In this document: in pieces, positions 1 to 64,000 of the stretch
How positions within the stretch are numbered: position 1 is the first letter of the stretch
Layout: each line of letters opens with the position of its first letter
NCBI GenBank assembly: GCA_963804645.1
Contig: CAWDRG010000015.1
Coordinates: 1-64,000, forward strand
DNA: 64,000 nt
Direction of reading: 5' to 3'
DNA from: an uncultured Bacillota bacterium
GTDB taxonomy: Bacteria > Sysuimicrobiota > Sysuimicrobiia > Sysuimicrobiales > Segetimicrobiaceae
Notes under the pieces: generated by a model
What the model saw: only the letters and a program-made list of their open reading frames with translations
Database searches by the model: none
What the model was told of the DNA's origin: nothing
Program-made: the position numbers and the translations under genes

Positions 1-673
1 CGGAGTTCATCAATGGCACGCTTGAGGTTGCCGGCGACGTTCAGCATGATCGCCCGCACCTCTCCGGACTGTGGAGGGTGGTGGAAGAGCGTATACTGGC
101 CGACACCGTATCCGCGCGAGGTGATCTGTACCCGCTTCGCCGGGTCGTTGGAGTCGAGTCCGACGACGATGAACATGTCCTCGTCGCCCGCCCCCGGTTC
201 ATGAAAGTGCTTCAAGTGGCTCTCCTGGAGCAGGATGGCCATCAGGAACGGCGGCGGAACTTCGGGCGAGGGCAGGGCAGCGATTTCGCCAATGACCTGC
301 TGATTCTGTTCCGCCGGGTTGGAGACCGAGGGGAGGGTGGGAAACTTGGGATCGTCGGCATCTCCACGAGACATGCCGCGAGCGCCTGATCGACCACACC
401 GGTCACCGCACTGACTCGGCCGCGGTTATAGTCCATCACCCGAACGGGCGCCGGCCCGTCGCCTCCGCTGCTCGCGCCCGCGTTGTTGAGGAGATCGTGC
501 TGCACCGCCTTGACGGCTTGCTCCGTTCCGACGCCAAACACGCCGTCAATCCCCACCCGAAGGTACCCGAGGGCTCGCAGGTCGCGCTGGAGATCGCGCA
601 CCTGGCCGGTGTTGGCGGCGGTTCCGCCCCCTCTCGAGGACGAGGCCGCGTTCCGGTAGCTATGTCCCGCCAT
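1..673 (-). pseudogene. Peptidoglycan-binding domain plus lysozyme/lytic-transglycosylase-like protein, broken by a 1-nt frameshift at about 357; runs off the window edge
   Basis: N-terminal part VRDLQRDLRALGY..IDGVFGVGTEQAVKAVQ is a PG-binding motif. After ATG-CC (361-357) another frame stays open to position 1: DDPKFPTLP...FLMAILLQESHLKHF...SRGYGVGQYTLF. Confidence 0.75.
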
Positions 674-889
674 CTGCGCTCTCCCACGTTCTGAGGTGGC
701 GCTCGCCTGCTCTGACCCTGTTCAGTACCGATAGTTCTCTTTAATGAAGGACGTCCCCTTGGAAACACCTCCCTTTGGTTGGATGGGAGGAGTCCTGGCT
801 CAAAAACTGAAGTCCTGGCTGGTTACGTGAGATACCCGCACGAATCGTGGCTCGATCTCGGAGGCCGAACCAAAGGGAGGCGAGACCGT

Positions 890-2449
890 ATGGTCGGACG
901 TCAACTGGGCACGCGGAATCACCTGATGCTGTTGCGTGCGGTCAGCGTGCTCGTGGCGCTGGCGCTGTTTGTTCCGCTCACGATGGTGCTGCCGCGTTCG
1001 TCCGCCGGTGCAGCGCCGGTGACGCTCACGATGGCGCGGAACGCCGACATGCTCACGTGGGACCCGTATCCCACCGGTGATGACCCGTCGATTTTCACCC
1101 AAATGATCGTGTACGACCGGCTTGTCAAGCTCGCGCCCTCGAATCGGGATGTCCAGCCCGAGCTTGCCACCTCCTGGAAAATGTCGCCCGACGGGCTCAC
1201 CGCGACGTTCACGTTGCGGCAGGGCGTGAAGTTCTTGGACGGGACGCCGATGACGGCCGATGACGTCGTGACGTCCCTCACGCGGGCGATCGACCAAAAG
1301 AGCGAATGGGGCTTTCTCTTCTCCCCGGTGACGTCCGTCACCAAGATCGACGACCATACGGTCGCCCTCCACATGTCGGAGCCGTTCGCCCCATTGCTGG
1401 CCGCGCTCTCCACATTCGCGGCGAGCATCTACTCGAAGGCGAACTACGAGAAGTACGGGCAGGCCATGACCGACCACCCGCTTGGGACCGGAGCGTTTGC
1501 TCTGGAAAGCTGGCAGAAGGGCTCGCAGATCACGCTCGTCAAGAACCCAAACTACTGGCAGCCTGGGAAACCGACGATCGACCGGATCATCATGCGGGTC
1601 GTCGGCGACGACAACACCCGGGTCCTCCAGCTGCAGTCCGGCCAGGTCGACCTCATCGACTTTGTGCCGCCGAACCAGGTGCAGCAACTGAAGGGTGCGG
1701 GCCAAAAGGTCTACGCGGTGAACGGAACCGCCGTCCTGCGCTACACGCTCAACGAGACCATCAAGCCGATGGATGAGGTGAACGTGCGCGCCGCGCTGGC
1801 CGCCGCCGACGACCGAGAGGCCGTGGCGAAGAACGTGTATTTCGGCCTCGCGACGGTGGCGCGGTCGCTGCTGCCGTCGACCACCCTCTATTACGATCCT
1901 AACGCGGGCCCGTTGACGTACGATCTGGCCAAGGCGAAGGCGTTTCTCGCCAAGTCCTCGGTGCCGAACGGATTCACCCTGACGGTCCAGCTCCCGGCGG
2001 GCAACCAGACGCTCCTCGATGCCGCGACGATCTGGGGGAACGGGCTCAAGCAGATCGGCGTGACGATGAATATCCAGCAGGTCGAGACGACGACGCTGAT
2101 CCAGCTGCGGAACACCGAGAAATACACGGTGTACAACGCGGCGTGGACGAACGACACGCCGGACCCCGACGAGCTGATGGGCGTGGCGATGGACTTCAAA
2201 TCGCAGCACGCCGCGCATACCTTCTACAACAACCCGCAGGCCGCGCAGCTCGTCGCCGAGGCCCGGCGTGAGCTGGATCCCAAGAAGCGGCAGGCGCTCT
2301 ACACTCAGCTGCAGATGATCGAAAGCCGCGACGCGCCGCAGATCTACGTCGTGGATGTGCCGCGTCTGTACGCGAGCTCCCCAAGTGTCGTCGGGTTCGC
2401 GCCGAACTCGCAGGGCAAGTACGGTTTTGAGAACGTGAGCAAGCGGTGA
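890..2449 (+). CDS. Peptide/dipeptide ABC transporter substrate-binding protein (family 5)
   Basis: Signal-peptide-like N-terminus; LATSWKMSPDGLTATFTLRQGVKF and GTGAF motifs; GGAGG RBS before ATG 890. Confidence 0.92.
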   Translation: MVGRQLGTRNHLMLLRAVSVLVALALFVPLTMVLPRSSAGAAPVTLTMARNADMLTWDPYPTGDDPSIFTQMIVYDRLVKLAPSNRDVQPELATSWKMSPDGLTATFTLRQGVKFLDGTPMTADDVVTSLTRAIDQKSEWGFLFSPVTSVTKIDDHTVALHMSEPFAPLLAALSTFAASIYSKANYEKYGQAMTDHPLGTGAFALESWQKGSQITLVKNPNYWQPGKPTIDRIIMRVVGDDNTRVLQLQSGQVDLIDFVPPNQVQQLKGAGQKVYAVNGTAVLRYTLNETIKPMDEVNVRAALAAADDREAVAKNVYFGLATVARSLLPSTTLYYDPNAGPLTYDLAKAKAFLAKSSVPNGFTLTVQLPAGNQTLLDAATIWGNGLKQIGVTMNIQQVETTTLIQLRNTEKYTVYNAAWTNDTPDPDELMGVAMDFKSQHAAHTFYNNPQAAQLVAEARRELDPKKRQALYTQLQMIESRDAPQIYVVDVPRLYASSPSVVGFAPNSQGKYGFENVSKR

Positions 2450-2517
2450 CGGCGCCGGTACACGGTCGCGGGTGACCGGGTACCGGCGGCGGACATCCCA
2501 GGCATCGCGATCGCCGG

Positions 2518-3456
2518 ATGATTCGCTACATCGCGGGACGGGTGCTCCTGATCCTGCCCGTGCTGTTTGGCGTCAGCATCGTCGTGTTCTTGCTGATCCG
2601 CTTGATCCCGGGCGATCCGGCGACCGCCCTCTTGGGGGAACACGCGACTCCTGAGCTGATCGCGCGTCTGCAGAAACAGCTCGGGCTGAACCTGCCGCTC
2701 TGGCGGCAGTACCTGATTTTCCTTGGAAACGCGTCGCACGGGAATTTCGGCCTGTCGTTCTTCTACGGCGAGAGCGTCTTTACGCTGACCGTAGAGCGCA
2801 TTCCCGTCACGCTGATGCTGATCACGTACGCGGCGCTGATCGGCCTCGTGATTTCGGTCCCGTTTGCGACGATCGCCGCGATTCGCCGTGAGACTCGCGT
2901 CGACCAAGCGATCCGGCTCGTGTTCACCGGCACGATCGGCATCCCCTCGTTCTGGCTCGGCATCGTGCTCGCGCTGCTCCTGAGCGTCAAGGTCCGGTTG
3001 TTCCCGCTCGGCGGCATCGGCACCGGCGGGTTTAACACGTTGTGGTACCTGACGCTGCCCGCGCTGACCATCGGCCTGCACATCTCCTCGACGCTCATGC
3101 GCTCACTGCGCAGCAGCCTGATCGAGGTGTTGAACTCGGACTACGTGACCACCGGGATTGCGATGGGACTGCGCCCGGCCACCCTGCTGGTCAGCTACGT
3201 GCTGCGGAACGGACTGACGCCATTCATCTCGGTGCTGGGCCTGAACATCGGCTGGCTGATCGGGGGTACCATCATCATTGAGCAGGTTTTCGGTGTCCCC
3301 GGGGTGGGGTCGTTGCTGATCACGTCGATCCTGACGCGGGACTACTCGATCGTCCAGTTCGTGACGCTCGTGCTTGCGTTTCTCGTGATCCTCGTGAATC
3401 TGCTGACCGATCTCGCCTACGCCGTCCTCGATCCGCGAGTGTCGTTCCAACGATGA
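2518..3456 (+). CDS. Peptide ABC permease (DppB/OppB-like)
   Basis: IPGDPA, PSFWLG, IIIEQVF, YAVLDPR motifs. Confidence 0.93.
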   Translation: MIRYIAGRVLLILPVLFGVSIVVFLLIRLIPGDPATALLGEHATPELIARLQKQLGLNLPLWRQYLIFLGNASHGNFGLSFFYGESVFTLTVERIPVTLMLITYAALIGLVISVPFATIAAIRRETRVDQAIRLVFTGTIGIPSFWLGIVLALLLSVKVRLFPLGGIGTGGFNTLWYLTLPALTIGLHISSTLMRSLRSSLIEVLNSDYVTTGIAMGLRPATLLVSYVLRNGLTPFISVLGLNIGWLIGGTIIIEQVFGVPGVGSLLITSILTRDYSIVQFVTLVLAFLVILVNLLTDLAYAVLDPRVSFQR

Positions 3457-4316
3457 GCGCCGTCTCGACGATCGCGCCGGCCCGGCCCGCACGCCGCGGG
3501 TGGCTTGCGACCACCCGCATGCCGCTCCGCGTCGGGCTCGCGGGATTCTTCACGATCGCCGCGCTCGCGGCGCTCGCACCGGTGATCGCACCGTACGACC
3601 CGACGGCGTTGGGGCTCGCGGGGGGGCTGCAGCCGCCGAGCGCGGCGCACTGGTTCGGCACCGACCAGCTCGGGCGGGACATCCTGACGCGGGTGCTGTA
3701 CGCGGCCCGGATTGACCTTCAGATCGGCACGATCGGCGTCACGATTCCGCTCGTCATGGGTGTCGTGATCGGGCTGTTCGTGGGGTACTACGCCGGCTGG
3801 CTGGACGCGATCCTCGGCCGGGTGATCGATGTCGTGACGGCGTTCCCGTTCCTCGTGCTCGTGCTCGCGATCGTGGCCATGCTCGGCCCGGGCCTCAAGA
3901 ATTTTTACATCGCGATCTCGCTTGTCAGCTGGGTGGCGTACGCGCGCATCGTGCGCGGGGAGGCGCTCGGCGTCCGTGGGCGCGGATATATTCTGGCCGC
4001 GAAGAGTCTTGGGTACAGCGACGCCCGCATCGTGTTCCGGCACCTGCTGCCCAACGTCATCGTACCGGCGCTCATCTTCGGCATGAGTGACTTCGTGCTG
4101 GACATTCTGGCCGGCGCCTCGCTCGGGTATTTCGGGCTTGGCGTGCAGCCCCCGGCATCGGAGTGGGGGGCGATGATCGCGCAAGGCCGAAACTTTATCG
4201 TCACGGCGCCCTGGGTGGTGATCTTCCCCGGGCTCGCGATTGTGGTCACGAGTTTCTTCGTCAGCTTAATCGGCGACAGCGTGTCCGACATCGTGCGGCG
4301 GGTTCATGCGCCCTAG
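3453..4316 (+). CDS. Peptide ABC permease (DppC/OppC-like)
   Basis: HWFGTDQLGRD, FRHLLPN, PPASEWG motifs; 4-nt overlap with upstream gene. Confidence 0.93.
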   Translation: MSAVSTIAPARPARRGWLATTRMPLRVGLAGFFTIAALAALAPVIAPYDPTALGLAGGLQPPSAAHWFGTDQLGRDILTRVLYAARIDLQIGTIGVTIPLVMGVVIGLFVGYYAGWLDAILGRVIDVVTAFPFLVLVLAIVAMLGPGLKNFYIAISLVSWVAYARIVRGEALGVRGRGYILAAKSLGYSDARIVFRHLLPNVIVPALIFGMSDFVLDILAGASLGYFGLGVQPPASEWGAMIAQGRNFIVTAPWVVIFPGLAIVVTSFFVSLIGDSVSDIVRRVHAP

Positions 4317-5313
4317 GAGCGCCCTCGGCGTTGAGGCACTGACGGTTGAGTTTCAGGGAAGCGGCCACGCCGTCGTTCGGGGCGTGTCGTTCGAGATCGC
4401 CGCCGGCGAAGCGTTTGGGTTGGTGGGAGAGAGCGGATCCGGCAAGAGCCTGACGTGCCGCGCCATCTTGAGACTGCTTCCGCGGGGTGCGGTCGCTGGT
4501 GGCCGGGTCACGTACGGAGCCTACTCGCTCCTCGAACTCGGCGACGCAGAGATGCAGACGCTGCGCGGATCCACGATCGCCATGATCTTTCAAGATCCGA
4601 TGACCGCCCTCAACCCTGTGCTGCGCGTCGGGGACGCGATCGCGCAGGTCGTGCAGTCGCACGACGGTCTCGGTGCGCGCGCGGCGAGGATGCGTGCGAT
4701 GGCGATGATGGAGCGCGTCGGGATCCGCGATGCGGCGCGCCGCGCGGGCGCGTATCCGCACGAGTTCAGCGGTGGGATGCGCCAGCGTATCCATATCGCG
4801 ATGGCGCTTGCCGCGCGGCCCACGCTCTTGTTGGCCGACGAGCCCACGACCGCGCTTGACGTGATCGTCCAAGCCGAGATTCTTCGGCTCCTCGATGATC
4901 TCCGCCGCCAGGAGGGGATGAGCCTGTTGCTCGTGTCCCATGACTTTCGCGTCGTCGCCGGCCTGTGCGATCGCGTGGGGGTGATGTACGCTGGGGAGCT
5001 CGTCGAGATCGGTCCAACGCGCACCGTGCTTCGGCGGCCGGAGCACCCCTACACGATCGGGTTGATGAACAGCCTGCCCGAGGCCGTGGTCGACAAGCGG
5101 TTGCGCGCGATCCCGGGAGCGCCGCCGGACCCCGGGCGTCTTCCTCCCGGATGTGCGTTCGCCCCCCGTTGCGAGCTGGCGGTCGACGCCTGCCGCGCGG
5201 CGCCGATCGGATTGTCGGAGACCGCGCCGGGGCACTGGTCGCGCTGCATCCGGACCGATCACCTGGATGAGTTGCGCCGCAGCCTGGCCGCGTCGAATTC
5301 CGCACGGACGTAA
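4306..5313 (+). CDS. Peptide ABC ATP-binding protein (DppD-like)
   Basis: GESGSGKS, FSGGMRQR, LLLADEPTTALD, HPYT, C-terminal CxFxPRC. Confidence 0.93.
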   Translation: MRPRSALGVEALTVEFQGSGHAVVRGVSFEIAAGEAFGLVGESGSGKSLTCRAILRLLPRGAVAGGRVTYGAYSLLELGDAEMQTLRGSTIAMIFQDPMTALNPVLRVGDAIAQVVQSHDGLGARAARMRAMAMMERVGIRDAARRAGAYPHEFSGGMRQRIHIAMALAARPTLLLADEPTTALDVIVQAEILRLLDDLRRQEGMSLLLVSHDFRVVAGLCDRVGVMYAGELVEIGPTRTVLRRPEHPYTIGLMNSLPEAVVDKRLRAIPGAPPDPGRLPPGCAFAPRCELAVDACRAAPIGLSETAPGHWSRCIRTDHLDELRRSLAASNSART

Positions 5314-6303
<990 letters not shown>

Positions 6304-6410
6304 TTTCGGCCGTCTTCCAGGCTGACATCTGGCCGACCACGCGGAGACGGGATGGGAAGCGCCTCGGGGGGACGCAGCGGACGGCTCGAACGCTCTGCCG
6401 GCGCTGAAAA

Positions 6411-7364
6411 TTAGGGCGAGACTCCTTCGAATTCGGAGAAGAGTGCATCGAAGGCGAGCGGCGTGGCGATGAGCCCCTGCGCGACCTGCTCGTTGAGGAA
6501 CGCCTGGACCACCTTGCGGCTCGCCGCGACGCCGTTCGGGAGCCAATCCTCGCCCAGCAGCGCGATCGTCTCCTCGAGCTCCGCGAGGGTCCAGGGCAGC
6601 ATCTCCGGCAGGGCCCGCAGACTTGCCTGCCAGGAGATCTTAGAGCGTTCCAGCGCGTCATAGAGACTCACCGCAGCTCCCGGATCCTGCGCGAACGTTT
6701 CGCGCCTGATCCCGACGATGTGCTGCAGTGGATAGATGCCGGTCCGCAGGTAGTACTCGCGCTCCGCGCGTTTGTAGTCCGACACGAGGCGGACGACCGG
6801 GCTGTCCGCCGCGTAGAAGCCCTTCGGGGGATTCGGACACATCAACGCGTCGAGTTCCCCCTCCAGCAGCATGGCAAGGAGGGTCCGGCCGCCGGCGATG
6901 TATTGGGCGTGCGGCGGCAGGGTGCCGCGGCCGCGCGAGGGCGCGCCGTCCAGGCTTCCGACCCACCACCGCATACCCTCGATCTTCACGTCGGCGTCAC
7001 GCAGGAGTGCGCGGGACCACGTGTTGCCCGTGGCGTGCCAGTCGTTCGTGCCGACGCGCTTGCCGGCCAGGTCCCCGAAGTCTTGGAGGCCGCTGTCCCG
7101 ACGCACGAAGAAGCACCGTTGGCAGAACGCTCGCTCCGCGAAAAACGGTATGGCGATCACGCTGGCATCGCCGGACGCCAGCCGCTGGATGTGCTTGCTG
7201 AGCGACAGCTCGCCGGCATGCACCGACGGGTCGTCGACCCACTCGAGCGCCCGCGCCGTGTCCCGCCGGAGCGTGAGGTCCAGGCGTTCCGGGATCACGT
7301 CGCCGCACGCGAGCGGCGCGAGATAGTCGTCGTTTCTCATGGCCAGCGTGATCGACAGTGCCAT
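6411..7364 (-). CDS. 4,5-dihydroxyphthalate decarboxylase-like protein (periplasmic-binding fold)
   Basis: ELSLS, DLAGKRVG, MLLEGELDA, EREYYLRTGIYPLQH resemble the Pht5 family; substrate not established. Confidence 0.7.
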   Translation of the reverse strand: MALSITLAMRNDDYLAPLACGDVIPERLDLTLRRDTARALEWVDDPSVHAGELSLSKHIQRLASGDASVIAIPFFAERAFCQRCFFVRRDSGLQDFGDLAGKRVGTNDWHATGNTWSRALLRDADVKIEGMRWWVGSLDGAPSRGRGTLPPHAQYIAGGRTLLAMLLEGELDALMCPNPPKGFYAADSPVVRLVSDYKRAEREYYLRTGIYPLQHIVGIRRETFAQDPGAAVSLYDALERSKISWQASLRALPEMLPWTLAELEETIALLGEDWLPNGVAASRKVVQAFLNEQVAQGLIATPLAFDALFSEFEGVSP

Positions 7365-7729
7365 CTCGTCTCCTTGCGCGGGGAGAGATCCGGCCCCCGT
7401 CGAATGAGACTCGCGGAAACATCCCGAACGATTGCCCTCGTGTAGACTGGATGCGGCTGGTGCACCGCCGGATGTCGCCGATGCCTGAGTATATATATGG
7501 CACGCCTACTCGCGGCACCTCTTCGCGAAACTCGTCTCGTCCATGCGCCGCACCCGTCTCAATTGGGATCCGGAGCGCGGATCGGCCATCTCCCGGCCTA
7601 GGGCGTGCGGCGGTCCGCCGTTCGCGGCGCGTGCTGCGGGTGACCGCGTGCGGCGCCATAGTGAATGGGTAACTCGATGGTGCGATTCACACATGGGGAA
7701 GTCGCGTGTTCGAATCTGGGAGGGTGACC

Positions 7730-8506
7730 ATGGCTGGCGAGGCACGAACGCGGACTCCTGGGATGCTCAACAAGGCCAAGACGCTGCAAGGATACCGATT
7801 GCACAGCCTCGACGGGGAAATCGGGACAGTGAAAGACTTCTACTTCGACGATCGGTATTGGACGATTCGCTATCTCGTGGTCGACACGGGGACGTGGCTG
7901 GCGAGCCGGCGGGTGCTGATCTCTCCTCACGCGCTCGGGGCCGTGAGCCGAGATGAGCCCTACATCGCGGTCAATCTGACCAAGGCACAGATTGCGGGCA
8001 GCCCGTCCTGGGATAGTGACAAGCCTGTCTCGCGCCAGTTCGAGGAGGACTATCATGAGTACTATGGGTGGCCGGTGTATTGGAGCGGCCCCGACATGTG
8101 GGGCTCGTATCCCACAGTTGCGCCGGACCCCGAACTCTGGAGAACACCCACCAAGACCGAAGAGGCATGGGATCCCCATTTGCGCAGCACGCAAGCGGTG
8201 AGTGGCTATCACGTCCAGGCGACCGATGGCGAGATCGGCCACGTGGCCGATGTTGTCATCGATGACGGGACGTGGGCGATTCGATATCTCATCGTCGACA
8301 CGCAGAATTGGTGGCTCGGGAAAATGGTCCTGGTGGCACCGCAGTGGATCGAGCGTGTGAGTTGGAGCGAGGCGAAAGTCTTCGTCAATCTCGCTCGAGA
8401 CGCCATCAAACAGTCACCGGAATACACGAACGACACGGTGATCACCCGCGAGTATGAAATCGGACTGCATCGGCATTATGATCGCCTTGGATATTGGGTT
8501 CTGTGA
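7730..8506 (+). CDS. Tandem PRC-barrel domain protein
   Basis: Two repeats of GY.(L/V)...DGEIG.V.D...DD..W.IRYL(V/I)VDT..W; GGGAGG RBS. Confidence 0.88.
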   Translation: MAGEARTRTPGMLNKAKTLQGYRLHSLDGEIGTVKDFYFDDRYWTIRYLVVDTGTWLASRRVLISPHALGAVSRDEPYIAVNLTKAQIAGSPSWDSDKPVSRQFEEDYHEYYGWPVYWSGPDMWGSYPTVAPDPELWRTPTKTEEAWDPHLRSTQAVSGYHVQATDGEIGHVADVVIDDGTWAIRYLIVDTQNWWLGKMVLVAPQWIERVSWSEAKVFVNLARDAIKQSPEYTNDTVITREYEIGLHRHYDRLGYWVL

Positions 8507-8918
8507 ACGGGGGCCGCCCACTCGCATGCCGGGTGAATTGAGCTCGACGGCGGGCTCCTTGCAGGTCTGAGTGACCCTGATCGGGCGGCCACACAAGAGC
8601 CCTCCAGACCAGGAGGATCCTGTTTAAATGCGGATTCCCGTGCTGATACCGGTCAAACCGAGCGTGTTGCGGCGGCGAGACGCGAGCGGTCGTGGATGGT
8701 CCTTTGCGCCACGTTGCACAAAGGTTGAGTTTTGAGAACGTAGGGTGCGGCAGCGGCATCGCTTGTGGGTTGTCGCTGTGGTGAATACGCGGCAGCAACG
8801 AGCTGCAGTTCCCTAGCCCGAGCATGCGGACGGCAGTTTGCAGGAAACATGGACACCTGAAGCCGCCAGCTATTGTTGACCTCGCCGTCTGCTCGTCACA
8901 CTGCGGCGATGATTGCTT

Positions 8919-9203
8919 TCATGCATCGACAACCAGGGTTTTATTTTTGACATCCACACGGCACTTCTTGCCAGTTTCCAATAATCCGGGAGCAACGTGC
9001 AACACATCGAATTTACCCACAGGAGGGTTGCGTCGAGTGCGAAGTGCCCGAATAGCGTGTTCCGCCATTTCACCTTCCCCTGGCTCACGTCCACCGACGA
9101 GCGTCAACACTTTGTGTTGATGGTGAATCTCTCCGGTTTCGGAGTCGTAAACGACACACGCCTTGACCGATTGCACCGGAAGCGTGGAACCTGCACTCAG
9201 CAT
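8919..9203 (-). CDS. Hypothetical protein, 94 aa
   Basis: AAGGAGG RBS upstream; protein-like composition (VVYDSETGEIHH...RVDVKNKTLV). Confidence 0.7.
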   Translation of the reverse strand: MLSAGSTLPVQSVKACVVYDSETGEIHHQHKVLTLVGGREPGEGEMAEHAIRALRTRRNPPVGKFDVLHVAPGLLETGKKCRVDVKNKTLVVDA

Positions 9204-9222
9204 ACCTAATATCGAACCTCCT

Positions 9223-9563
9223 TTAGCTCCACAACGAAACCATCAACAACAGCGTGGCTTGCTGTTCAGCCCCCAAATCGAGCTCGGCTGTGACGCTGGT
9301 CATCAACGGATCATAGGCCATGGGTGGGAGCCAATAAGTCAAATTTGCGATGGAAAAATTGTGATCCTGATCCGGCCCAGCCGGGTACGAGCGGGTAACA
9401 TACTGCGTTATGCCACCGGCGATTAAGCCCCCCCATCAGCTTGCGTCAATGAGCACTGCGCTATGGCCATCGTTGGCGCAAAATTGACCTGGATGCTTGC
9501 GGAGGCTCCATTACTGCCGCTGTACCCCCCGGTCCAATTCCACGCCATATTCTGAACGGGCAT
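9223..9563 (-). pseudogene. Hypothetical protein of about 113 aa, frameshifted in a G7 tract
   Basis: MPVQNMAWNWTGG...QADGG stops just after G7 (9428-9434). One extra G gives GLIAGGITQY...LLLMVSLWS*, ending at the next gene's RBS. Confidence 0.65.
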
Positions 9564-9651
9564 GCGAAGCCTCTCTTCCCGAAAGAGTTAGGCGGGTATT
9601 CTTCCTTTCGCTCCCCATTCCTCTAATCAAGTAATCAAGGATTTCTGCTTA

Positions 9652-9816
9652 ACCGGAGGATTGCGCCGCAGCGAGCTGGTTGCACTCGACGTCGACGACT
9701 ACTCGCCCACAATGGGCGAACTACGGATCCGACGCGGTAAGGGCGCCAAAGACCGCGTGTGCTATACGACGAACGGTACCATTAATTTAAAAGAAGACCG
9801 GTCGCGTCTATTTTAG
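9652..9816 (+). pseudogene. Tyrosine recombinase/integrase fragment
   Basis: Translates TGGLRRSELVALDVDDYSPTMGELRIRRGKGAKDRVCY (catalytic R and K motifs); no start codon and no HxxR/Y half. Confidence 0.8.
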
Positions 9817-10197
9817 CGACAGGCTGCTTTGTTCGGGTTGACTTACCGATTCCAAGAGGTCGGGCCCGTCGTTGGCCGGATTGTTGACCTTACGGCTGAC
9901 CGGCCACAGGTGGAGGATGCCTCGCGCGGCCGGTCGCATCAACGCCATCGGATCTCGCGTGGTCTCGCCCAGCCACGCCGGCCAGTCGGGTTCCTCGAGA
10001 ATGACCGGCATCCGATGGTGGACCCGTGCCATGTCCTCGTTCGCGGCCGTCGTGACGATCGTGAAAGTTCTGACCGCGCAGGCTGCGACCGGATCGTGCC
10101 ACACCTCCCACAGGCCGGCCAGTGCCATGGGCTGGCCGTCCGTTCGAGCCGCGGCGTACGGCTGCTTCTGCTTTTGTCCGGGGAGCGTTCGCCACTC
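9808..10197 (-). pseudogene. SRAP/YedK family gene, C-terminal part (interrupted)
   Basis: EW...KQPY...MALAGLWE...TFTIVTTAAN...HHRMPVIL...VSRKVNNPANDGPDLLE. Confidence 0.92.
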
Positions 10198-10199
10198 AG

Positions 10200-10211
10200 T
10201 TATATGGACAT
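10200..10211. repeat. Left terminal inverted repeat TTATATGGACAT
   Basis: Exact reverse complement of 15978-15989. Confidence 0.9.
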
Positions 10212-10285
10212 GCCCCGCATTCCGGCGGTCGGTCTCCCAAGCCACCTGCTTCGTGAAGTCCTACCTGGTCTTCGTGGACCGACCG

Positions 10286-10324
10286 GCCGTCGGCAGCGTT
10301 GAAGCAAGTGGGTTTGCCGACGGC
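10286..10324 (-). terminator. Hairpin downstream of the arylsulfatase
   Basis: GCCGTCGGCA / TGCCGACGGC 10-bp stem with a large loop and no clear U-tract. Confidence 0.35.
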
Positions 10325-10362
10325 GCTCGCATCATACGAACAGCGAGCCGAAGCCAACTCGA

Positions 10363-12735
10363 TTAGACGAAAAGCGTTTTCTTCATATGCAATTCTTGGA
10401 GAGCCCTCTGGGCCTCCGCACTGAGGTTGGACTTTCCGACCACGACGGTCACCTTGTGAATCTTGCTGGTGAACTTGTTATCGCCCTGTTTGTAGTCGTC
10501 GCTGACACACGTATAGAGGTTCTCGCCCACGTCCGTCGTTTCCGCGCCAAATGCGAACGGCTGAGTGTGCTCGACCCGCCCTGCGGCGACCTCTTTATCG
10601 TTGACGAAGATCACACCGTTACCGCCTGCGCCCAAACCGCCATCGTAAGCGAACTCGAAGCGAAGTGCCACCCGCCCTACCGGCAGGCGAGCGGGGCCGG
10701 CGATCTTGTAAATCTCGCGACCGAGATAGTTCCAGGCAAACCGGGGTGCGCCGTCCTTGACGTAAAGGGCCCAGCCGCCCATCTCCCCGCCTTGGGCGAT
10801 AACCACCCCTTCTGCACCGGCCTGCGGGACTTCGATATCGGCCTTAACCACGAACGAGCGGTTCTTGATGTTGATGAAGCCATTTTCGGGAATTCCCTTC
10901 ATTCCCTCATAGACCGTGATCTCGCTGCGACCTTCCATCAGATCCGGACGCCCCGCCAGAGCGGTGTTGAAGCGTTCCCAAGCGCGGTCGTCAAGCGGGA
11001 GCACGTGGTACTTGACGGCCTCTTCCAGGAAGACTCCCTTCAGCTTCGCGAGTTTGTCGGGATACTTCGCGGCAAGGTCGTGCGCGCAACTAAAATCTTC
11101 CTCTACATTATAAAGCTCCCACTTGTCGTCTTCAAACGTAGCCCGCGGCTTGGGCTCCCACGGCGGGCGGTGCACCGTGGTGGCGAACCAGCCGTCCTGA
11201 TAGATGCCCCGGTTGCCTGCCATCTCGAAGTATTGCAAGGTGTGGCGCGACTTCGCGTCGGGATTATTCAAGGTGTCTAGCACGCTCACGCCCTCGAGGG
11301 GTTTCTGCTGGACGCCATGCACGACGCCCGGCTCGGGCACGCCAGCCGCCTCCAAGACCGTCGGGGCAATGTCAATCATGTGCATCCACTGCGTACGCAG
11401 GCCGCCCTTCGCCGTGATGCCCTTCGGCCAGTGGACCACCATGGACTGGCAGACGCCGCCGTACGAGGCCACCTGGTGGCCCCAACCAAAGGGCGTGGCG
11501 CCGGCGAAAGCCCAGCCATTGTTGTACAAAATATGCGATTTGGGGCCGCCGATCTCGTCGAAGTTCTTTAGCGGAACGTCCAGAGGCTCCGGCAGCCCGT
11601 TGAACACGGACAGCTCATTGAAGGCGCCGTTGAGGCCGCCTTGGAAAACGGAACCATTGTCGCCGGTGATGTAGAAGATTAACGTGTTGTCCATTTCGCC
11701 GAGGTTCTCGATCTCGTCCAGAAACCGCCCGATTTCGTAGTCGGTCACCTCGGCAAAAGCGGCATAGATCTCCATATACCGCGCAAAGATCTTCTTCTCG
11801 TCGGCCGTCAAGTCGTCCCATTCCTGGATTCCCGGCGGCTTGGGCGCCGCATCGGTGCCCGGAGGCACGACGCCCATCTCGATCTGCCTGGCCAAGGTTT
11901 CCTTACGCACTTGGTCCCAGCCCTGATCGAACTTGCCCTTGTAGCGGTCGCGCCACGTCTCGGGCACGTGGAATGGGCCGTGAGTACCAATTGCCGCGTA
12001 GTAGACGAAAAATGGCTTGTTGGGGGCCAGCGAACGCTGCGAGCGCAGCCAGAGGATGGCCTTGTCGGTGATGTCCGTACTCGCGTAGTAATCGGCATCG
12101 GGATGCATATCCACCCTGGTCATGTTGTCGTAAATGACCGGATGAAAAAGGTCGGCCTCGCCGGACATGAAGCCGTAGAACCTCTCAAACCCGCTATGCA
12201 CCGGCCAGCGGTCGAAGGGTCCCACAGCGCTGCCTTCCCACGGTGCCAGCTCGTGACACTTGCCGAACATGGCAGTGTTATAGCCGTTGAGCCGCAAGAT
12301 CTCGGGCAGATTCGTGACGCTGCTGGGGCGCACCGCAGTGTACCCCGGGAAGCCGGTGGCAATTTCCGAGATCACGCCGAAGTTTGCGCTATGGCTATTG
12401 CGACCGGTAAGCAGCGCTACCCGGGCGGGCGAACACAACGGGGGGACTTTGAGATTGTTGTAGCTCAACCCGGTCTTGGCCAGACGGTCCAGCGTCGGCA
12501 TCTGGATCGGCCCTCCGAAGGTCGATACGTCGCCGAAGCCCATGTTGTCGAGAAGGATGACTACCACGTTGGGCGCACCTTTGGGCGCCTTTACCTCGAA
12601 CCGCGGTGGGGCTGTAGCGTTGTGCGCATCAAGCTCAGTGATTGGCGGATACTGAGGCTCTGGGATGGGCAGCACGGTACGGTCCATGGAGGCGGTCGTT
12701 CCGTCACTCCTTTGGGCCTCTGACTGGTTTGTCAT
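10363..12735 (-). CDS. Arylsulfatase (Cys-type, formylglycine-dependent S1 family)
   Basis: PNVVVILLDNMG, CSPARVALLTGR, GYNTAMFGKCH, GDNG, WELYN motifs; no obvious signal peptide. Confidence 0.93.
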   Translation of the reverse strand: MTNQSEAQRSDGTTASMDRTVLPIPEPQYPPITELDAHNATAPPRFEVKAPKGAPNVVVILLDNMGFGDVSTFGGPIQMPTLDRLAKTGLSYNNLKVPPLCSPARVALLTGRNSHSANFGVISEIATGFPGYTAVRPSSVTNLPEILRLNGYNTAMFGKCHELAPWEGSAVGPFDRWPVHSGFERFYGFMSGEADLFHPVIYDNMTRVDMHPDADYYASTDITDKAILWLRSQRSLAPNKPFFVYYAAIGTHGPFHVPETWRDRYKGKFDQGWDQVRKETLARQIEMGVVPPGTDAAPKPPGIQEWDDLTADEKKIFARYMEIYAAFAEVTDYEIGRFLDEIENLGEMDNTLIFYITGDNGSVFQGGLNGAFNELSVFNGLPEPLDVPLKNFDEIGGPKSHILYNNGWAFAGATPFGWGHQVASYGGVCQSMVVHWPKGITAKGGLRTQWMHMIDIAPTVLEAAGVPEPGVVHGVQQKPLEGVSVLDTLNNPDAKSRHTLQYFEMAGNRGIYQDGWFATTVHRPPWEPKPRATFEDDKWELYNVEEDFSCAHDLAAKYPDKLAKLKGVFLEEAVKYHVLPLDDRAWERFNTALAGRPDLMEGRSEITVYEGMKGIPENGFINIKNRSFVVKADIEVPQAGAEGVVIAQGGEMGGWALYVKDGAPRFAWNYLGREIYKIAGPARLPVGRVALRFEFAYDGGLGAGGNGVIFVNDKEVAAGRVEHTQPFAFGAETTDVGENLYTCVSDDYKQGDNKFTSKIHKVTVVVGKSNLSAEAQRALQELHMKKTLFV

Positions 12736-12834
12736 GATCTAGTCCCCTTTCGATGGCTCCGACCGAGATGACTTGTGCGTAACGCAGTTGTTCTCAACTT
12801 AAGTTTATTGGCTGATACCCACTGCGCCTTGATC

Positions 12835-14862
12835 CTATCTCGTGTGGCCTTCGTCGGACGGATACGACTCACCTACAGGCTCCCCCAAATCGGTCAGCAG
12901 ATGTTCGATCCGTCTCACGATGCAAGCGTGTCGTTCGACCTCGCGCGCCCAGCCTTGCGCGCGTGCCTCCTTCACCAAGCCCAGCTCTCGCAACCGCCGC
13001 GCCCGCAGCCGTGGTGCATACTCCGGAGTGGTGACGAACTTGGCGCAGGTCAGATACAGGTCACACTCACACGGTCCTTCCTGCGGCAGCCGCAAGCAAT
13101 GCCCCAGTTCCAGCTCGGTGCGGAAGAAATTTGCCTTGAGCCAGTCGATCGACTCTCGCGGCATTGCACCAACTCGTAGAGTTGCGGCAAGCGGTCCCGC
13201 GAGTTGTGCGCCGGGACCGAGGACCTTTAGGTAATCCTCGCGAATCGTCGCATCCGTCAGGTGGGCGTAGATCAGGGTCATGCCGGTGCTGGTATGTCCC
13301 AGCATCTTCATAATCGTGTGCAGACGTGCGCCACCCTCAGCGAGCTCAGTCCCGACCGTATGTCGGAAGCGATGCGCGGTGATGCGCGGCCGGCCATTGG
13401 GATCCAGCAATCCGGCCTCGGCACAGACGATGGCGAGGGGCGCCTCGAACAGGTAGCCCGACGTCATCTTCTGGCCGCGCCGGACGAACAGACGCGGCGT
13501 CTCCTGCTCGCCCCAATCCCCCCGGAAGCCCCGGGCCCCCGTGTCGAGCGCCTGCAACCCGCGGATCGCGATCGCCGCTTCTTCGTGCAACGGGATCAGC
13601 CGCTCGGTGCCGGTCTTGCCGGCCGGAATGCGCAGCCTTGGTGTGCCATCGGCATAGGCATCAAGACAGTGCAGGTCGAGATTGCAGATCTCGCTCCGGC
13701 GCGCCCCGCTCCAACGGGCAACCAGCAAGGCCGTGCGCTGGTAGGGGCAGGCCAAATCGCGGATTGCTAGCATGAGTCTCTCCAACTCATCAGCCGGGAT
13801 ATAGCGTGGCAAACGCGCGACCCGCTTCGGCAGGTCGCGCGCACCAATCAGAGTGTAAGTCGGCGCATCGTCCCAGCCCCAGGCAGCTGTGTCCTGGAAG
13901 AACACCGACAGCGTCGACAGGCGCGAGATCTTGGTCTCGATCGATACCACTGCGTTGTCCGCATGCGGAGTGGTCCTCAACGTCGCCGCATAAGCCAGTA
14001 CATGGTCGCGCGTGACGTCGCCGAATGTCTCGACTGTCGGGTGAGCCGCGACGACCCAGCTTGCAAAGTGCCGCACGTAGGCATCAAATTTCTGGATGGT
14101 CTTCGGACGGGACTGCTGTGCACGACGCACCACGAGATAGCGCTCCAGCAGCGCAGCCATCCGAGGTGGCGCATGTAACTTCCGCCGCGGGCAGGTTACT
14201 GTCCGCCGCGGGAACGAGACAATGGCATGTCGATGATAAAGTAGGGTCCGCAGCGTAAAGAGCGCCTGCCGATGTTCCGCGAACGCGCGCTGCCAAGCTG
14301 TCTGAGACGCGAAGAACATGAGGCGGTCAGCGTGGTCACCGAATGTGGTCAATGCCTGCTCGAAGTTGGCAAGGGCGGCCTCGCTCGGTAGATGCGCGCG
14401 ACCAGGCTCATTGAGGTGGAGATATTTGACGAGGCGGCGCACGCGCTCTCTGCTAGCGATGGTGCCATAACCGAGTTGTACGGCCTGGGCGGACAGGCTG
14501 TCCACATACGCGTTGACCGGCTCCGGCAGCAACTTTGGCGGCAGCTTGTGAAAATTGATCGCCAGGATCCACGGCCAGTCGAGCCGAAGCCGCTGCTCAA
14601 AAGCCAGGAAGTAGAGGTAGGCGCGACTATGAGCGCAGATATAGGCTCGGCCCGCTCTCGGCGACACTGAACCGACCCGCTCGACGAGCGGGGCCGAGAA
14701 CCAGGTGGAAAGGTTCGGATAGGCGCGGACGAATCTCCGGCGCGCTTTCAGCGCTTGGTCGCCCAGGATGGACGGGCTGACGGAGAGGAACGCCGCATAG
14801 TCGGCTTCCGATGCGTGCTGTAACCGCACTGAGGCGGAAGGCACAGCGAGGTTGGCGCTCAT
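12835..14862 (-). CDS. Large tyrosine recombinase (about 675 aa, TnpB-like)
   Basis: GARRSE, AGKT, TAHRFRHT, LGH, TLIYA; C-terminal Cys cluster; ATGA overlap with the upstream YR. Confidence 0.9.
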   Translation of the reverse strand: MSANLAVPSASVRLQHASEADYAAFLSVSPSILGDQALKARRRFVRAYPNLSTWFSAPLVERVGSVSPRAGRAYICAHSRAYLYFLAFEQRLRLDWPWILAINFHKLPPKLLPEPVNAYVDSLSAQAVQLGYGTIASRERVRRLVKYLHLNEPGRAHLPSEAALANFEQALTTFGDHADRLMFFASQTAWQRAFAEHRQALFTLRTLLYHRHAIVSFPRRTVTCPRRKLHAPPRMAALLERYLVVRRAQQSRPKTIQKFDAYVRHFASWVVAAHPTVETFGDVTRDHVLAYAATLRTTPHADNAVVSIETKISRLSTLSVFFQDTAAWGWDDAPTYTLIGARDLPKRVARLPRYIPADELERLMLAIRDLACPYQRTALLVARWSGARRSEICNLDLHCLDAYADGTPRLRIPAGKTGTERLIPLHEEAAIAIRGLQALDTGARGFRGDWGEQETPRLFVRRGQKMTSGYLFEAPLAIVCAEAGLLDPNGRPRITAHRFRHTVGTELAEGGARLHTIMKMLGHTSTGMTLIYAHLTDATIREDYLKVLGPGAQLAGPLAATLRVGAMPRESIDWLKANFFRTELELGHCLRLPQEGPCECDLYLTCAKFVTTPEYAPRLRARRLRELGLVKEARAQGWAREVERHACIVRRIEHLLTDLGEPVGESYPSDEGHTR

Positions 14863-15932
14863 GATCTCAGGGCACTGAGAGCACGACGGTAGTCCGCCAG
14901 CATCCCAGCATCGGACACCCGGGTGTAGACGCGCGTCGCCTCCAAAGAAGCGTGGCCGAGGCGCTTCTGCAGCGCGAGCTCGCGCATCCCACCCTCCCAT
15001 AGCCGGGTCGCATGTGTGTGGCGTAGCGCGTGCGGCGTGATCCAGCTGAGATCCAGGCCGGCCGTGCGGCGCAGACGGCGAAATAGCTTGACGAATGCGT
15101 CGTATCCGAGCGGCTCACAGCGACGACGACCGTGCCCGCCGACCAGGAACACGTGCTGCGACGGGGCATCTCGTGGACGTTCCGCCGCAACGTAATCGCT
15201 GAGCGCAGCCAGCGCCTCGGGCTCGAGGAGATCAACCATGCGCTCGCTGCGAGACTTGGTCCGGACGCCTCGTGGATGGTCGATTCGGTAGCGGATCACG
15301 ATCCGCCGTCGACCATACTGAATGTCCTCCAAATGCAGGTTCAGGAGCTCGCCCACGCGCAGGCCACCCTGCAGTAGGAACAGCAGCATGGCCCGATCGC
15401 GCAGCCGCTTCGGCGCCATGAGAAGCCGCGCGACCTGCTCTTCGGACAGCGGCCGGGGGATGCGCTGAATACGGCGCAGGCGCATCGACCGTCGGCCAGT
15501 CCGGCGCGTCGCCTGCTGCTGAGGGTAACCCGCGTTCAGCGGATTGCGGACGGCCCCGAGGGCGTGCGTCAGCAGCAAGTGCTCGTAGAAGGTCGACACC
15601 GCAGCCAGCACACGGTTGACAGTTGCCGGCGCGAGGCGCACGGAGACGACGGCCGGGGTCGAGGTACGCCTCCCGCCGGTGACACGTCGCCTGTCCGCGA
15701 GATGGGCGATGAAATCGATCGAATGTGCTATGTTGAATTGTTCGACAGTCAGTCCAGACGCGGAGAGGTATCCAAACAGGAACTTCAGATCATGCAGATA
15801 AGCCTTGACAGTGTGTGGCGAGCAGCCGCGTGCGCAAAGGAACCGAACAAAGCTTGCGATGGCAGGGATTTGCTTCCCCCGCTGATCGACCAGCGCTATC
15901 TCGGTACCGTCTGTCCCTCCAGCCCTGGTCAT
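14859..15932 (-). CDS. Tyrosine recombinase (357 aa, TnpA-like)
   Basis: SPHTVKAY N-domain; GLRVGE, TKS, TPHALRHT, LGH, TRVYT. Confidence 0.93.
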   Translation of the reverse strand: MTRAGGTDGTEIALVDQRGKQIPAIASFVRFLCARGCSPHTVKAYLHDLKFLFGYLSASGLTVEQFNIAHSIDFIAHLADRRRVTGGRRTSTPAVVSVRLAPATVNRVLAAVSTFYEHLLLTHALGAVRNPLNAGYPQQQATRRTGRRSMRLRRIQRIPRPLSEEQVARLLMAPKRLRDRAMLLFLLQGGLRVGELLNLHLEDIQYGRRRIVIRYRIDHPRGVRTKSRSERMVDLLEPEALAALSDYVAAERPRDAPSQHVFLVGGHGRRRCEPLGYDAFVKLFRRLRRTAGLDLSWITPHALRHTHATRLWEGGMRELALQKRLGHASLEATRVYTRVSDAGMLADYRRALSALRS

Positions 15933-15977
15933 TCACATCCCCCCAGCCCCGACAAACGTCAGTCCAAGCCATGGTGG

Positions 15978-15989
15978 ATGTCCATATAA
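15978..15989. repeat. Right terminal inverted repeat ATGTCCATATAA
   Basis: Exact reverse complement of 10200-10211. Confidence 0.9.
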
Positions 15990-15990
15990 A

Positions 15991-16311
15991 CTCGTAAAAG
16001 TTGGACGCCGGGATCAGGCACCGCCGCCTGGCGAATGCATCACGGAAGAGCGACGACGTGATCACGGTCTCGCCCCGAGCATTGATCGGCCGGCGCGTGT
16101 GCACGGGATCCTTGGCCCACCGGGGGAGTAAGCCCCACTGCAGCCGCTCCAGCCGGCGCACTCCGGTCTCCTCGTCGCGCAGGACGACCATTGTATCCTG
16201 GCTGGGGGCGAGGTTCCAGGTGGGCTCGATTCGAGGGTCCGGCTCGTATCCGGCGCGGAACAACTGCGCGACAAGCCCGGGGATGAGGTAGATGCCAAGA
16301 CGCCCGTACAC
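15991..16311 (-). pseudogene. SRAP/YedK family gene, N-terminal part (interrupted; Cys2 reads Tyr)
   Basis: MYGR...WNLAPSQ...WGLLPRW...INARGET...FRDAFARRRCLIPASNFYE. Confidence 0.92.
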
Positions 16312-16364
16312 GATGCGCTACGCTCCGTTCACCGTGCGTGCCGGCCTGCGGGCGCGCGGACCCG

Positions 16365-16901
16365 TCACGAAATCCGCGCGCGCGTCCGGTCCGGAAACCG
16401 AATGGACGGGTGCACCACGTCTTCGTCCGCAAACGGACGGAACCACTGGTGAAACTCGAGCCGCGGGTCGACGGGGTGGGACAGCTCGAACAGCGTCCGG
16501 ATGCCGTGGTCGTCGTACGCAACATCCCACAGCGGCCCGAAGTCGGCCTCGACCCCGCGGTCCTCGAGCGTGGCCTGGGCGAAATCCAGCAGCGCATGGA
16601 AGGCGAGGTGTTCCCCCACGCACGCGGGCCGGCACGCCGGGCGGTCCCACAAGTTCGCGCTGACGGACAGGAGACACGTGAGGAAGTTCCGCCCGAACGT
16701 CTCGTCGTACAAGGGACGATAGCGCGCCGGGAGATACTCCGCCATCCAGGTGTCCTCGATCGGGGTGCCACGGCTCAGGTCGTTGACCGCGTCGAAAAAG
16801 TACTGCGTGAGCAGCACGGTCGCGTCACGCAGCGCGGTTACATTGTCTTCGGTCAGCGCGCATTGACTCCAGCATCTTCGGTGCGATCGCCACGGCATCA
16901 C
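16365..16901 (-). CDS. Hypothetical acidic protein upstream of SRAP (start uncertain)
   Basis: Host-like codon usage; YLPARYRPLYD, PACVGEHLA, WFRPF; same strand as SRAP. Confidence 0.7.
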   Translation of the reverse strand: MMPWRSHRRCWSQCALTEDNVTALRDATVLLTQYFFDAVNDLSRGTPIEDTWMAEYLPARYRPLYDETFGRNFLTCLLSVSANLWDRPACRPACVGEHLAFHALLDFAQATLEDRGVEADFGPLWDVAYDDHGIRTLFELSHPVDPRLEFHQWFRPFADEDVVHPSIRFPDRTRARIS

Positions 16902-16922
16902 CCCATGACTTGGTGTGTCCTC

Positions 16923-16967
16923 AGTATGGCCTCAATCGGTGCGCGCCGCAATTCGGAACTTTGGTTC
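16923..16967 (-). promoter_or_regulatory. Sigma70-like promoter with adjacent putative LexA (SOS) box
   Basis: Minus strand TTGCGG-N17-CATACT (16951-16923); GAAC-TTTG-GTTC at 16956-16967. Confidence 0.55.
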
Positions 16968-17368
16968 GCGCGGTTTCTGGACAACGTGGCTAGGATCATG
17001 TGGATAAGATCACTCGCGCGAGGAATCCCCTCCCCGTCCCTTCGCCGTGCTCTGGTCGTCGTACATGGCGGCCTTGCCCAAGCAGGTCAACGCGGCGCGC
17101 CAGTCTCCGGCCGCGAGCGAACTGGCCGCCAGGCGGATGGAATGATCGCGCAGGTATTGCAGCGTGGCGATCGTCTGCCGGCGCGCCTGCTGCGGGCTGA
17201 CTTTCCGGAAGCCTTTTCGCACCACGCGCATGCCTTCATGGTGTTCGGTGTGCGGCTCCTGCCGAACACGCGGCCCGCCGCGTGATTGTGACCGGGAAGG
17301 GATGCAGCCTCAGTTGGGAAGGTGTACAATCGGCATGGAGTACGTGATGTACAAGGGGGTCGGGGCCG

Positions 17369-17725
17369 ATGCCAGAGAAGGGCTGCAAGGTGCACGAGGG
17401 GCACACCCACGCTCATAAGTCCGGTTGCGGGCACGTCGCCGTCCAGCACGGCGATCACATCGACTACCTGCACGACGGTCATCTGCATCACGTGCACGGC
17501 GACCATGTCGACTGCCACACGCTTGAGGTGAGCGCGCAACATCCTGCCGACTGCACGCCTGGGCACGAGTGCGGGGGCCACCCCAAGGGACATGTCCACA
17601 GCGCGACGTGCGGGCACCAGCAGGTACCCCACGGGGATCACGTCGATTACCTGGTGGAGGGGCACCTGCACCATCCGCACGGGACCCACTGCGATGATCA
17701 CGGGCGTGTGACCGTTCGCGCCTGA
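17369..17725 (+). CDS. His/Cys-rich duplicated-repeat protein, putative metal binder
   Basis: About 28 His and 7 Cys in 118 aa; two copies of CGH...HGDH(I/V)DYL..GHLHH.HG.H. Confidence 0.85.
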   Translation: MPEKGCKVHEGHTHAHKSGCGHVAVQHGDHIDYLHDGHLHHVHGDHVDCHTLEVSAQHPADCTPGHECGGHPKGHVHSATCGHQQVPHGDHVDYLVEGHLHHPHGTHCDDHGRVTVRA

Positions 17726-17781
17726 TCCGCCGATCATGGGTCGCGGCCGGCGGATCGCGCGGCCGCTCCACCCCTGAAGTC

Positions 17782-17820
17782 CCGGTCGCCGGCGCGGTGT
17801 GCGCCGGCGACCGGTCTGTT
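17782..17820 (+). terminator. Intrinsic-terminator-like hairpin
   Basis: CCGGTCGCCGGCGC-ggtgt-GCGCCGGCGACCGG followed by TCTGTT. Confidence 0.65.
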
Positions 17821-17896
17821 CGGCGTTGCGGCTGACTCGCGGCAGGGTAGTCGCGGCCACGGGAGTCGAGCGCCGCGGCGCCGAAACGCCTAGCCT

Positions 17897-20182
17897 ATGG
17901 ATGTGACCCGCGCGCTCGCCGCGCTCAAGCGCGCTCCCCAGTACCGCGGCCAGATTGTGCACGAAGAGGCGTTCCCGGCCCGGGCGGCGCAGTTCGGGGA
18001 CCTTGCGCGTCCGCTGCCCGACGCGGTGGACACGGCGCTCCGGCGCCGCGGCGTGACCCGGTTGTATACGCACCAGGCGGACGCAGTCGGGGCCGTGCGG
18101 GCCGGTGAGTCAGTTATCGTCACCACCGGCACGGCCAGCGGCAAGACGCTGTGCTACGCGCTGCCCGTGCTCGAAGCGCTGACCGAGGATCCGACGGCGC
18201 GTGCGCTGTTTCTGTACCCTACCAAGGCGCTCGCGCGCGACCAGGCGGACGTCTTCGCCGAGTTCGATCTTCCACTGCGCATCGGCACGTACGACGGCGA
18301 TACCCCTCCGGACGCTCGGCGGCGGCTGCGGGCCGAGGGCCAGATCCTGCTCACCAATCCCGACATGCTGCACGTCGGCATCCTGCCGCAGCATTTCCGG
18401 TGGACGCCGTTTCTGCGTGCCCTGCGCTACGTGGTGCTCGACGACATGCACGTGTACCGGGGCGTGTTCGGCAGCCACGTCGCGCTGGTGCTGCGGCGCC
18501 TCCGGCGATTGTGCCGGCTGCGCGGGGTCGATCCTCAGTTCATCTGCACGTCCGCGACGATCGCGAACGCCGGCGAATTCGGCGCGCGCCTGACGGGGGT
18601 GCCGCTTCGCGTGATCGACAGCGACGGCGCGCCGCGCGGGCCGAAGCGGTTCGTCCTGTGGAATCCGCCCGTCACGGACCGGGCCCGCATGGGCCGCCGC
18701 AGCCCCTACACGGAGGCGAGCTGGCTCATGGCCGCGCTGCTGCGCCGTGAGATCCGCACGATCGCGTTCGCCAAGGCGCGGAAGATCACCGAGCTGATCT
18801 ATCGATACGTCGCGGACGCGCTTGCCGACGCGCCCGCGCTCGCCGGGCGGGTCCGTCCCTATCGCGCCGGCTACCTGCCGGCCGAGCGGCGCGAGATCGA
18901 ACGCCGGCTGTTCGACGGCGAGCTGATCGGCGTGGTCAGCACGAGCGCGCTTGAGCTTGGGATTGACGTCGGGGGGCTCGATGCCGCGGTACTGGTGGGC
19001 TACCCGGGGACGATGGCGAGCGTCTGGCAGCGCGCCGGACGCGCGGGCCGCGGCGAGGCCGAGTCGCTCGCCGTGTTGATCGCGCTCGAGGACGCGCTCG
19101 ACCAGTACCTGATGCGGGAGCCCGCGTATTTCTTCGGGCGGCCTGTCGAGCACGCGGCGGTGCAGCCCGACAATCCGTACGTCCTGGCCGCGCACCTTCG
19201 GTGCGCCGCCGCCGAGATCGCGCTGTGGCCCGGCGACGAGGCGCTGTTCGGCCCGCGGATGCGCGAGGTGGCCGGCGCCCTCGCGGCGCTCGGGGCACTC
19301 GTGCGTCGGGGCGAGCGCTGGCACGCGCCGTCCCGCACGTATCCGGCGCGGTCGGTGGATATCCGGTCGGCGTCGGGAGACCTCTACCGGATCGTGCACG
19401 GGCAGACGCGGAAGCTGCTCGGCACCGTGGACCAGGCGCGGGCGTTTGAACAGGTCCACGAGGGTGCCATCTACCTGCACCAGGGCGAGGCGTACCGGGT
19501 CGCGCGGCTCGACCTGCACGCGCGGGTCGCCACGGTGCTGCCGGACGACGGCGGGTATTACACGGAGGCGCGGGTCCTGACCGATTTGACGATCGAGGAC
19601 ACCCGTGAGACCCGCACGCTTGGCGCCGTCGACGCGCATCTCGGCGACGTCTGCGTCACCCATCAGGTCGTTGAGTACCGGCGGAAGCAGCTGCTGACCG
19701 ACACCGTGTTGGGCGTCGTGCCGCTCGAGATGCCGGAGGAAGAGCTGCGGACCGTGGCCCTGTGGATCGTCCTTCCGGACGACCTCGTGGCGGCGGTCGA
19801 GGCCGCCGGGCTCGATCTGGCCGGGGGCATCCACGCGATCGAGCACGCCGCGATCGGCCTCCTGCCGCTGCTCGCGATGTGCGACCGCTGGGATATCGGG
19901 GGCGTGAGCTACCCACACCATCCGGAGACCGAACGGGCGACGATCTTTATCTACGACGGCTATCCCGGGGGTGTCGGCGTGTCCGAGCAGGGGTTCCATC
20001 TGCTCGATGACCTGCTGGCCAAGACGCGGGATCTCATCGCCGCGTGCCCGTGCGGGGCGGGGTGTCCGTCGTGCGTGCAGTCCCCGAAGTGTGGCAACTT
20101 GAATACGCCGCTCGACAAGCGCGCGGCAGTATTTCTCCTCGAGCGGCTGCTCCGGGGTGCGGCCGCGGCGCGTGTGGTGTGA
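17897..20182 (+). CDS. SF2 helicase with C-terminal DUF1998 Zn domain (MrfA/YprA/Hrq1-like)
   Basis: TGTASGKT, LTNPDMLH, DDMH, SAT, ALELGID, QRAGRAGR, CPCGAGCPSC. Confidence 0.92.
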   Translation: MDVTRALAALKRAPQYRGQIVHEEAFPARAAQFGDLARPLPDAVDTALRRRGVTRLYTHQADAVGAVRAGESVIVTTGTASGKTLCYALPVLEALTEDPTARALFLYPTKALARDQADVFAEFDLPLRIGTYDGDTPPDARRRLRAEGQILLTNPDMLHVGILPQHFRWTPFLRALRYVVLDDMHVYRGVFGSHVALVLRRLRRLCRLRGVDPQFICTSATIANAGEFGARLTGVPLRVIDSDGAPRGPKRFVLWNPPVTDRARMGRRSPYTEASWLMAALLRREIRTIAFAKARKITELIYRYVADALADAPALAGRVRPYRAGYLPAERREIERRLFDGELIGVVSTSALELGIDVGGLDAAVLVGYPGTMASVWQRAGRAGRGEAESLAVLIALEDALDQYLMREPAYFFGRPVEHAAVQPDNPYVLAAHLRCAAAEIALWPGDEALFGPRMREVAGALAALGALVRRGERWHAPSRTYPARSVDIRSASGDLYRIVHGQTRKLLGTVDQARAFEQVHEGAIYLHQGEAYRVARLDLHARVATVLPDDGGYYTEARVLTDLTIEDTRETRTLGAVDAHLGDVCVTHQVVEYRRKQLLTDTVLGVVPLEMPEEELRTVALWIVLPDDLVAAVEAAGLDLAGGIHAIEHAAIGLLPLLAMCDRWDIGGVSYPHHPETERATIFIYDGYPGGVGVSEQGFHLLDDLLAKTRDLIAACPCGAGCPSCVQSPKCGNLNTPLDKRAAVFLLERLLRGAAAARVV

Positions 20183-20229
20183 CGAGGCGGGGCGCCATGC
20201 TCCGTCGTCGGCGGCGTAGCGGGTAGTCG

Positions 20230-21462
20230 ATGCACGCGGTGGTGATCGCCGACGACCTGACCGGCGCGAACGTCATCGCCGCTCACCTGGTCAGCGAGGG
20301 GTGGCGGGCACGCGTGGTCACGCTGGCCGGGCAGGCCGCAGGCCCTGGGATCGAGGACGCGTTGGTCCTTAACGTGCATTCCCGCTTGCTGTCGGGGGCG
20401 CAGGCCTATACTCGAGTGCGCGAGACCATCGAACGATTGGGGGATCTCGGCGGGCGCCTCCTGGTCAAGCGCGTGGACAGCACCGCGCGGGGCAATCTCG
20501 GCGGCGAGATCGACGCCGCGATCGATGCATCCCGGCGCCGCTTGTGCTGGGCGGTCTTCGCCGATCCGATCAACGGAAAACAGATCATCGACGGGCGGCT
20601 CCTCATCCATGGCGTGCCTGTCGATCGTATCCCCATCGCGCACGATCGGGCGGCGCCGCTCCAGACGGCGGCCGTGGGTGAGCTGATCGGCGCCCAAAGC
20701 CGCCGCCGTCTCGTGCCGGTGCCGCTGTGGGTGCTGCGATCCGGGCGGCAGGAGGCGCTGTCGTACGTCCGTGACATCGGCGATGGACCCGCGATTCTGG
20801 TGTGTGATTGCGCGACCGTGGACGACCTGGGGAGGCTTGCCGACGTCGCTGTGGACCTGGGCGAGCCTGTGCTGGCGGCGGACCCAGGGCCGTTTACCGC
20901 CAAACTCGCCGTCCGGTTGTCACCCGTACCCCGACCGCCGGTATTTCTGGCGTGCGGGAGCATTCAGGCGAACGTCCTCAGTCAACTTGAGGAGATTCGA
21001 AAGGTTCCCGGCGTTCAGCTCTTGGAACTCGCCCCGGGAGTTGCGCGAGACCCCGCGTTTCACGCCACCCTGCAGCGGTGGGTCGAGGCGGCAACCGCAC
21101 CCCCTCCGCCTGCCGTCATTGGCGTGTTCTCGAGTTTCGATCGCGTTCCGCAGGGCGCCGATGAGGATCGAGTGATCGCGGATCTGGCGGCGATCGCGGC
21201 GCTGGTGCTGGAGCAGTTGCCGCAGGCGCCGGCCGGACTTGTGCTCACCGGCGGGCAGACCGCGGCCGCAGTCTGTGCCGCCATCGGTATTACAGAGATG
21301 ACGGTCGTCGGCAGCATTTTGCCGTACACGGTTGCCAGCATTGTTGGAGGAGGCCGGTGGAGCGGGTTGCCCCTCGTCACGAAGGGCGGCCTGATCGGCG
21401 ACCATACCGCGTTGGTGCGTTCGGTCGACTACGTTCGCACGCATTGGAATCGTCTACTGTAG
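20230..21462 (+). CDS. Four-carbon acid sugar kinase family protein (DUF1537)
   Basis: IADDLTGAN, KRVDSTARGN, TGGQTA, VTKGG. Confidence 0.85.
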   Translation: MHAVVIADDLTGANVIAAHLVSEGWRARVVTLAGQAAGPGIEDALVLNVHSRLLSGAQAYTRVRETIERLGDLGGRLLVKRVDSTARGNLGGEIDAAIDASRRRLCWAVFADPINGKQIIDGRLLIHGVPVDRIPIAHDRAAPLQTAAVGELIGAQSRRRLVPVPLWVLRSGRQEALSYVRDIGDGPAILVCDCATVDDLGRLADVAVDLGEPVLAADPGPFTAKLAVRLSPVPRPPVFLACGSIQANVLSQLEEIRKVPGVQLLELAPGVARDPAFHATLQRWVEAATAPPPPAVIGVFSSFDRVPQGADEDRVIADLAAIAALVLEQLPQAPAGLVLTGGQTAAAVCAAIGITEMTVVGSILPYTVASIVGGGRWSGLPLVTKGGLIGDHTALVRSVDYVRTHWNRLL

Positions 21463-21663
21463 CGAGCGGCGCCCTGCGTGAACGCGCCGTCCGTGGCTGG
21501 AGAGGTGAGGGGAGCTGTCTATCACATCCGTATGGGATCGATGGATGGCCGGCGAGGCAGAGACGAAAGCGACGGCAGGGCACCGTCGTCAGTTTCGCCC
21601 TGATCCAGCGCGCCACCCCCACGGTGTGTGTGTTCCCCGGAACACGCGTACGGCGCGCGTGGC

Positions 21664-22881
21664 ATGACGACGCGCGGCGTCAAACTCCGCGCGACACTGC
21701 CCCATCCGCCGTCGCGGTTGCTCCCGGCGCTGACCATCGCGATCCCGATGACCATCTTCGGGGTCGCGGCGCTCAGCATCCCGCTGGCGCTGGCCGCCAA
21801 CTTGGGGTTGTCGGCCGCGGCGACCGCGTCGTCGATCGCCGCACTCTACGGGCTGTCGGCGCTCGTGAGTGCGGGCTTGGCCCTGGTGTGCCGCCAGCCG
21901 CTGCTAGTCGCATACAACGTGGCAGCCATGGCGGTCGTTGGCACGCTCGCCGGACACGCGAGCTACGCCGAGCTGCGCGGCGCGGTTCTTGTCGCGGGCG
22001 TCCTGGTCGTGCTGTTCGGCTGGCTCGGGCTGAGCGAGCGGCTGTCGCACTGGCTGCCGACGCCGATCATTATGGCCGTGGTGGCCGGAGCCGTGCTCCC
22101 CTTCGTCACCGGGATCTTCACGGCGTGGCCCGATGCGCCGCTCGCGATCGGCGGTGCCTTCGCCGCCTACATCCTGGGCCGGCGGTTCCTTCCGCTCAAA
22201 GCCACCGCCGCGCTTCCGGCCATGATCGTGGGTGTCCTGGGCGCCGCCGCAAGTGGGAAGCTTCATCTCTCGGCGCTGCACTGGGCGCCGCCCGTGCTGT
22301 CCTTTGCGCCGCCCGCATTTTCATGGACCGCGACGATCGCGGTGGCCCCGGTCGTCGCGATTCTGCTCACGGTCACAAGCAACGTGGTGTCCGTCGTCTA
22401 CGTGCGGGGGCAGGGCTACCGGCCTTCGCTGAGGCTCATCGACGCCGCGACGGGGGCCGCGACGATCGCGGGTTCGTGGTTCGGGCTGACGCCGATGTGC
22501 ATGGCGGCGTTTCTCGTGGCTCCCACGGCCGGTCCGGAGGCGGGCGAGCGCGAGGTGCGGCACTGGTCGGTGTATTTCACTTCGGTCGGGCTCGCGCTGA
22601 CCGCGGTGCTGAGCGGCGCTGCGGCGGTCTTGCTCGGAATCGTGCCGGGAGTGTTGCTGCTGGCGCTGGCGGGGCTGGTCCTCGCTGCCGTGCTGTTGAG
22701 CACGCTCGCGGATGCCCTGCGGGGTCCCCTGACGTGGGGCCCGCTCGTGACGTTCGCGGCCGCCGCGTCCAAGATGTCCTACCTCGGATTCGGACCGTTG
22801 TTCTGGGGGCTGGTGCTCGGGACGGTGACATCCCTGATTCTCGAGCGGCGGGAACTCGCGGCGTTGCGCGCGGCGAGTTAA
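21664..22881 (+). CDS. Benzoate/H+ symporter BenE family transporter
   Basis: Polytopic membrane protein; RQPLL, LPTPIIMAVVAG, ALAGL, FWGLVLG resemble BenE. Confidence 0.78.
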   Translation: MTTRGVKLRATLPHPPSRLLPALTIAIPMTIFGVAALSIPLALAANLGLSAAATASSIAALYGLSALVSAGLALVCRQPLLVAYNVAAMAVVGTLAGHASYAELRGAVLVAGVLVVLFGWLGLSERLSHWLPTPIIMAVVAGAVLPFVTGIFTAWPDAPLAIGGAFAAYILGRRFLPLKATAALPAMIVGVLGAAASGKLHLSALHWAPPVLSFAPPAFSWTATIAVAPVVAILLTVTSNVVSVVYVRGQGYRPSLRLIDAATGAATIAGSWFGLTPMCMAAFLVAPTAGPEAGEREVRHWSVYFTSVGLALTAVLSGAAAVLLGIVPGVLLLALAGLVLAAVLLSTLADALRGPLTWGPLVTFAAAASKMSYLGFGPLFWGLVLGTVTSLILERRELAALRAAS

Positions 22882-23140
22882 CCCCCGACGTCGAGCGCTT
22901 CCTCCGGGTCGACGCACCGTCTTATCGGACTCCTCCGGCTCGCTCGACCGTGAGACGTCACACCGTCCGGTTCGTCTCCGCTGATAGCAGTCGGTCGCAC
23001 GATGAGTCTGACGGTCCCGGTTGAGCCGCCGGTCTGTCAGGTCTTGCCCCTGCGGTTCCCGGGCACAACGTGGTATGGACCCCCGGGTCGCCCGATGGCT
23101 CTAGTGCCGCGCGGACACCGCACAGACACGGAGGATAGGA

Positions 23141-23998
23141 ATGGAACACCGCGTGTTCGGCCCCACGAAGCGCAAGGTCTCTGTGCTCGGACAGGGCACC
23201 TGGCACCTCGAGCGTGCGGACCGGGGCACCGCGATCGCGGCGCTGCGCCGCGGACTCGATCGGGGCATGACGCACATCGACACCGGGGAGATGTACGGGG
23301 AAGGGTTCGCCGAGGAGATGGTCGGGCGCGCGATTGCCGGCCGGCGCGACGACGTCTTTCTCGTGTCGAAGATTCTGCCCCAGCACGCGTCCCGGAGCGG
23401 AACCATCGCCGCCTGCGAACGCTCGCTCGGCCGCCTCAATACCGACCGGCTGGACCTGTATCTGCTGAACTGGCGCGATACCGTCCGGCTCGAGGAAACG
23501 ATCGCGGGATTCGACCACCTCAAGCGGGAGGGCAAGATCCTCGCCTGGGGTGTGAGTAACTTCGACGTGCCCGATCTCGAGGCGGTCCGGTATATCGCCG
23601 GCGACGGCCAGCTCGCGTGCAATCAGGTGCTCTACAACTTGGCGGAGCGCGGGATCGAGCACCTCGTGATCCCGTGGTGCGAGCGCTACGGCGTCGCCGT
23701 GGTCGCCTACAGCGCCCTGCACCACGGGCGGTTTCCGGAGCCCCGATCGCCCGGAGGCCGGGTGCTGCAGCAGATCGCCGCCGCACACCGCGCGACGTCC
23801 CGGCAGGTCGCGCTGCGGTTCTTGGTGCGGCACCCGTCGGTGTTTGCGATTCCCAAGGCGTCGACGCCCGAGCACACGAACGAGAACGCCGGGGCCGGCT
23901 TGCTGCAGCTCACCGAGGCGGACATTGCGCGGATCGAGGACGCGTTTCCGCTGGGGTCGCTGCAATCCGAGCTGGCCATGGCCCGGATCTTGGCGTAA
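23141..23998 (+). CDS. Aldo/keto reductase
   Basis: LGQGTW, IDTGEMYG, LVSK, WGVSNF, NQVLYNL, AIPKAS. Confidence 0.92.
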   Translation: MEHRVFGPTKRKVSVLGQGTWHLERADRGTAIAALRRGLDRGMTHIDTGEMYGEGFAEEMVGRAIAGRRDDVFLVSKILPQHASRSGTIAACERSLGRLNTDRLDLYLLNWRDTVRLEETIAGFDHLKREGKILAWGVSNFDVPDLEAVRYIAGDGQLACNQVLYNLAERGIEHLVIPWCERYGVAVVAYSALHHGRFPEPRSPGGRVLQQIAAAHRATSRQVALRFLVRHPSVFAIPKASTPEHTNENAGAGLLQLTEADIARIEDAFPLGSLQSELAMARILA

Positions 23999-24014
23999 CG
24001 GCCGCGGGACCGGG

Positions 24015-26477
24015 TTACCCGGCGGGCGGTCCCGCTCGCAGCGCGTCGAGATTGAAGTGCAGCCGGTCGCCGAGCCGCCAGAACTCGCCGATCGGGTCCG
24101 GCCCCCCCGCAGTCCCGTTCCCCACTATGTCCGTAGGCGCTCGGAGAGACTCGTGGTGCTCGCCGGCCGCGGCCTGGTAGAGGTTCTGGACCGCCCAGAG
24201 GTTTGGAGTGACGCCGAGCGCGTCCGCCAGATCGAGAAGGCGGTGGATCTCCGCGAGCGCCGGACCGAGCGGCGTTCGCCGTAACTGGTCCGCGTGCGCG
24301 ACGAGCGCCTCGCGGAGCAGCGGCTCCGCGTCGCCCCAGTCATGCGCGTGCCCGAGCGCGTCGAGATCGGCGGCGAGGTCGAACGCCTCGGCGCCGAGCG
24401 GAGCGGCGACGGCCCGGCGCAGGTCGTGCGCGAGCGTCCGCGTCAGCGTGTACTGCGCCGCCATCAGGAACGCCGGGGGGATCGGGATATCGGACTCGCG
24501 CATGAACGCGAGCAGGGGCCGCGACTCCTCGTACAGCTGCCGGTAGACACCCTCGAATTTTTCGAGGCGCTCCTCGGTGAGGAGTCCCAAGATCTTGCGC
24601 CGCTCTTCGACGAACAGGTCGGTCAGGCTGAACAGCGTGCTGTTGAACCGGTCGTCGAGCAACCGCAGCGCGGCGCTCACGCCCCGGGCGAGAAACGCGT
24701 CCGCGAGCTGGGCGTCCATGGCCTCGTACCATTCCGGCGTTGCGCCCTCGCGGACGCCGCACTGCAGGTCGTGGCCGCCCAGGTGCAGGACCGCGTACGC
24801 CGCGTCCGCGGTGTCGCCGGTGACGTTGGACGTCACGCGGACCAGGCCGACGGCGAGCGCGTGCCCCGCGGCCGTGTGCCTGTGCGCGTCGTGCCGGTCG
24901 ACCGTGTAGCTGAACAGACGGGTGCGCTCCTCGTAGGATTCGAACAGCGAGCTCATGCCGTAGTGAGCGACGACCCGCGGCAGCGTGACGATCGACGGGC
25001 GCACCACCCGCCGGTACACGTGCGCGCCGTCGCGCTGCGGCCGGACGTTGCTCCGCGCCGCGGCGAGCCGGCGGACGAACCCCGGTTCCAGGCGCGCCCC
25101 GGCGCGCTCCGCGAGCTGCAGGGCCCGGGCCGCGTACTTGATCACCTGCACCGTCTCGATGCCCGAGAGCTCGTCGAAGAACCACCCACAGGACGTGTAC
25201 ATCAGCATCGCGTGCCGTTGCATCTCCAGCATCTCGAGCGCGCGCCGCCGCCCCTCGTCGTCGAGCCCGGGGCGGGCGTGCGCGGCGAAGAACGCCGCGG
25301 CGGCCTCCGGCGTGCGCTCCAGCACGACGCCGATGTAGGCGTCGCGGGCCGCCCACGGGTCCCGGAACCAGCGTCCGCCCACGCGCTCGTAGACTTCGGC
25401 CCCCTCGTCGCGGAGCCAATCGATCGCGTCCCGCAGCGGCGCCCGCCAGGCTTGCGTCCATCCGGGATGGCCGGCCCGGCACCCGCAGTTGCTGCGCCAC
25501 CGCTCGACCCCGTGCACGCAGGACCAGCTCGTCCGTTCCACGATCTCGACCTCGTATGTCGGCGGATAGCGGGCCAGATACTCCCCGTAGTTGGTCAGGC
25601 GGCCTAGTTTGCGCTTCTCCACCATTCCGAGCGCGGCGGCGAGCGCCATCTCCCCGAACCGGTGGTGGTGGCCGTACGACTCGCCGTCGGTCGCGACGTG
25701 GACGAGCTGCGCGTCCGGGCGGTCGGCGAACCCCTGGGCGAGCCGGTGCGCGAACCCCTCGCCGCTGCTCAGGAGGCCTTCGAACGCGACCGAGTGCGAG
25801 ATCGGGCCGTCGTAGAAGAACAGCGCGATCGTGCGTCCGCTCGGCAGCCGGCACACGTAGGGCCGTTTCGGATCCATGCGCCCGCCCGACACGTCGATCC
25901 ACTCGTCGGCGCCGAGCGGCCGCACGCGGGCCGCCTGGTGCGGCGCGAGGATCGTAAACGCGATGCCGGCCGCGGCCAGCTCCTCGAGCGTGGCCGTGTC
26001 CACCGCGGTCTCGGGCAGCCACATCCCCTCGGGATCCCGGCCGAACCGGTGGCGAAAGTCCGCCACGCCCCAGAGGACCTGGGTGCGCCGGTCGCGCGGT
26101 GAGGCGAGCGGCATGATCATGTGGTTGTAGGCTTGGGCGATCGCGTTGCCGTGACCCCCGCATCGGGCGCGGCTCTCCCGGTCCGCATCGAGGATGCGCG
26201 CGTACGCTCCCGGCGCGGCGCGCTCCATCCACGCGAACAGCGTCGGGCCGATGTTGAAGCTGATCCGCGCGTAGTTGTTCGTGATGGCGAGGATGCGGCG
26301 GTCCGCGTCGAGCAGTCTCGCGGCACCGTTCGGCGCGTAGCACTCGGCGGTGATCCGGTCGTTCCAGTCGTGGTAGGGACTGGCCGAGTCCTGGATCTCG
26401 ATCGCCTCGAGCCACGGGCTCTCGCGCGGCGGCTGATAAAAATGGCCGTGGACGCAGATCCACCGGTCGGTCATCAT
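24015..26477 (-). CDS. GH57 family glycoside hydrolase with DUF3536
   Basis: HGHFYQPPRE, HDWNDRI, GMWLPET, ATDGESYGHH, WSCVHGVERW, MYTSCGWFF. Confidence 0.9.
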   Translation of the reverse strand: MMTDRWICVHGHFYQPPRESPWLEAIEIQDSASPYHDWNDRITAECYAPNGAARLLDADRRILAITNNYARISFNIGPTLFAWMERAAPGAYARILDADRESRARCGGHGNAIAQAYNHMIMPLASPRDRRTQVLWGVADFRHRFGRDPEGMWLPETAVDTATLEELAAAGIAFTILAPHQAARVRPLGADEWIDVSGGRMDPKRPYVCRLPSGRTIALFFYDGPISHSVAFEGLLSSGEGFAHRLAQGFADRPDAQLVHVATDGESYGHHHRFGEMALAAALGMVEKRKLGRLTNYGEYLARYPPTYEVEIVERTSWSCVHGVERWRSNCGCRAGHPGWTQAWRAPLRDAIDWLRDEGAEVYERVGGRWFRDPWAARDAYIGVVLERTPEAAAAFFAAHARPGLDDEGRRRALEMLEMQRHAMLMYTSCGWFFDELSGIETVQVIKYAARALQLAERAGARLEPGFVRRLAAARSNVRPQRDGAHVYRRVVRPSIVTLPRVVAHYGMSSLFESYEERTRLFSYTVDRHDAHRHTAAGHALAVGLVRVTSNVTGDTADAAYAVLHLGGHDLQCGVREGATPEWYEAMDAQLADAFLARGVSAALRLLDDRFNSTLFSLTDLFVEERRKILGLLTEERLEKFEGVYRQLYEESRPLLAFMRESDIPIPPAFLMAAQYTLTRTLAHDLRRAVAAPLGAEAFDLAADLDALGHAHDWGDAEPLLREALVAHADQLRRTPLGPALAEIHRLLDLADALGVTPNLWAVQNLYQAAAGEHHESLRAPTDIVGNGTAGGPDPIGEFWRLGDRLHFNLDALRAGPPAG

Positions 26478-26500
26478 CTCGTCGAGGGACCCGGACGGCG

Positions 26501-27766
26501 TCAGCGGCGAACGGGCAGGCTGCCCAGGGCGCGCGTGGCGCCGCGGCCGATGACGACGATGCCCGAAGGATCCAGGATGCCGGGCAGCGCGTCCGCCGCC
26601 GAGTCGCCGCCGATCACAGCGTTCGGGTCGACCGTGTTGAACCGGTCGATGATCGCCCGCCGGATCCGCGCGTTGCGGCCTACCGTCGTATTGTCCATCA
26701 CGATGCTGTCCTCGATCACCGCGCCCGGCTCCACGAGCACGCCCTGGCGGAGGATCGAGCGGCGGATCGTCCCGCCGCGGATCAACGTCCCTTCGCCGAG
26801 CAGCGAATCCTCGATCTCCCCCGACACGATGCGGGCCGACGGACCGGCGTACGGGGACGCCAGGATGGGCCAGTGCGGATTGGTGAGGTCGAGCGCGGGC
26901 GTCTCGCCGAGCAGGTCCATGTTCGCGCGCCAGTAGGCCTCGATCGTCCCCACGTCCCGCCAGTACCCGCGTTCCTCCGTCGGCCGCAGCCCCGGAATCT
27001 CGTTCTGTAGAAAGTCGTAGGCGTAGGCGCGCGCGTACGGATACAGCTCCGGAATGATCGTGCGGCCGAAGTCGTGATCCGTGCTGCGGCGCGAGTCCTC
27101 GACCAGCACCTCCTCGAGGACCTCGCTGGAAAAGATGTAGTTGCCCATCGAGGACAGCGCCCGTCCCGGGTCTCCCACCATCGGCCGCGGCTGCGCCGGC
27201 TTCTCTTCCCACCCCACGATCCGGCCCTCCGCGTCGGCGTCGATGATGCCGAACCCCGACGCCGTCTCGATCGGGACCGGCAGCGCGGCGACGGTGACAT
27301 CGGCGCGGCGGGCGAGATGGGCGTCCACCATCTGCTCGAGGTTGATCCGGTACACGTGATCCGCCCCGAAGATCGCCACGAGATCGGGGTTGGCGTCGCG
27401 GATCAGATTCAGGTTTTGGAACACGGCGTCGGCCGTGCCACGGTACCACGACTCGCCCCACCGCATTTGGGGCGGCACGGTCACGATAAAGTGCTCGTCG
27501 AGGAGCGCGCTCATCCGCCAGCCGCGGCGGATGTGGTCGATCAGGGACTGCGACTTGTACTGCACGAGGATGTACATTGAAAAGATCCGGGAGTTGACGA
27601 AGTTGCTGAGGACGAAGTCCACGATCCGGTACTTGCTGCCGAACGGCACCGCGGGCTTGCTGCGGTCCTGGGTCAGCGGGTGCAGGCGCTCGCCCCTGCC
27701 GCCGGCGAGGATCAGCCCGAGGACGCGGGGCCGGGTCAAGGTACCCCCGCCGGGCCGTGCGTCCAC
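26501..27766 (-). CDS. glgC: Glucose-1-phosphate adenylyltransferase
   Basis: LAGGRGERL.PLT..RSKPAVPFG, WYRGTADA, EEKP, SMGNY, YWRDVGT. Confidence 0.95.
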   Translation of the reverse strand: MDARPGGGTLTRPRVLGLILAGGRGERLHPLTQDRSKPAVPFGSKYRIVDFVLSNFVNSRIFSMYILVQYKSQSLIDHIRRGWRMSALLDEHFIVTVPPQMRWGESWYRGTADAVFQNLNLIRDANPDLVAIFGADHVYRINLEQMVDAHLARRADVTVAALPVPIETASGFGIIDADAEGRIVGWEEKPAQPRPMVGDPGRALSSMGNYIFSSEVLEEVLVEDSRRSTDHDFGRTIIPELYPYARAYAYDFLQNEIPGLRPTEERGYWRDVGTIEAYWRANMDLLGETPALDLTNPHWPILASPYAGPSARIVSGEIEDSLLGEGTLIRGGTIRRSILRQGVLVEPGAVIEDSIVMDNTTVGRNARIRRAIIDRFNTVDPNAVIGGDSAADALPGILDPSGIVVIGRGATRALGSLPVRR

Positions 27767-27770
27767 GCGG

Positions 27771-29489
27771 TTACGCCGGCCCGAGGCGCGACGCCGCCTC
27801 GAGATGGTCGGCGATGTCGGGGAAGCAGAAGTCCTGGGCCTCCTTGCCGACCAGGTACTCGTCCTCCTCCCACGTCAGGGAGCCGCCGTCGTGCACGCGC
27901 TTCGCCAGCTCCAACAGACGCGTAAAGTCGGCGTAGTGCTCGGCGAACCTCGTCTCCGCGTAGTTGCGGGATGCCCACGTGGTGATCAGGAACTGCCAGT
28001 CGGAGGCCTGCAGCAGCAGCAGCTCGCGCCCCATCTGGGCGACGATCCGGCGCAGCAGCGGCGCACGCTGCCACGGCATGTGTGCCACGAACCCCCACAG
28101 TTCCTCCTCCGCCTGGTACACGATCTCCCAGGTCCACGCGGTGTCCTTGTTCAGCCAGACCCGATGGTCTCCTCCTTCGCCCCACGAGCCCTCGAGCAGC
28201 GTGATCGGCCCTTCCGCGGGGCGGGTCTCCACGTGCGTGCCCGCGGTCATGGCGGCGATGCCCTGCGTCCCGAGCCCGCGGAAGACGTGCTCGAGCCAGC
28301 TCGGCCCTTCGGCCCACCAGTGGCCGAACAGCTCCGTGTCAAACGGGCTGCACAGGACGCCCGCGTGCCCCGTCTCGTCCGCGTACCGCGCAAGCACGCT
28401 CCGCACGAGCTCCGTGAAGTGCGCCGCGTGGGCGCGCGTGCGCTCCTCGGCCCGTTCGGGCACGTACATCTGCTTGTCGGCGAGGTCGCTCTTCGGATGG
28501 GTCACCCGCCAGAACCGCAGGCCGCCGGGAAAGTGGCGCTTGTGAAACTCCAGATACCACTCGTCGCCCGGATAGCCCGCGTCCCGGCTCCAGACCTGCA
28601 GGGTGGTCTCGGGGTCCCGCACGAACGCGACCGCGTCCCCGGTGCCGCCGCGCGACGCGACGCGGTACGGGGCGTAGGGGCTGCGGTTTTCCCGCCGGTA
28701 GAACTGCCCCTCGGAGCCGACGACCGACCGCAGACGCGGAAAGTAGTCGCGATACGCCGACAGCGCCTGCCCGCCGCGCACGAGATGAATGTCGGTGAAG
28801 AAATATTCGAGCGCGTGGGCCGCGAGCAGCTCCTCGACGCCGCGCCGCTTGTAGCGGACCTTGCCGCTGCGCGGGCCGACCGGCGGCGTCCATTCGTACC
28901 GCGGCCGGTACGCGCACTCCGGGAGCCAGAGGCCGCGGGGCGCCCGTCCGAAGTGGCGGCGGTGCGTGGCCCCGGCGACACGGAGCTGCAGGTCGATGCT
29001 CTCGTCGCGGCTCAGCAGCGGGAAGTAGCCGTGCGTCGCCCCGGTGGAGATGAGCTCGATCGTCCCCTGGTCGGCGAGCGCGCGAAACCGGCCGAGGAGG
29101 TCTCCGTTCATCTCCTCGAACTCGCGCTCGAGCCCTTCGTAGAGGGTGCGCCAGTAATCGCACAGGGCCGCGAGATCGTCGGCGTGCGTGTCCGAGAAAT
29201 ACCGGCGCGTCTCGCTGCAGATCTGGCGCCGCTGTTCCAGGTAGCCGACGAGCTCCCCCCGGAACGCCGCGCTCGCGAGCTGTTCGGCGAGGATCGGCGA
29301 GATGTTGATCGTGACGGTGGGCCCGACTTCGTCCCGGGCGAGGCGCTCGAGCACGCGGAGCAGGGGGAGGTAGCACTCCACCGTGACCTCGGACAGCCAA
29401 TCGCTGCCGTGCGGCCAGCGTCCGTGGTTGAGCACGAACGGCAGGTGCGAGTGCAGGGCGAAGACCAAGTGACCTAAGGGCTTCTGCAT
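27771..29489 (-). CDS. GH57 1,4-alpha-glucan branching enzyme (DUF1957)
   Basis: LHSHLPFV, WLPECAY, GYPGD, PFDTELFGHWWAEG, ELLLLQASDWQF. Confidence 0.9.
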   Translation of the reverse strand: MQKPLGHLVFALHSHLPFVLNHGRWPHGSDWLSEVTVECYLPLLRVLERLARDEVGPTVTINISPILAEQLASAAFRGELVGYLEQRRQICSETRRYFSDTHADDLAALCDYWRTLYEGLEREFEEMNGDLLGRFRALADQGTIELISTGATHGYFPLLSRDESIDLQLRVAGATHRRHFGRAPRGLWLPECAYRPRYEWTPPVGPRSGKVRYKRRGVEELLAAHALEYFFTDIHLVRGGQALSAYRDYFPRLRSVVGSEGQFYRRENRSPYAPYRVASRGGTGDAVAFVRDPETTLQVWSRDAGYPGDEWYLEFHKRHFPGGLRFWRVTHPKSDLADKQMYVPERAEERTRAHAAHFTELVRSVLARYADETGHAGVLCSPFDTELFGHWWAEGPSWLEHVFRGLGTQGIAAMTAGTHVETRPAEGPITLLEGSWGEGGDHRVWLNKDTAWTWEIVYQAEEELWGFVAHMPWQRAPLLRRIVAQMGRELLLLQASDWQFLITTWASRNYAETRFAEHYADFTRLLELAKRVHDGGSLTWEEDEYLVGKEAQDFCFPDIADHLEAASRLGPA

Positions 29490-29574
29490 CTGTCCCTGCC
29501 GAGTGGGCCGGTCGGGCGAAGCGCCGACGAGAGTCGGCGCCGCCACGTACCACGGGTATTGTATCACTCGCCGC

Positions 29575-30420
29575 TTATAAAGTAACCGCCACCCTGGAGT
29601 CGATCGGGATCCCGGCCGCACTCAGCGCCGTGAGCGCGCGCTGCCGCAGTTCCGCCCCGACGGCCCATTGGCGCCCCGGCGGCACCCGCACCGACATTTG
29701 GAGGACGACGCCGGCGTCCGCCACATCGACCGCGCCGTTGACGATCGGCGGGGCGACCGCCTCGGCGCTCTCCGAGTCGGCCCACTCGGCCGCGACCGTG
29801 CGCAGCACCTCGAGTGCCTTCGCGATGTCCGCCCGGTACGGGACCGTGATACGGACCATCGCGACGCCGAAGTCGCGGCTGAGGTTGCCGATCCGTCCGA
29901 TCTGCCCGTTCGGGATCGTCAGGAGCTCCCCGTTCGCCTTGCGGATTTGGAGGATCCGCAGCCCGATGCGCTCGACGGTCCCGGTGTCCGCGTCGACGCG
30001 CACGATGTCGCCGATCTGCACGATGCCCTCCGACAGCAGGGAGAAGCCCGCGAGGACGTCGCGGACGAGATACTGCGCACCGAAGCCGAGCGCCACGCCG
30101 ACGACGCCCGCGCTGGCCAGGAGGGCCGTCACGTCGATGTGGAGGGTGCCGAGCGCGAGGACCACCGCGAAGAAGATGATGACGAACCGGATGAGGCCAG
30201 CGACCACCGGCGCGAACGTCCGATGCTGGACGCTCGCCTCGTCCCGTCCGAGCGCGCGGTGTACCAGGATGTGGGTGAGCCGCACGGCGAGCCACGTACA
30301 CACCGCGATCACGGCCAGCCACATCACCGCCTCGATCGCGGCGGCGATGTCTTGGGGCGACAGCAGGGCCCGCTGGAGCTGCTGGCCGATCTGCGCGAGG
30401 TAGCTCATGTCAGCGTCCAT
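29575..30420 (-). CDS. Small-conductance mechanosensitive channel (MscS family)
   Basis: ALLASAGVVGVALGFGAQ, IGD.V, GTVE.IGLR, IPNG. Confidence 0.9.
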   Translation of the reverse strand: MDADMSYLAQIGQQLQRALLSPQDIAAAIEAVMWLAVIAVCTWLAVRLTHILVHRALGRDEASVQHRTFAPVVAGLIRFVIIFFAVVLALGTLHIDVTALLASAGVVGVALGFGAQYLVRDVLAGFSLLSEGIVQIGDIVRVDADTGTVERIGLRILQIRKANGELLTIPNGQIGRIGNLSRDFGVAMVRITVPYRADIAKALEVLRTVAAEWADSESAEAVAPPIVNGAVDVADAGVVLQMSVRVPPGRQWAVGAELRQRALTALSAAGIPIDSRVAVTL

Positions 30421-30429
30421 CGGCCGGAC

Positions 30430-31503
30430 TCACCGCCCCCGGGACGGCGTCTCCTTGCCCGCGGCGCTCGCGCCGGTGCCCGACGGGATCCGTCCCCGGC
30501 GGTACGCCGGGATCGTCGCGATCGGCGGCCGCTCGCGCTCCGCAAGCTCGCGCACCTCGAGCGACGGTCCGCGGTCGAGGTGGATGAGCTTCATCGCCAG
30601 GTTCATCTGGTCGGCGAGCGGGACGCCCAGGCGCGGCCCGAGGCGCGTCATCGCGACCTGGACGATCTCGAACGCCATGAGCGACAGCGAGGTCAGCTCC
30701 CGGTTCCGGTGGATCCGTTCCTCGAGGTTCACCTGGGCGATCGTGTCCAGCCCGTACCGCTCGAGCACGTCGATCAGCAGCCCGATCTCGACGCCGTAGC
30801 CGGTAAAGAACGGGAGCTGTTCGAGGAGCGCGCGCCGCCCCGCGTACTCGCCGGCCAGCGGCTGGATCACGCCGGACAGCTCCGGGTACAGCAGGTTCAG
30901 CAGCGGCCGCGCGGTCAGCTCGGTGACGCGCCCGCCGCCGGTCCCGTACAGACGCGGCCCCACCTGGATCGGCCGGTCGTAGTAGCCTTTGACGTACCCG
31001 ATGCGCGGCTCCCGCAGGAGCGGACCGAGGAGGCCGTAGATGAACTTGGGATGGATGTTCCGGATGTCGCTGTCCGCCCACACGATCAGGTCGCCGCGCA
31101 GCACGTGGAGGCTCTTCCAGAGGGCCTCGCCCTTGCCGTCGAAGCTGCCCGCCTCGGGGAGGATCTCGGCGTGGAGGTAGGTCGGGATGCCGAGCCGGCG
31201 CGCGAGCTCCACGGTCCCGTCGATCGAGCCGCTGTCGACGACGACGATCTCGTCGAGGAGCGGTACCGCGTCCATGAGCGCGCGCCGCAGCACCGTGATC
31301 TCCTGGCCGATCGTCCCCGCCTCGTCGAGCGTGGGCAGGCACAGGCTGATGGAGAGGCCCTGCCGCCGCTTGAGCGCGGCGAGCGCGCGCAGATCGCTGA
31401 ATTCCGCGGCCTGGAACGTGTGCGTGCCGAACCACCGGTCCACGAGTTCCGAGGTCCACCCGGGGCAGGGCGCCGCGCGGCGGCGCGGGCTCGGTACCTT
31501 CAT
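30430..31503 (-). CDS. gpgS: Glucosyl-3-phosphoglycerate synthase (GT81-like)
   Basis: VDSGS.D.T, GKGEALW, DSD, GGRVTELTARP, IQPLAGEYAGRR, GYGVE, HRNR. Confidence 0.87.
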   Translation of the reverse strand: MKVPSPRRRAAPCPGWTSELVDRWFGTHTFQAAEFSDLRALAALKRRQGLSISLCLPTLDEAGTIGQEITVLRRALMDAVPLLDEIVVVDSGSIDGTVELARRLGIPTYLHAEILPEAGSFDGKGEALWKSLHVLRGDLIVWADSDIRNIHPKFIYGLLGPLLREPRIGYVKGYYDRPIQVGPRLYGTGGGRVTELTARPLLNLLYPELSGVIQPLAGEYAGRRALLEQLPFFTGYGVEIGLLIDVLERYGLDTIAQVNLEERIHRNRELTSLSLMAFEIVQVAMTRLGPRLGVPLADQMNLAMKLIHLDRGPSLEVRELAERERPPIATIPAYRRGRIPSGTGASAAGKETPSRGR

Positions 31504-32777
31504 CGGCGCGGCGCCGGCACGCGCTGGAGCAGGAGGGGCAGGATCCGATCGCGCATCACGACGTCCCAGCGGTACGTCCCGAGGATGCGGCGGCGCAGGC
31601 GGTACGCCCGGTCGTCCATCAGGGCGTGCACGATCTGCCGGGCGCAGATGGCCGGCGTGTCGTCGATGCCGAACATTTGGATCGCGTCGCCTCCGATCTC
31701 GCGGAACGGTCCGAGGCTCGTCGCGAACACCGGGGTGCGGAACACCGCGGCCTCGAGCAGCGGCAGTCCGAACCCTTCCTCAAGGCTCGGCATCAGCAGC
31801 GCGTCCGAGAGCGCGTAGAGATCCGCCATCACCCGGTCCGACGGGACGAATCCGTGTCCGTCCGGGCCGGGGAGGTCCCGGCAGAACACGACCTGCTCGT
31901 CCACCCCCAGCGCATGGCGCAACGCCCGCAGTTCCGCGAGATATTCCACGTTGCGGGGGTTGTGCGGCCCCGGCGGGCCGGTGATGAGGAGCCGGACCGC
32001 GAGCTCCCGGCGCGTGAGCTCCGCGACGACGCGCAGGGCGTACTCGATCCGCTTGCGCCGCGTGATCCGCGCCGGCAGCAGGAGCACGATCTGCTGATCG
32101 AACAGGCGGAGCGTATCGGCCAGCCACCGCGCGGCCGGGGTCAGGTGCAGCACCGCGGCGGGGTCCACGGCGTTCGGAATCACCTCGATCTGCGCGAGCG
32201 GCAGCGCGAGCGCCTGCGCGATCTGCCGCTGGCGTTCGCGCGAGACCGCGACGTACGTCGCCCCCCCAATCGGCGTCGTGAGCAGCGTCCACGGCCGGCC
32301 GCGGTGGAGGGCGGGACGATACTGCGGGTTGGTCCAGGCGAGATCGTGGCACCACGCGACGATGCGGAGCGCCGGCGTCGAGGCGGCGAGGCGGTGCAGC
32401 GCCGCGGTCAGCGCCAGATTCTTGTGCAGCGTCAGGACGTTGTGGGCGAGACAGATGTCCACGCCTTTGAGCGCGCGTCCGAGCGCGTCCTCCAGCTGGG
32501 AACTGAGCACGTCGAACGCCGGCCCGGCACGTCCGTCCTCCAGCTGCTGCGTGACGGCCATGACCCGGCGGTGTCGGGAGTCGGCGAGCGGCACGCGCTG
32601 GAGCCGCACCCCGCCGCCCACCGCCTGGGCGCGCCCGGCGACGAGACGCACCTCGAACCCTTCCGCGGCGAGCAGGCGCGCCTGCCGCGCCACGATCTGT
32701 TCGACCCCACCGGGCACCGGCGGGGCCGTATAGTGCAGGAGCGCGACCGTGGGCAGCGCGCGTCGCGACACAGCCAT
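31500..32777 (-). CDS. GT4 glycosyltransferase (possibly glucosylglycerate-modifying)
   Basis: HYTAPPVPGGVE, HDLAW, PARITRRKRIE, PSLEEGFGLPLLEA. Confidence 0.85.
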   Translation of the reverse strand: MAVSRRALPTVALLHYTAPPVPGGVEQIVARQARLLAAEGFEVRLVAGRAQAVGGGVRLQRVPLADSRHRRVMAVTQQLEDGRAGPAFDVLSSQLEDALGRALKGVDICLAHNVLTLHKNLALTAALHRLAASTPALRIVAWCHDLAWTNPQYRPALHRGRPWTLLTTPIGGATYVAVSRERQRQIAQALALPLAQIEVIPNAVDPAAVLHLTPAARWLADTLRLFDQQIVLLLPARITRRKRIEYALRVVAELTRRELAVRLLITGPPGPHNPRNVEYLAELRALRHALGVDEQVVFCRDLPGPDGHGFVPSDRVMADLYALSDALLMPSLEEGFGLPLLEAAVFRTPVFATSLGPFREIGGDAIQMFGIDDTPAICARQIVHALMDDRAYRLRRRILGTYRWDVVMRDRILPLLLQRVPAPRR

Positions 32778-33163
32778 CAGCGGCGGGGCGCGGGAGGCGT
32801 CGCGCGCGCGGCGCCGTCGCGCCGCCGCCGGTCGAGCCGCCAGTTGGTCAGGCGGCGCACATATCGGGCGAGCGCTTCGGCGTCATCCGGCGGCAGCGTC
32901 CCGATGCGCCAGTTGATCTCGCGGACGATCTCCCCGGAGGTCATGTCGGGCAGGACGACGCGGTTGCGGGATCGCGCCGGGGGCGGGGCGTCGGTGCGCG
33001 TCAGGCGCAGCCGCTCCATCATCTCAAGCACGTGGAGCTTGCTCTGCCGCGGCAGCACGTAGGCCGTGACCTTGATGAACTCGCGGTCGCGCAGGAGCGC
33101 CCGGACGTTGACGGCCTCGGGTTCCTGGTGCGATTTGGGTCGCGGTCCCGGTGCAGGTGCCAC
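32777..33163 (-). CDS. Hypothetical protein, first gene of the GT4-gpgS operon
   Basis: Stop overlaps the GT4 start; host-like codon usage; start uncertain. Confidence 0.6.
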   Translation of the reverse strand: MAPAPGPRPKSHQEPEAVNVRALLRDREFIKVTAYVLPRQSKLHVLEMMERLRLTRTDAPPPARSRNRVVLPDMTSGEIVREINWRIGTLPPDDAEALARYVRRLTNWRLDRRRRDGAARATPPAPRR

Positions 33164-33285
33164 GCGCGCGCTCCTCCCCGGCTGCGCTGGTCGCGCGCCG
33201 CGGCGATCGGGGTGTGGGAGGGGGTTCGGGTTCGCCCGGGACTCTCCCTGCGGCGTGCGGGATCATGGCGGCGCCCGGCGAATAG

Positions 33286-34350
33286 GTGGGCATGCCGTTC
33301 CTTGACGATTCCTCTCTGCGCACGTCGCGTGACCCGTCGGACATGCTCGGGACCGTGCTGGCGATGCCCGCCCAGCTGCGTGAAGCGTGGCAGCGGAGCG
33401 CCGCGGCGCCGCCCCCCGCGCCGGCGGCGGCGCCGGATCACGTCGTCGCCGTCGGGATGGGTGGCTCCGCCATCGCGGCGGATCTCCTGGCCGCGTCGCT
33501 GCGGGGCCGCCTCGGGCTCCCGTTCGCGGTGGTGCGCGACGGACAGCTGCCCGCCTACGTCGGTCGGCGATCGCTCGTGATCGCCACGAGCTATTCGGGG
33601 GAGACGGGGGAGACGCTCGCGGCCGCGGACGCCGCCCTCCACGCCGGAGCACGTCTCGTGGCCATCACCTCGGGCGGGCGCCTCGCGGCGCTCGCCGCGC
33701 GGCACGGCACCGTCCTTACCGTGCGGGGCGGCCTGCAGCCGCGCGCCGCGCTCGCGTATCTGCTCGCGCCGATGCTCGCGGCGCTCGCCGCATGGGGCAT
33801 GGTGCCGCCGGCCGAGCCCGAGGTCGTCGAGGCCGCCGACGTGCTCGACGCGGTCGTCCGGGACGCGGCTCCGGAAGTCCCAACGGGCGCCAACCCCGCG
33901 AAGGATCTGGCCGAACGGTGGGTCGACCGGATTCCCGCGGTCTACGCGGGGTCGCCGGACGTGGCCCCCGCGGCGCGCCGCTGGAAAACACAGCTGAACG
34001 AGAACGCGAAGACGCTCGCGCTGTGGGATACGTTTCCCGAGCTGACCCATAACGAGGTCGTGGGGTGGGGCCTTCCCGAGGATCTGGCCGGCCGCCTGGC
34101 CGCCGTCGTCCTGCTCGGGGGAGGCGAGGGACCGGCGGATCTCCGCCGCATCCGCGTCACCCAGGAGACGGCCCTCCGACGGGCGGGGAACGTGAGTGAG
34201 GTCCGGGCCCGCGGCGACGGGGCGCTCGCCAGGGTGCTGTCGCTCGTGCTCCTCGGCGACCTCGCGAGCGTGTACCTCGCGTACCGCCGCGGCATCGATC
34301 CGACTCCGGTCGCGGCGATCGACGCGGTGAAGCGCGGGGTGCTGCCTTGA
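33286..34350 (+). CDS. Bifunctional phosphoglucose/phosphomannose isomerase
   Basis: GMGGSAI, SYSGETGET, QPRAA, RWKTQLNENAK, PELTHNE, GIDPTPV. Confidence 0.9.
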   Translation: MGMPFLDDSSLRTSRDPSDMLGTVLAMPAQLREAWQRSAAAPPPAPAAAPDHVVAVGMGGSAIAADLLAASLRGRLGLPFAVVRDGQLPAYVGRRSLVIATSYSGETGETLAAADAALHAGARLVAITSGGRLAALAARHGTVLTVRGGLQPRAALAYLLAPMLAALAAWGMVPPAEPEVVEAADVLDAVVRDAAPEVPTGANPAKDLAERWVDRIPAVYAGSPDVAPAARRWKTQLNENAKTLALWDTFPELTHNEVVGWGLPEDLAGRLAAVVLLGGGEGPADLRRIRVTQETALRRAGNVSEVRARGDGALARVLSLVLLGDLASVYLAYRRGIDPTPVAAIDAVKRGVLP

Positions 34351-34417
34351 GCGCGTCACGCGGGATCCCGGCGTGTCCGGCGCGCGAGACACTTCAGGCC
34401 TCGGGAGGAGGGGACGT

Positions 34418-34849
34418 ATGCACAAGTGGCGCGCATGGATGTCGGCGGTCGCCCTGAGCACCGCGCTGGTGTCCGCGATCTCGGTGGAGCAGGCGTTCGG
34501 GCTCGATGTCTCGGGAGTCACGGTGGGGACGCGGCCCACGCTGATCAGCGGCGGCGGCATCTATCCCGTCCCGGGATCCGTGAAGACCCCCGCGGTCTTC
34601 AAGCTCCGAATCCGGGTCATCACCAAGGGAAGAAGCCTGCTGTTGTGTCTCGGCACCCAAAGCGACTTCAGCGCCGGCACGTGCCCGCAGCCGATCGAGA
34701 ACTCGAGCCGCGACGCGTCCGGGCAATTCAGAGACGGGCTGGGCGTGGTCGACACGGCCGAACTCCTCGGAAAGCTGCTCTACGTCAAGAACATCACGTC
34801 CGGTGTGCGGCCGAACGATGTCGCGAGTTTCACGCTGGCCGTCGAGTGA
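34418..34849 (+). CDS. Hypothetical secreted protein
   Basis: GGAGGAGG RBS; signal peptide ending AFG; two Cys. Confidence 0.7.
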   Translation: MHKWRAWMSAVALSTALVSAISVEQAFGLDVSGVTVGTRPTLISGGGIYPVPGSVKTPAVFKLRIRVITKGRSLLLCLGTQSDFSAGTCPQPIENSSRDASGQFRDGLGVVDTAELLGKLLYVKNITSGVRPNDVASFTLAVE

Positions 34850-35009
34850 CCGCCCGCGTTGCGAGCACCGCTGTCTGCGGCACCGCGGCGGGGCCCAGGC
34901 CGACAAGGGGAGTGCCCCCGGCGCGTCGTAGAACCGGGGAAGCACGGCGGAAACTCACATTGCGCGGCGGTGCCGCGCTGAGACTGGTCCGCCGTCTGGG
35001 AGGCGTGCA

Positions 35010-36110
35010 ATGGCGAAGGTGATGCTCGAGGAGATCGTCAAGCAGTTCGGCAACGTCGTCGCGGTGAACCACGTCTCGCTCGAGATTCCCGACAAGCAGT
35101 TTACGGTGCTGGTGGGCCCGTCGGGGTGCGGCAAGACGACGTGCCTGCGGCTGATCGCGGGCCTGGAGGAAGCGACGTCGGGCAACATCTACATCGGCGA
35201 TCGGATCGTCAACGACGTGGCGCCCAAGGACCGCGACATCGCGATGGTGTTCCAGAACTACGCGCTGTATCCGCACATGACCGTGTACGACAACATGGCG
35301 TTCGGCCTGCGTCTCCGCAAGTACTCGCGGCCCGAGATCGACCGGCGGGTGAAAGAGGCGGGGGAGATGCTCGGGATCCAGTCGCTGCTCAACCGGAAGC
35401 CGAAGCAGCTCTCGGGCGGGCAGCGGCAGCGGGTCGCGCTCGGCCGCGCGATCGTTCGGGAGCCGCAGGTGTTCCTGATGGACGAGCCGCTCAGCAACCT
35501 CGACGCGAAGCTGCGCGTCCAGACCCGCGCCGAGATCAAGAAGCTGCATGCGCGCCTCCAAACCACCACGGTGTACGTCACCCACGACCAGGTCGAGGCG
35601 ATGACGATGGGCGACAGCATCGTGGTGATGAAGGACGGGCTGGTGCAGCAGGTGGACAACCCGCTGAACCTGTACGATCGGCCCGCCAACCTGTTCGTGG
35701 CCGGGTTCATCGGGTCGCCGGCGATGAACTTCCTCGAGGCCAGGCTGGTGCAGCAGGACGGCACGCTCATCGTGGACGCCGACGTGTTCCGCACCGAGGT
35801 CCCCGCCGCCGCGGCTCCGAAGCTCGCGGGGCTGGTCGGCAAGCCGGTTATCTTCGGCATCCGTCCGGAGGACATCCACGACAGCGCGTTCCACCAGTCC
35901 ATCGTGAACGGCTCGGTCTTCAAGGCGACCGTCGACGTGCACGAGCCGCTCGGGTCAGACATCATCCTGTACCTGACCGCTGGGAAGCACAGCCTCGTCG
36001 CCCGGGTCGATGCGCGCAGCCAGGCCAGAATGGGGCAGACGACCGAGGTGATGATGGACACGGCGAAGATGCACCTGTTCAACGCCGAGACGCACGAGGC
36101 CGTGCTGTAG
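35010..36110 (+). CDS. Sugar ABC ATP-binding protein (MsmX/MalK/UgpC family)
   Basis: GPSGCGKTT, MVFQNYALYPHM, LSGGQRQR, DEPLSNLD, GFIGSPAMN. Confidence 0.95.
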   Translation: MAKVMLEEIVKQFGNVVAVNHVSLEIPDKQFTVLVGPSGCGKTTCLRLIAGLEEATSGNIYIGDRIVNDVAPKDRDIAMVFQNYALYPHMTVYDNMAFGLRLRKYSRPEIDRRVKEAGEMLGIQSLLNRKPKQLSGGQRQRVALGRAIVREPQVFLMDEPLSNLDAKLRVQTRAEIKKLHARLQTTTVYVTHDQVEAMTMGDSIVVMKDGLVQQVDNPLNLYDRPANLFVAGFIGSPAMNFLEARLVQQDGTLIVDADVFRTEVPAAAAPKLAGLVGKPVIFGIRPEDIHDSAFHQSIVNGSVFKATVDVHEPLGSDIILYLTAGKHSLVARVDARSQARMGQTTEVMMDTAKMHLFNAETHEAVL

Positions 36111-36292
36111 CGCGCCCGCGGGGCCAAGTGTTCGTCGAGCCTTAACATGGTGCTCATGGACGCCGGGGCCGCGCCCGTGCATGATGAGGCCGCGGCCGGG
36201 GCGGTCACCCGGTCGGGGGGGAGGCGTACCCGCATGAATGTCGTACCGGCCACCGCAGCGCGCGGGCGTCGCCGCGTGGGAGGCTGCCCGTC

Positions 36293-37801
36293 GTGACGGC
36301 ACGGCTTCTGGCGGTGCTGCTCATCGTGTCCTCCCTGGCGCTGGCCGCGCCGCTGCACGCGGCGGGGCGCGGCGGCATGCTGGTGTTCGCCCTCTCGGGG
36401 GGACCCGATACACTCGACCCGCAGCGCACGTCCGCCACCCTCTCGTTTCAGGTGATGAAAAGCCTGTACGACACGCTCGTCGAGCCGGACGCCCATGGGG
36501 TGCTTGTGCCGGGTCTCGCCGCCTCGTGGACGATGTCGCCCGACGGGATCCAGTGGACGTTCCGGCTGAAGCCGAACGTCCGGTTCCACAACGGCAAGGT
36601 GCTCGACGCCGGGGACGTCGCCGCGACGTTCAACCGGATTCTTGACCCCAAGACCGCCTCGCCGAAGCGCGGAGACTTTGCCGCGATCGACCGGGTGGAG
36701 GTGGTCGACCCCCTGACCGTGCGGTTCGTGCTGCGTCAGGCGTTCGCGCCGTTCCTGGCCGCGCTCGGGCAGGGGTGGGGCGCGATCCTGCCGGCGAACG
36801 CGATCGCGTCCGGCAACGACTTCGGGAGCCACCCGATCGGGACCGGTCCGTTTCAGCTGGTCAGCTGGACGCGCGACAGCGCGCTGCAGCTGGGCCGCTT
36901 CAACGACTACTTCATCCGGGGCGAGCCCGCGCTCGACGGCGTGACCTTCCAGTTCGTGACCGAGGATGCGGTGAAGACCGCGGGCCTCCTCGGCGGCCAG
37001 TTCGACGTGGTGGACGCCGTCGATCCGCTTGAAGTCCCGCAGCTCGCGCACGATTCCCGCGTCACAATCGTCCCGCGGCAGAACGCGACCGTGAACGTCG
37101 TCGCGATCAACAACGCCCGGAAGCCCTGGACCGACGTGCGCGCCCGGCAGGCCCTCTGGTACGCGATCGACCGGAAAACGGTGCTGCGGACGGCCTACGG
37201 GCCGGGGTCGACCCCCGTCGCCGAGTTCATGGATGTCCTGAGCCCGTTCTACGTCGATCTCGGCGATCCGTACCCGTACAACCCGGCGAAGGCTCGGCAG
37301 CTGCTGGCCGAGGCGGGCGTCGCGCCGGATCTGTCAATCGATCTCGTGCTGCCCCAGCCATACGCGGCGCACATCAAGGCCGGAGAGCTCGTGCAGGCGA
37401 TGCTCCAGCAGGCCGGGATCCAGGCCAAGATTCGCGTCGTCGAGTTCGGGTACTGGCTCTCGCGGGTCTACACGGGGCCGCACGACTTCGACCTGACGAT
37501 CATCGGCCACACGGGCAAGCTCGATCCCGACGGCCGGCTGGCCGGCTACGGCGACCCGACGCAGAACTACGTGCAGTACAACAACCCGCAGGTGGTCGCC
37601 CTGCTCGACGCGGGGCGGTTCACCCTCCGCGAGGACCTTCGGAAGCGCACGTACGCGGAGGCGCTCCGGCAGATGACCCAGGACGCGATGATGGTGTTCT
37701 TGGGCGAGCCGGAAGACCGGATCATCACGCGGACGGGCGTCCGCAACGTCAAGGAGATGTACGCGATCGATACGTACGATCTTCGCACCGCGACCAAGTA
37801 A
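36293..37801 (+). CDS. Peptide/nickel ABC substrate-binding protein
   Basis: Signal peptide; TLDP, LAASW..SPDG..WTF.L, PIGTGPF. Confidence 0.92.
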   Translation: MTARLLAVLLIVSSLALAAPLHAAGRGGMLVFALSGGPDTLDPQRTSATLSFQVMKSLYDTLVEPDAHGVLVPGLAASWTMSPDGIQWTFRLKPNVRFHNGKVLDAGDVAATFNRILDPKTASPKRGDFAAIDRVEVVDPLTVRFVLRQAFAPFLAALGQGWGAILPANAIASGNDFGSHPIGTGPFQLVSWTRDSALQLGRFNDYFIRGEPALDGVTFQFVTEDAVKTAGLLGGQFDVVDAVDPLEVPQLAHDSRVTIVPRQNATVNVVAINNARKPWTDVRARQALWYAIDRKTVLRTAYGPGSTPVAEFMDVLSPFYVDLGDPYPYNPAKARQLLAEAGVAPDLSIDLVLPQPYAAHIKAGELVQAMLQQAGIQAKIRVVEFGYWLSRVYTGPHDFDLTIIGHTGKLDPDGRLAGYGDPTQNYVQYNNPQVVALLDAGRFTLREDLRKRTYAEALRQMTQDAMMVFLGEPEDRIITRTGVRNVKEMYAIDTYDLRTATK

Positions 37802-37810
37802 CCCCGCGCG

Positions 37811-38746
37811 ATGCGCGCGGCCCGCCTGCTCACCCTGATTCTCACGGTCCTCATGACCGCGACGATCGCGTTCGTCCTGCTGCGCGTCGTCCCCGGAGAT
37901 CCGGCCGCGCTGATGCTCGGGCTGGACGCCCCGCCCGCAGAGCTGGCCGTTCTGCGTCATCAGTTGGGAGAGGATCAGCCGATCTGGGCGCAGTATGCGG
38001 CGTGGCTCGGGGGGCTCGCGACCGGACACCTCGGCACGTCGTTTCAGTACCACGCGCCGGTCGCGGCCCTGATCGCGGAGCGGCTGCCGGTCACCCTGTC
38101 GCTTGCGGCTGCCGCGACGGTCGTGACCGTGGTCGTGGCGCTCCCGCTCGGCCTGCTCGCGGCGGTGCGGGCCTGGTCACCGCTCGATCTCGGGGTCCTC
38201 GCCGCGACCCAACTCGGGCTCGCGGTGCCCAACTTCTGGCTCGGCATCCTGCTGCTGCTCGCGTTCAGCGTCTCGCTGCGGTGGTTTCCCCTGCAGGGAT
38301 ACGCTCCGCTCCACGCCGGGGTGGCCGCCTGGGCGGGGCACCTCGTCCTGCCGGCCGTGACCCTCGGGGCCGCACGCGCGGCACAGTTGATGCGCTTCGT
38401 GCGCGGGGCGGCCCTCGAGGAGCTCGGACGGGAGTACGTCCGGACCGCTCGGGGCAAGGGACTCGGCGGGCGGGCCGTGCTGCTCGGGCACGTGCTCCGC
38501 AACGCGCTGATTCCGGTGGTGACGGTCGCCGGGCTGCAGATCGGGTTTCTCCTCGGCGGGGCGATCATCGTCGAGCAGGTCTTCGGGCTCCCCGGGATCG
38601 GCCGCCTCGTGCTGCAGGGCATCTTCGCGCGCGACCTGCCCGTCGTCCAGGGCGCGGTCGTGGTACTGGCGGCGTTCGTCTGCGTGCTGAACGCGGTCGT
38701 CGACCTACTGTACGGCGTCCTGGATCCTCGGGTGAGCGTCGAATGA
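37811..38746 (+). CDS. Peptide ABC permease (DppB-like)
   Basis: VPGDPA, PNFWLG, TARGKG, HVLRNAL, LDPR. Confidence 0.92.
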   Translation: MRAARLLTLILTVLMTATIAFVLLRVVPGDPAALMLGLDAPPAELAVLRHQLGEDQPIWAQYAAWLGGLATGHLGTSFQYHAPVAALIAERLPVTLSLAAAATVVTVVVALPLGLLAAVRAWSPLDLGVLAATQLGLAVPNFWLGILLLLAFSVSLRWFPLQGYAPLHAGVAAWAGHLVLPAVTLGAARAAQLMRFVRGAALEELGREYVRTARGKGLGGRAVLLGHVLRNALIPVVTVAGLQIGFLLGGAIIVEQVFGLPGIGRLVLQGIFARDLPVVQGAVVVLAAFVCVLNAVVDLLYGVLDPRVSVE

Positions 38747-39582
38747 CCCGTCGCCGGAACCGGGCGCTATGGGCGGGGCTGGTGCTGCTCGGCGTGGTGC
38801 TCGTCGGCGTGGGGTATCAGGTGCTGTGGGGCGGGGGCGCCGACGTACGCATCGCGGTCCAGCAGCGCCTCGAACCGCCGAGCGCGACGCACGCGTTCGG
38901 CACCGACGACCTCGGCCGCGACGTGCTGGCGCGGGTGCTGGGCGGCGGCGCGATCGCGTTCCAGGTCGGGCTCGTCGCGGTCGGGATCGGCCTCGTCGGG
39001 GGGACCTTCCTGGCGATGGTCGCCGTGCGGTGGCGGCGGTGGCCGGCGCGAATCCTCGGCGCCGTGATGGACGGCCTGATGGCGTTTCCCGCGATCCTGC
39101 TCGCGCTCGCGATCATCGCCGCGCTCGGCACCGGGTACGTGCAGGCGATGATCGCCATCGGCATCGGGCTGGTGCCGGTGTTCTGGCGGCAGACGCGGGC
39201 GCAGGCGCTCGCGGTCGAGGGCCTCGAGTTCGTGCTGGCCGCGCGCGCGCTCGGCGCGACCGAGGCGCGCGTCCTGTGGCGGCACGTGCTGCCGCAGATC
39301 GCGCCGCTGCTCGTCATTCAGGCGACCACCACGTTCAGCGGCGCCGTGCTCGCCGAAGCGTCGCTCAGCTTTCTCGGCGTGGGCACGCAGCCCCCGCTGC
39401 CGTCGTGGGGGCGGATGCTGCTCGACGCGACGCGCGCGCTCGGGGTGGCGCCGTGGATGGCGATCTTCCCTGGTGTGGCGCTGGCGGTGACCGTGCTGGG
39501 GGTCAACCTCTTCGGCGACGGGCTCCGCGACGCGCTCGATCCCCAACTCCGCCGCCTCACCGGGCGCGAGCCGGTCGTCTGA
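38743..39582 (+). CDS. Peptide ABC permease (DppC-like)
   Basis: FGTDDLGRD, AARALGA, RHVLP, PSWG, GDGLRDALDP; ATGA overlap. Confidence 0.92.
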   Translation: MTRRRNRALWAGLVLLGVVLVGVGYQVLWGGGADVRIAVQQRLEPPSATHAFGTDDLGRDVLARVLGGGAIAFQVGLVAVGIGLVGGTFLAMVAVRWRRWPARILGAVMDGLMAFPAILLALAIIAALGTGYVQAMIAIGIGLVPVFWRQTRAQALAVEGLEFVLAARALGATEARVLWRHVLPQIAPLLVIQATTTFSGAVLAEASLSFLGVGTQPPLPSWGRMLLDATRALGVAPWMAIFPGVALAVTVLGVNLFGDGLRDALDPQLRRLTGREPVV

Positions 39583-40044
39583 TCCTCGGATCGAGACCCG
39601 GCACGGCGGCGGCGGGGGCGTGGGGGCGTCGTGCGGAGCCTCCCACGCGTGATTCGGGGCGCGGAAACGTTCGCGCTGGCTGGGCGCGCTCGCGCGGCAC
39701 CTCGATCACCTCGGGGATTGCGCCGAGCGATCCTTCGGTGTCCAGGCATGCGTGGCCGCGGTCGCCCCACCGGCCGCATCCGTTGCCGCTCTGGAGCCGG
39801 GCGGGACCAATCGCCGTGGAACCCGATCGCGATCGTCTCGGCCGCTCCAAGCCCGGAGACGGCGCGCGAGCGCGCAGATGCGCGGGGAGGAGGGCCGCGC
39901 TCAGGATCGAACACACCGCCGCAGACGGCTCCACACCGCTTCGGCTGCGCACACGGCACGCTCGACGCTCGCCACGTCGTGTCAGGGGGGGTGCGGCGTA
40001 CGGATCTGTCCTACACCACACACTTCCGCATCTGAGGAGGCGTC

Positions 40045-40374
40045 ATGTCCACGATCACCTTTGTGTTCATCGCCGGCCTCGTGAAGGCGCTTGTCGATGT
40101 GCTCAAGCGCGTGATTCCGCCGCTGAACAACGACGAGACGGTGTTCGGCGTGGACCACTTCTGGGCAAAGCTCATCGCGGTCGTGCTCTCAGGTGTCTTT
40201 GTCACCGCGTATAACTTCAACCTGCCGGCGACCATTCAGGCGCAGTCGACGTGGCCCGGGCTCGATCGCGCCTTGACGATCGTAGCCGTCGCGTTGTCGG
40301 CGATGGGCATCAACGACATCGGCAACTTCTTCGGACAAGCGGGGTCGGGCCCCGCAGGTGGTGGCGGCGGCTAG
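40045..40374 (+). CDS. Small membrane protein with about three hydrophobic segments (holin-like topology)
   Basis: GAGGAGG RBS; hydrophobic segments; C-terminal AMGIND. Confidence 0.65.
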   Translation: MSTITFVFIAGLVKALVDVLKRVIPPLNNDETVFGVDHFWAKLIAVVLSGVFVTAYNFNLPATIQAQSTWPGLDRALTIVAVALSAMGINDIGNFFGQAGSGPAGGGGG

Positions 40375-40506
40375 ACCGGCATCCGATCCACCGGCGCCGT
40401 CGAGCACCCGAACATCGGGCGTGACCCGCGGCACGAGAGTCGTTGATCGCCTCGTGCCCGGGACCGCCGCGTCCCTGCCGCGCTCGCCCGCCCGCGCGCC
40501 GCCGCG

Positions 40507-41388
40507 CTACCCGTGCTGTTCGGGCTCCCGCGGCGCCGCTGGCTGCGGCCCGCCGCGCACGTCCAGGAACGGCTGGAGCAGCCGCGTGAACTCCATCGGG
40601 AACACGATCTTGGTCGCGGGGCTCTGGCCGAGCGACTTGAGCGTGTCGAGGTACTGCAGGCTCATCGTATTGAGGTCGACGTTCTTGGCGACGGAGAAGA
40701 TCCGATCGAGGGCGAGGGAGAAGCCTTCGGCACGGAGGATCGCCGCCTGGCGGTCGCCTTCGGCACTGAGGATCTTCGACTGCTTCTCGCCCTCGGCGAT
40801 CGTGATCGCCGCCTGCTTCTTGCCGTCCGCTTCGGTGACCAGCGCGCGCCGGGTCCGTTCGGCGGACATCTGGCGGTTCATTGCGTCCTGGACTTCCTTC
40901 GGCGGGGTGATCTCGCGGATCTCGACGGTCGTCACCTTCACGCCCCACCGCTCCGTGACGTCGTCGAGCTTCGCCTGCATCACCTGGTTGATCTGCTCGC
41001 GCTTGGCGAGCACGTCGTCGAGGCTGATGTCGCCGATGACGGCGCGGAGGGTGGTCATCGCGATGCCCTGCGCGGCGCCTTGGAAGTTGCCGACCTGGAT
41101 CACGCTGAGGGCGGGATCGATGACCTTGTAGTAGATGAAGAAGTCGATCGAGATTGGCGCGTTGTCCTTGGTGATGCAGGTCTGGGCGGGAATCTCGAGA
41201 TAGAGTTCCCGGAGGTCCGCCAGGACGGCGCGGTCGACCATGGGGATCAGGTAGACGATGCCCGGGCCCTTGGCGCCCATGCTGCGGCCGAGGCGGAACA
41301 CGACGAGGCGCTGGTACTCGCGGACGATCTTCACGCCGCTCCAATACAGCAGGACGACGATGATGATGATCCCGATCAGGACGCCCAT
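40507..41388 (-). CDS. SPFH/stomatin domain protein
   Basis: VVFRLGR, ITKDN, TTLRAVIG, WGVKVTTVEI, QMSAER. Confidence 0.93.
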   Translation of the reverse strand: MGVLIGIIIIVVLLYWSGVKIVREYQRLVVFRLGRSMGAKGPGIVYLIPMVDRAVLADLRELYLEIPAQTCITKDNAPISIDFFIYYKVIDPALSVIQVGNFQGAAQGIAMTTLRAVIGDISLDDVLAKREQINQVMQAKLDDVTERWGVKVTTVEIREITPPKEVQDAMNRQMSAERTRRALVTEADGKKQAAITIAEGEKQSKILSAEGDRQAAILRAEGFSLALDRIFSVAKNVDLNTMSLQYLDTLKSLGQSPATKIVFPMEFTRLLQPFLDVRGGPQPAAPREPEQHG

Positions 41389-41545
41389 GGAAATTCCCCC
41401 TTTTGACGGTCCCTTATCCGTTCGCGCTGTCTGAAGCGGCTCCCTCTGGGCGCGGCGGGAGTGCCACGGACGCGCGGCGAACCACTCAGGCGCGGTCCCG
41501 CCGGATCCCCGGCGCCCCGCAACGACGCGTGCGAGGTGAGCGATC

Positions 41546-42736
41546 GTGTTGACGATCAGTGCGGGCGAGACGCGGCGGCGCCAAGCGCGGGTTCGCGAGG
41601 CCCTCGGCCGCCGCGACCTCGGCGGGCTGTGCTTGTTCAGTCCGACCCAGGTGTTTTACCTGACCGGCTTCGCCTTCATCCAGACCGAGCGCCCGATCGG
41701 GCTGGCGTTTCCCCGCGATGGGCGCAGCGTGCTGTACGTCCCCAAACTGGAGGACGAGCACTCGCGCCTGCACGCGCTCGTCGATGAGGTCGAGGCGTAC
41801 CCGGAGTATCCGGGGCGCACCCACCCGATGCAGCGGTTTGCCGCGATCTGCCGCGACCTCGGGCTCGGCACCGGCAAGGTGGGCTGCGACAGCGACGGGT
41901 ACGGCGGCGGCTACGGATACCGGGGTCCGAAGCTGAGCGAGCTGCTGCCGGACGCCGCGGTCGTACCGTCGCGCGATCTGATCGAGGAGATGATCGCCGT
42001 CAAGTCATCCGAGGAGATCGCGCTGATCCGCGAGAGCGCGAAGTGGGGCAACGAGGCGCACCGGCTGCTGCAGGCGTACACCCGTCCCGGACTGACCGAG
42101 ACCGAGGTAAGCGGCCGCGCGTCGCTCGACGCCACCCAGACCATGATCCGCACGCTCGGGCCGGAGTACCGGCCGCTCTCGTGGCTGCGTGCCGGCGCGC
42201 ACGCGGGGTACCGGGGGCAGATCGGGAAGGACTCCGCGCTGCCCCACTCGATGACGACCAACGCGGTGTTTCGGCCGGGCGATGTGCTCGTCACGGGCGC
42301 CGGCGCGGCGGTCGGCGGCTACGGCAGTGAACTCGAGCGGACGATGGTGATCGGCACGCCGGACGACCGCCAGCGGCGCATGTTCGATCTGATGGTCGGC
42401 GCGCTCGAGACCGCGTTCGACGCGATCCGGCCGGGCGCGCCGTGCTCCGCCGTCGACCGGGCGGTGACCGCGTACTACGAGGCGCACGATCTCATGCCCT
42501 ACTGGCGGCACCACACGGGGCACGCGCTCGGCATGGGAATCCACGAGGCGCCGTTCTTCGACCTCGGCGACGACACGCCGATGCAGCCCGGCATGGTGTT
42601 CAGCGTGGAGCCGGGCCTGTACGTCCCCGGGTTCGCGGGATTCCGCCACTCGGACACCGTGGTGGTCACGGAGCGCGGGATGGACATGATCACGTTTTAT
42701 CCGCGGGGACTCGATGAGCTGACGATCCCGGCGTAA
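41546..42736 (+). CDS. M24 (Xaa-Pro peptidase/creatinase fold) protein
   Basis: Creatinase-like N-domain; VKSSEEI, HHTGHALG..IHEAP, SVEPG. Confidence 0.88.
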   Translation: MLTISAGETRRRQARVREALGRRDLGGLCLFSPTQVFYLTGFAFIQTERPIGLAFPRDGRSVLYVPKLEDEHSRLHALVDEVEAYPEYPGRTHPMQRFAAICRDLGLGTGKVGCDSDGYGGGYGYRGPKLSELLPDAAVVPSRDLIEEMIAVKSSEEIALIRESAKWGNEAHRLLQAYTRPGLTETEVSGRASLDATQTMIRTLGPEYRPLSWLRAGAHAGYRGQIGKDSALPHSMTTNAVFRPGDVLVTGAGAAVGGYGSELERTMVIGTPDDRQRRMFDLMVGALETAFDAIRPGAPCSAVDRAVTAYYEAHDLMPYWRHHTGHALGMGIHEAPFFDLGDDTPMQPGMVFSVEPGLYVPGFAGFRHSDTVVVTERGMDMITFYPRGLDELTIPA

Positions 42737-42775
42737 CTACGCCGGGGGACTAACGACACGTGAGAGGTGAGACTC

Positions 42776-43312
42776 ATGCGAACGATCCTTCTGCTTCTGA
42801 TCGGTGCCATGGTGGTGCTGACCGTTCCGGCGTCGAGCGTCGCGGCCGGGGAGACCGTCGGCATGGCAACGGCGAAGGTCGACGGCGTGTCGAAAGAAAT
42901 CCTCACGAACGCGAAGGGGATGACCCTCTACTACTTTACCGGTGATACGGCGACCACGAGCGGGTGCACCGGCGGGTGCGGCTCGGTCTGGCCTGCGCTG
43001 CTCAGCGACTCCGCGCCGACCGCCGCGCCGATGCTGACGGGCAAGCTGTCGCTCGTCAAGACCGCCAACGGCTCGCAGGTGGCGTACAACGGCCACCTGC
43101 TCTACACGTACTCCCGCGATCAGGCGCCGGGCGACACGAACGGCAACGGCATCGCCGGCAAGTGGTTCGCCGCGACGGTGGATCTCAAGGCCGCCGTCGT
43201 CCCCGCCCCGACGTGGTGTTGCAGCGCCGGGTACGGGAGCAGCAGCGCCTATGGGAATGGTGGCGGCAACGGCGGCGGCGGGATGAGCGACGGGGGCAAG
43301 GGCGGCTACTGA
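42776..43312 (+). CDS. Secreted Yx(F/W/Y)xxD repeat protein (COG4315-like)
   Basis: Signal peptide; GMTLYYFTGD, CTGGCGSVWP, QVAYNGHLLYTY..D; Gly-rich tail. Confidence 0.85.
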   Translation: MRTILLLLIGAMVVLTVPASSVAAGETVGMATAKVDGVSKEILTNAKGMTLYYFTGDTATTSGCTGGCGSVWPALLSDSAPTAAPMLTGKLSLVKTANGSQVAYNGHLLYTYSRDQAPGDTNGNGIAGKWFAATVDLKAAVVPAPTWCCSAGYGSSSAYGNGGGNGGGGMSDGGKGGY

Positions 43313-43344
43313 TCGAGCGCGGCCCGGTGCCCCGCTCCGCGTGA

Positions 43345-44703
43345 TCAGGCCGGGTCGGACGCCTCAAGGTCGATGCGCCGCTGGACGAAGTTGATGTACA
43401 CTTCGCCGCGCCGGAAGAACGCGTTGTCGAGCACTTGGAGATGGAACGGGATCGTCGTCTTGATGCCGCCGATCTCGAACTCGCCCAGGGCCCGCTGCAT
43501 CCGCGCAATCGACTCGTCGCGGTCGCGCCCCCAGGCGATGACCTTCGCGACGAGGGAATCGTACTGCGGAGGAATCGTGTAGCCCGCGTACGCGTGGGTG
43601 TCCACGCGGATGCCGGGACCGCCGGGCGGCACGAACGCGGTGATCGGCCCCGGCGAGGGCAGAAAATCTCGGGCCGGATCCTCGGCGTTGACGCGGCACT
43701 CGATCGCGTGGCCGTGGGTGGCGACGTCGCGGGGCAGCGAGAGGCGCTCGCCGGCGGCGATCCGGATCTGCTCTTTGATCAGGTCGATGTCGGTGACCAT
43801 CTCGGTGACCGGGTGCTCGACCTGGATCCGGGTGTTCATCTCCATAAAGTAGAGGCGCCGGCCGGCCTCGACCAGAAACTCGACGGTCCCCACGCTGGTG
43901 TACCCGACGACCTCGGCCGCGCGGACCGCCGCCCGCAGCAGCGCGCGCCGCATCCGGGGGCTCAGCCCCACCGCGGGCGATTCCTCCAGCAGCTTCTGAT
44001 GCCGGCGCTGGATGGAGCAGTCCCGCTCGCCCACCGCCACAATGGCTCCCCGGCCGTCGGCGACGAGCTGTACTTCGATGTGCCGGGGTTCCTCCAGGTA
44101 CCGTTCGACGTAGATCTCGGAGTTGCCGAACGCGGCCTCCGCCTCCCGCTGGGCGGTGGCGAGCGCCCGGCGCAGGTCGCCTGCCGACTGGACGACGCGC
44201 ATCCCTCGGCCGCCGCCGCCGGCGGCGGCCTTGATGATCAGCGGATACCCGGTCTCCCGTGCGGCCGCGAGCGCCGCCGCCTCGTCGCGCACGGGGGCCA
44301 TGCTCCCGGGCACGACCGGCAGGCCGGCCTTGCGCATCATGCGCCGCGCCTCGGCCTTGTCGCCCATCTTCGCGATGGCTTCGGGGGACGGGCCGATGAA
44401 CGTGATGTGGCAGTCCCGGCAGATCTCGGCGAAGTGCGGGTTCTCCGCGAGGAATCCGTAGCCCGGATGGATCGCGTCGACGCCGAGCAACTCGGCGGTG
44501 GCCATGATGTTGGGGATGTTGAGGTAGCTGTCCCGCGCGGGCGCGGGCCCGATGCAGAACGCCTCGTCGGCCATCCGGACGTGCAGCGCGTCGCGGTCGG
44601 CGTCGGAATACACCGCCGCGGTGGGGATGCCGAGCTCGCGGCACGCGCGGATGACGCGTACCGCGATCTCGCCCCGATTGGCGATCAGTACTTTCTTGAA
44701 CAT
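43345..44703 (-). CDS. accC: Acetyl-CoA carboxylase biotin carboxylase
   Basis: KKVLIANRGEIA, HPGYGFLAEN, GGGGRG, EMNTRIQVEH, YDS. Confidence 0.96.
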   Translation of the reverse strand: MFKKVLIANRGEIAVRVIRACRELGIPTAAVYSDADRDALHVRMADEAFCIGPAPARDSYLNIPNIMATAELLGVDAIHPGYGFLAENPHFAEICRDCHITFIGPSPEAIAKMGDKAEARRMMRKAGLPVVPGSMAPVRDEAAALAAARETGYPLIIKAAAGGGGRGMRVVQSAGDLRRALATAQREAEAAFGNSEIYVERYLEEPRHIEVQLVADGRGAIVAVGERDCSIQRRHQKLLEESPAVGLSPRMRRALLRAAVRAAEVVGYTSVGTVEFLVEAGRRLYFMEMNTRIQVEHPVTEMVTDIDLIKEQIRIAAGERLSLPRDVATHGHAIECRVNAEDPARDFLPSPGPITAFVPPGGPGIRVDTHAYAGYTIPPQYDSLVAKVIAWGRDRDESIARMQRALGEFEIGGIKTTIPFHLQVLDNAFFRRGEVYINFVQRRIDLEASDPA

Positions 44704-44707
44704 CGGA

Positions 44708-45169
44708 TTACGCGGACGAGGGATCGATCAGGAACAGCGGCTGCCCGTACTCGACCGCCGCGCCATTGTCCGCGAGCACGCTCACGACACGGCCGGCGAC
44801 ATCGCTCTGAATCTCGTTGAACAGCTTCATCGCCTCGAGGATGCAGACCGTCTGCCCGACCTCGACCGCGTCCCCCTCCTGGACGAACGGCGGCGCATCG
44901 GGGCTGGCGGCGCGGTAGAACGTCCCGACCATCGGCGCCACGATCGGCGCATAGCGCCCCTCGGGTCCCGGCCGTACGTCCGCGCGCGGGTCCGTGCGCT
45001 CGGGCGCCGCGCTGTCGGGCGCGTCGGGCGCGGCCGCCCGCGTCCGGGGCTTCTTGATCTTGACCTTGATGTGCGGCGCCTCGACCTCGAGCTCCGCGAT
45101 CTCGGATGCGACCGCGAGGTCGATCAGCGCCTGGATCTCCTCCAGATCGAGCCGTCGATCGTCGCTCAT
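44708..45169 (-). CDS. accB: Biotin carboxyl carrier protein
   Basis: APMVGTFY; EAMK biotinylation motif. Confidence 0.96.
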   Translation of the reverse strand: MSDDRRLDLEEIQALIDLAVASEIAELEVEAPHIKVKIKKPRTRAAAPDAPDSAAPERTDPRADVRPGPEGRYAPIVAPMVGTFYRAASPDAPPFVQEGDAVEVGQTVCILEAMKLFNEIQSDVAGRVVSVLADNGAAVEYGQPLFLIDPSSA

Positions 45170-46185
45170 GTCGCCTGCGCCTCCGAGTCGCCGCCCGCCG
45201 CCACGTCGCGGATCCGGCCGATGCGACGGTACTTCTCATACCGGCCCGCCACGAGCGATTCCTCCGAGCGCCCCTCGCAGGCGGCCAGGCGCCGGCGGAC
45301 CGCGGCGGCCACCGCGGCGACCGCGTCGTCGCGGTGGCGGTGGGCGCCCCCCGGCGGCTCGGGGATGATCTCGTCGGCGATGCCGAGCTCGACGAGATCG
45401 GGCGCGGTGAGGTGCAGCGCCTCCGCGGCCTCCTTGGCGCGGGACGCGTCCCGCCACAGAATCGCCGCGCAGCCCTCGGGGGAGATGACCGAGTAGACCG
45501 CGTGCTCGAGCATCAGCAGCACGTCGCCCATGCCGACCGCGAGCGCGCCGCCGCTGCCGCCTTCGCCGGTGATCACGGTGATGATCGGGGTCCGCAGCCG
45601 GGCCATCTTGAGGAGGGCGCGGGCGATCGCCTCGCTCTGGCCGCGTTCCTCGGCTTCCTTCCCGGGGAACGCCCCGGGCGTATCGATCAGGGTGACGACG
45701 GGCGCGTGCAGCTTCTCCGCGAGCGCCATGACGCGCAGGGCCTTCCGGTAGCCCTCGGGATTGGGCATGCCGAACCGGCGCGCGATGTTCTCGCGGGTGT
45801 CGCGTCCCTTCGCATGGCCGATGAGCGCCGCGGGCCGGCCGTCGATCAGGCCGAGGCCGGCGATGATCGCCGGGTCGTCGCCGAACGCGCGGTCTCCGTG
45901 GAGCTCCGCGAACTCCGAGGTCAGGCCGGCGATGTAGTCGTCCACCTTCGGGCGCTCGGCATGGCGTGCGAGCTGCACCCGCTGCCAGGGCGACGGGTGG
46001 CGGGCGATCTCCTCGCGGAGGCCCTCGGCCCGCAGCTCGAGCGCCGAGATCTGCTCGGCGAGGTCCAGCCGCTGGGCGGTCGTGATCCGGCGCAGCTCGC
46101 CGATCTCGCGCTCCACGTCCGCGAGATCGCGCTCGGACGGATCGCTCGGGGCCGGCCCCGTCAGGTCAGGCGGTCGGCTGCTCAT
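45166..46185 (-). CDS. accA: ACC carboxyltransferase alpha
   Basis: [34 protein letters not shown]. Confidence 0.96.
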
Positions 46186-47086
46186 CGGCCTCCGTCCGTT
46201 CGTCCGTGGCCCAGCCCTGCGCGGGCAGGCCGGCGAGGAGGGGGTCGCACGGCGCGTTCGTCAGGCGCAGCAGGCGCGCGAGCGCGGCGCGCAGGTCGGC
46301 GCGGGGCACGATGCCGTCCACGAGCCCGTGCTCCAGCAGGAACTCCGCGGTCTGAAAGCCTTCGGGCAGCTTCTGCCGGATGGTTTGTTCGATCACGCGC
46401 GGTCCGGCGAATCCGATGAGGGCGCCGGGTTCTGCCAAGATCACGTCGCCCTGGAACGCGAAGCTCGCGGCGACGCCGCCCGTCGTCGGGTCGCACAGCA
46501 CGGAGATGAACGCGATGCCCGCGTCGGCGAGCCGGCCCAGCGCCACGCTGGTCTTCGCCATCTGCAGCAGGGACAGCGTGCCCTCCTGCATGCGTGCGCC
46601 GCCCGAGGCGACGAACAGCACGAACGGCAAGCGGTGCGCGTGGGCGCGCTCCGCGCTGCGGGCGATCTTCTCCCCGACGACGGAGCCGAGGCTGCCGCCC
46701 ATGAACCCGAACTCCATCGCCCCCACGACCGCCCGCGCGCCTTCGACCGTCCCGGTGCCGGTGATCACCGCTTCGGGCTGCCCGGTCCGGCGCTGCGCTT
46801 CCTCCACCCGCGCGGGGTACGGCTTCTCGTCGGTGAACCCCAGCGGGTCCTCCGGGACGAGCCCCTGGTCGGCTTCTTCGAACGAGCCGCGGTCGAGTAC
46901 CAGCGCCAGACGGTCCGCCGCCGACAGCCGGTGGTGGTAGCCGCAGCGCGGACAGACGCGCAGGTTGCGCTCGAGCTCCCGGCGGTAGACGAGGTTCGCG
47001 CAGCGCGGACACTTGGTCCACAGCCCGGCCGGCATGTCGCGGCGCTCGGAGGCGCCCCGTCGTGGTCGACCGAGCCAATCTAGCAT
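46166..47086 (-). CDS. accD: ACC carboxyltransferase beta
   Basis: WTKCPRC...CPRC zinc finger, [23 protein letters not shown]. Confidence 0.96.
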
Positions 47087-47436
47087 GGGCTGAACCGCGG
47101 CAGGGGGCGAGGTGCCGGATAGGGATGTCTCAAAGTGTCCCGATTATACCGTACGCCCCCCGCCGCGGCAACGCGACAGCGAACAGGCAAGACCGATGAC
47201 ACCGATCCGGGGGGACATGGTATCGTCGGGGCCCCGCTCGCCCAAATGCTTCCCCGTGCCGCTGCCCGAGCGACGACCGGCCAAACGCGACGACGTCTCG
47301 ATCAGACCGGGTAGCGGGTTCGCTGCGGTGCGCTGCGTTGAGGACCCAGCTCTGCCTGCGCGGGCCGATGCCGACGACGAGGTTACATGTGGAGAAGCTG
47401 CCGCCTCGGGAGGACCCGGCGCTGTTGGGCGTGCTG

Positions 47437-49320
47437 TTATCGGTCAGGAGGTCGAATGAGCTGCATGGCGATGGCGCGCAACAGCTTCGTGCCGTCGATG
47501 CTACCCCACCCCGTGCACGCGTCCCACCCTTTCCTCGCTTGGTAGTAGGGTGACTTCGGCGTGTCTGCGGAATCGTTGTCGCCATAGGTGACGTCATTGA
47601 ATGGTGACATCGTGGTGTCGCTGCCCAGCTGATACAGCGTTGGGTTGAGGGGACCGAGCGGCATCCCAACGGCATTTTGCAGCACCGCGGTGAGCCCGGC
47701 ATAGAGCGGTGCGACACAGCTCGTCCCGATGAAAGTATACTCTATACCGTTTACGAAGAACCCGCTGTAGGCGACCATGCCGGCGACATCGGGCACGCCT
47801 CGGCCCTTGTGGAGATTGTTGGCGGAATCGACAACCTTAATCCCGGCCGTAGTTTGGTATTCAGGGGCTTGGAATATCTTGCTGACACCGCCGCCGGTCG
47901 CGCCGAAATCTGAGTCAGCGTCACCGAAGTCGGACCCCGTGCTGGTGTGCGCGTCGCTCCAGACGAATTCGTCGAAGCTGAGCGGCGGGCCATTGCGCAC
48001 GTTGCCGACGATCGTGCCGCCGCAGGAGGTGACCCAGGGATCGCCGCCCGGATAGCTCACATGGGCGTTGCCGTCCGTCACCCCGTCATCCGCGCCCCAG
48101 TCGCCCACACCAACGAAGACATTGATACCGCACATCGCGAGCTGTTTGAACAGTGTGCTCATGACGAAGGCGAGCGAGGCGGGCTTGTCGGCCAAACCGC
48201 ATTCGTTGGGGTCGTCGCTATAGTACAGGAGCCAGCTACAGGTGACGACGGTCGGCTGTTTCTCGTCTTCGGGGAGCAGCACGCGGTTGAGGAAAACGAG
48301 CCAACCCTGCTCGGAGTCCTCGGTGAAATAGACGTTGACCGTCGCGCCCTGCGCGATCGTCGCGGAGGTCGCGATATCCTGCGTCAGCTCGGTGATCCAG
48401 TAGTACGGGAATAAATTCCAGTTGGCCGGGCTGGCCTGTTGCACATTGGTTGGGTTGTTCAAGAATATTTTGTCGTTGCCGAATTGGTCTCTGCCGACCT
48501 GCAGATTCACGTCGTGGATCAAGGCCGGCGCGGTCTGGTAGCCTACTTCCAAGCTGGGAAAGTAGTGATCGGTGAGGTCGGGGGCGAAATAGCTGGCGCC
48601 CTCGCCCGGCCTCTTTTGTGGCGCGATCACGCCGATGGTTTGATTGGCTGTGCGGGACCTGGGGAAGTTGTAGATGTGCGCAAGTCTTGGGACCGAAAGG
48701 TAGCCGGAACGGGAGGGGTCGTTGGTGCCATCCGGCCCACTGATGCTGATGGCCCGGTCGTCGAGCCCGATCACGGCCGTGACGTACAGGGCAATTTGCA
48801 ACGGCACGGATACCGGGCCGTGATAACCGTGACGCCAGGACGGCACCACCTGCTCCTGTGTCGTCGCGCCCGGTTGTTTCGTCGTTGCCTTTGCGTGGGT
48901 GCCGCGCGGCGTTCTCGGAAACTTGAGTTCGTACCAGATCAGCACGATGCGGAAGAAGTGGTTCATCTGCCCCGCGGTGCCGTGCACGCTGACGTTGCGC
49001 CGTCCCGCGTCCTGGGTGAGCACGGTCATTCCGTACGCATTCACGAAATCGACCACTGCTTTCACATCGTCTTCCGCCGCCCCGAATTTCTGCCTATATT
49101 CACTGGGCGAGAGGAAGCGGCGCTCGGCCAGCGGTGTGTTCTGCCAATACGCGAGGTCTCGCAGCGGTTGGCTGCCTGGTCGTTGGCGAATGACGAGGGA
49201 GACTGTTAGTTGATAGTCCAGGGGAAGTGGCACGTTGGCATCGACGGCGATGGGACGCTCGCTTCCGGCGAGTTCTTGCCAGTCGAGGATTGGAACCAAG
49301 CCGTTTGGCCCCGCAGCCAT
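47437..49320 (-). CDS. S53 (sedolisin/kumamolisin) peptidase with pro-domain
   Basis: Pro-domain (FGA..DDV..V..F); ELTQD, GDWG, GATGGGVS, RGVPDVA, GTSCVAPLYAG, WDACTGWGS; AAGGAG RBS. Confidence 0.9.
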   Translation of the reverse strand: MAAGPNGLVPILDWQELAGSERPIAVDANVPLPLDYQLTVSLVIRQRPGSQPLRDLAYWQNTPLAERRFLSPSEYRQKFGAAEDDVKAVVDFVNAYGMTVLTQDAGRRNVSVHGTAGQMNHFFRIVLIWYELKFPRTPRGTHAKATTKQPGATTQEQVVPSWRHGYHGPVSVPLQIALYVTAVIGLDDRAISISGPDGTNDPSRSGYLSVPRLAHIYNFPRSRTANQTIGVIAPQKRPGEGASYFAPDLTDHYFPSLEVGYQTAPALIHDVNLQVGRDQFGNDKIFLNNPTNVQQASPANWNLFPYYWITELTQDIATSATIAQGATVNVYFTEDSEQGWLVFLNRVLLPEDEKQPTVVTCSWLLYYSDDPNECGLADKPASLAFVMSTLFKQLAMCGINVFVGVGDWGADDGVTDGNAHVSYPGGDPWVTSCGGTIVGNVRNGPPLSFDEFVWSDAHTSTGSDFGDADSDFGATGGGVSKIFQAPEYQTTAGIKVVDSANNLHKGRGVPDVAGMVAYSGFFVNGIEYTFIGTSCVAPLYAGLTAVLQNAVGMPLGPLNPTLYQLGSDTTMSPFNDVTYGDNDSADTPKSPYYQARKGWDACTGWGSIDGTKLLRAIAMQLIRPPDR

Positions 49321-49652
49321 GATGACGCTCCTTATGGAGATCGTTTGTCTATAGGTTGCGGTCACGGGCACGGTAATAGGCGCGTGCCCGAGCCGTTGTG
49401 CCGGTACTATTCTTGAACTTACAACACGAAGCGGCAAGAATTAGTGGAACAGCAACGGCCTACACGCGCGCCGCCCAGATGGCCGGGCTACCCTCATCTA
49501 CAAGGGAGTTCGACTTGGTGGCCGGTGCCGAACCCGACCCGGAACAACGTCTGCGATGCTCTGCACGTCTTCACGGTAACTCCGGCATCAGCGTCGCGAC
49601 CGCGGTTGGGCGCCGCTCAGCGGTCCGCGCACGGTCTCTCTCCGGTGCGCCG

Positions 49653-50069
49653 CTACGGAAGAGCGGCAAGGGAAGCTGCGAGCAGGTTAGACGCGACGCG
49701 GGCGGCCCGCCGGACCATTTCGTGGTAGCCTGCGCTGCTGGTGGGCGCCGTAAGCGCCGCATCCATTAGATCTATCGCGGCCTGTACAAACTTCGCCGCA
49801 TCGTCAGCCCCATCATGTCCAGCGTCGTGCGCTTTCTTGAGCGCGGGAAGAATTCCGACTTTGACATTCGTAGGGTCGAGTCCCAGACCGAGCTCTCCTG
49901 CCTCCTCCTTGAAACGGGCTATGTCCTCCCTACCCACCAGCATGTTTTGCATACTGTGGCCGAGCGACCTCACAATCTGCTCGGGCGCGTCGTTTCCGAT
50001 CTGATTGGCGATGTCGATCGCTTTCTTGACCTGATGGTACGGTAGGCTCCTCCCCGTTGCATCGCCCAC
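49653..50069 (-). CDS. Hypothetical helical protein
   Basis: GTG start with GGGGGTGAGG RBS about 33 nt after the STAND gene stop. Confidence 0.62.
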   Translation of the reverse strand: MGDATGRSLPYHQVKKAIDIANQIGNDAPEQIVRSLGHSMQNMLVGREDIARFKEEAGELGLGLDPTNVKVGILPALKKAHDAGHDGADDAAKFVQAAIDLMDAALTAPTSSAGYHEMVRRAARVASNLLAASLAALP

Positions 50070-50102
50070 GTCCTCACCCCCCGTAGTTCTTCTTTGAGCG
50101 TG

Positions 50103-52733
50103 CTACAGTCGTCTTCGCGCCTCACGGACGGCTTCGTCCAGCGTCATGGCACCTCCCTCGGCCCACGCGGCTGAAAACGCATCGTCCCCAAGTTCAGCGC
50201 GCGCCGCGCTGATCTGCCGATCGTACGGGCGATCCGCCGGAGGCAACAGTGCCCTGAGGGATTGCCGCAGGGCGTTCGCCGCTCCAAACAGCAGCGCCGC
50301 AAGTCTGGCTTGCCCCTGCGCGCCCGCCAGCCACGCAAATCCTTCCAGAGCATACGCGATGCCGCGCTCGTCGCCCAACTCCTGGCGGAGCACGAGACTT
50401 TCGTCAAAGAGCGACCGCGCCGACTGATACTCGGCCCTGTTGCAGGCAACAAATCCCAGGTTGACCAGGGCCATGGCGATGCCTTGCTTGTCGCCGCGCT
50501 CACGATAAATGGTCAGGCTCTCCTCAATCAACACAAGCGCCGTCTCATAGTCTGCCTGACGGTAGGCGAGACGCCCGAGGTTGTGGAGGGAGGCGGCGAT
50601 CCCCCAAATATCCTCCAGCCGGCGCCTGATGGCGAGGCTTTCCTCAAAGAATGCGCGTGCGGACGCGTATGCACCCTGTCCGGCGGCCACCATCCCCAAG
50701 CCGTTGAGCGTGAAGGCAACACCCGCGTCGTTCCCAACCTCGCGCCACAGATCCAGTGCCTGCTTATAGAAGTGCTCGCCGGCGGCGAAGTCGCTCTGGC
50801 CAAAGACCGCGAGACTGCCGGCCCCCTGCAGCGCCTTTGCACGGACGGCGCTTGCCACATGATCGCCCCCGCGTGCCAGGGTCTCCACCCATTTCCGGCC
50901 TTCGTCGAAGTGTCCGCGGATGTACCAAAATCGCCACACCGCGCCGGCGATCCGCACCCCCGCCTCAATGTTGTTGCTGGTGCTCGCCCATTCCATCGCC
51001 GCGCGCAGGTTATCGTGCTCAGCGGTGAGGCGCTCCACCCAGTTCGTTTGCTGGGCGCCCACCAATTCGGGTTCCGCAGATTCGGCCAGCGCCACATACC
51101 AGTCGAGATGCCGTCTTCTCGCTGCTTCTTCCTCTCCGGCCTCGGAGAGTCGCTCCCGACCGTACTGCACGATGGTTTCAAGACATCGATAACGAATGCG
51201 CCCGCGCTCCTCATCGGCGAAGATCCACGATTTGAACGTGAGGTGTGTCAGCAGATCCATCGCATCTTGCGCGCGTACGTGACTGCCTTCGCAGATCGCC
51301 TCCGCCGCATCCAGCGTCCAGCCTCCGGCGAAGATCGATAAACGCCGCAGAGTGGCTTGCTCCGGCACCGACAGCAGATGGTATCCCCAGTCCATCGCCG
51401 CTCGGAGCGTCTGCTGCCTCGGCAAGGCCGTCCGGCTTCCTCGTGTGAGCAGGCGGAAGCAGTCGCCCAGGCGCACCGCAATTTCCTCAACCGGCAGCGT
51501 CGGGACCCTTGCGGCGGCGAGCTCAATCGCGAGCGGTATCCCGTCGAGCCGCTGGCACACGTCCGCGACGGCGCGAGCGTTTTCCGGCGTGAGCGCAAAA
51601 TTCTGCTGGACGGCCGCGGCCCGCTCAACGAACAGACGGACCGCTTCATATTCCATGAGGGCGTCCAGGGACGGCAGCTGCCGTGGGTCGGGGAAGGACA
51701 GCGACGGCACCCGCCACACAGTTTCCCCCAGAACGTCCAGGGGCTCCCGGCTGGTGGCGAGCACGCGCAGGCCCGGGCAGGCCTGCAGCAGCGCCACCGC
51801 GAGCGTCGCACACGCGTCGACAAGGTGCTCGCAGTTGTCGAGGACCAACAGCATCTGTTTGGAGCGCAGGTCATCCATCAGAACCGTCTGAAGTGAATGA
51901 CCGGGGGCTTCTCGAAGATCGAGCGCCGCCGCCACAGTCGGCAGCACGAGGGCCGGATCGGACAGGGCTGCCAATTCCACGAACAGCACGCCATCCGGGT
52001 ATTCCTCGAGTACGGCCGCGGCCGTCGCGAGGCTCATCCGCGTTTTCCCGCACCCGCCCGATCCGGTGACGGTCAGCAGCCGGGTCGAGGCGAGGAGTCG
52101 TCTGACATCGGCAAGTTCACGCTCGCGTCCCACAAAGCTGCTGAGCAGCCAAGGCAAAATCTGTCTGCCGTTGAGCTGGGACCGGAGCGGCGGGAAGTCC
52201 GCGGGCAGACTCGGATGCAGTACCTGGAAGATTCGCTCAGGCTCCCGCAGGTCTTTGAGACGATGCCGCCCCAAGTTGCGCAGGCTCGCGCCGCCGGGCA
52301 AATTGCGGACGACGAGCAGCGCGGTGGCCTCCGAAAGGAGAATTTGTCCGCCGTACCCCGCCGCGCAAATGCGCGCCGCGCGATTCACATCGAGCCCGAC
52401 GTAGTCCGTCATCCCGGGCATGGGCTCTCCGGTGTGCAGTCCCATTCGCGTCCGGAGGACCAGCCCCGACGGCCACGCATGCGCCATCAACGCGCGCTGC
52501 GCCGCGATCGCTGCGGCGACGCCGTCCTGCGCACGGCGGAACACGACCAGGAAACCGTCTCCACGGCTGCTGATCTCTTCCGCGGCGGCGGCCTCGAACG
52601 CCGCACGCAGGTGGCGGTCGTGCGCGGCGCTGGCTTCCATAAAAACCGCGTCTCCTAGTTGCTGCAGGAGTTCGGTGGATCCCTCAAGGTCTGTAAAGAG
52701 GAAGGTACGTGTGCCGGAGAGCCGCCTTGACAT
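50103..52733 (-). CDS. Adenylate/guanylate cyclase + STAND (NB-ARC-like) ATPase + TPR protein
   Basis: FLFTDLEGST, GDG, RMGLHTG; GSGGCGKT, LLVLDNCE, TSRE, GIPLAIELAA; TPR repeats. Confidence 0.9.
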   Translation of the reverse strand: MSRRLSGTRTFLFTDLEGSTELLQQLGDAVFMEASAAHDRHLRAAFEAAAAEEISSRGDGFLVVFRRAQDGVAAAIAAQRALMAHAWPSGLVLRTRMGLHTGEPMPGMTDYVGLDVNRAARICAAGYGGQILLSEATALLVVRNLPGGASLRNLGRHRLKDLREPERIFQVLHPSLPADFPPLRSQLNGRQILPWLLSSFVGRERELADVRRLLASTRLLTVTGSGGCGKTRMSLATAAAVLEEYPDGVLFVELAALSDPALVLPTVAAALDLREAPGHSLQTVLMDDLRSKQMLLVLDNCEHLVDACATLAVALLQACPGLRVLATSREPLDVLGETVWRVPSLSFPDPRQLPSLDALMEYEAVRLFVERAAAVQQNFALTPENARAVADVCQRLDGIPLAIELAAARVPTLPVEEIAVRLGDCFRLLTRGSRTALPRQQTLRAAMDWGYHLLSVPEQATLRRLSIFAGGWTLDAAEAICEGSHVRAQDAMDLLTHLTFKSWIFADEERGRIRYRCLETIVQYGRERLSEAGEEEAARRRHLDWYVALAESAEPELVGAQQTNWVERLTAEHDNLRAAMEWASTSNNIEAGVRIAGAVWRFWYIRGHFDEGRKWVETLARGGDHVASAVRAKALQGAGSLAVFGQSDFAAGEHFYKQALDLWREVGNDAGVAFTLNGLGMVAAGQGAYASARAFFEESLAIRRRLEDIWGIAASLHNLGRLAYRQADYETALVLIEESLTIYRERGDKQGIAMALVNLGFVACNRAEYQSARSLFDESLVLRQELGDERGIAYALEGFAWLAGAQGQARLAALLFGAANALRQSLRALLPPADRPYDRQISAARAELGDDAFSAAWAEGGAMTLDEAVREARRRL

Positions 52734-52917
52734 CCGCGCCCTCCCCCAACTGCCACGCATCGCCATTGAATGTGCTGGCTTGCGGATGGTGTTCAACGGG
52801 TCCGTTGACACTCCTTCCCGCACCGGGATCCGCCGCGGCCAGCCGCATCGCAGGCCTGTCGTCGCCGTTCGCACCCGGGGCGGTGTCGCAATGATACCGG
52901 ACCCCGCCGGACACGGC

Positions 52918-52933
52918 CGTGATTCACATCACA
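52918..52933. promoter_or_regulatory. CRP/FNR-family-like binding site
   Basis: CGTGA-TTCACA-TCACA, 9/10 match to TGTGA-N6-TCACA, in the divergent STAND/htrA intergenic region. Confidence 0.45.
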
Positions 52934-53062
52934 ATCTGAGGGCGGCGTCCCCGGAACGCCGCGCGGGGGCGCCTGGAGGAACGCACCTCCCTGCGGGCGG
53001 CTGGAGGGGGATGCCGGGATGTCCGGTGCGGGGAACCCTGCCGGGTGCCCGGATTTCGGGAA

Positions 53063-53071
53063 TGCTATAAT
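53063..53071 (+). promoter_or_regulatory. Extended -10 promoter element for htrA
   Basis: TGCTATAAT. Confidence 0.65.
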
Positions 53072-53107
53072 AAGGAACGCCCGACGATGTCAAGGAGGGA
53101 TCGCAGC

Positions 53108-54319
53108 ATGGCAACGCAGCCCACGGCCCCGCGCCGGCCCGGCGGAGTCGCGTACCCGGGAGTGGTGTGGTTGGTGTTGGTGGCCGTGGCGGCCGGCGCG
53201 CTGCTCGGGGGCATGGTGCTGCCCCGGTACGTGAACGTGCAGTCGATGCTGCCGCAGGTGTCTCCGCCGCTCAGCCCCCACGCGGTGCCGCCCGCCGGCG
53301 GCGGGACCGCGCCCGTGCCGCCGGGCGCCCCGACGCCCAACGCCGCCGTGCTGCCGGTGCCGCCCCAAGGCAGCGGGCTGACGCCCGAGGAGTCGGTGGT
53401 GATCAACGTCGTCAAGTCCGTCCGCCCCGCCGTCGTCAACATCAACACCGAGGCGCAGGTGCAGACGATGTTCGGCGCCTATCCCGAGCAGGGCGCCGGT
53501 TCGGGCGTGATCGTGCGGACGGACGGCTACGTGCTCACGAACAACCACGTGGTGGAGGGCGCGACCACGATCCGAGTCACGCTGGCTGGCGGGAAAACGC
53601 TGCCCGGGAAGGTCGTGGGGACCGATCCGTTCGCGGACCTCGCCGTTGTCAAGGTGGACTCTCCCGATCCGCTGCCTGCGGCGGCGCTCGGCAGCAGCAG
53701 CAACCTCCAGGTCGGGCAGCTCGCGATCGCGATCGGGAACCCGTTTGGATTGGGCAGCACCGTGACGACCGGCGTCGTGAGCGCGTTGAATCGGAGCATC
53801 CAGATGCCGAACATGATCGTGGAGAACCTGATCCAGACGTCGGCGCAGATCAATCCCGGGAACAGCGGCGGCGCGCTCGTCGACAGCAGCGGCCGCGTGA
53901 TCGGGATCAATACCGCGATCCTCCCGAACGCCCAGGGCATCGGGTTTGCGATCCCGAGCGACGTCGCGCGGGTCGAGATGGAGCAGTTGATCACGAAGGG
54001 GCAGGTCGTCCGCCCGTGGGTGGGCGTGGACTACGGCGGCGAGATCGACCCGCAGGTGGCCAAAGCCTATAACCTCAACACCGACCACGGGATGCTCGTG
54101 CGCGGCGTCGAGCCGGGGTCGCCCGCGGCCAAGGCCGGGCTGCAGCCGAACGACATCATCACCGAGGTCTCGGGACAGCCCGTCACCAGCTGGAACGACT
54201 TTGTGCAGACGATCATCGGGAAGAAGATCGGCGACACGGTCACGCTGACGTACATACGCGACGGCGCGACCCACAAGGTCTCGGTCACCCTGACCGAACG
54301 GCCGGCAGAAACGCACTAA
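53108..54319 (+). CDS. htrA: HtrA/DegP serine protease with one PDZ domain
   Basis: TM anchor; LTNNHV, DLAV, GNPFG, INPGNSGG; PDZ. Confidence 0.93.
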   Translation: MATQPTAPRRPGGVAYPGVVWLVLVAVAAGALLGGMVLPRYVNVQSMLPQVSPPLSPHAVPPAGGGTAPVPPGAPTPNAAVLPVPPQGSGLTPEESVVINVVKSVRPAVVNINTEAQVQTMFGAYPEQGAGSGVIVRTDGYVLTNNHVVEGATTIRVTLAGGKTLPGKVVGTDPFADLAVVKVDSPDPLPAAALGSSSNLQVGQLAIAIGNPFGLGSTVTTGVVSALNRSIQMPNMIVENLIQTSAQINPGNSGGALVDSSGRVIGINTAILPNAQGIGFAIPSDVARVEMEQLITKGQVVRPWVGVDYGGEIDPQVAKAYNLNTDHGMLVRGVEPGSPAAKAGLQPNDIITEVSGQPVTSWNDFVQTIIGKKIGDTVTLTYIRDGATHKVSVTLTERPAETH

Positions 54320-54356
54320 CGTGCCCGGCCCGGCGGATGGCGCGAAAGGGGAAGGC

Positions 54357-55325
54357 ATGGAGCGGACGCTCGCGATCGACGTCGTGACCGTGACCGAGGC
54401 CGCGGCGATGGCCGCCGCCCACCACATGGGCGAGGGGGACAACGACCGCGCCGACCAGGCTGCGGTGACGGCGATGCGCGACACGCTGGGGCGGCTGCCG
54501 ATCCACGGCCGCATCGTGATCGGGGAGGGGGAGCGGGACGAGGCCCCGATGCTGTTCATCGGGGAGGAGGTCGGCACCGGCCGCGGGTTCGACGTCGACA
54601 TCGCCGTCGATCCGGTGGAGGGCACCAACCTCGTCGCCAAGGGCCAGCCCAACTCGATCGCCATTCTCGCGATCTCCGAGCGCGGCGGGATTCTCCACGC
54701 GCCGGACATTTACATGGAGAAGCTGATCGTCCCGCCGCAGGCGGCCGGCAAGGTCGATCTCCGGTGGCCTCCCGAGCGCAACCTCCAGGTCCTGGCCGAC
54801 GTGCTCGACCGCCGGGTGACGGACATCACGGTCGTGATTCTCGACCGGCCCCGGCACGCCGATCTGATCAAGGCGGTGCGCCGCACCGGGGCGCGGATCA
54901 AGCTGATCTCGGACGGCGACACCGCGCCCGCGATCTCGGTCGCCGTCTCCGGCACGGGCGTGCACGCGGTGATGGGCATCGGGGGGGCGCCCGAGGGCGT
55001 GCTCGCCGCGGCCGCGCTGCGCTGTCTCGGCGGTGAGATGCAGGGGCGCCTGTGGTATCGGAACGAGGAGGAGCGGGAGCGCACCAAGAGCATGGGCATC
55101 AGCGATCCCGACCGGATCTTCCGGACCGAGGAGCTGGTGCGCGGCACCAACATCGTCTTCGCCGCGACCGGGATCACCGACGGCGACCTGTTCCGCGGCG
55201 TCCGGCTGTTCGGCGGCGGCGTCCGCACGCACTCCCTGATGATGACCTCGGCGACGCGCGAGATTCGCTTCGTCGACACCATCCACATTCAGGACCCGGC
55301 CCGGATCGGTGTCGTCCGGCTGTAG
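54357..55325 (+). CDS. glpX: Class II fructose-1,6-bisphosphatase
   Basis: IGEGERDEAPML, VDPVEGT, APDIYMEK, GIGGAPEGV. Confidence 0.95.
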   Translation: MERTLAIDVVTVTEAAAMAAAHHMGEGDNDRADQAAVTAMRDTLGRLPIHGRIVIGEGERDEAPMLFIGEEVGTGRGFDVDIAVDPVEGTNLVAKGQPNSIAILAISERGGILHAPDIYMEKLIVPPQAAGKVDLRWPPERNLQVLADVLDRRVTDITVVILDRPRHADLIKAVRRTGARIKLISDGDTAPAISVAVSGTGVHAVMGIGGAPEGVLAAAALRCLGGEMQGRLWYRNEEERERTKSMGISDPDRIFRTEELVRGTNIVFAATGITDGDLFRGVRLFGGGVRTHSLMMTSATREIRFVDTIHIQDPARIGVVRL

Positions 55326-55376
55326 GACCGCGCCCGGCGGCGGGCGCGGCGCCACGCGGGCCCGGCGGCCGGCCCG

Positions 55377-57047
55377 GTGATCACCCAGGAGCTGCGCGAG
55401 CTCGTGCGGGCGGCGGTGGACCGTGCGGTCGCCGCGGGCGACCTGCCGCCGATCCCCGATCCGATGCCGTCGTTCGAGGTCGCGCCGCCCCGCGACCCCC
55501 GGCACGGCGACTACGCGACGAACGTGGCGCTGGTGCTGGCGAAACAGGTCGGCCGGCCGGCGCGAGACGTCGCCGCCATCGTCCTCCGCCACCTGGGCGT
55601 GCCGTCCGAGATGATCGCGCGCGCGGAATTGGCCGGCCCCGGCTTCGTTAACCTGTTTGTGGCGCCCGCGGTCATCCACCGGTGGCTCGGGCGCGTCCAC
55701 GCCGAGGACACGGCGTACGGCGGCACCGACGTGGGCCGCGGCCGCCGGGTCCTCGTGGAGTACGTCAGCGCCAACCCCACCGGGCCCCTCCACGTCGGCA
55801 CCGGTCGCAACGGGGCGGTCGGCGAGACGATTGCCCGTCTGCTGGAGGCGCTCGGCTTTCGGGTCTCCCGCGAATTCTACGTGAACGACTACGGCGCCCA
55901 GGTCGAGCTGCTCGCGCGGTCGGTCGAGGCACGGTATCTCGAGTTGTTGGGCCGCCCGTTCGAGGTCCCCGCGGACGGCTATCAGGGGGCGTACGTCGCG
56001 GAGATCGCGCAGCGGATCCTCGAGTCCGAGGGCCCCGGCCTGGCCGACGCCGGTGCGGCGCGCCTGCCGCGTATCCAGGAACTGGCCGTCCGCATGATGG
56101 TCGAGGAGATTCGCGAGAGCCTCGAAGAGTTCGGCATCCGGTTCGACACGTGGTTCAGCGAGCGGAGTCTGCACGACGGCGGCGCGGTCGGCCGGTGCCT
56201 CGAGGCGCTGCGGGCCCAGGACCTAGTCTATGAGGAGGACGGCGCGCTCTGGTTCCGGTCGACGCGATTCGGCGACGACAAGGACCGCGTGATCGTGCGC
56301 AGCGACGGGCGCCCGACGTATTTCGCCATCGACGTTCCCTACCACCTGGACAAATACGCGCGCGGGTTCGACCATCTGATCGACGTCTGGGGGGTCGACC
56401 ACGTCGGGGACGTCGCCCGCGTCCGAGGCGCGCTCGAGGCGCTCGGGCACGATCCGTCCACGTTCGAGGTTGTACTGTACCAGCACGTCAGGCTCCGCAA
56501 CGAGGGCGAAGCGGTGCGGATGAGCAAGCGCAGCGGGGATTTCGTCACGCTCCGCGACCTCGTCGAGAGCGTCGGGAAAGACGCCGCCCGCTACTTCTAT
56601 ATTATGGTAAGCTCGTCGGTGCCGATGGATTTCGATCTCGCGCTCGCCCGGCGCCAATCGTCCGAAAACCCAGTATACTACGTCCAGTACGCGCACGCGC
56701 GGATCTGCAGTATACTGAAAGAGGCGGAGCGTCTCGGCGTTCCCGCGCCGGCGCCGGGCGATGCCGATCTCGCGCGGCTGCAGGCGCCCGAGGAGTGGGC
56801 GCTGGCCAAGCGGGTGCTCGACCTGCCCGAGGTGGTCTACGCCGCCGGCACTCGCCGGGAACCTCAACGGCTGTGCGCGTACGCCCGGGAACTTGCAGAA
56901 GCGTTCCACGTATTCTATGGACAGTGCAGGGTCTTGACGGACGATCCGGCGCTGACCGCGGCCCGGCTCGTGCTCGTCGACGCAGTGCGCCGGGCGCTGC
57001 GGAACACGCTCGATCTTGCCGGGGTCACCGCCACGGAGCGAATGTAA
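55377..57047 (+). CDS. argS: Arginine--tRNA ligase
   Basis: GDYATN, AGPGFVN, VEYVSANPTGPLHVG, MSKR, NPVYYVQYAHARI. Confidence 0.96.
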   Translation: MITQELRELVRAAVDRAVAAGDLPPIPDPMPSFEVAPPRDPRHGDYATNVALVLAKQVGRPARDVAAIVLRHLGVPSEMIARAELAGPGFVNLFVAPAVIHRWLGRVHAEDTAYGGTDVGRGRRVLVEYVSANPTGPLHVGTGRNGAVGETIARLLEALGFRVSREFYVNDYGAQVELLARSVEARYLELLGRPFEVPADGYQGAYVAEIAQRILESEGPGLADAGAARLPRIQELAVRMMVEEIRESLEEFGIRFDTWFSERSLHDGGAVGRCLEALRAQDLVYEEDGALWFRSTRFGDDKDRVIVRSDGRPTYFAIDVPYHLDKYARGFDHLIDVWGVDHVGDVARVRGALEALGHDPSTFEVVLYQHVRLRNEGEAVRMSKRSGDFVTLRDLVESVGKDAARYFYIMVSSSVPMDFDLALARRQSSENPVYYVQYAHARICSILKEAERLGVPAPAPGDADLARLQAPEEWALAKRVLDLPEVVYAAGTRREPQRLCAYARELAEAFHVFYGQCRVLTDDPALTAARLVLVDAVRRALRNTLDLAGVTATERM

Positions 57048-57451
57048 CAGGACGGTCTCCACGCGCCCCTCGGGACGCGGCGGAGCGAGGAGAATCCGAT
57101 CGGGGAAAGAAGGAGTATAACGTATTGCAGAGAATACCGCGCGCAAGGTTCATGGCTCATCCCGCGTGTTGCCCAGTCGCGTGTGGGCCCGGTGCAGGTC
57201 GATCCGGGTAGCGCGGCTTCTGAGTCTGCGGAGGCCCCGAGCGCACGGCCCGTTTGTGTAGCCATCCTTCTGGCGATGTGCTCGCATGTTCCCCCATCCG
57301 GTCGTCATTGCGTGGTGTCCTCCTGACGCACTCGGCACCCTCCCGTGACGGCCGCGGCGGAGATGAGGTGGTTGAACGACGGAACAGCATTTAGGAAGAC
57401 CGCAGCGCCTCGGCGCGGCGCCGCTCGGCAGAGCTGAGGAGGGTTGAAGCG

Positions 57452-58705
57452 ATGACATTACGCAGCCGGACAGTCCTCGCGATGGTCCTGGCAGCCTCGA
57501 TGGCCGTGATGGCCGCGGTCGGCGCGTCGGCGGACGCGCTGTTCTCGGACATCGGAGGCAGCCCGTACCAGCAGGCGATTACGAAACTCGCCGTCGTCGG
57601 CGTGATTCCCGGAAACCCGGACGGCACGTTTAAACCCGATCAGGCGATCACCCGGCTGCAGGCCGTGGAGGCGCTGGCGACCGGTCTGGACGTCCAGGGC
57701 ACGGGCGCGATCCCCGCGTACGCGGACGCCAGCCAGATTCCGGACAGCGTCAAGCCGGCGATCGCCGCGCTGCTCAACACCGGGGCGGCGTCCCAGCAGA
57801 AAGCCGTGGTCACCGACGGAGACGTCAGCTACACGCTGACCACGGACAAGGCGGTGTACGGCGTCGACGACCCGGTCGATCTGACGTTCACGGTGTCCAA
57901 CACCGGGAAGAACGACGTGACGTTTCAGTTTCCGACGACGCAGAACTACGACTTCGTCATCAAGCGTGGGGACACCGAGCTCGCGCGCTGGTCGCTCGGC
58001 CAGACGTTCATCCAGCAGCCCACGTCGGTCACCCTGGCCGGGGGGCACGCGTTCTCGTTCGAGACGCGGTGGCTGCAGAAGGACCAGGACAGCCATCCGG
58101 TCCCGCCGGGCGTCTACACGCTGAGCGCGGTGTTTCCGCTGAAGGATCACCCGATCCTGGTCAGCCTCGACTTCCAGAAGGGCCTGCTGGCGACGTTCCC
58201 GGACAACACGTTCCGACCGAACAGCACGGTGCCCCGCGCGGAGTTCGCGGCGCTCTTGATCCGTGCGATGGGCCTGCAGGGTGAGGCGACGCAGAAGGCT
58301 CAGGCGACGCTCTCGATCAAGGACGCGGCCGATGTGCCGCCGGCGCTCCATGGGTACGTCGCCGCGGCGATCGACCACAAGCTGATGCCGCCGTACGCCG
58401 ACGGGACGTGGAAGCCGAACCAGCCGACGACCCGGGGCGAGGCCGCGTTCGCGCTGGCCGGCGTCATGGATGGGCTCAACAAGTTCAACTACATCAAGGG
58501 CACGCTCGTGGGCGTGACCGGCGGCAACATCACGGTGAGCAGCGCCAACAAGACGATCACCAGCTTTGCGATGACGCCGGCGGTCGCGATCTACCGCAAC
58601 GGCAAGGCGGTCGCCGTGGGCGATCTCAAGGCCAACGATCAGGTGACGCTCCTGCTTACCGGGCCCCAGGGCCGCGCCGGATATGTGGAGGCGGCCGGGC
58701 CGTGA
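57452..58705 (+). CDS. Secreted SLH-domain protein with an internal BsuPI-like Ig domain
   Basis: Signal peptide; SLH motifs GNPDGTFKPDQAITR, FPDNTFRPN..RAEFA, YADGTWKPN; FPTTQNYDF...RWS segment. Confidence 0.82.
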   Translation: MTLRSRTVLAMVLAASMAVMAAVGASADALFSDIGGSPYQQAITKLAVVGVIPGNPDGTFKPDQAITRLQAVEALATGLDVQGTGAIPAYADASQIPDSVKPAIAALLNTGAASQQKAVVTDGDVSYTLTTDKAVYGVDDPVDLTFTVSNTGKNDVTFQFPTTQNYDFVIKRGDTELARWSLGQTFIQQPTSVTLAGGHAFSFETRWLQKDQDSHPVPPGVYTLSAVFPLKDHPILVSLDFQKGLLATFPDNTFRPNSTVPRAEFAALLIRAMGLQGEATQKAQATLSIKDAADVPPALHGYVAAAIDHKLMPPYADGTWKPNQPTTRGEAAFALAGVMDGLNKFNYIKGTLVGVTGGNITVSSANKTITSFAMTPAVAIYRNGKAVAVGDLKANDQVTLLLTGPQGRAGYVEAAGP

Positions 58706-58783
58706 GCGCGTCAGTAACGCATCGGATCGTCCGCGGATCCCCATCCGACTGGGCGGAGCGGGGTGTGATGGAGGTGGCACGGC

Positions 58784-60043
58784 GTGGCGATTGCTGAACT
58801 CGAAACCAAGAGCATGAACGAGCTCCAAGATCTCGCCAAAGAGCTGAACATTCCCAATTTCCGGCGCTATCGGAAACAGGAGTTGATCATGAAGATTTTG
58901 CAGGCGCAGACCGAGCAGAGCGGACTGATCTTCCGCGCTGGGGTGCTCGAGATCATGCAGGAAGGCTATGGGTTTCTTCGGACGAGCGGCTATCTGCCGG
59001 GGTCCGAGGACATTTACGTGTCGCCGTCCCAGATCAAGCGGTTCGGGCTGCGGGTGGGGGACGAGGTGCTCGGCCAGGTCCGCGCGCCCAAGGACAACGA
59101 GAAGTACTTCGCCCTGCTGCGCGTCGAGGCGGTGAACGGGCTCGATCCCGAGCAGGCGCGGTCACGCCCCGATTTCGAGAAGCTCACGCCGGTCTTCCCG
59201 CACGAACGCCTCAACCTCGAGCTGCCGCAGAGCGATCTGACGGTGCGCATCGTGGAGCTGTTCGCACCGATCGGCAAAGGGCAGCGTGCGATGATCGTGT
59301 CGCCGCCGAAGGCCGGCAAGACCACGCTGCTCAAGAAGATCGGCCAGAGCATCGTGCAGAATCATCAGGAGATTTACCTGATGGTGCTGCTGCTCGACGA
59401 GCGCCCCGAGGAAGTAACCGACATGCGGCGGTCGGTGGAGGCCGAGGTCGTGGCGTCCACGTTTGATCGGCCGCCCGAAGAGCACGTGCAGGTGGCCGAC
59501 CTGGTGCTGGAGCGCGCGAAGCGGCTCGTCGAGGGCGGCCGCGATGTGGTCGTGCTGCTCGACAGCCTCACCCGGTTTTCACGCGCCAACAACCTCGTGA
59601 TTCCTCCGAGCGGGCGCACGCTGTCGGGCGGGCTCGATCCCGCCGCGCTGCATCGGCCCAAGCGGTTCTTCGGCGCCGCGCGGAAGATCGAGGAAGGCGG
59701 CAGCATCACGATTATCGCGACCGCGCTGATCGATACCGGCAGCCGCATGGACGACGTGATTTACGAGGAGTTCAAGGGCACGGGCAACATGGAGCTTCAC
59801 CTCAACCGGAAGCTGCAGGAGCGGCGGACGTTCCCGGCGATCGACATCAAGCTGTCGGGGACGCGTCGCGAGGAACTGCTGCTTCCCGACGAAGAGCTGC
59901 GGAAGGTGTGGGTGCTGCGCAAGAGCCTCGAGACGCTGGACACGGTCGCGATGACCGAGTTGATTCTCGACCGCCTGCGCAAGACCCCGAACAACCAAGC
60001 GTTTTTGCGTTCGATCATCAAGAACAGCGAGGCGAACACCTAG
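58784..60043 (+). CDS. rho: Transcription termination factor Rho
   Basis: GYGFLR, DIYVSPSQI, PPKAGKTT, DERPEE, EEFKGTGN. Confidence 0.97.
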   Translation: MAIAELETKSMNELQDLAKELNIPNFRRYRKQELIMKILQAQTEQSGLIFRAGVLEIMQEGYGFLRTSGYLPGSEDIYVSPSQIKRFGLRVGDEVLGQVRAPKDNEKYFALLRVEAVNGLDPEQARSRPDFEKLTPVFPHERLNLELPQSDLTVRIVELFAPIGKGQRAMIVSPPKAGKTTLLKKIGQSIVQNHQEIYLMVLLLDERPEEVTDMRRSVEAEVVASTFDRPPEEHVQVADLVLERAKRLVEGGRDVVVLLDSLTRFSRANNLVIPPSGRTLSGGLDPAALHRPKRFFGAARKIEEGGSITIIATALIDTGSRMDDVIYEEFKGTGNMELHLNRKLQERRTFPAIDIKLSGTRREELLLPDEELRKVWVLRKSLETLDTVAMTELILDRLRKTPNNQAFLRSIIKNSEANT

Positions 60044-60064
60044 CGGTACACGAACACCTGCACG

Positions 60065-60096
60065 CGGGGGACCGCGGCGAGCGCCGCGGTCCCCCG
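60065..60096 (+). terminator. Strong hairpin after rho
   Basis: CGGGGGACCGCGGC-gagc-GCCGCGGTCCCCCG; only a short U-run follows. Confidence 0.6.
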
Positions 60097-60243
60097 TTCG
60101 GCTGAACAGCCGGCGTTCGGGGCAGGAATCACTAGGACGTCGTCGAAGGCGCACACAGGGCGCGTTCGGTCAGCCATTGCGATGCCGTGTCGCACTACGC
60201 GGCGACTTTCTCGACTTATAGTGATACCGTGTCCGGGGGGCCG

Positions 60244-61089
60244 ATGATCGGGTCACGCCGTCTTGTCCCCGTCAGTCTATTGCTCGCGACGACGCTTGCG
60301 GTCGTTCCGATGCTCCTTCCGGGTGGCCTGCTTGGCGGCGGTGCGCCCGTGGCGTCCGCGGTGTCCGCGCGGCCGGTGCGGACGTCCCCGCGTGTGTCGC
60401 TGTTCGTGCATCTCAGGCGCGTGACGCTGCCGCCTGCTCCGGCGCGCGCCGCTCGGCCCGTTCCCCCGGCGCGTCCGGCGACCGCCGCGCATACCGTCGT
60501 CGAGGGCGACACGCTGTGGGAGTTGGCAAGCGCCGCCCGGCTGTCGGTCGCGCAGCTTGCCGCCGCCAACGGGCTGTCGGAGGACGCCACGCTTCGGCTC
60601 GGCCAGGTGCTTCGGGTGCCCGCGCCCGGCGCGGCGCCCGTGGTGGCGCGCGTCCCTGCGTCGGCTCCGGCACCGAGCGCGCCCCGACAGGCGCTGGCCG
60701 CGCCGGTGCAGCTGCGGTGGCCCGCGTCCGGCATGATCACGTCGCGGTTCGGGTGGCGGATCCAGCCGATCTTCCGCCGGCCCGAGTTCCACACGGGCCT
60801 CGACATCGCGACGCGCTGGGGATCGCCGGTGCTGGCGGCGCGGGACGGCGTGGTGCGGTTCGTCGGCTGGCAGTCAGGCTACGGGCAGATGGTCATCGTG
60901 GAGCACGGCGGCGGCCTTGAGACGTCCTACTCCCATCTGTCCTCCGCGGCGGTGCGGCCCGGCGAGCCGGTTGAGGCGGGACAGTTGCTCGGGCGGATCG
61001 GCAACACGGGATGGAGCACCGGTCCGCATCTCCTCTTCGAAGTCCGCTGGCACGGCGTGCCGGTGGATCCTACGAGATATCTCAACTAG
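60244..61089 (+). CDS. LysM + M23 (LytM) domain protein
   Basis: HTVVEGDTLW..LAAANGL; ITSRFG, HTGLDIA, YSHL, GNTGWSTGPHLLFE. Confidence 0.9.
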   Translation: MIGSRRLVPVSLLLATTLAVVPMLLPGGLLGGGAPVASAVSARPVRTSPRVSLFVHLRRVTLPPAPARAARPVPPARPATAAHTVVEGDTLWELASAARLSVAQLAAANGLSEDATLRLGQVLRVPAPGAAPVVARVPASAPAPSAPRQALAAPVQLRWPASGMITSRFGWRIQPIFRRPEFHTGLDIATRWGSPVLAARDGVVRFVGWQSGYGQMVIVEHGGGLETSYSHLSSAAVRPGEPVEAGQLLGRIGNTGWSTGPHLLFEVRWHGVPVDPTRYLN

Positions 61090-61131
61090 CGCACCCCTTC
61101 CTGGACGACGGCCCTTCGCACCCCGCGGCTC

Positions 61132-62151
61132 GTGGTGCGCGCGGCCGCGGCGGTGCGCCGTCCGGATCCCGCGTCGATCGTGAGGGAGGCGCCCGTGCTG
61201 GTCACCGGCGCGACCGGCATGGTCGGCGGCGCGATCGTGCGAGCGCTGCTGCGCCGTCAGCGCTCGGTGCGCGTGTTTGTCCGCGACGGGCGCCGGGCGG
61301 AGGCGCTGTTCGGTTCGGCCGTCGAGATCGCGGTCGGCGACCTGGCTGACGCGCAGAGCGTCAGCCGCGCCGCGGTTGGCGTGGGGGACGTCTACCACGT
61401 GGCGGGCGCGGTCGACGAGTGGCAGTGCCCCGCGCAGGTGATGTGGGAGACGAACGTTGCCGGGACGCGCCGGCTGCTGGCCGCGAGCGGCGGACGCTTC
61501 GTGTATACGAGCTCGGTCTCGGTGTACGGCGATCGACTTCCGCTCGCGGTGCGTGAGGACGCCCCGTTCAACCCCGCGGGCGTGTACGGGGAATCCAAGA
61601 TCGAAGCGGAGCGGGCGGTCCTCGACGCGGCGGCGGGCGGACGGGGGGCGATGATCGTCCGGCCCTGCATCGTGTACGGCCCGGGCGATCGGTACTTCGG
61701 GCCGCAGGCGTCCACGCTCGTGCGGCTCCCCGTGCTGCCGCTGCCGGACGGCGGCCGGCATCTCGTCGATCTCGTGCACGCGGACGATCTCGCCGAGGCC
61801 CAACTGCTCGTGATGGGGGAGGGCCGCCCCGGCGAGGCCTACAACGTGACCGACGGGGTGACGCACACCCTCCGCGATCTCATCGGGTGGATGGCGGAGG
61901 CGTCGGGCCGGGCCCCCTGGTGCCCGTCGATTCCGCGGTGGCTCGCGCTTGCGGCGCAGCCCGCGCTGCGCGAGGCCGGCCGGCTCGCCCGCGTCCCGCA
62001 GGTCGCGCGCCTGCGCCGCCACGATGTGTACGTGTTTTTCTCCGACTACAATTTCGAGATCGCGAAGATCCACGCGCTCGGGTACGCTCCGCGCATCGAG
62101 GCGCGCGTCGCAGTGCCGGCGGCGCTGCGCGCCGGGGCGCTGGGCGCATAG
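61132..62151 (+). CDS. NAD-dependent epimerase/dehydratase (start possibly GTG 61195)
   Basis: VTGATGMVG, YTSS, YGESK, VYGPGD. Confidence 0.88.
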   Translation: MVRAAAAVRRPDPASIVREAPVLVTGATGMVGGAIVRALLRRQRSVRVFVRDGRRAEALFGSAVEIAVGDLADAQSVSRAAVGVGDVYHVAGAVDEWQCPAQVMWETNVAGTRRLLAASGGRFVYTSSVSVYGDRLPLAVREDAPFNPAGVYGESKIEAERAVLDAAAGGRGAMIVRPCIVYGPGDRYFGPQASTLVRLPVLPLPDGGRHLVDLVHADDLAEAQLLVMGEGRPGEAYNVTDGVTHTLRDLIGWMAEASGRAPWCPSIPRWLALAAQPALREAGRLARVPQVARLRRHDVYVFFSDYNFEIAKIHALGYAPRIEARVAVPAALRAGALGA

Positions 62152-62168
62152 GGCGCGCGGCCGGGCGT

Positions 62169-62198
62169 TTGCGCGGGCAATTGCGCGTGTGTTATAAT
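62169..62198 (+). promoter_or_regulatory. Sigma70-like promoter for rpmE
   Basis: TTGCGC-N18-TATAAT with TG extension. Confidence 0.65.
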
Positions 62199-62263
62199 TT
62201 CGCCTGTTGCACAGATCGCCCCGCAGGTCCCTCTCTCTTAGCGGGCAGTCGAGGTGGGTTCCC

Positions 62264-62467
62264 ATGAAGAAAGGCATTCATCCGCAGTATCGTCAAACCA
62301 CGGTGACGTGCGCGTGCGGCGAAACGTTCACGACCGGGTCGACGCGCGAGAACATCCGGGTCGAGATCTGCTCGAAGTGCCACCCGTTCTACACCGGCAC
62401 GCGGAAGTTTGTGGACTCCGAAGGGCGCGTCCAGAAGTTTGCGAAGAAGTATGGGCTGCAGCTGTAG
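62264..62467 (+). CDS. rpmE: 50S ribosomal protein L31 (Zn-binding type)
   Basis: [29 protein letters not shown]. Confidence 0.97.
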
Positions 62468-62504
62468 CGCGGCGGGCGTCGGGCGCGCGGACCGGTAGCG
62501 GACC

Positions 62505-63395
62505 GTGCGCCCAATGCCGTCCGTCGCGATCGGCGGCCAGGCGGTGCTCGAGGGGGTCATGATGCGATCCCCTCGATACGTTTCGGTCGCCGTGCGCGAT
62601 CCCTCGGGCGACCTGCTCGCGGTGACGCGGCCGTCCGACTCGCTGCTGCAGCGGTACCCCTGGTTGGGGGCGCCCGTGCTGCGCGGCATCGCGGCGCTGT
62701 ACGACGCGGTGATGCTGGGCGCCGACGCGATCGTGCTGTCGGCGAATGCGGCGGCGGAGGGCACGCCCCGCCGGCCCATGACGGGACGCGAGGCGGCGGT
62801 GACCCTCGCCGGCGGGCTCGGCGTGGCGGTCGTGCTGTTCTTCGTGATCCCGACGCTGGCGGCGCGCCTGGCCGTGGCCGTGCTGCCGTCCCCCCTCGCC
62901 CTCAACCTGGGGGAGGGGGGCCTCCGGATCGCGCTCGTCGTCGGGTACATCGCAGCGATCGGTCGCATCCCGGATCTCGCCCGCGTCTATCAGTATCACG
63001 GCGCGGAGCATAAGGCCGTCAACACGTTCGAGCAGGGGCTGCCGCTCGAGACCGGCTGGGTCCGGACGCGCAGCCGGTTCCATCCACGGTGCGGCACCAG
63101 CTTCGTGCTGATCGTCCTGCTCGTCTCCCTCATCGTGTTTGCGATGCTCGGCCGCCCGCCGCTCTGGATCGGCGTGGTCGAGCGGCTTCTGCTGCTGCCG
63201 GTCGTGGCGGGCGTCAGCTACGAGATTCTGCGGCTCACCGGACGGGCCGCGTTCGCGGGCTCGGCCGCGGCGCCCGGGATCTGGCTGCAGCGGCTGACGA
63301 CTCGGGAGCCCGACGACGCGCAGATCGAGGTGGCGATCCGGGCGCTGCGCGGGGTCGTCGCCGCGGAGGCGCGCGCCGGGGCGCCGATGCTATAA
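62505..63395 (+). CDS. DUF1385 family membrane protein
   Basis: GGQAVLEGVMMR, YHGAEHK, HPRCGTSF, LQRLTTREP. Confidence 0.92.
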   Translation: MRPMPSVAIGGQAVLEGVMMRSPRYVSVAVRDPSGDLLAVTRPSDSLLQRYPWLGAPVLRGIAALYDAVMLGADAIVLSANAAAEGTPRRPMTGREAAVTLAGGLGVAVVLFFVIPTLAARLAVAVLPSPLALNLGEGGLRIALVVGYIAAIGRIPDLARVYQYHGAEHKAVNTFEQGLPLETGWVRTRSRFHPRCGTSFVLIVLLVSLIVFAMLGRPPLWIGVVERLLLLPVVAGVSYEILRLTGRAAFAGSAAAPGIWLQRLTTREPDDAQIEVAIRALRGVVAAEARAGAPML

Positions 63396-63396
63396 T
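63388..63396 (+). promoter_or_regulatory. Extended -10 element upstream of prfA, overlapping the DUF1385 stop
   Basis: TGCTATAAT. Confidence 0.5.
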
Positions 63397-63425
63397 CGAG
63401 GCACCATCCGGAGGAGGGTGGCGCG

Positions 63426-64000
63426 GTGCGTCCAGAGCTGCAGAACAAGCTGACGACGATGCAGGCGCGGTACGACGAGCTGACCGCTCGCCTCGCCGAT
63501 CCGTCGATTTTCGCGGATCCCGCCCAGGCCCAGCAGGTCGCGCGCGAGCACGCGTCCCTCCGCCAGGTGATGGGGGTCTCCGAGGAGCACCGGCGCGTCG
63601 CGCGCGAGGCCGACGAAGCCGCGGAGCTGGCGCGCGGCGAGCATGACGCGGAGCTGCGGGCGCTCGCCGAGACCGAGCGGCGCACGCTGCTCGAGCGCCA
63701 GGCCGAGCTCGAGCGGGAACTGGAGGAGCTCCTCGTGCCGCGCGATCCCCGGGACGACCGCAGCGTCATCATCGAGATCCGGGCCGGTACCGGCGGCGAC
63801 GAGGCGGCGCTGTTCGCGGGTGATCTGTTCCGCATGTACGCGCGGTACGCCGAACGGCACGGGTGGAAGTCCGAGGTCCTGTCCAGCAGCCCGACGGGAG
63901 TCGGCGGGTTCAAAGAGGTGGTCGTGGCCGTCGCCGGCCGCGGGGCGTACAGCCGGCTGAAATACGAGAGCGGCGTCCATCGCGTGCAGCGGGTGCCGGC
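63426..64000 (+). CDS. prfA: Peptide chain release factor 1 (partial, runs off window; absent from ORF track)
   Basis: GGAGG RBS; EIRAGTGGDEAALFAGDLFRMY, LKYESGVHRVQRVP; synteny after rpmE. Confidence 0.95.
   Translation, partial: MRPELQNKLTTMQARYDELTARLADPSIFADPAQAQQVAREHASLRQVMGVSEEHRRVAREADEAAELARGEHDAELRALAETERRTLLERQAELERELEELLVPRDPRDDRSVIIEIRAGTGGDEAALFAGDLFRMYARYAERHGWKSEVLSSSPTGVGGFKEVVVAVAGRGAYSRLKYESGVHRVQRVP

Follow-up and report, generated by a model that had tools for sequence, protein, structure and literature searches.

What interrupts the SRAP gene in the 64,000-nt stretch of DNA analyzed here (the window), and by what route could such an insert have reached a single codon boundary? 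The 5′ half of the gene (minus strand, 15991..16311; residues 1-107, 107 codons) ends in ...ASNFYE and matches positions 1-108 of the Pfam profile PF02586 (E 1.4e-27). The 3′ half (minus strand, 9808..10194; 128 codons) starts with WRTLPGQKQKQPY (WRTLP) and matches positions 111-214 of the same profile (E 2.1e-29). The break directly follows the Glu codon in FYE|W. Neither half is interrupted by a stop codon, and joined they give 107 + 128 = 235 aa. An unbroken SRAP homologue of the same length, 235 aa, is present in a same-genus relative (L092), where it reads ...ADNFYEWKSLPGQKQ...; together with the profile matches of the two halves, it bears out the original prediction that the gene is split at FYE|W and restored in frame upon rejoining. 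In alignments, the last SRAP residue on the N-terminal side corresponds to residue 127 of HMCES (chain 5ko9_A; 126 in 6oe7_A), and the match to YedK stops one residue short, at about 103-104. A role in SRAP catalysis has been described for Glu105 (PMC9436759).

The split gene is the sole SRAP gene detected in the window genome. Codon 2 of this gene encodes Tyr (GTG TAC GGG CGT in the reverse complement; VYGR), and in the intact homologues of L092 and L095 this codon specifies the catalytic Cys (VCGR). The Tyr residue had not been part of the original description. The insertion inactivated the only SRAP gene detected in this genome, and the same gene also lacks the catalytic Cys2. An insertion past the catalytic Glu codon silently removes the abasic-site repair function.

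The insert spans 10195-15990 (5,796 bp), with all three genes on the minus strand. A short, TnpA-like tyrosine recombinase (14859..15932, 357 aa) matches Pfam Phage_integrase (E 2.8e-31) and a SAM-like N-terminal domain. It is followed by a long, TnpB-like tyrosine recombinase (12835..14862, 675 aa; Phage_integrase, E 1.8e-23), whose ATG overlaps the stop codon of the short gene as ATGA. After a gap of only 100 bp the long recombinase is followed by a cargo sulfatase (10363..12735, 790 aa; Pfam Sulfatase, E 5.1e-52), placed ahead of the far repeat. The sulfatase translation, read by eye, has a Cys-type C-x-P-x-R motif (CSPAR); its matches to NCBIfam arylsulfatases were all under the cut-offs. 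Frames and Pfam matches agree with the predicted gene content of a 357-aa recombinase, a coupled 675-aa recombinase and one cargo gene. The terminal inverted repeats are perfect over 11 bp and read, in element orientation, TTATATGGACA beside the short recombinase (minus strand, 15979..15989), a motif conserved across the family, and TGTCCATATAA at the cargo end (minus strand, 10200..10210); a repeat search stretches them to 17 nt at 88%. Five bases, CTGAG (minus strand, 10195..10199), lead from the cargo-end repeat to the Trp codon. The junction beside the short recombinase (minus strand, 15990..15993) consists of the Glu codon GAG (15993-15991) and a T (15990). GAGT (ACTC on the plus strand) is present at both junctions and is the likely crossover region. 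The 7.5-17.5 kb region around the element is lower in G+C and includes an integrase remnant.

Both recombinase reading frames are intact. In BLASTP comparisons the short recombinase is 28% identical to Tn558 TnpA over its full length (E 5e-45); its matching motifs were read by eye, and its Xer-like NCBIfam matches were all far under the cut-offs. Residues 310-661 of the long recombinase are 30% identical to Tn558 TnpB (E 3e-40), the C-terminal Cys motif included. From a structural model and PDB matches, the long protein is predicted to have a helical region at the N terminus (1-228), followed by the core-binding and catalytic domains (~233-548) and a four-Cys C-terminal motif (589-606), the four Cys of which are invariant in 134/134 sequences. 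Residues R388, K416, H497, R500, H523, and Y532 are invariant alignment columns within located motifs, and we read them as the probable catalytic set. A Foldseek search with the N-terminal region returned no match; residues ~112-225 have a weak likeness to integrase core-binding domains at Z 5.7-6.6, which is under the trust level for helical matches, and the modeled protein may have two such domains.

Relatives of the long recombinase were surveyed at 162 loci, and their flanks were collected. Twenty of these loci, the window counted, lie in SRAP at the FYE|W codon boundary (17 recognized by Pfam SRAP in at least one flank and three by motif only), in hosts that include Bacillota, Acidobacteriota, Methylomirabilota, Alphaproteobacteria, and Gammaproteobacteria. 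Within these SRAP loci, N-side junctions end in [FY][YF]E in 14/15 cases, and all 14 C-side junctions begin with W, F or Y. At the nucleotide level, the N-side junction ..GA(G/A)-T-TTAT.. was found in 14/15 loci, the exception being L107; on the C-side, CTGAG occurs in nine of the 14 junctions (window counted), with the variants CAGAG, ACGAG and CCCTG. In L107 the cargo end shows the target-like ACGAG and the recombinase end a foreign AAAG, an arrangement that would represent the reciprocal outcome; read in this way, the junction variants appear to fit an exchange region of 6 bp. In one tree, nine SRAP rows and one row without flanks form a single clade (SH-aLRT 99). In a larger tree all 14 SRAP-labelled rows fall into one clade of 16 (support 100), which holds no other target, the two remaining rows having no flanks. 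Cargo differs among members of this clade and ranges from none (3.27 kb; 3,268 bp in L109 and 3,306 bp in L132) up to some 8 kb of genes (11.2 kb in all); it always follows the long recombinase and precedes the far repeat. Since 19 further loci from other organisms share the break point and the repeats, the element is not a product of chance. The proposal that SRAP serves as a conserved target is supported by this count at one codon boundary and by the single, fully supported clade. As a statement about targeting it holds for the SRAP clade, which contains SRAP targets only, and not for the sister clades, which use other genes, each at a fixed position. No report of SRAP as an attachment site was found in the searchable literature.

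We consider it highly probable that the insert is a Tn554-superfamily transposon with site-specific insertion, for which two tyrosine recombinases suffice: a TnpA-like short one and a TnpB-like long one. Such an element would excise as a circle, and its joined ends would make up a classical recombinase core site in which two 11-bp arms flank the 6-bp spacer CTGAGT, with CTGAG supplied by the cargo end and T by the other end. The two recombinases would act jointly on this core site and on the SRAP sequence TTYTAYGAG|TGG, and strand exchange inside the 6 bp around GAGT would leave no target duplication. Target recognition would fall to the N-terminal and core-binding region of the long recombinase, which evolves fast, and recognition of the repeats to recombinase parts that are conserved family-wide. 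Because insertion falls on the codons of catalytic residues, the target would be constant across phyla. No circular junction was detected in the four sequencing runs searched. One peat metagenome in which the element occurs also has a contig with an uninterrupted SRAP allele, which skips exactly 5,796 bp. This contig has a depth of 2 and a shorter side of only 57 nt, and it reads TAT instead of TAC; it is thus another allele and no proof of excision.

It is improbable, in our judgment, that the insert is an immobile relic of one past insertion, with recombinases that are now inert or engaged in other work, such as dimer resolution. A relic would be in keeping with the single copy of the element in the window genome, with the result of the circle search, with a target gene whose decay has begun (C2Y), and with surroundings that resemble an old island in their G+C content and integrase remnant. 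It is harder to reconcile with two intact recombinase frames, conserved long-recombinase motifs, perfect 11-bp repeats and SRAP halves free of stops; moreover, near relatives in SRAP genes of other phyla indicate that the lineage was recently mobile on an evolutionary scale. We regard as still less probable a regulated intervening element, in which the insert would be a switch whose precise excision under DNA damage rebuilds SRAP, as in some prophage-like elements. The uninterrupted allele in the same community would suit a switch, and a crossover in GAGT would indeed give back an in-frame 235-aa SRAP gene, but in the window the rebuilt gene would be dead, as it has Tyr for the catalytic Cys2 (PMC9436759). 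The recombinase genes are codirectional with SRAP in 17 of the 20 insertions, and in the window the short recombinase begins 59 bp downstream of the SRAP 5′ half, so that the recombinases could be read from the SRAP promoter; the other three insertions, however, are oppositely oriented. The cargo is variable and not repair-related, the same machinery enters transposase genes in sister clades, and SRAP was found in only 3/40 relatives when searched with the window query. That the arrangement is an assembly artefact or a chance juxtaposition in a metagenome-assembled genome (22 contigs, 4% contamination) has a negligible probability, given the same architecture and junctions in 19 independent records, isolate genomes and a finished plasmid among them, and independent contigs from four runs that cover the element, one of which crosses the junction at 15990 without mismatch.

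The motif TTAT[ACG]T[GA]GACA was found upstream of the short recombinase in 53/58 and 32/43 testable loci, and 82 complete elements of 3,267-11,194 bp were recovered in the family. Sister clades have the same repeats and occupy fixed points in other genes, mostly those of other mobile elements or of plasmids: the Tn3 transposase DDE domain (profile position ~181), the Tn3 transposase N-terminal DUF4158, IS605 TnpB at the junction of its HTH and OrfB domains, group II intron reverse transcriptase at the RVT_N/RVT_1 junction, rve integrases, DUF6915, ArdC-type proteins, and C5 cytosine methylases. Identity of the long recombinase between the SRAP clade and other clades is 0.53-0.60 in the catalytic domain and 0.63-0.67 in the C-tail, and 0.16-0.26 in the N-terminal half and 0.26-0.42 in the core-binding domain; faster N-terminal divergence does not on its own demonstrate that this region reads the target. 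On balance we lean toward a large, essentially undescribed family of compact two-recombinase transposons in many phyla, with the common end TTATNTGGACA, whose clades have repeatedly been retargeted, each to one codon-precise point in another conserved gene. Such a family would be a hyper-parasite that spreads by riding transposons, introns and plasmids, and the N-terminal region of its long recombinase would reprogram the choice of target. If so, it would be a natural integrase set of dozens of recombinase pairs with equal ends and differing, very precise targets. Should the wider pattern hold, it would offer a system for studying how tyrosine recombinases gain new DNA specificity and a view of mobile elements specialized in invading other mobile elements. 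The end signature makes the branch recognizable and could be used by annotation pipelines, in which both genes are now labelled only "integrase".

Among known systems, the staphylococcal and enterococcal Tn554 family (Tn554, Tn558 and others) is similar: a short and a long recombinase lie side by side, ordered and oriented as here, with cargo downstream. The family pattern of tnpA (~360 aa) and tnpB (~630 aa), adjacent, homologous and on the same strand, is seen here. Like Tn558, the element is site-specific inside a conserved gene and has no long target duplication; Tn558 at locus L007 has the same gene order and splits a JAB/RadC gene, with JAB-domain fragments as flanks. The long recombinase and Tn558 TnpB have the C-terminal Cys-rich motif in common but are unrelated over the first ~300 residues of the former. 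The target is SRAP and not att554 in radC, and hosts of the relatives span many phyla. A tblastn search with Tn558 TnpC (DUF6262) gave no match in the element, although a very divergent small protein could escape such a search; the best match in the window slice (E 1.8) lies outside the element, as does the sole significant match in the searched loci (L142) with respect to its own element. The ends of Tn558 in L007 have no match to TTATATGGACA at two or fewer mismatches. Strict membership in the Tn554 family was rejected, as there is no tnpC, no radC target and no likeness to the Tn558 ends. It has been reported that TnpC is required or stimulatory in Tn554 (PMC3414803, PMC10214605); its absence here suggests that a further factor of the host or the element may be needed. 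Under the rule described for Tn554 and SEs, the far end carries 6 bp copied from the flank of the previous donor (PMC10214605). In the window only GAGT is common to both junctions, CTGAG is constant in most C-side junctions and not copied from the SRAP flank, and L107 is swapped; the constancy of CTGAG among divergent members does not fit this rule. The premise of the original prediction that terminal inverted repeats are missing from Tn554 has been contested in print, imperfect ones having been described at its termini (PMC10214605).

TnpC-less pairs related to Tn554, with one normal and one very long recombinase (Famint36/41), have been listed in Actinobacteria (Van Houdt et al., 2012, Mob DNA 3:6, PMC3414803). 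They occur on plasmids and chromosomes and were proposed to be mobile; ends, targets and specificity are not given in the available part of that paper (PMC3414803). The element shares with them the adjacent short and abnormally long recombinases and the lack of TnpC. The listed examples include pREL1, pBD2 and pSCP1; of the two compared, the best matches to the long recombinase are 25.6% (pREL1) and 27.5% (pBD2) identical. The pREL1 pair (L102), presumably a Famint36/41 couple judging from its lack of a TnpC neighbour, differs from the element in this low identity to the window protein, in its very long branch and in having no repeat motif; the family repeat (TTAT[ACG]T[GA]GACA / TTATNTGGACA) is absent from the ends of both Tn558 and the pREL1 pair. 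The proposal of a distinct, repeat-bounded, tnpC-less class of two recombinases stands as far as the conserved repeats, the absence of TnpC and the 28-30% identity to Tn558 TnpA/TnpB are concerned, and is qualified by the TnpC-less pairs already listed in Actinobacteria.

SEs (integrative elements that circularize with a strand bias) and GInts, unlike the element, need four genes, including Tfp/GinC, which has a recombinase fold but no catalytic motif, and a coiled-coil protein with an auxiliary role (PMC10214605). Their "Srap" is an unrelated protein that shares only the acronym with the SRAP peptidase (PMC10214605). Membership was rejected: the insert consists of two catalytic recombinases and a sulfatase, with neither extra gene, and the smallest relatives, at 3.3 kb, can hold two recombinases only. 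RIT elements resemble it in their compact, recombinase-only machinery and inverted-repeat bounds, and two core-binding domains have been reported for RitA (PMC8138268). Their three recombinases are 315-410 aa long and their repeats 34 bp (PMC10214605); a RIT (ritA, ritB, ritC) assignment was rejected for an insert with only two recombinase genes, one of 675 aa, and 11-bp repeats. The element appears to belong to a Tn554-superfamily branch that lacks TnpC and has been little described, with a mechanism that we infer from sequence. The branch indicates that Tn554-type machinery does not universally include TnpC, and it extends these transposons past staphylococci, enterococci and Actinobacteria to at least Bacillota, Acidobacteriota, Methylomirabilota, Alphaproteobacteria, and Gammaproteobacteria.

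The SRAP gene (YedK type, PF02586) is split between FYE and W by an insert of 5,796 bp (10195-15990), in agreement with the original prediction. The 5' half (codons 1-107; 16311-15991, minus strand) ends ...CLIPASNFYE and matches positions 1-108 of the Pfam SRAP profile (E 1.4e-27), and the 3' half (10194-9808, minus strand) starts WRTLPGQKQKQPY and matches positions 111-214 (E 2.1e-29). The rejoined halves give the predicted 235 aa, which is the length of an unbroken SRAP homologue in a genome of the same genus (L092; ...ADNFYEWKSLPGQKQ...). In element orientation the junction at the recombinase end reads ...TTT TAC GAG-T-TTATATGGACA..., and the junction at the cargo end, the far repeat, reads ...TGTCCATATAA-CTGAG-TGG CGA...; GAGT is the sole sequence common to both. 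The ends form inverted repeats, perfect over 11 bp and extended by a repeat search to 17 nt at 88%. The 5.3-Mb genome carries one copy of the element and one of the SRAP gene.

Annotation of the insert returned the expected pair of coupled tyrosine recombinases and one cargo gene, which encodes a sulfatase. All three genes run in the SRAP direction: the ATG of the long recombinase (675 aa; 12835-14862, minus strand) overlaps the stop codon of the short recombinase gene (357 aa; 14859-15932, minus strand) in ATGA, and the sulfatase gene (790 aa) lies 100 bp beyond the long recombinase. Residues R388, K416, H497, R500, H523 and Y532 of the long recombinase are invariant columns in alignment A1 and fall within located motifs; in our reading they represent the usual catalytic set. 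In the short recombinase, the equivalent motifs were identified by eye in the translation.

Both recombinases are related to those of Tn558, a Tn554-family element on a Staphylococcus saprophyticus plasmid, which carries its genes in the order tnpA-tnpB-tnpC-fexA and interrupts a JAB/RadC gene. In BLASTP comparisons the short recombinase is 28% identical to Tn558 TnpA over its full length (E 5e-45), and the long one is 30% identical to TnpB over residues 310-661 (E 3e-40), a region that takes in a Cys-rich C-terminal motif with four Cys invariant in 134/134 family members; the N-terminal ~300 residues of the long recombinase have nothing corresponding in Tn558 TnpB. The element had been predicted to lack tnpC, and a tblastn search with Tn558 TnpC was indeed blank within it. 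The sole significant TnpC match in the searched loci lay outside the element of its locus (E 8e-19). This match (L142, 3591-3953, minus strand) is of the DUF6262 type and 36% identical to Tn558 TnpC; a classical Tn554-like element may adjoin the family member there.

In the AlphaFold model of the long recombinase (pLDDT 78.6), the core-binding and catalytic domains match XerA, IntI, XerH, lambda Int, Tn1549 Int and Cre. A separate model of the N-terminal 228 residues is all-helical (pLDDT 89.3), and this region gave no Foldseek match at E <= 0.001. A weak resemblance to integrase core-binding domains was seen for residues about 112-225 (XerA, Z 6.6; Brujita Int, 6.5; IntI, 6.0; XerD, 5.7), and these VIA-align matches (Z 4.9-6.6), falling under the level trusted for helical domains, are taken as a hint only. 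NCBIfam yielded Xer-like matches only, all scoring far under the cut-offs, and hence no equivalog.

Relatives of the long recombinase numbered 517 at E <= 1e-10 among 8,000 candidates scored. We compared 162 loci, comprising the window, a plasmid locus (L008), the best 80 of 342 species-representative genome matches and the best 80 of at least 354 metagenome matches. The short recombinase precedes the long one at every locus where upstream DNA is present. Only 11 bp of the ends are conserved across the family, and ends were placed by a motif rule. The motif TTA[CT]N[CT][AG]GACA was found in the 260 bp preceding the short gene at 53/58 loci of the genome and plasmid set and 32/43 of the metagenome set, and its complement after the long gene at 49/68 and 59/66, respectively; some of the loci scored without it differ by one base. 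The inverted-repeat-bounded ends predicted for the window element thus recur among its relatives. Both ends could be placed in 82 elements of 3,267-11,194 bp (median 3,512 bp); 51 of these are shorter than 3.7 kb and therefore hold the two recombinases only, and many two-recombinase elements fill entire contigs of about 3.4 kb. The motif is present in Rhodococcus opacus pROB01, where the long recombinase is 38% identical; it is missing from the pREL1 pair, as well as from the Tn558 ends.

Cargo content varies by member; its place is constant, between the long recombinase and the far repeat. Where the window element carries the sulfatase, other members carry arsenic-resistance genes and transporters (L008), a DUF2442 protein with an HTH (L009, L010), molybdenum dehydrogenase subunits with a PAS histidine kinase and response regulators (L014), a C39-type peptidase (L107), a GntR regulator, ABC transporter, aminotransferase and CLC channel (L108), a TPR protein (L111), or no cargo (L109, 3,268 bp; L132, 3,306 bp).

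SRAP insertions, the window included, account for 20 of the 162 loci. Pfam placed SRAP on at least one flank at 9/81 genome and plasmid loci (L008, L009, L010, L011, L013, L014, L016, L046, L051) and 7/80 metagenome loci (L105, L107, L108, L109, L111, L132, L147). Three more were assigned on weaker evidence: the N-side peptide ALILSDGFYE, with Pfam blank (L015), a tblastn match to residues 76-107 (L106), and junction DNA and peptide only (L104, at 76% identity the closest relative among the loci compared). The codon boundary is identical at every junction. The N-side, next to the SRAP 5' half, ends [FY][YF]E in 14/15 cases, the exception being IYK in L107, and the C-side, next to the 3' half, starts with an aromatic residue in 14/14 (W 10, F 3, Y 1). 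Identity of the interrupted genes to the window SRAP is only about 35-50%, and the named hosts are Brevibacillus, Pyrinomonadaceae, Ca. Methylomirabilis, Methylomonas, Methylocucumis, Mesorhizobium, Shinella and Microvirga.

A tree of the long recombinase with 77 rows (IQ-TREE quick mode) placed the SRAP elements in one clade of 10 (SH-aLRT 99), made up of nine SRAP rows and L012, the flanks of which are absent. A larger tree with metagenome rows added (135 rows, FastTree) grouped all 14 SRAP-labelled rows in a single 16-row clade (support 100), in which the remaining two rows have no flanks and no other target occurs; six SRAP loci were omitted from this tree, their best alignment being shorter than 450 aa (500 aa in the genome set) or stop-containing. 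The recombinases run in the SRAP direction in 17 insertions. Two elements, L013 and L111, are inverted, and both have the spacer CCCTG. Within the SRAP clade, the Brevibacillus porteri locus (L016) is rearranged, its long recombinase beginning at residue 144 and abutting SRAP residue 61; its normal N-side junction lies 2.8 kb off on the opposite strand. The proposal that SRAP is a conserved target holds for this clade, with its one codon boundary, but sister clades use other genes.

Sister clades share the machinery and ends and have other fixed insertion points, as judged from flank Pfam matches. The most frequent target is the Tn3 transposase DDE domain (32 loci: L022, L028, L030, L044, L045, L047, L112, L160, L182 and 23 more), with the flank edge at DDE_Tnp_Tn3 profile positions 179-182 in 29/32, a point that in our reading of the sequence adjoins a D-T-H-G motif. 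In the element of Ktedonobacter racemifer (L018), the two flanks cover one stretch of the Tn3 DDE profile (140-338 and 142-337) on opposite strands instead of the usual complementary halves, pointing to rearrangement, or to recombination between two occupied copies. DUF6915 genes are hit at 23 loci, and the insertion point is position 28/29 in 22 of these. The same position is used by a cargo-free member of 3,304 bp on a Leptospira interrogans contig (L040, 9398-12701) and by Roseobacter-group and Paracoccaceae copies, many of which are plasmid-borne. Five loci have IS605 OrfB/TnpB, interrupted between the HTH and OrfB domains (L122, L130, L131, L137, L139), with one Cas12f-like TNB domain locus counted beside them; five have group II intron reverse transcriptases, at the RVT_N/RVT_1 junction in L124, L129, L164 and L175, where one or both flanks reach the junction, and within RVT_1 in L152; and four have rve or IS240 transposases (L157, L159, L176, L178). 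Family members in genes for the RNA-guided nuclease TnpB, group II intron reverse transcriptases and DDE integrases are mobile elements nested within mobile elements. Other targets were ArdC-N/M78 proteins and C5 DNA methylases (five loci each), Tn3 N-terminal DUF4158 (two), and a Mu-transposase C-terminal domain, an AAA_22 protein and a MIP channel (one each); flanks were absent or without a match at 22/81 genome and plasmid loci and 36/80 metagenome loci. On the tree, loci with a given target label group strongly together: those in ArdC make up a single clade, the label changes twice for C5 methylase and five to six times for DUF6915, and Tn3 is spread over several clades.

In the window lineage, SRAP itself looks like accessory DNA, possibly mobile. 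It was detected with a C-half query in only 3/40 relatives, in several copies in two of the three, and every SRAP in those relatives adjoins a homologue of the window ORF at 16365-16901; this restricted, multicopy occurrence with a constant neighbour makes SRAP look accessory, which agrees with the preference of the element family for genes carried by mobile elements. The neighbour (minus strand) lies directly upstream of SRAP and has no Pfam family. Its homologues beside SRAP (L092, L095, L097, L098) are 67-71% identical in DNA across about 850-900 bp and number several per genome in two relatives of the same genus, and the two genes together look like a repeated accessory module. G+C falls to 0.54-0.66 at 7.5-17.5 kb, from about 0.68-0.74 in the flanking sequence, which places the SRAP gene and insert within a compositionally distinct island. 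Within this island, a 74-codon open stretch (9592-9816, plus strand) directly adjoins the SRAP 3' end and looks like a remnant of a third, unrelated integrase (Phage_integrase profile 25-72, E 1e-5, below cut-off); no gene was recognised at 8506-9590. A His-rich protein of 118 aa (17369-17725, plus strand), with repeated HxxH, GDH and HLHH motifs and a weak DUF3659 match only, may bind metal.

The last N-side residue, E107, aligns in phmmer searches of solved structures with HMCES residue 127 in 5ko9_A and 126 in 6oe7_A; the YedK match stops one residue short, at about residue 103-104. One study describes YedK Glu105 as the most important catalytic residue after Cys2 (PMC9436759). On this alignment and this role of Glu105, the break falls directly after the catalytic Glu codon. 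The window copy has Tyr at position 2, where intact relatives carry Cys2, and would therefore be inactive even if rejoined.

The junctions suggest how insertion may proceed. A circularised element would hold a core site consisting of an 11-bp arm, CTGAGT and an 11-bp arm. Simple tyrosine-recombinase core sites are laid out in this way, and so, at 11-6-11, is the Xer site dif. The SRAP site supplies (A/T)(C/T)GAGT at the place matching the element spacer, and exchange inside these 6 bp would leave the target-type ACGAGT at the recombinase end and the element-type CTGAGT at the cargo end, while excision would restore the target site TTYTAYGAGTGG. At L107 the target-like ACGAG is found at the cargo end; this reciprocal of the usual arrangement, seen at one locus, would be expected of a heteroduplex across a 6-bp overlap. 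The C-side spacer is CTGAG at 9/14 junctions. In Tn554 and SE elements, according to one report, the 6 bp at the far end are a copy of the flank at the previous donor site (PMC10214605), a rule that the constant CTGAG spacer does not fit.

By eye, the SRAP target has no likeness worth noting to the terminal repeats beyond GAGT, so a separate specificity would be needed for target reading; GTCCA, common to the window target and repeat, is missing from L010 and was dismissed as coincidence. When SRAP-clade long recombinases are compared with those of other clades, identity is 0.63-0.67 in the C-terminal tail, 0.53-0.60 in the catalytic domain, 0.26-0.42 in the core-binding domain and 0.16-0.26 in residues 111-225. 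Because these interclade identities are lowest there, the N-terminal and core-binding region is the best candidate for the seat of target choice.

Six peat-metagenome runs from two studies contain 59-80% of the sampled words of the stretch. One contig of the peat set (X1) joins 10198 to 15995, omitting exactly 5,796 bp (four runs; depth 2; shorter side 57 nt), and reads TTTTATGAGTGG, an unbroken SRAP allele with the Tyr codon TAT. It shows that an empty SRAP site exists in the peat community; the allele does not imply excision. No circle junction was found in four of the runs, and other joints in those runs (sides 21-35 nt, 90% likeness) were disregarded.

Two apparent links to described systems were discarded: 'Srap' of SE elements is an unrelated 'SE-associated recombination auxiliary protein' (PMC10214605), and BIM (bipartite module) elements have one recombinase and an SMC-domain protein, not two recombinases. 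In a literature search mostly outside subscription journals, we found no report of SRAP/yedK/DUF159 as an integration target, no relevant paper on two-recombinase elements in Tn3 transposase genes or on DUF6915/DUF6262 and, in main texts, no description of the end motif or other targets. The accessible text of Van Houdt 2012 (PMC3414803) presents Tn554-related examples, one of which we take to be the pREL1 pair, and gives neither ends nor targets; the accessible text of Smyshlyaev et al. 2021 (PMC8138268) defines a TnpA subgroup of simple recombinases and does not treat these elements. The suggestion of a distinct element class is upheld by the lack of tnpC and by an end motif of its own, but both recombinases are homologous to Tn558 TnpA and TnpB. 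The boldest reading, which is testable, is a retargetable family that hunts mobile elements. The window element resembles Tn554 in its mode of working but misses three features that define the Tn554 family, namely tnpC, the radC target and the ends.

Follow-up and report, generated by a model that had tools for sequence, protein, structure and literature searches.

A putative Tn554-related transposon with dif-like ends and a fixed six-base spacer in the split SRAP gene of an uncultured Bacillota bacterium

We analyzed a stretch of 64,000 nucleotides, referred to here as the window, from the genome of an uncultured Bacillota bacterium. A perfect 12-bp inverted repeat at 10200 to 10211 and 15978 to 15989 delimits an element of 5,790 bp (10200 to 15989), and similarity between the two ends extends over 17 nt (88%). 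In the whole 64-kb window, the 12-mer has just two occurrences, one per strand and each at a junction (0.01 expected), and none of 100 shuffles contained two or more copies. The left junction reads CGCC ACTCAG followed by the repeat TTATATGGACAT on the plus strand (10190 to 10211). The right junction reads ATGTCCATATAA followed by ACTCGT AAAAG (15978 to 16000); the repeat at this end lies on the minus strand, 45 bp upstream of the start codon of the nearest gene. All genes between the repeats are on the minus strand. From right to left, these are a short, TnpA-like tyrosine recombinase, YR-A (357 amino acids [aa], 14859 to 15932; PF00589, E value of 2.8e-31), a long, TnpB-like tyrosine recombinase, YR-B (675 aa, 12835 to 14862; PF00589, E value of 1.8e-23), and a 790-aa Cys-type sulfatase (10363 to 12735; PF00884, E value of 5.1e-52). 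An earlier note on this DNA had read the same junctions and 12-bp ends, had assigned the ends to a tyrosine recombinase element, and had counted two differences between the flanking 6-mers. All three readings hold, with two recombinase genes between the repeats and with ACTCAG and ACTCGT differing at two of six positions.

The TGA stop of YR-A and the ATG of YR-B overlap as ATGA, and the two recombinases are predicted to be translationally coupled and to form the mobility module, with the sulfatase as a putative passenger in the window copy. The gap between YR-B and the sulfatase is 99 bp. The G+C content of the element is 61.8%, compared to 67.8% for the window. The same genome contains neither a second copy of the element nor a second long recombinase. 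Two or three sulfatase paralogues with 63 to 69% DNA identity to the passenger gene are found elsewhere in the genome (contig C9, 179897 to 185183). A sigma-70 promoter scan of 9700 to 16500 gave one site, located within the sulfatase, compared to 1.2 expected.

The element lies in a gene for an SRAP protein, a DNA repair protein that protects abasic sites. The N-terminal part of the split gene (minus strand, 15990 to 16311, with a GTG start at 16311) ends with ...ASNFYE, and the C-terminal part (minus strand, 9808 to 10199, with its stop codon at 9808 to 9810) begins with (E)WRTLPGQKQ..., as identified by Pfam PF02586 and translation. Profile positions 3 to 109 of PF02586 map to 15988 to 16305 and positions 108 to 214 map to 9877 to 10197, and the inverted repeats stand exactly where the SRAP homology breaks off. 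At the DNA level, homology to same-genus SRAP genes likewise stops at 10197. The C-terminal part is 64 to 70% identical to same-genus SRAP genes, and the N-terminal part is 82 to 87% identical to three SRAP genes in one same-genus genome. No PF02586 match other than these two halves was found in the genome, which is 96.8% complete, and the insertion has therefore split the only detectable SRAP gene of this genome. Three of the four uninterrupted same-genus SRAP genes read TTC TAC GAG TGG, and the fourth reads TTC TAC GAA TGG. Because the uninterrupted genes read TAC GAG/GAA TGG, the 6-mer ACTCGT at 15990 to 15995 (ACGAGT in gene orientation) is the host's own AC-GAG-T within TAC-GAG-TGG (Y-E-W). 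None of the four genes has CTGAGT, the gene-orientation form of ACTCAG (10194 to 10199), at the insertion point. When the element and one 6-mer (5,796 nt) were removed, the gene read F-Y-E-W if ACTCGT was kept and F-S-E-W if ACTCAG was kept, both in frame, as had been proposed for an excision product.

The start of the split SRAP gene reads V-Y-G-R (GTG TAC GGG; codon 2 at 16306 to 16308, minus strand), in contrast to V-C-G-R or M-C-G-R in same-genus genomes. A single G-to-A change has thus replaced Cys2, which we take to be the catalytic residue of SRAP proteins, with Tyr. This change would fit decay after the insertion or a copy that was already dead. One of three SRAP paralogues in another same-genus genome (locus L008 in G002) is interrupted close to its start by an in-frame stop (GRPGI, stop, LIPG).

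YR-A has SAM-like domains in its N-terminal part besides PF00589, and its candidate catalytic positions (R, H-x-x-R, H, Y) are R192, H301, R304, H327, and Y336. Those of YR-B (R, K, H-x-x-R, H, Y) are R388/R389, K416, H497, R500, H523, and Y532, and they are invariant across a 28-sequence family alignment. YR-B also has a C-terminal Cys motif starting from residue 587. The open reading frame of YR-B has 721 codons, and the ATG at 14862 was taken as the start of the 675-aa protein on the basis of the family and an identical database protein. The predicted structure of YR-B (pLDDT of 82.4) has an Xer/IntI/Cre-type fold, and its PDB matches were XerA, IntI, XerH, Tn1549 Int, lambda Int, and Cre (chains of 266 to 356 residues, approximately 290 to 350 aligned columns). 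A helical N-terminal region of approximately 230 aa and the Cys-rich tail extend beyond all of these matches, and no matched chain is long enough to cover both.

The closest named relatives that we compared are those of the Tn554 family, represented by a Tn554-type module on an Enterococcus hirae plasmid (L097), which is located next to fexA and carries a DUF6262 (TnpC) gene. YR-A is 29% identical to TnpA of this module (361 aa) over the full length (354 aligned positions; E value of 2e-46). YR-B is 30% identical to TnpB (637 aa) over the C-terminal 356 aa (E value of 2e-40), and the alignment extends through the G-x-C...P-C...C-x-x-F Cys-rich tail. The window element resembles the Tn554 family (Tn554 and Tn558 of staphylococci and enterococci) in having a short and then a long tyrosine recombinase and in its site-specific insertion within a gene, with no true duplication and with a 6-bp heterogeneity at the junctions. 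However, TnpC/DUF6262 is absent from the window element: the 99 bp downstream of YR-B leave no room for it, nor is there space in minimal family members of 3.27 to 3.45 kb, which consist of the two recombinase genes and nothing else. The repeats of the window family also differ in being perfect over 11 to 12 bp, with the terminal motif TTATNTGGACA, which is absent from the Enterococcus module. Tn554-related short and long pairs, some lacking TnpC, are described from Actinobacteria in the part of Van Houdt et al. 2012 (PMC3414803) that covers them. BIM elements, as presented there, combine one recombinase with an unrelated protein and were rejected as the window family.

Relatives of the element are numerous. 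Among 8,000 database candidates scored against YR-B, 507 had E values of 1e-10 or lower. A search of one-genome-per-species contigs with the YR-B alignment matched 359 stretches, 342 of which encode a relative, and a metagenome search matched 597 stretches, 506 of which encode one (out of an estimated 1,300 or so in the whole collection). The hosts include Proteobacteria, Actinomycetota, Chloroflexota, Acidobacteriota, Leptospira, Brevibacillus, and others, and the family thus ranges over many phyla and, in contrast to the Tn554 family, beyond Firmicutes. We inspected in detail the best 80 loci of the genome search and the best 80 loci of the metagenome search. Family members share the ends TTATNTGGACA...TGTCCNNATAA. 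With at most one mismatch allowed, the end consensus TTATGTGGACA...TGTCCACATAA, which the recombinase-distal repeat of the window copy (10200 to 10211) fits, was found at 95 distinct left ends and 109 distinct right ends, and almost nothing is conserved beyond it. In the lineage that targets SRAP genes in the same way as the window copy (eight right ends), alignment is limited to the repeat, the 6-mer, and the host GG. Insertions hit the same SRAP Y-E-W codons in hosts of several phyla, and the target arms have no similarity to the terminal repeats. In genomes with several copies, the repeated units are 3.3 to 3.4 kb long and hold just the two recombinase genes. The window element is a member of this large family, and as a Tn554-related transposon it combines dif-like ends and a fixed spacer with the absence of TnpC. 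We found no description of the family by its ends in the literature; the motif matches that were inspected were unrelated and mostly primers.

Seven of the inspected loci (L060, L064, L075, L080, L081, L084, and L093) are whole contigs of 3.40 to 4.05 kb whose ends coincide to a few bases with the terminal repeats, a pattern typical of multicopy elements that break assemblies. Each retains a few bases of the conserved target at both ends. A TTGAC[AT] motif is found directly inside the right repeat at 22 of the 109 distinct right ends and at 5 of the 8 SRAP-lineage ends (for example, L100 at 3340 to 3357 and L104 at 11108 to 11125). Joined ends would place this motif 17 to 18 nt upstream of TTATGT/TATGTG in the left end. 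A junction promoter in some family members is possible, but the case is weak. The window copy lacks the motif, no good -10 sequence follows, and a junction promoter built on TTGA[CT] was therefore dropped.

The 6-mers adjoining the repeats were compared across relatives with YR-A placed first, so that proximal and distal are relative to the recombinase genes. The window 6-mers, CTGAGT (distal) and ACGAGT (proximal), share GAGT. The distal 6-mer was CTGAGT in all nine loci with an SRAP flank detected by tblastn (the window, L100, L103, L105, L018, L104, L111, L017, and L107), and YR-B of these relatives is just 51 to 66% identical to that of the window. The proximal 6-mers of this lineage, read at 13 loci (9 with the SRAP N-terminal part by tblastn), vary with host codon usage: ACGAGT was found six times, TCGAAT three times, ATGAGT twice, and TCGAGT and ACGAAT once each. 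The polarity is strict, as none of the 13 proximal 6-mers is CTGAGT and none of the 12 distal 6-mers, of which 9 adjoin a proven SRAP flank, is of the host type. Three loci were assigned by their 6-mer, with no SRAP flank detected with the query used: L098 and L054 (CAGAGT) and L122 (CTGAGT). Flanks are near identical in L018 and L104, in L105 and L107, and in L102 and L109; the SRAP lineage therefore comprises approximately seven independent right junctions.

CTGAGT in an SRAP gene would place Ser, Pro, Thr, or Ala at the position of the Tyr of the four intact genes, and in this respect it is unlike SRAP targets. A 6-mer derived from the target would resemble them, and CTGAGT is therefore a fixed part of the element. 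Furthermore, the 6-mer is as conserved as the terminal repeat, while neighboring DNA cannot be aligned, indicating that it belongs to the element. Joining of the ends would create a site with CTGAGT as its spacer. The 6-mer at 10194 to 10199 is thus element borne and adjoins the recombinase-distal end.

Other lineages have fixed 6-mers as well. In a Rhodobacteraceae lineage with 3,411-bp elements, CATCTA is distal in 10 of 10 cases and proximal in 0 of 6. In a second Rhodobacteraceae lineage, with 3,389-bp elements, CATCGA is distal in all 12 rows (two pairs are duplicates). The proximal 6-mer is complete in 10 rows, which represent nine distinct insertions, since L086 and L090 cover a single region, and in 4 of these rows it is CATCGA as well. 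In three lineages, the two flanking 6-mers are identical (ACTCGG, CAGCAT, or GCTTCG) and are edged exactly by the repeats, which sets the spacer length at six. A second SRAP lineage (L021, L102, L108, L109, L110, and L113) is inserted in the opposite orientation. Its fixed 6-mer, ACAGGG, is proximal in six of six cases, and its distal 6-mers, ACTCAT, ATTCAA, or ATTCGT, are host derived. L106 has the end type of this second lineage in the forward orientation, with ACAAAG proximal and the host ACGAGT distal. The bases common to spacer and target are GAGT at the 3' edge where the spacer is distal and AC at the 5' edge where the spacer is proximal, and they adjoin the implied crossover in both SRAP lineages. 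The relatives keep the same boundaries as the window copy, and with a constant distal CTGAGT and a proximal 6-mer that follows host codons, the two 6-mers are not a target duplication; on both points, the comparison agrees with the earlier note. The dif-type 12-6-12 geometry that it gave for a circle junction also holds for the ends that a joined form would bring together, with 11-6-11 at the family level.

We also examined Logan contigs of peat runs X1, X2, X3, and X5 that aligned to the window at 90% or more. One X1 contig with a depth of 2 joins 10198 to 15995 and skips 5,796 nt, that is, the 5,790-bp element and 6 nt. The community that contains the window stretch thus also includes an uninterrupted allele, and the contig confirms the element boundaries. 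It reads ACTCA+T, which is neither of the window 6-mers, and probably carries nearby indels. Since its sequence differs from the window, it derives from a different strain or allele and gives no evidence for excision. No contig joining the element ends back to back was found among the assembled contigs of the four runs, nor did a regular expression search find an end-6-end arrangement in any fetched locus. A junction search of the kind that had been proposed, run on these contigs and loci, recovered an uninterrupted site and no circle junction. An X3 contig (depth of 8.9) joins 12511 to 15059 with one extra letter and skips most of YR-B; its shorter side covers only 21 letters, and a repeat or a different organism may be its source. 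With open recombinase frames and perfect repeats, the window copy is putatively mobile in this genome.

We propose that 10194 to 10211 is the recombinase-distal junction of a site-specific Tn554-related transposon that lacks TnpC, carries a fixed spacer, and moves by one-strand exchange and replication. We place the probability of this reading at roughly 0.7. The fixed, one-sided 6-mer and the target homology beside the crossover suggest a single homology-gated exchange that is finished by replication; from the same patterns, we infer the circular form of the element, the exchange of a single strand pair, and the replication step. In the circle, the 12-bp inverted repeats would flank ACTCAG and form a palindromic, dif-like 12-6-12 core site. 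This circle would integrate into the T-AC-GAG-T-GG (Y-E-W) codons of the only SRAP gene of the host, so that the host ACGAGT would remain at the proximal junction and the CTGAGT of the element would be placed at the distal junction. A match between target and spacer would be needed only beside one cleavage point, here GAGT, and the exchange would be limited to the strand pair cut at the matching edge. Tyrosine recombinases test homology during strand exchange, and this test predicts the observed edge matching if just one strand pair can be exchanged. The Holliday junction would then be resolved by replication without a second exchange, with one fixed polarity and no heteroduplex segregants as the outcome. 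Reversal on the same strand would yield a circle carrying CTGAGT and would restore F-Y-E-W.

The foreign 6-mer could instead be a coupling sequence or footprint from a previous insertion site, as in SEs, Tn554-related elements, or Tn916, which was the origin that the earlier note had assigned to ACTCAG. The recombinases are indeed Tn554 related, the foreign 6-mer is at the recombinase-distal junction, as in SE integration, and exactly this route is described for SEs, and as observed for Tn554-related elements as well, in the relevant sections of PMC10214605. However, CTGAGT is distal in 9 of 9 SRAP-flanked relatives despite YR-B identities of just 51 to 66%, it is found in none of the 13 proximal 6-mers and none of the four intact SRAP genes, where it would replace Tyr, and the CATCTA lineage behaves alike (10 of 10 distal and 0 of 6 proximal). 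A previous target is thus an unlikely source of ACTCAG, although the CATCGA lineage, taken alone, could fit such an origin as well. It also seems improbable that both strand pairs are exchanged over a 6-bp overlap, as in Tn916 and CTnDOT, with uniformity then imposed on the heteroduplexes by biased mismatch repair or selection. Exchange of both strand pairs is ordinary tyrosine recombinase chemistry, and the Tn916 and CTnDOT integrases tolerate heterology. However, without a bias, replication of the heteroduplex would yield both polarities equally, as segregation of Tn916 coupling sequences would be expected to do, whereas each lineage here has one (in the SRAP lineage, 0 of 13 proximal CTGAGT and 0 of 12 distal host-type 6-mers). 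Moreover, the polarity flips in the ACAGGG lineage along with the side of homology, which a fixed repair bias would not do.

A 6-bp target site duplication produced by staggered cutting and subsequently obscured by two point mutations would account for the agreement of four of six positions in the window and for the three lineages with identical 6-mers on both sides. However, the element has two tyrosine recombinases and no DDE-type transposase, and the supposedly mutated copy is always CTGAGT (9 of 9 SRAP-flanked loci), while the other copy tracks host codon usage; exact restoration of the gene by removing the element and one 6-mer fits conservative recombination equally well. We consider such a duplication extremely unlikely. 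The element might also be an immobile relic, with its repeats and 6-mers as fossils of one old insertion. It is single copy in the genome, no circle junction was found in the contigs or fetched loci, and Tyr at the Cys2 position of SRAP would fit some time as a pseudogene. In contrast, both recombinase frames are open with their candidate catalytic residues present, the ATGA coupling and both perfect 12-bp repeats are preserved, and the community that holds the stretch also has an uninterrupted allele, which makes a relic quite improbable.

Tyrosine recombinase transposons are grouped into ICE/IMEs, SEs, GInts, RITs, and Tn554 in the classification section of Idola et al. 2023 (PMC10214605). 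According to the mechanistic sections of the same paper, the six bases of the proximal flank of an SE enter the circle and then the new distal junction, and for Tn554-related elements as well, 6 bp of the donor left flank passes to the new right junction; the strand exchange route of Tn554 is given there as unresolved. As in SEs, integration of the window element leaves the spacer at the recombinase-distal junction and the target 6-mer at the proximal one; for SEs, a one-strand, replication-dependent route has been proposed. In contrast to SEs, in which proximal-flank bases enter the circle and the footprints vary, the spacer of the window family is fixed, and one of its lineages has reversed polarity. 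Comparison among relatives likewise sets the family apart from Tn554, with a 6-mer that is constant per lineage and is not a copy of the donor flank. The SE and GInt modules have four core genes (intA, tfp, intB, and srap, with tfp/ginC and srap/ginD), compared to two in the window module, which has no equivalent of tfp or srap, and SE core-gene blocks (tfp and srap) have been detected in Gammaproteobacteria only. RIT elements have three adjacent tyrosine recombinase genes, compared to two here. On the wider, more tentative reading given below, the fixed spacer would also be a mechanistic difference from SEs and Tn554, in that the same strand would serve for leaving and entering, in contrast to the reported donor-flank footprint.

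The ends also invite comparison with XerC/XerD-dif. The dif site consists of two 11-bp half-sites and a 6-bp central region in the description given in PMC5357621, and the inner arms of Escherichia coli dif read ...CATAA, six bases, and TTATGT..., with the inner positions as the best-conserved part, in the site comparison of PMC2731167. The joined family ends, in their inferred form, would have the same 11-6-11 arrangement, and the family consensus, ...CACATAA / TTATGTGG..., agrees with E. coli dif in the innermost bases of the arms. In NCBIfam, YR-A and YR-B both match Xer models best, and XerA, IntI, and XerH head the structural matches. However, the scores (116 to 134 bits for YR-A and 79 to 80 bits for YR-B) are far below the Xer cutoffs of 220 to 335 bits. 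The window family differs further from XerC/XerD-dif in its identical arms, compared to distinct XerC and XerD arms, in a site that is split over the transposon ends, in a target that is a coding motif rather than dif, and in the extra helical N-terminal region and Cys-rich tail of YR-B. Single-strand exchange resolved by replication is the route of integron attC x attI recombination and of CTX phage integration at dif. As proposed here, one productive exchange in those systems gives a fixed polarity and no heteroduplex segregants. In contrast to the window element, which gives no sign of a single-stranded intermediate, they use folded single-stranded substrates.

Few transposons (Tn554, SEs, GInts, and RITs) are known to be mobilized solely by tyrosine recombinases. 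The family described here is a minimal, two-gene version with many natural insertions, whose junctions can be read like an experiment: the spacer is fixed, the polarity is strict, and the polarity flips with the side of homology. If the model is true, one-strand exchange plus replication becomes directly testable, and hits on single codons of conserved genes across phyla are explained. For the host genome, the consequence was the splitting of its only detectable SRAP gene and the import of a sulfatase. More tentatively, a wider reading is possible, in which an unnamed, widespread two-recombinase family would carry a split dif-like 11-6-11 site with a spacer fixed per lineage. Edge homology would pick the strand pair and the side of the spacer, and replication would finish the reaction. 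Spacers and recombinases would be tuned to conserved codon motifs of widespread genes, such as SRAP F-Y-E-W and motifs like those of a Tn3-type transposase, a group II intron reverse transcriptase, and a DNA methyltransferase, and the elements would therefore find a target in almost any new host.

Members of other family lineages (L031, L038, L030, L150, L121, L072/L091, and L040) are also inserted within conserved coding motifs. By motif reading, a Tn3-type transposase is suggested by ...TDT-x-x-Y-T/S followed by ...FG...LLG..F.PR, a group II intron reverse transcriptase by IPKPGK..RPLGIP, and a DNA methyltransferase by ...PPYYNNVPYA followed by ADLSDFFYVWL. Further targets are a small protein with ...HSWFD followed by QSKEITADFRH and another protein with an HEAGH motif.
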